Part shown: positions 1-64,000 of the stretch, in pieces
Layout of the letters: every line of letters starts with the position of its first letter
Position numbering within the stretch: position 1 is the stretch's first letter
Source of the DNA: Escherichia coli
Lineage (GTDB): Bacteria > Pseudomonadota > Gammaproteobacteria > Enterobacterales > Enterobacteriaceae
Reading direction: 5' to 3' (one strand)
DNA length: 64,000 nucleotides
Assembly (NCBI RefSeq): GCF_003334355.1
Contig: NZ_QOWP01000002.1
The notes under the pieces: model-generated
The model's input: only the letters and a program-made list of their open reading frames with translations
What the model was told of the DNA's origin: nothing
Databases searched by the model: none
Translations under genes and position numbers: made by a program

Positions 1-34630: not shown

Positions 34631-37353
34631 TGTTGTGCCTCCTTGAGATCCTCAAGATGCGCGCCAGCCAGCACCGGAGCAATACCGGACATACCCATCG
34701 GCAAGCCCACCTGCCCTGCCGTCAGCCCTTCAGCGATTTCAACCGGCAGCGTGACCGTGTTGCCATCGTAACTAAAGGAGACGTGTGTACCTGCGTTCAC
34801 ACCTAACTTCGCGGCATCCGCTGGGTTGAGTTTGATGTACGGCTGCGGCATACGGCTCTGGAAGACCGGAGCACGCTGTGACAATTCATCGCTGCCAAAC
34901 AGGTGGTAATACGGCGCGATACGCCATTTCCCGTCCTGCGGCTGGAAGCGTGCCGGTACGCTGGTGAAGTAATCCAGACCATTTTCGCTGGTTTCAAACA
35001 GACGCACGCCCGGATCGCCAAAGCGCAGTTTGCCGCCCACTTCGTCCTGGAATTTGTTCCACGCCTGCGGGGAGTTCCAGCCCGGCGCCCAGGCAAACGG
35101 CACTTGCGAACGGTGCGCAGTCGGCTGGTTGTTACCTTCCATCGAGAAGGTGAACATGGTGTCAATATCCTGCGGCTGACGCGGCTCATGAACGCTGATA
35201 TTGGCGCGCATGGCGGTACGACCGCTGTAACGGTGCGGTTCACGGGCCAGTTTCTGCCCACGAATACGGAATGTCGCATCCGGCGCAGCATCTTTGATAC
35301 CTGCCAGTTCCGGGATTTTCGCCACAACAGCGTCAATCACATGGTCGAGCTGCGTCCAGTCCACTTCACGGCTCAGCAGGGTGCTGTGCAGCGAGTGTAA
35401 CCAGCGCCAGCTTTCCAGCATGACAGTTTTGCTGTCGTAATAAGCAGGATCGTAAACCTGGAAGAAACGTTGGGCGCGGCCTTCGTTGTTGATCACCGTA
35501 CCGTCGCTTTCAGCAAAGCTGGCAGCAGAAAGTACCAGATGGGCGTTTTCCATAATCGCTGTGCGTTGATGATCAACCACCATCACCAGCGGTGCTTTAG
35601 CCAGCGCAGCATTCACGCGGATAGCAGAAGCGTGACGATGCAGATCGTTTTCCAACACCACCACCGCGTCGGCGCGTCCGGTTTCCAGTTCGGTTAACGC
35701 TTCTTCAAGCGAACCGCCACCCATAATGCCCAGCCCCATGCTGTTGACGGAACGGGCAATCATGGTGATACCGACGTCAGCGCCGCGACCTTTCAGGGCT
35801 TTCGCGACGTTAGCCGCCGCCTGAATCACCTCTAAGCTACCGGCGTTCGTCCCGGAGATAATCAACGGTTTCTTCGCACCTGCCAGTGCCTGCACGATGA
35901 CGTCGATTTTGCTTTGCAGCTCAGGTTCGATACCGTCAACCGCTGGTGCAGAGTTATCCAGCGCATGGGCGATGGCAAAACCTAAACGCGCCTGATCTTC
36001 AACCGGTGCGCGGTAAGTCCACGCCGCGATATCATCCAGACGGGTGTCATCAACGTTGGTAACAAACAGCGGATGCTTCGCACGTTGACCGATGTTGAGG
36101 ATTGCCGCAATCTGCCAGTCAGCCACTTTCTGTGCTGCCGCCATTTCGCGCGCTTTACCTTTCACAGCCTGACGCACTGCCAGCGCGACGCGCGCGCCGG
36201 TCTGGGTAACGTCTTCGCCCAGCACCAGTACCGCATCGTAAGATTCGATTTCGCGCAGAGCCGGAGTATAAATGCCGCCTTCACGCAGCACTTTCAGCGC
36301 CAGTTGCAGACGTTCCTGCTCACCGTGAGCGATACCGGTGTAGAAGTTTTCTTCGCCCACCAGTTCACGCAGCGCAAAGTTGCTTTCCACGCTGGCACGC
36401 GGAGAACCAATACCGATCACTTTCTTCGACTGACGCAGAATATCTGCCGCGCCCTGCATTGCCTGTTCGGCGTTGAGGGTAATGAAATCATCGCCACGAC
36501 GCTGTACTGGCTGACGCGGACGATCCTTCAGGTTGACGTAACCGTAACCGAAACGACCACGGTCGCAGAGGAAGTAGTGGTTTACCGTACCGTTGTAACG
36601 GTTTTCGATACGACGCAGTTCGCCGTAACGTTCACCGGGGCTGATGTTACAGCCGATGGAACATTGCTGGCAGATGCTCGGCGCAAACTGCATATCCCAT
36701 TTACGGTTGTAACGCTCGGAGTGCGTTTTGTCGGTAAATACGCCGGTCGGGCAAATTTCGACCAGGTTACCGGAAAATTCGCTTTCCAGCGTGCCGTCTT
36801 CCGGGCGACCGAAGTAGACGTTGTCGTGCGCACCGTAAACGCCCAGATCTGTACCGTCAGCGTAATCTTTGTAGTAACGCACACAGCGGTAGCAGGCGAT
36901 GCAGCGGTTCATTTCGTGAGAGATGAATGGCCCCAAATCCTGATTACGGTGGGTACGTTTGGTGAAACGGTAGCGACGGAAGCTGTGTCCGGTCATCACA
37001 GTCATATCCTGAAGATGGCAGTTACCGCCCTCTTCACATACCGGACAGTCGTGCGGGTGGTTGGTCATCAACCACTCGACCACGCTTTCACGGAACTGTT
37101 TCGCTTCTTCGTCGTCAATGGAAATAAAGGTGCCATCGGAAGCCGGTGTCATACAGGACATCACCAGGCGACCACGCGTGTCTTCCGCGTTTTGGTATTG
37201 CTTCACCGCACACTGGCGGCAAGCACCGACACTTCCCAGCGCCGGATGCCAGCAAAAGTAAGGAATATCAAGGCCCAGAGACAGACAAGCTTCCAGCAGG
37301 TTGTCCGCTCCGTTGACCTCGTATTCTTTGCCGTCTACATGAATTGTAGCCAT
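34627..37353 (-). CDS. nuoG: NADH:quinone oxidoreductase subunit G (Fe-S, molybdopterin-oxidoreductase-like)
   Basis: ORF 34627..37359; 908-aa form starting [14 protein letters not shown]-terminal 2Fe-2S and 4Fe-4S cysteine clusters. Confidence 0.95.
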
Positions 37354-37405
37354 TAGCATGCTTCCAGTTTTCTCAGTCAGAGACTGAGCGTTAATCGAAA
37401 TTCGG

Positions 37406-38743
37406 TTACCAGCGCTCTTTCAGCAGGTTCGGCTGAATCCCATTAATCAAATGGGTATTGCTGAACGGCTGTTTGATTCCCGCCTCAAATTCTTCGCGGA
37501 AATATTTGATGGCGCTCTGTAACGGCTCCACTGCACCAGGTGCGTGGGCACAGAAAGTTTTACCCGGGCCTAAGAATCGACACAGTTGCTCAAGTGTTTC
37601 GATATCGCCCGGCTGACCTTCACCACGCTCCAGCGCACGCAGAATTTTCACGCTCCACGGCAGACCGTCGCGGCACGGCGTACACCAGCCGCAGGACTCA
37701 CGGGCGAAAAACTCTTCCAGGTTACGCACCAGCGACACCATGTTGATCTCATGGTCAACCGCCATCGCCAGCGCCGTACCCAGACGGCTGCCCGCTTTAC
37801 CGATACTTTCGAATTCCATCGGCAGATCAAGGTGCGCTTCGGTCAGGAAGTCAGTCCCCGCGCCGCCTGGCTGCCAGGCTTTAAATTTCAGACCATCACG
37901 CATACCACCGGCGTAATCTTCGAGGATCTCGCGTGCGGTGGTGCCGAACGGCAGTTCCCACAGTCCCGGATTTTTCACCCGACCGGAGAAGCCCATCAGC
38001 TTGGTGCCAGCATCTTTACTTTTCGAGATGTTCTGATACCACTCCACGCCGTTAGCGAGGATCGCCGGAACGTTACACAGGGTTTCGACGTTGTTGACAC
38101 AGGTCGGTTTGCCCCATACGCCGGAGGTTGCCGGGAAGGGGGGTTTCGAGCGTGGGTTAGCACGACGCCCTTCCAGGGAGTTGATTAACGCTGTTTCTTC
38201 CCCGCAGATGTAGCGCCCTGCCCCGGTATGGACGAACAGTTCGAAGTCAAAACCTGTTCCCATAATATTTTTGCCAAGCAGACCTGCTTCGGTGGCTTCG
38301 GCAATGGCGCGGCGCAGATTTACTGCCGCTTCGATATATTCGCCACGCAGGAAGATGTAGCCACGGTAAGCTTTCAGCGCAAACGCGGAGATGAGCATAC
38401 CTTCCACCAGCAGGTGCGGCAGTTGCTCCATCAGCAGGCGGTCTTTATAGGTGCCTGGCTCCATTTCATCGGCGTTACACAGCAGGTAACGGATGTTCAT
38501 GGATTCGTCTTTCGGCATCAGGCTCCATTTCAGGCCGGTAGAAAAGCCCGCGCCACCGCGCCCTTTCAGACCAGCGTCTTTTACCTGATTAACGATTTCG
38601 TCCGGAGACAGCCCGGTCAGCGCCTTACGCGCGCCTTCGTAACCGTTTTTGCTGCGATATTCGTCCAGCCACACTGGCTGTTTGTCATCGCGCAGACGCC
38701 AGGTCAGCGGATGCGTTTCGGGAGTACGGATAATGTTTTTCAT
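37406..38743 (-). CDS. nuoF: NADH:quinone oxidoreductase subunit F (NADH/FMN-binding, 4Fe-4S)
   Basis: 445 aa; FMN/NADH-binding glycine-rich motifs. Confidence 0.95.
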
Positions 38744-39240
38744 TTATACCGCTCCAGCAGTTCAGGGATCGCTTCCGGGGTCAGATGCGCGTGAGTATCC
38801 TCATCGATCATCATGTTTGGCCCTTTATCACAGTTCCCCAGGCAGCAAGTTGGCAGCAGCGTAAAGCGACCGTCAAATGTCGTTTGCCCTGGTTTGATGT
38901 TTAGCTTTTTCTCGAGCGCCGCCTGAATACCCTGGTAACCGTTGATATGACAGACCACGCTGTCACAATAACGGATCACATGGCGGCCAACCGGCTGGCG
39001 GAAGATCTGGCTGTAGAACGTTGCCACACCTTCGACGTCGCTTGCCGGAATACCCAGCACATCGGCGATCGCGTGGATCGCACCATCCGGCACCCAGCCA
39101 CGCTGCTTCTGAACGATTTTCAGCGCTTCAATGGACGCCGCACGCGGGTCTTCGTAGTGGTGCATCTCGTGCTCAATCGCTTCACGCTCTGCCGCACTCA
39201 GCTCAAAAGCCTCGGTTTGTGGTTGTTGATTCTCGTGCAT
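38740..39240 (-). CDS. nuoE: NADH:quinone oxidoreductase subunit E (2Fe-2S)
   Basis: 166 aa; thioredoxin-like ferredoxin cysteines. Confidence 0.95.
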
Positions 39241-39242
39241 AA

Positions 39243-41033
39243 TTAGCGGTCCACATCTGACATAACAAAATCGATACTGCCCAGATAAACAATCAGGTCA
39301 GACACCAGGCTGCCGCGGATCGCCGCCGGAATTTGCTGCAAATGCGCATAACTCGGCGTGCGGATACGAGTGCGATAACTCATGGTGCTACCGTCGCTGG
39401 TCAGGTAGTAACTGTTGATCCCCTTGGTCGCCTCAATCATCTGGAAAGATTCATTGGCAGGCATCACCGGCCCCCACGACACTTGCAGGAAGTGGGTGAT
39501 CAGGGTTTCGATATGTTGCAGCGTGCGCTCTTTCGGCGGCGGCGTGGTCAGCGGGTGATCCGCTTTGAACGGGCCTTCCGGCATGTTGTTGAGGCACTGC
39601 TCAAGAATGCGCAGACTCTGGCGCAGCTCTTCCACTTTCAGCATTACGCGGGTGTAGCAGTCAGAAACACCACCACCAACCGGGATTTCAAAGTCGAAGT
39701 TTTCATAGCCAGAATAAGGACGCGCCTTACGCACGTCGAAGTCGATCCCGGTAGCACGCAGGCCCGCGCCAGTGGTGCCCCACTCCAGCGCCTCTTTCGC
39801 GCCATAGGCGGCAACGCCCTGGGAACGACCTTTCAGAATGGTATTTTGCAGCGCCGCTTTCTCGTAAGACGCCAGACGTTTCGGCATCCAGTCGAGGAAC
39901 TCACGCAGCAGGCGATCCCAGCCGCGCGGCAGGTCGTGCGCTACGCCGCCAATACGGAACCACGCCGGGTGCATACGGAAACCCGTGATCGCTTCCACCA
40001 GATCGTAAATTTTCTGACGATCGGTAAAGGCGAAGAACACGGGCGTCATTGCGCCGACGTCCTGAATAAAGGTCGAGATGTACAGCAGGTGGCTGTTGAT
40101 ACGGAACAGTTCGGAGAGCATAACGCGAATGACGTTAACGCGATCCGGCACGGTGATCCCGGCCAGTTTCTCTACCGCCAGCACGTAAGGCATTTCGTTA
40201 ACGCAGCCGCCGAGGTATTCAATACGGTCGGTATACGGAATGTAGCTGTGCCAGGACTGGCGCTCGCCCATTTTCTCCGCACCACGGTGGTGGTAGCCGA
40301 TGTCTGGTACGCAGTCGACAATCTCTTCGCCGTCGAGTTGTAAAACGATACGGAAAGCCCCGTGCGCCGACGGGTGGTTCGGACCGAGGTTGAGGAACAT
40401 GAAGTCCTCGTTTTCGGTGCCGCGCTTCATCCCCCACTCTTCCGGTTTGAAGGTCAGGGCTTCCATCTCCAGATCCTGTTTGGCTTTGGTCAGCTCAAAC
40501 GGCGAGAATTCGGTAGCGCGCGCCGGGTAATCTTTACGCAGCGGGTGACCTTTCCAGGTTTGCGGCATCATGATGCGGCGCAGGTTCGGGTGACCGTCGA
40601 AAGTAATGCCAAACAGATCCCAGGTTTCACGCTCATACCAGTTAGCGTTCGGGAACAGTTTGGTGAAGGTCGGTACGTGCAGGTCGTTTTCTGCCAGCGC
40701 CACCTTCAGCATGATGTCGCGGTTACGATCGATAGAAATCAGATGGTAGAAAACGGAAAAATCCGCGGCAGGTAACCCTTCGCGGTGTGTGCGCAGACGT
40801 TCGTCCATGCCGTGTAAGTCAAACAGCATGACGTAAGGTTTCGGCAGTTTCTTTAAGAAATCGCCAACTTCCAGTAATTGTTCACGCTTGATCCACACAA
40901 CGGGAACCCCGGTGCGAGTCGCCTGAACAGTAAAGGCATCCGGCCCAAAACGGTTGCGCAGTTCGCCAATTACCGGATCATCAAGATGATCGCGGGTCTG
41001 CCAGGCGGGTTCTTGCGCGGTTAAGTCGGTCAT
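39243..41033 (-). CDS. nuoC: NADH:quinone oxidoreductase fused subunit C/D
   Basis: ORF 39243..41045 (600 codons); likely start at MTDLTAQ...; fused 30-kDa and 49-kDa subunit homologues. Confidence 0.9.
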
Positions 41034-41138
41034 ATTGTTCACCATTGCAAATGGTCCGTGGTGACTGTCGGCGCAGTAAGCTTCGCGAAATAGATTTAGG
41101 AATAAGCGAAGAAAAATCCCTTTGCCGACAGGCGCAAA

Positions 41139-41801
41139 TTAAATCTCGTCAGGTGTACGCAGGTTGGTTACGGCAATGCGTTCACCGCGCTTGCGTTCGC
41201 GCTCTGATTGCATATTGGCGCGATAAACGCCCTGATCGCCAACCACCCAGGAGAGCGGACGACGTTCTTTGCCGATAGATTCCTGCAACAGCATCAGTGC
41301 CTGCATGTACGCTTCAGGACGCGGCGGGCAGCCCGGGATATACACATCAACCGGGATGAATTTATCGACGCCCTGCACAACGGAATAAATATCGTACATA
41401 CCACCAGAGTTGGCACAGGCACCCATTGAGATAACCCATTTTGGTTCCAGCATCTGGTCATACAGACGCTGAATAACCGGTGCCATTTTGGTAAAGCAGG
41501 TTCCTGCAACCACCATCAGGTCAGCCTGACGCGGCGAAGCACGCAATACTTCTGCGCCAAAACGCGCCACGTCATGCACCGCGGTAAACGAAGTCACCAT
41601 CTCAACGTAACAGCAGGAAAGACCGAAGTTATACGGCCAAATTGAGTTTTTACGACCCCAGTTAACCATGTCATTGAGCTTGCCCATAAACACGTTTTTG
41701 TTAACTTCTTGCTCCAGAGGGTCGGTTACGATCTCCTGCTTTTGCAGGGGATAACGGTCGTTCTCACCGTTGGGATCTATGCGGGTGAGCGTATAATCCA
41801 T
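41139..41801 (-). CDS. nuoB: NADH:quinone oxidoreductase subunit B (4Fe-4S N2 cluster)
   Basis: 220 aa; CCxxE...C...CP motifs. Confidence 0.95.
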
Positions 41802-41816
41802 CTTAATGCCTCGCGG

Positions 41817-42260
41817 TTAGCGTTGACGATTAGCGATACTGTTCGTTTCCGGGTTCATACGCTCGCGGCGTGAACGCGCGGGCGTCCAGTCCAGCGCGCC
41901 AATACGCACCAGATAAACCAGACCTGCCAGTAACACAAAAATAAAAATTGCAGCTTCCACAAAGCCTACCCAGCCGCTTTCGCGGATAGAGGTTGACCAT
42001 GCGAACAGATACAGCGCTTCAACGTCGAAGATAACGAAGAACATGGCCACCAGATAAAACTTGGCGGACAGGCGTAAGCGGGCGGAGCCGACCGAGTCGA
42101 TACCGGATTCAAACGGCACGTTTTTCGACCTCGCGCGTGCGCGACCGCCTAAAAACCAACCGCCTACCAGCATCAGGCAACACAGGCCAATGGCAACGAT
42201 AAGAAAGATAGCGAATGCCCAGTGATGAGCGATGACTTCAGTGGATGTTGACATACTCAT
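41817..42260 (-). CDS. nuoA: NADH:quinone oxidoreductase subunit A
   Basis: 147 aa, 3 TM helices; first gene of the operon. Confidence 0.95.
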
Positions 42261-42890
42261 TGCTTACTCATCAAAAGTAGCGCCAGATTCACTGCTCTTC
42301 ACGGCAGATGGACGCCACATCGATTCATGGGGAGGAATAAAAAAAACCTTACAATCACTGTAGAAATTCTTTTATACAGCTAATTGATGTGGTCTTTTAC
42401 TCCTTTCTATAACCTTTTGTCAACTTTAACAAAAGTTTCTTCACATTAGTTTACATAATATCAACACCATTAGCATTTAATGCCCTTTCACCCCAGATCC
42501 TTGACGACTCCAGGATAATTAGATGTTGTTGAATCGTGTCCGTTGTGAAGCAATGGAAAAAATACGGGTCTATTTTGACAGGAATTTGTGTCGATTCCTC
42601 CCCCCAAAAGAGAGTATTTTCTTGATCTGTGACACGCTTTTGTCATTCCATAACAAAAACGCAGCAACAAATTTACGTATTTTTTAACATCATTGTAGCA
42701 GGTGATTTTTTTCAGGCGATTATTTGTGCGTTCGGGACGTGAATCTCTGGTGATTGAAAAATGAACAGCTTTGTGCGTTCTGCACTATGCGAGGAAGGAT
42801 TTTTACTAAAAAAAAGCCGCTGGGGTTTAAAACACCCCCAGCGGCTCGTTTTTTACACTATTGTCTCAGGAATTATCTATCGTCCGTCGA
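42261..42890 (-). promoter_or_regulatory. nuo operon promoter/leader region (long AT-rich upstream region)
   Basis: 630-nt non-coding AT-rich gap between lrhA and nuoA; no credible ORF; individual sites not resolved by eye. Confidence 0.5.
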
Positions 42891-43832
<942 letters not shown>

Positions 43833-44748
43833 TTATCACTTACTGGCGGCTCATACTGAGCTGGTTAATGCTGTGCACACACAAACAAGCAATTCCATTT
43901 GTAATGTGCCTCCCTGGCAGTTTCATCCGGAACCCGGACGAAAGTAAAAATGCATATGAGTTGCACTAAAAAAGCGACTCACATTGTTCCGTTATAATGC
44001 CTGAAGTAGATCACAGAATATATCTTCAGGGATCGCATATCTATTAAGTTACTCACTCTTTTCTATTTATGACATGCGCGTGTTTGTATAAATGTAAATG
44101 TGAGTCCTTGTTCCACTCTCGTGCAGCATCGCTGGTCATACGCGAACACGTACAAACAGCAATGGTGAGGCGGCATCAAGAGCAGGGATCCGTCATTTAT
44201 GCGAGCATTTTACCCCAAAAACCTTTTATTTATAAGGGTCATTGCGAATTATCTGATGCAAAGTTATGTTATGTTAGGCAAAGTAATCTTCTATTATTAA
44301 TAAGCACATCAAAACCTTTTTGAATATTAAATAATAATTAATTAGCATCATCCTCATTCATTAATTCCGCTTAACAATAGTTTCACACCTTGCCCCCATT
44401 ACGACACCTCGGAAATCATCACGCTGTTAAACTCTCCGTAATGCGGAAATATCATCATCGCGTTTCATTAGTGAATTCTTAAATGAGGCATTTTCACACA
44501 ATTATCTTACAGATAAAAAAACCAGACTTACAATTAAGAATCAGAACAATTCACTATATAACATTGCATGTAAAGCATATACACCTCATTATTTTGTCAT
44601 TATTAAGTTATTAACAGCACAATCGAGCCTTCCCCTCTGGCAAAATCTTATTCTGCAGACCTTCAAAACACCGTCCTGGGGGAGTACATTGTTCTAAGCT
44701 GACTTCCACGGCAGGGAGTGGCGATAACAGCAAAAAAGGTCAAGATTC

Positions 44749-45966
44749 ATGTCCCCCATTGAAAAATCCAGCAAATTAGAGAATGTCTGTTATGACATCC
44801 GTGGTCCGGTGCTGAAAGAAGCAAAACGCCTGGAAGAAGAAGGTAACAAGGTACTGAAACTGAACATCGGCAACCCAGCCCCGTTCGGTTTTGACGCGCC
44901 AGATGAAATCCTCGTTGACGTGATACGCAACCTGCCTACCGCTCAAGGGTATTGCGATTCCAAAGGTCTTTACTCCGCGCGTAAAGCCATCATGCAGCAC
45001 TACCAGGCTCGTGGCATGCGTGATGTTACCGTGGAAGATATTTACATCGGCAATGGTGTATCGGAGCTTATCGTTCAGGCAATGCAGGCATTGCTGAACA
45101 GCGGGGACGAAATGTTGGTTCCTGCACCAGATTACCCACTATGGACCGCGGCGGTTTCGCTTTCCAGCGGTAAAGCGGTGCATTATCTTTGCGATGAATC
45201 CTCTGACTGGTTCCCGGACCTCGATGATATTCGCGCTAAAATTACGCCTCGTACGCGTGGGATCGTTATTATCAACCCAAATAACCCAACCGGCGCGGTA
45301 TATTCCAAAGAGCTTTTAATGGAGATTGTGGAGATTGCACGTCAGCATAATCTCATTATCTTCGCCGATGAAATTTATGACAAAATTCTCTACGACGACG
45401 CTGAGCATCACTCAATTGCACCGCTGGCACCTGACCTGCTGACCATTACCTTTAACGGACTGTCGAAAACGTACCGCGTTGCAGGCTTCCGTCAGGGGTG
45501 GATGGTGTTGAACGGGCCGAAAAAACACGCCAAAGGCTACATTGAAGGTCTGGAAATGCTGGCTTCAATGCGCCTGTGTGCTAACGTTCCTGCGCAACAC
45601 GCCATTCAGACCGCGCTAGGTGGTTATCAGAGCATCAGTGAATTTATTACCCCTGGCGGTCGTCTTTATGAGCAGCGTAACCGCGCGTGGGAACTGATCA
45701 ACGATATTCCGGGCGTTTCCTGCGTGAAACCTCGTGGTGCGCTGTATATGTTCCCGAAAATCGACGCCAAACGCTTTAACATTCACGACGATCAGAAAAT
45801 GGTGCTGGATTTCCTGTTGCAGGAAAAAGTTCTGTTGGTGCAAGGGACGGCATTCAACTGGCCGTGGCCGGATCACTTCCGCATTGTCACGCTACCGCGT
45901 GTCGATGATATCGAGCTGTCTTTGAGCAAGTTCGCGCGTTTCCTTTCTGGTTATCATCAGCTGTAA
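44749..45966 (+). CDS. alaA: Glutamate-pyruvate aminotransferase (class I PLP aminotransferase)
   Basis: 405 aa; aminotransferase class I fold with PLP-lysine region NGLSKTYRVAGFRQG. Confidence 0.9.
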   Translation: MSPIEKSSKLENVCYDIRGPVLKEAKRLEEEGNKVLKLNIGNPAPFGFDAPDEILVDVIRNLPTAQGYCDSKGLYSARKAIMQHYQARGMRDVTVEDIYIGNGVSELIVQAMQALLNSGDEMLVPAPDYPLWTAAVSLSSGKAVHYLCDESSDWFPDLDDIRAKITPRTRGIVIINPNNPTGAVYSKELLMEIVEIARQHNLIIFADEIYDKILYDDAEHHSIAPLAPDLLTITFNGLSKTYRVAGFRQGWMVLNGPKKHAKGYIEGLEMLASMRLCANVPAQHAIQTALGGYQSISEFITPGGRLYEQRNRAWELINDIPGVSCVKPRGALYMFPKIDAKRFNIHDDQKMVLDFLLQEKVLLVQGTAFNWPWPDHFRIVTLPRVDDIELSLSKFARFLSGYHQL

Positions 45967-46049
45967 TCTTAATTTCACTGCCGGAGATTGCATCCGGCAG
46001 CGTTATCCCGCCACAATGACCTGATGATGTCATCATACGTAAGGTCACT

Positions 46050-46649
46050 ATGAAACAGAGCCATTTTTTTGCCCATCTCTCCCGCCTGAAACTCATTAAC
46101 CGCTGGCCGCTCATGCGCAACGTGCGGACGGAAAATGTGTCCGAACACAGTTTGCAGGTAGCGATGGTCGCCCATGCGCTGGCAGCTATCAAAAATCGAA
46201 AATTTGGCGGTAATGTCAACGCCGAACGTATCGCTTTACTGGCGATGTACCACGATGCCTCAGAAGTGCTCACCGGCGATCTCCCTACTCCGGTGAAATA
46301 CTTCAATTCGCAAATCGCTCAGGAGTACAAGGCTATTGAAAAAATCGCTCAGCAAAAACTGGTCGATATGGTTCCGGAAGAGCTGCGGGATATCTTTGCG
46401 CCGTTAATTGACGAGCATGCATATAGCGATGAAGAAAAATCGCTGGTGAAACAGGCAGATGCACTGTGTGCATATCTGAAATGTCTGGAAGAACTCGCGG
46501 CCGGAAATAATGAATTCTTGCTGGCAAAAACGCGACTGGAAGCGACGCTTGAAGCGCGTCGCAGCCAGGAGATGGACTACTTCATGGAAGTATTTGTTCC
46601 CAGCTTCCATCTTTCGCTCGATGAGATTAGCCAGGATTCACCGCTGTAA
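46050..46649 (+). CDS. yfbR: HD-domain 5'-deoxynucleotidase YfbR
   Basis: 199 aa; HD motif ([10 protein letters not shown]...[11 protein letters not shown]). Confidence 0.9.
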
Positions 46650-46651
46650 GC

Positions 46652-46703
46652 AGCCGGAGTCTGCGTCGCATCAGGCAATAAGCGCCGGATGCGACATCAG
46701 GCT
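46652..46703. repeat. REP/BIME-type palindromic repeat between yfbR and yfbS
   Basis: gcgtcgcatcaggcaataagcgccggatgcgacatcaggc: paired inverted REP-like units. Confidence 0.6.
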
Positions 46704-46707
46704 CTTG

Positions 46708-48540
46708 TCAAAACGGAAACAGCATCGGGATCATCACCACACAAACCGCCATCACGATAATGGTGAACGGTACCCCCAACTTCACAAAGTCACTGAAGCT
46801 GTAATTTCCCGGACCTAAAACCAGTGTGTTAACAGGTGAAGAAACCGGTGTCATAAAGGCGGCGGATGCTGCCATCGCCACGACCATCGCGAATGGATAA
46901 GGCGACACCCCCATCGTTTTGGCAGCAGCCAGCGCAATCGGAGCCATCAACACCGCCGTCGCGGTATTAGAGATAAATAGCCCAATAACCGCCGACAAGA
47001 CAAACAAACACCCCAGCATCATATGTGGCCCGTAACCACCGCCAATGTCCATCAGCCCTTTCACCGCCAGCGCGACACCTCCCGTTTTCTGTAATGCCAC
47101 AGCAAACGGCATCATCCCAACGATCAAAATAATGCTCGGCCAGTGAATGGATTTATAGGCGCTTTCAGCATCTATACAGCGGAATTTCCCCATCAGCAGG
47201 CAGGCGATGATAGCGGCAACAGGATTAGGAATTTCATCGGTCAGCATTAACGCCACCATTAGCACCAGACAGAAAATGGCATGGGGTGCCTGGCTGTGCG
47301 CGGGCGATGCTTCACTCACCTCTTCCGGTAAGTTCAGCGCTACGAAGTCGCGGCCCTGTTTGGCCAGCATACCGATCAGTTTCCAGTTACCCACAACCAG
47401 GATGATATCGCCCAGCAGCAGAGGCTCATCCGCCAGCGAACCTTCCAGCGCCACGCCATTGCGCTTTAGCCCCACCACATTCAGTCCGTAGCGGGTACGA
47501 AAACCAATTTCGCGCACCGATTTACCAATCAGTTCTGACTCAGGAATTAATGAAATCTCTGCCATGCCCACATCAAGGGCCTGGTCAGAAAAATACTCGC
47601 CGCGCAGTACCATCGGCTCCAGCAATTGCTCACTACAAAATTGCCGGAGATCGACATCAGCCGCAGACATATCAATAAGCAAAACGTCACGCGCGCGAAA
47701 TTCAGAAACCCCATTAACGTTCACGATAACGCGACGAAAACGCCGCCAGCGTTCAACACCGATGACGTTAGCGCCATAACGCTCACGTAATTTGAGATCA
47801 TCCAGCCGTTGACCAATCATTGGCGATCCGGGGCGAATAGCCAGACGTCGCGCACGCCCGGTCAGTCGATATTCACGGATAAGATCGCGAAAGGTTCGAC
47901 GCGTCCAGCCTTCGCGCTGCGGGGTCTGGGTATCCCCTTTCAGCATGAAACGCATCACTAACATATACAAAATACCCAGCACCAGCACGACCAGGCCAAT
48001 AGGTGTTACGCTAAAGAAACTGAAGCCGTGATAGCCTTCACGCAGCAATTCACTGTTGACTACCAGGTTCGGCGGCGTCGCCACCAGCGTCATCATGCCG
48101 CTAATCAGCCCGGCAAAACTTAACGGCATCATCAGACGTGACGGCGAAGTTTGCATACGCATGGCAACGCTTAACACCACGGGAATAAAGATAGCGACAA
48201 CGCCGGTTGAACTCATAAACGCGCCAAGCCCCGCGACGGTCAGCATCAACAAAACCAACATTTTGATTTCACTGTTGCCCGCCACTTTGACCAGCCATGT
48301 TCCCATTACGGTGGCAACACCGGTACGGACCAAACCATCGCCAATAATAAACAAGGCGGCAATCAGGACAACGTTAGGATCAGAAAAGCCGGAAAATACT
48401 TCGGGGACCGTCAGCGTTCCGCTTAATGCAAACGCGACAATAACAAACAAAGCGACCGCATCCATACGCACTCTGCCCGTCGCAAACAAGACAATGGCAA
48501 CGGCCAGTAATGAAAGAACCCAAATCAATTCACCGTTCAC
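46708..48540 (-). CDS. yfbS: DASS/SLC13-family anion transporter with TrkA-C domains (YfbS)
   Basis: 610 aa; two membrane-domain halves flanking a cytoplasmic TrkA-C-like insert. Confidence 0.85.
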
Positions 48541-48580
48541 AACTTATCCTTGTTAATTGAGGGAGATGACTTGATTCTGC

Positions 48581-48608
48581 CATAAAAAAGCCCCGACGAG
48601 ACGGGGCT
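48581..48608 (-). terminator. Rho-independent terminator downstream of yfbS
   Basis: Minus-strand hairpin agccccgtctcgtcggggct followed by TTTTTTAT. Confidence 0.65.
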
Positions 48609-48626
48609 AAATCATGATCAGGTGTT

Positions 48627-64000: not shown

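Follow-up and report, generated by a model that had tools for sequence, protein, structure and literature searches.

Within the window, that is, the whole stretch of 64,000 nucleotides analysed here, nuoA (41817-42260) and lrhA (42891-43829) both lie on the minus strand, and their coordinates leave between them a gap of exactly 630 nt, from 42261 to 42890. The GC content of the gap is 0.355-0.425, compared with 0.50-0.58 in the flanking genes, and the long AT-rich gap between lrhA and nuoA described in an earlier note on this DNA is thereby confirmed. The sequence is that of E. coli, with 100% identity to strain B379, and it occurs as a single copy in 5424 of 5426 complete genomes. The genome of K-12 MG1655 has a gap of equal length, 630 bp, at 2405073-2405702, with no annotated features inside, and only 5 of the 630 gap positions differ between the window and K-12. 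The gap is the already-known control region of the nuo operon, which encodes NADH dehydrogenase I (complex I). Where positions in this intergenic region (IGR) are given below, they are obtained by subtracting the window coordinate from 42891; counting thus begins with the base right behind the lrhA stop codon (IGR position 1), ends with the base preceding the nuoA ATG (position 630) and follows the direction of nuo transcription, on the minus strand.

The two genes have been neighbors for a long time. With LrhA as query we retrieved 80 species-representative loci, 74 of them containing both genes, which together with the window make up a set of 75. The order lrhA-gap-nuoA was found in all 75 Enterobacteriaceae loci in which both genes were captured, and the gap measures between 614 and 645 nt in 71 of the 75, the window counted. 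The few long gaps result from insertions, which include 68-nt tandem repeats, an ERIC-like and a MITE-like element, and every insertion falls between the lrhA stop codon and the lrhA terminator. The same synteny extends to Klebsiella, Yersinia, Serratia, Dickeya, Pectobacterium, Erwinia and Mixta, and is absent from the Leminorella locus that was checked. As far as comparison of sequences can tell, the arrangement is old. In Serratia, the position of PigU next to nuo had already been noted in the literature.

Two features occupy the lrhA side of the gap:

42806-42855, minus strand: intrinsic terminator of lrhA, made up of an A tract, a 12-bp GC-rich stem and U8 (inverted repeat I2)
42692-42794, no strand: poorly conserved spacer, as seen in the conservation profile of 75 species

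The predicted fold of the lrhA terminator is very stable (dG -30.7 kcal/mol, z -3.7; none of 200 shuffled sequences equally stable), and the terminator looks bidirectional. In 67 of the 75 species a hairpin followed by a T run is found at a constant distance from the lrhA stop codon, with the T run starting near IGR position 80. The stem sequences vary between species, indicating that it is the structure of this terminator, and not its sequence, that has been kept. Term-seq data from K-12 place the 3' end of lrhA at window position ~42860, some 5 nt ahead of the hairpin (PMC7815308), and contain no RNA 3' ends in the U tract (42806-42813) on either strand. A recessed, A/U-paired 3' end at this terminator may escape capture by Term-seq. 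The earlier note had considered that transcription might read through from lrhA into nuo. However, with such a strong and conserved terminator, and with strong start sites of its own, nuo does not need read-through, which is probably minor at most.

The designation of lrhA as the regulator gene of nuo, also made in that note, is not supported by the accessible literature. The targets of LrhA in the accessible literature are flhDC, the type 1 fimbriae (fim) and rpoS, and an effect on nuo is not named there. Inactivation of lrhA was reportedly without significant change in nuo expression in the hands of Bongaerts et al. in 1995, and the gene is said to have been named 'LysR homologue A' by the same authors for its position. 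The retention of the lrhA-nuo synteny in Enterobacteriaceae, Yersiniaceae, Erwiniaceae and Pectobacteriaceae would be an argument in favor of a control of this region by LrhA, a proposal to which we return below together with the start sites.

The statement that the gap contains no credible ORF fared better. Five ORFs lie in or extend into the gap, and each is open and in frame in at most 10 of the 74 other species, with 1 species for the 60-aa ORF, 2 for the 54-aa ORF, none for the 37-aa ORF, 2 for the 72-aa ORF and 10 for the 43-aa ORF. It could be argued that the conserved blocks described below belong to an unannotated small protein gene, of either 54 aa (plus strand, 42523-42687) or 60 aa (minus strand, 42488-42670), since the start and stop of the 54-aa ORF match the outermost conserved blocks and an AGGA is found 7 nt ahead of its ATG. 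Nevertheless, the 54-aa ORF is broken in 72 of 74 species and the 60-aa ORF is open in only 1 of 74, the stops and frameshifts in these ORFs sit between the conserved blocks, and nothing is annotated here in any E. coli record listed. We therefore regard a protein-coding origin of the blocks as extremely improbable.

The alignment of 75 species resolved, upstream of nuo, six invariant blocks split by unconserved DNA. These blocks and the regulatory sites associated with them are the following:

42680-42691, minus strand: block ATGTTAAAAAA, invariant in 75 species
42647-42689, minus strand: distal ArcA region nuoA2, with TGTTA-type direct repeats; it includes the ATGTTAAAAAA block, which extends to 42691
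42611-42648, minus strand: block TTAACAAAAGCGTGTCWCAGATCAAGAAAATAC, with TGAC in E. coli where the consensus has TTAAC
42595-42616, minus strand: block TACYYCY...GGGGGAGGAAT, a C/G inverted repeat similar to NarL heptamers
42570-42585, minus strand: invariant block ATCCTGTCAAAATAG
42528-42543, minus strand: invariant block ACGGACACGATTCAAC
42528-42648, minus strand: distal module of fixed-spacing blocks (TTAACAAAAGCGTGTCWCAGATCAAGAAAATAC to ACGGACACGATTCAAC), from the alignments
42437-42467, minus strand: proximal ArcA region nuoA1, with three direct repeats, overlapping the CpxR-like box
42386-42455: continuous invariant block containing the promoter
42414-42435, no strand: 22-bp palindrome CTTTTGTTAA-AG-TTGACAAAAG over the -35 (inverted repeat I5)

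From the first block to the last, the successive distances are 61 nt (in 70 of 75 species), 24 nt (73 of 73), 21 nt (73 of 73), 40 nt (57 of 75) and 118 nt (57 of 75). The last interval measures 117-119 nt in 71 species despite containing about 55 nt of unconserved DNA, and in 69 of 75 species the first block, ATGTTAAAAA, is separated from the -35 block by 264 ± 1 nt. We infer from the alignment that such fixed spacing over diverged DNA may reflect helical phasing, as would be required by a multi-protein complex formed on bent or looped DNA.

Some of the proteins involved can be named from published data. In the distal ArcA region there is a ChIP-seq peak together with the predicted box TGTTAAAAAATACGTAAATTTGTTGCTGCGTTTTTGTTATGGA, and in the proximal region there is ChIP-seq signal together with the predicted box GTGTTGATATTATGTAAACTAATGTGAAGAA; in an arcA mutant, nuo is derepressed 2.7-fold (Park 2013, PMC3798270). 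Both between genera and between E. coli alleles, the cores of the ArcA repeats are conserved. Published occupancy, TGTTA-type repeats phased at ~11 bp and published derepression thus converge on ArcA operators at these two places. The CpxR-like box GTAAA-N5-GTGAA (42440-42454) has 1 mismatch to the consensus and a conservation of 0.88, and both CpxR sites in the nuo promoter region and direct repression have been stated by the Raivio laboratory (PMC8831704). Regulation of nuo by NarL/Fnr is cited in PMC1805755. These two ArcA regions, the stated CpxR sites and the cited NarL/Fnr regulation agree with the earlier proposal that the gap carries sites for multiple regulators. Motif scanning, suggested at the same time as a way to locate such sites, was productive only in part: it returned the CpxR-like box, and consensus scans of the gap for IHF, FNR, CRP and Fis gave nothing specific. 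Other blocks are probably sites of the NarL, IHF/Fis and CpxR types.

Two inverted repeats of this region deserve mention. The 22-bp palindrome over the -35 is invariant in 75 species and perfect in Yersinia, Serratia, Erwinia and Mixta. In most species a small hairpin can form from the C/G inverted repeat at 42599-42615, and because the arms of this repeat fit NarL-type heptamers (TACYYMT / AKRRGTA-like), we take it as a protein site. An RNA hairpin at this position was considered and rejected, given the NarL-like arms, the lack of a known transcript covering it and the lack of mapped plus-strand 3' ends.

The features from which nuo transcription starts are the following:

42394-42423, minus strand: main sigma-70 promoter, with the -35 TTGACA at 42418-42423, an 18-nt spacer and the -10 TAAAAG at 42394-42399
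42385-42388, minus strand: transcription start sites, an A at 42388 and an A at 42385, from TSS-seq

The -35 hexamer matches the consensus in 6 of 6 positions and the -10 hexamer in 4 of 6, without the usual final T; the latter reads TAAAAG in the window and TAAAAA in K-12. The whole promoter block is invariant in 75 species. A stricter promoter scan did not flag TTGACA-18-TAAAAG. On the other hand, SELEX with the RpoD holoenzyme identified a constitutive promoter, TTGACA-18-TAAAAA, in the nuoA-lrhA spacer (Shimada et al. 2014, PMC3946193), and TSS-seq of MG1655 recorded 4218 reads at 42388, which gives a 5' UTR of 128 nt, and 1744 reads at 42385, which gives one of 125 nt (Kim et al. 2012, PMC3415461). 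The hexamers and their spacing, together with the published 5' ends and the published binding of the RNA polymerase holoenzyme, identify this as a sigma-70 promoter. All of the TSS-seq signal assigned to nuoA is explained by this one promoter. Hence, the claim that the gap holds the nuo promoters stands with regard to location, which TSS-seq and RpoD SELEX support, and is not supported with regard to the plural.

Older descriptions of the operon give a different picture. The numbering used by Park et al. 2013 (PMC3798270) implies start sites at IGR position 368 (window 42523) and at ~541 (window ~42350), and in Chareyre et al. 2019 IGR position 368 is exactly where the forward primer for the RyhB reporter starts, placing the beginning of that reporter 135 nt upstream of the mapped start. 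One could suppose, then, that both older starts are real, that further promoters, or transcription continuing from lrhA, drive nuo to a substantial extent, and that LrhA controls the region. The reliance of Park 2013, and of the fusions designed by Chareyre 2019, on these starts speaks for this, as does a minor sense-strand 3' end found by Term-seq at window 42485 (31,207 reads), between 42523 and the main start, which shows that some transcription occurs upstream of the latter. The lack of Term-seq 3' ends in the U tract of the lrhA terminator could likewise be taken as a sign of read-through. Yet the nuoA entries in the TSS-seq table (PMC3415461) comprise 42388 and 42385 only, with neither 42523 nor ~42350 among them, and no reasonable -10/-35 candidate precedes 42523. 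Leader hairpin 1 (see below) has its foot 2 nt 5' of position ~42350, which, lying so close to it, could correspond to a reverse-transcriptase stop or to a processing site, either of which might be expected there. Moreover, the lrhA terminator is strong and conserved in position, and the accessible literature on LrhA leaves nuo aside. The supplements of SMRT-Cappable-seq do not mention nuoA or lrhA, and the start-site table of Klebsiella yielded nothing for them. In our judgment, substantial contributions from other promoters, from lrhA read-through or from LrhA are unlikely. The 3' end at 42485 could come from a weak upstream promoter or from slight read-through of lrhA, and the existence of more than one promoter is in this limited sense conceivable. 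A single main promoter is what both the genome-wide start-site data and the deep conservation point to, as opposed to the two older starts, and the positions of nuo sites that have been quoted relative to the start site should be rechecked.

Transcription from the main promoter produces a leader RNA, of 128 nt when it starts at 42388, composed of a first hairpin, a linker and a second hairpin that leads into the ribosome-binding site:

42352-42386, minus strand: leader hairpin 1, a 5'-proximal stem-loop that begins 3 nt from the 5' end
42326-42351, minus strand: single-stranded linker, U8 followed by AUUCCUCCCC (42329-42338)
42270-42324, minus strand: leader hairpin 2, terminator-like, with the core stem at 42277-42318 and a U tract at 42273-42276
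42246-42272, minus strand: nuoA ribosome-binding site (RBS) and start codons (ATG at 42258-42260, ATG at 42252-42254), with the RyhB pairing site

Compensatory changes lend support to both hairpins. Hairpin 1 (dG -7.8 kcal/mol, z -2.5) shows compensatory changes on both sides in 7 of its 11 pairs in an alignment of 69 sequences. For hairpin 2 (dG -19.1 kcal/mol, z -2.4), RNAalifold predicts 12 pairs; across the 69 sequences, 98% of cells in the outer helix and 100% in the inner helix are paired, and three pairs have compensatory changes, with GC<->AU exchanges in 16 sequences and CG<->UA exchanges in 13. Taking both hairpins together, 88.7% of cells are paired, compared with at most 52% when the partners are slid, and a covariation score of 0.267 was obtained, the value in shuffled alignments being 0.191 and none of 500 shuffles reaching 0.267. 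On this covariation, the structure of hairpin 2 is evidently kept by selection. The linker between the hairpins is near-invariant in Enterobacteriaceae and unpaired in the centroid fold; in Yersinia, Serratia, Dickeya and Mixta it is pyrimidine-rich (AUCCUUCCC).

A covariance model built from the leader alignment gave a single match in the 64-kb window and found hairpin 1 in seven further genera. Its matches in Klebsiella, Yersinia, Serratia, Erwinia, Mixta, Pectobacterium and Dickeya lie at the expected site only (E-values from 1e-14 to 6e-10), and it gave no leader match in Leminorella. By this measure the leader element is present in four families of Enterobacterales. Rfam contains no match to the leader even at E<=1, the sole weak hits being to the lrhA terminator, and our full-text literature searches found no description of a nuoA leader or 5' UTR RNA.

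The pairing of RyhB with the nuoA RBS and start codon was tested by compensatory mutations (PMC6497325), and UUUUGAUGAGUAAGCA in the ribosome-binding region is conserved across four families. In Serratia, nuo transcripts go up in an hfq mutant and down in an rsmA mutant.

Several further candidates in the leader were considered, with little to support them. The 11-nt complement CCACATCAATT/AATCGATGTGG, a candidate antiterminator, lies mostly upstream of the start site and has an A/C variation that is uncompensated, and the same holds for the complement CCACAUC/GAUGUGG; covariation supported no alternative antiterminator pairing in the leader. A helix between the linker and the RBS is paired in 86% of cases, compared with 85% in shuffles. 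For a possible long-range pairing of GGGGAGGAAT with ATTCCTCCCC in the leader, the first copy precedes the main start; roughly 0.2 complementary 10-mers would be expected by chance in 630 nt, and both copies are invariant. As for leader peptides, a 9-codon ORF has neither a Shine-Dalgarno sequence nor a conserved stop, and an 18-codon ORF also has no Shine-Dalgarno sequence and carries a stop as second codon in Enterobacter. Neither a ligand nor a leader peptide nor an antiterminator is evident in the nuoA leader.

RNA 3' ends have been mapped at the end of hairpin 2. Term-seq of K-12 places them at 2405086 and 2405082, which correspond to window positions 42274 and 42270, 14 and 10 nt before the ATG, and under three conditions these ends were represented by 282,730, 475,924 and 124,622 reads (Adams et al. 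2021, PMC7815308). In the same tables they have a Rho score of 0.82 ('No') and an intrinsic-terminator score of 11.56, for a threshold of 3; the nuoA entry is not labelled as a regulatory element, and the main text makes no mention of nuo (PMC7815308). Hairpin 2 is followed by UUUUGAU, and the 3' end at 42270 lies 7 nt past the base of the stem. A stable hairpin, a U tract and Rho-independent 3' ends are thus all found here, as in an intrinsic terminator. The UUUU tract is short and becomes weaker in some genera.

We suggest that hairpin 2 may act as a partial transcription attenuator. Term-seq gives the same signal for termination and for exonuclease trimming down to a stable hairpin, and to us genuine termination at hairpin 2 and a halt of exonucleases there seem about equally likely. 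If hairpin 2 is no terminator, one explanation would be that it serves in stability or processing and that the 3' ends belong to decay intermediates trimmed by exonucleases, for example after the action of RyhB and RNase E. A U tract of just four U's and a pair of nearby 3' ends (42274 and 42270), which resembles trimming, would fit this explanation; RyhB pairs directly downstream and has been proposed to trigger degradation; and nuo needs to be well expressed, which would make strong termination costly. Against it are the terminator score, far above the threshold, at a site that is not Rho-dependent, the usual distance of intrinsic termination between stem base and 42270, and the U-rich run that follows the stem in nearly all genera. 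We consider that decay accounts for the 3' ends with a smaller probability than termination does, while keeping it as a serious possibility.

There is also the question of what becomes of the short RNA. A leader of ~115-119 nt could be a trans-acting small RNA, whose CU-rich AUUCCUCCCC, similar to an anti-Shine-Dalgarno sequence, would pair with the RBSs of other genes, or it could sponge a small RNA. Its layout is of the Hfq type, with a 5' hairpin, a conserved unpaired region rich in U and CU and a terminator with a U tail; the 3'-end read counts are high; and Hfq affects nuo levels in Serratia. Outside the Enterobacteriaceae, however, the linker is pyrimidine-rich and nothing more, with no fixed seed, and functions in cis can explain all of the conservation, so that we find a role in trans unlikely.

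Taken as a whole, we propose tentatively, and with the balance leaning against it for the moment, that the leader is a distinct, undescribed RNA element shared by at least four families of Enterobacterales and that regulated premature termination, a small RNA of ~115-119 nt, or both, set the synthesis of complex I. If this were true, a layer acting after initiation would be added to an operon that has been regarded as controlled by its promoter and by RyhB.

The wider picture, of the gap as the cis-regulatory region of the nuoA-N operon with a structured leader, is one in which we have considerable confidence. According to this picture, the 3' end of lrhA and its intrinsic terminator separate two transcription units and are followed by ~100 bp of unconstrained spacer. 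Next comes a control region of ~300 bp, on which a rigidly spaced protein complex would form, with two ArcA regions and, probably, NarL, IHF/Fis and CpxR as further members. One main sigma-70 promoter starts nuo transcription at 42388/42385, and hairpin 1, at the 5' end, probably protects the end of the nuo mRNA. A fraction of the polymerases would stop at hairpin 2, giving rise to an abundant RNA of ~115-119 nt, and the transcripts that read through would be translated from an RBS that is weak and open to blocking by RyhB/Hfq. Were read-through of the leader regulated, it would represent an extra control point for the largest respiratory complex of the cell, with a bearing on the uptake of aminoglycosides, which depends on the proton-motive force.

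Much of this was to be expected from what is known of K-12. The locus is the same as the nuoA-N control region described there (Bongaerts 1995; Wackwitz 1999; Park 2013), with no differences of kind, and the published picture likewise includes two ArcA regions, control by NarL, FNR, IHF, Fis and CpxR, and lrhA upstream; it is in the two older start sites that it disagrees with the genome-wide data. Control of nuo by ArcA, NarL, FNR, IHF, Fis, CpxR and RyhB is textbook-level knowledge, and for this reason the region itself adds little. Long AT-rich intergenic regions with several ArcA regions are also found at cydAB, sdhCDAB, cyoABCDE and ndh, which also combine control by ArcA, FNR, IHF/Fis, Cpx and small RNAs; the spacing of blocks to within ±1 bp over ~265 bp in 75 species is a figure measured for nuo alone.

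The 5' UTR of ompA carries at its 5' terminus a stem-loop that stabilises a long-lived mRNA. Hairpin 1 of nuo is similarly located near the 5' end and kept by compensatory changes, and by analogy it may have a stabilising effect. With regard to the 5' UTR terminators detected by Term-seq, the hairpin, the U tract and the 3' ends of nuoA were already present in the tables of Adams 2021, where the nuoA entry, in contrast to the elements characterized in that work, is unlabelled. The conserved leader with its terminator-like end is a modest lead, and it is of a familiar kind, that of 5' UTR attenuators and 5' UTR-derived RNAs, rather than a new category.

The -35 hexamer of the main nuo promoter (42418-42423) lies within an inverted repeat of the lrhA-nuoA intergenic region.

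42414-42435: 22-bp palindrome CTTTTGT(T/C)AA-AG-TTGACAAAAG, covering the -35 hexamer.

We found no variation in this palindrome among the 75 species of Enterobacteriaceae whose lrhA-nuoA loci were aligned, and in Yersinia, Serratia, Erwinia and Mixta its symmetry is perfect. Its half-site, TTRACAAAAG, occurs a third time 223 bp upstream, at 42637-42646.

A perfect 10-nt complement GGGGAGGAAT / ATTCCTCCCC (42329-42338 vs 42594-42603, separated by 255 nt) has one copy within the nuoA leader and the other upstream of the promoter, and both copies are invariant between genera. The pair TGAATCG / CGATTCA is likewise duplicated, at intergenic positions 564-570 and 355-361, counted from the lrhA stop codon towards nuoA.

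Within E. coli, 1043 genomes carry a divergent allele of the gap with only 90-95% identity. In one example we counted 37 differences, of which 13 are clustered at intergenic positions 401-457 (window 42434-42490), surrounding the proximal ArcA region (42437-42467); the spacers between the ArcA direct repeats are altered there and the repeat cores are unaltered.

A minor RNA 3' end in the nuo sense was mapped by Term-seq at 42485 (31,207 reads, LB, OD 0.4; PMC7815308). It adjoins the conserved palindrome GCATTAAATGC, some 100 nt before the main nuo start site, and implies a short transcript upstream of that site.

In the same K-12 data (PMC7815308), the 3' end of lrhA precedes the strong hairpin of its terminator (region 42806-42860) by about 5 nt, and no 3' end was found in the U tract of this terminator on either strand. 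Poor capture of a recessed end paired between A and U residues is a possible cause, and RNA processing is a possible alternative. The lrhA-nuoA gap is long in only a few species (loci L039, L049 and L050), where the inserted DNA is either ERIC-like, a MITE-like element with inverted repeats, or a set of 68-nt tandem repeats. Each of these insertions sits between the lrhA stop codon and the lrhA terminator; in these species none was found beyond the terminator, on its downstream side.

The gap upstream of lrhA (43830-44749, 920 nt) is larger than the lrhA-nuoA gap and richer in AT, with a GC content of 0.30-0.35 at 44200-44700. The lrhA 5' UTR measures 371 nt by TSS-seq (PMC3415461), and Term-seq (PMC7815308) places RNA 3' ends within it at ~43879 and 44115-44121, according to our own conversion of the published coordinates.

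Cross-genus sequence comparison also bears on the start of nuoA. Five genera (Dickeya, Pectobacterium, Erwinia, Mixta and Serratia) have AAG, GAG or TAG in place of the annotated start codon, the ATG at 42258-42260. The ATG at 42252-42254, in frame and two codons 3' of the annotated start, is universal and may therefore be the true start codon. In Yersinia, NuoA is annotated as a protein of 163-166 aa whose start falls within the leader, which is probably an annotation mis-call.

Follow-up and report, generated by a model that had tools for sequence, protein, structure and literature searches.

The 58-nt gap between the convergent genes yfbR and yfbS of Escherichia coli probably harbors a decayed, immobile BIME-2-like remnant, whose hairpin, formed between two REP fragments, is the most likely determinant of the 3' ends of the two mRNAs. 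We analyzed this gap within a stretch of 64,000 nucleotides (termed the window, whose positions are used throughout), and we are highly confident of its anatomy and of its descent, as a REP-derived relic and not a typical REP unit.

The gap is bordered by the following two genes, named from RefSeq records:

46050 to 46649, + strand: yfbR coding sequence (5'-deoxynucleotidase)
46708 to 48540, - strand: yfbS coding sequence (SLC13 family permease), convergent with yfbR

The ORF map places exactly 58 nt (46650-46707) between the stop codons of yfbR and yfbS, in agreement with the convergent arrangement described in a first-pass annotation of this DNA. The gap is identical to K-12 2409462-2409519 (the window coordinate equals the K-12 coordinate minus 2362812). 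Since 37 of 8,001 bases (window 41188-49188) differ from K-12 MG1655, the source strain is an E. coli other than K-12 MG1655. Within yfbR itself, ~100 nt into the ORF, a site at window ~46149 (K-12 2408961, + strand) appears as significant in a genome-wide table of the PMC7815308 supplement.

We then evaluated the REP identity of the gap, which the first-pass annotation had read as a typical REP/BIME palindromic unit composed of paired inverted copies. Both strings that it quoted were indeed found (gcgtcgcatcaggc at 46663-46676 and gccggatgcgacatcaggc at 46684-46702). The REP family was derived from the data as 26 GTAG-anchored REPs of types y, z1, and z2 from 180 kb of K-12, from which a 35-position nhmmer profile was built. 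Positions 46663-46677 match the z2 REP consensus exactly over its final 15 nt. The REP consensus scan that had been suggested as a check returned only a half-REP (46659-46677, E = 9e-4, with the alignment confined to positions 17-35 of the 35 in the profile) and, on the other strand, an inverted fragment with a weaker match (46697-46684, profile positions 21-34, E = 0.38 by itself). Over 244 kb, the profile yielded 38 full-length REP matches and 7 partial ones, the gap element being the shortest of the partial matches. Neither GTAG nor CTAC occurs in 46650-46707, where GCAG and CAAG occupy the expected places; neither fragment has a REP stem of its own, and by the nhmmer profile the element falls short of the full 29- to 37-nt imperfect palindrome of the family consensus. 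The K-12 annotation includes REP168 at 2409497-2409515, corresponding to window 46685-46703. The extragenic site between two stop codons, the z2 match, REP168, and the full REPs in sister-lineage orthologues together place the sequence in the REP family by location and descent. The earlier reading was thus right about a REP origin (REP168, the z2 arm, and the inverted fragments) but not about a typical or complete unit or BIME, given the missing GTAG/CTAC and the partial profile matches.

An Rfam scan of 46400-46960 with E values up to 10 gave nothing relevant. The K-12 RefSeq copy that we used carries no repeat features anywhere (for instance, none in 1-30000), so that their absence at the gap is uninformative. 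A candidate z1-like REP on the + strand at 46674-46702 (ATAAGCG...CATCAGGC) was dropped, as nhmmer gave it no support. The sole full-length REP of the window lies elsewhere, at 30318-30354 on the - strand (nhmmer E = 2e-4), and has GTAG. Its stem is a variant changed on both sides (GTCGGAT...ATCCGAC versus GCCGGAT...ATCCGGC), so pairing is preserved, and the same variant is found in the K-12 copies at L010 4643 and 4869.

The anatomy of the gap resolves into the following parts:

46653 to 46659, + strand: GCCGGAG, the leftover head of an upstream inverted REP (alignment with sister Escherichia lineages)
46663 to 46677, + strand: GCGTCGCATCAGGCA, a z2-type REP reduced to its 3' arm, lacking the 5' arm and GTAG (identity to the z2 consensus, nhmmer)
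46677 to 46683, no strand: AATAAGC, the 7-nt spacer between the arms (repeat search)
46684 to 46703, - strand: an internally deleted fragment of an inverted REP, GCCGGATGCGAC followed by ATCAGGC (K-12 annotation, nhmmer)
46669 to 46694, no strand: a 26-nt unit delimited by the two direct copies of CATCAGGC (repeat search, genome comparison)
46656 to 46705 in the + strand RNA (8+8+3 pairs) and 46704 to 46657 in the - strand RNA: an extended imperfect hairpin of ~48 nt and ~19 pairs, on both strands (folding)

The repeat search identified two 12-nt inverted arms, GTCGCATCAGGC at 46665-46676 and GCCGGATGCGAC at 46684-46695, which are complementary at 11 of 12 positions (92%) and lie 7 nt apart, as well as a direct repeat of the 8-mer CATCAGGC at 46669-46676 and 46695-46702 with a spacing of 26. 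The REP-head 13-mer GCCKGATGCGRCG, allowing at most one mismatch, has 4 matches in the 64 kb versus 0.45 expected, and two of the four are the gap arms. Folding of the gap hairpin gave z scores of -4.11 (+ strand) and -3.42 (- strand) for RNA and of -3.61 for DNA. The 13-mer excess and these z scores indicate that the inverted arms are real and above chance. The stable hairpin pairs the two fragments with each other rather than the arms inside one REP. It starts 6 nt beyond the end of the yfbR TAA stop and, on the - strand, 3 nt from the yfbS TGA stop. Liang, Rudd and Deutscher reportedly found in 2015 that ribosomes can be stalled by REPs lying no more than ~15 nt from a stop codon, which would be a lead at most for the present gap.

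The inverted fragments are separated by 7 nt, the canonical length of the junction linker in K-12 BIME-2, although both members are only fragments. The element resembles the REP units and BIME-2 clusters of E. coli in its 3' arm, which equals z2 over 15 nt, in its inverted partner, which starts with GCCGGATGCG, in its short linker geometry, in its extragenic position between convergent genes, and in its annotation as REP168. It differs from them by the missing GTAG, by the loss of the 5' arm through a 29-nt deletion, by a partner lacking ~13 internal nt, by a hairpin that joins the two fragments, and by being single-copy and fixed.

To follow the history of the gap, we used YfbR loci drawn from 80 species genomes of the Enterobacteriaceae. 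The convergent yfbR/yfbS pair is kept in all of these loci, and the length of the gap varies from 2 to 144 nt, with sequences that are nonhomologous between genera. Alignments within Escherichia showed a near-full z2 REP in L012 and L014, followed by the same AATAAG...CGGATGCGACATCAGGC as in the window, and a complete BIME in L015, where GTAG is intact. Escherichia albertii has a full z2 REP with GTTG replacing GTAG, which runs directly into TCTTG without the 26-nt unit. The position of the lost tetranucleotide is visible in relatives (GTAG in L015, GTTG in L016, and ATAG in L012). The 29-nt deletion, with its junction between 46658 and 46659, is common to E. coli and Escherichia whittamii and removed GTAG and the 5' arm. 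By flank identity, E. coli and E. whittamii do not form a closest pair: the flanks of L015 are 96 to 97% identical to those of the window and the flanks of E. whittamii 91%. E. whittamii (L013) has the same deleted 58-nt gap while the closer Escherichia sp. MOD1-EC7003 (L015) has the full 106-nt BIME, a distribution that may point to recombination or recurrent deletion.

GTAG is essential for binding and cleavage by the E. coli TnpA-REP (PMC8266576; see also PMC3333891 for the tetranucleotide). With GTAG lost to the 29-nt deletion along with the 5' arm, the remnant should no longer be a TnpA-REP substrate, and we infer its immobility from the sequence. A pair of REP-like sequences, inverted and only a short spacer apart, makes the gap recall REPINs, the paired inverted REPs mobilized by RAYTs, but it lacks their recognition tetranucleotide, their other copies, and any sign of movement: the element occupies one place per genome, and the 11-mer GATGCGACATC had no second copy in the 244 kb searched. 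We therefore give almost no credence to a live, mobile, REPIN-like REP/BIME unit or to a hot spot for IS insertion, even though the inverted REP-like fragments, a copy-number polymorphism of the 26-nt unit, and the turnover of the REP content of the gap between Escherichia lineages could be cited in favor of them.

We next queried complete E. coli genomes. The locus and the element were present in 5,426 of 5,426, the element being single-copy in each genome. An 88-nt query over these genomes gave the following alleles:

Identical to the window: 3,634 genomes, hairpin unchanged
C46655T: 976 genomes, outside the stem
G46684A: 166 genomes, opens the loop-closing pair
C46654T with G46684A: 84 genomes, same effect as G46684A
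A46673G with G46701C: 33 genomes, stem positions

The copy-number variation between strains anticipated by the first-pass annotation does exist, in the form of an exact tandem duplication of the 26-nt unit, seen with two or more distinct yfbS alleles, but it is rare (at least 11 of the 5,426 genomes, this count being a lower bound). Loss of the unit was not seen: an exact 28-mer query for the corresponding junction matched 0 of 5,426 genomes, a search that SNP-bearing alleles could escape. The duplication fits replication slippage, since 8-nt direct repeats bound the unit, and this weighs against its being a trace of mobility. Likewise, the suggestion that the repeat is a target for IS insertion was not borne out, as no IS insertion was seen in the element among the E. 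coli genomes. The only IS seen nearby, the IS26 of strain 2017.06.05CC (L092, NZ_AP027790.1), sits outside the repeat; it splits yfbR ~80 nt before its stop (around window 46570) and leaves the REP remnant untouched.

Compared to E. whittamii, the gap is 86% identical and the coding flanks 91%, so that the gap diverges about as fast as its flanks or faster. This divergence, along with the pair-breaking alleles, leaves sequence-level constraint without support, and both facts speak against our preferred explanation. Covariation amounted to just one double change, an A.G mismatch replaced by a T-A pair in E. whittamii, which is too little to indicate structural selection. What recurs is the hairpin: among 78 Enterobacteriaceae species, 75 orthologous gaps measure 19 nt or more, and all but one of these (74) form a hairpin of -15 kcal/mol or stronger from unrelated sequences, and 74 of the 78 species have a different, unrelated GC-rich hairpin in the same gap. 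Such hairpins could reflect a preference of REPs for insertion at convergent gene ends. In several genera (loci L053, L064, L067, L076, L081, L082, and L089), CCCTCTCCC...GGGAGAGGG-type palindromes replace the REP-like ones and look like another repeat family. In Atlantibacter (L084, L085, and L088), the yfbR and yfbS stops are 2 nt apart and there is no intergenic hairpin.

These data bear on the view that the gap is neutral junk, a dead selfish repeat without a role whose reported 3' ends are incidental stalls of exonucleases, as at any stable hairpin. Evolution at least as fast as that of the flanking genes agrees with this view, as do pair-opening alleles reaching frequencies of 0.6 to 3%, the dispensability of a hairpin in the 2-nt gap of Atlantibacter, and a 2026 preprint in which genes flanked by REPs did not differ in half-life (10.64898/2026.03.23.713779). 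It accounts poorly for the retention of the element in every E. coli genome, with no deletion allele detected despite direct repeats that allow duplication, for the recurrence of a strong hairpin in the orthologous gaps, and for the sharp 3' ends that each strand is reported to show in both log and stationary phases. We consider neutrality unlikely on balance.

Published data place the ends of both transcripts around this hairpin and a Rho-binding peak next to it:

46661 to 46706 (K-12 2409473-2409518): overlap of the convergent transcripts, whose 3' ends map to 46706 on the + strand and to 46661 on the - strand (published SEnd-seq table)
46702 to 46754, + strand: a weak Rho-binding peak obtained in vitro with NusG, antisense to the 3' end of yfbS

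The first corresponds to row #366 of the SEnd-seq bidirectional terminators (yfbS:yfbR), which overlaps REP168 and was seen in log and stationary phases (retabulated in the supplement of 10.64898/2026.03.23.713779). Of the two roles previously proposed for the repeat, terminator or mRNA stabilizer, that of a terminator is supported by these ends of both strands around the hairpin. The Term-seq supplement of PMC7815308 lists no 3' end inside the gap, and we found no experiment on this particular hairpin in the literature.

A canonical intrinsic bidirectional terminator, composed of a hairpin plus a U-tract, would explain a GC-rich hairpin between the two genes, and 4 of the 8 nt in the 3' flank of the + strand (GCUCUUGU) are U. 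The 5' flank has just 1 A in 8, which leaves the - strand without a U-run, and we recognized no U-tract on either strand. A terminator scan of 46000-47400 gave no terminator-like site, with promoter-like matches at chance level. We regard this explanation as very improbable. The site does show the arrangement that characterizes overlapping bidirectional terminators (SEnd-seq, Ju et al. 2019; Wang et al., 10.1101/2022.10.23.513370), namely, a hairpin in the gap between convergent genes. Like them, it lacks a U-tract and has overlapping 3' ends, by 46 nt for yfbR and yfbS, and it is listed among them; we found no difference that sets it apart, and the collision mechanism would apply to it by analogy. 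According to the SEnd-seq authors, this class is neither intrinsic nor Rho dependent, and the hairpin pauses converging polymerases, which collide at a fixed place (10.1101/2022.10.23.513370).

Alternatively, transcription might terminate downstream through Rho, followed by 3' trimming back to a hairpin that acts only as a stabilizer, as for classical REP stabilizers. The weak + strand Rho-binding peak just past the hairpin and the lack of a U-tract are compatible with such a scheme; moreover, the - strand 3' end is located 3 nt beyond the inner stem, as trimming predicts, and REP325 is partly Rho dependent. The peak is barely over the cutoff, however (median log10 enrichment of 0.33 versus 0.3), and lies outside bicyclomycin-sensitive transcripts (10.64898/2026.03.23.713779 supplement), and the authors who defined the bidirectional terminator class called it Rho independent. 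We hold this alternative to be somewhat unlikely, although it and neutrality are the two main rivals of our reading. With the REP mRNA stabilizers and partially Rho-dependent REP terminators, exemplified by REP325 in yjdMN (10.64898/2026.03.23.713779), the gap shares a REP-derived hairpin in the 3' untranslated region and a weak Rho signal nearby; it is a single degenerate hairpin in a convergent context, whereas REP325 is a 12-unit array in a tandem context.

We thus favor the decayed BIME-2-like remnant as the source of both 3' ends and propose the following scenario. The gap is a fossil cluster consisting of a z2 3' arm, a 7-nt linker, an internally deleted inverted REP, and a scrap of a third REP. 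In the E. coli lineage, GTAG and the 5' arm disappeared with the 29-nt deletion, and the remnant is fixed at the site. The leftovers pair across the linker into a GC-rich hairpin of ~19 bp on both strands, directly after both stops. The hairpin most likely defines the 3' termini of the two convergent mRNAs without a U-tract. It would do so by pausing the converging RNA polymerases, which would meet and terminate, by blocking 3'-to-5' exonucleases, or by both. The anatomy, the descent from REPs, the fixation in E. coli, and the 3' ends are established by our data or by published ones; we infer such a terminating or stabilizing mechanism with moderate confidence.

The site was already known, having been cataloged both under the name REP168 and among the bidirectional terminators, and in this respect our analysis adds little beyond a tidy annotation. 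Its modest value lies in a clear natural history, in which a deletion deprived a mobile REP of its recognition motif and a hairpin was kept at the ends of convergent mRNAs. We tentatively envision, as a conjecture with somewhat less than even chances, that selection acts on having a hairpin and not on its sequence, that successive REP insertions supply such hairpins and decay immobilizes them, and that the E. coli relic may be a GTAG-less REP fragment, domesticated as a bidirectional terminator of the collision type and retained by every genome. Since 74 of 78 related species carry a different hairpin in the same gap, the locus lends itself well to testing whether the formation of transcript ends is what keeps REP remnants in place.
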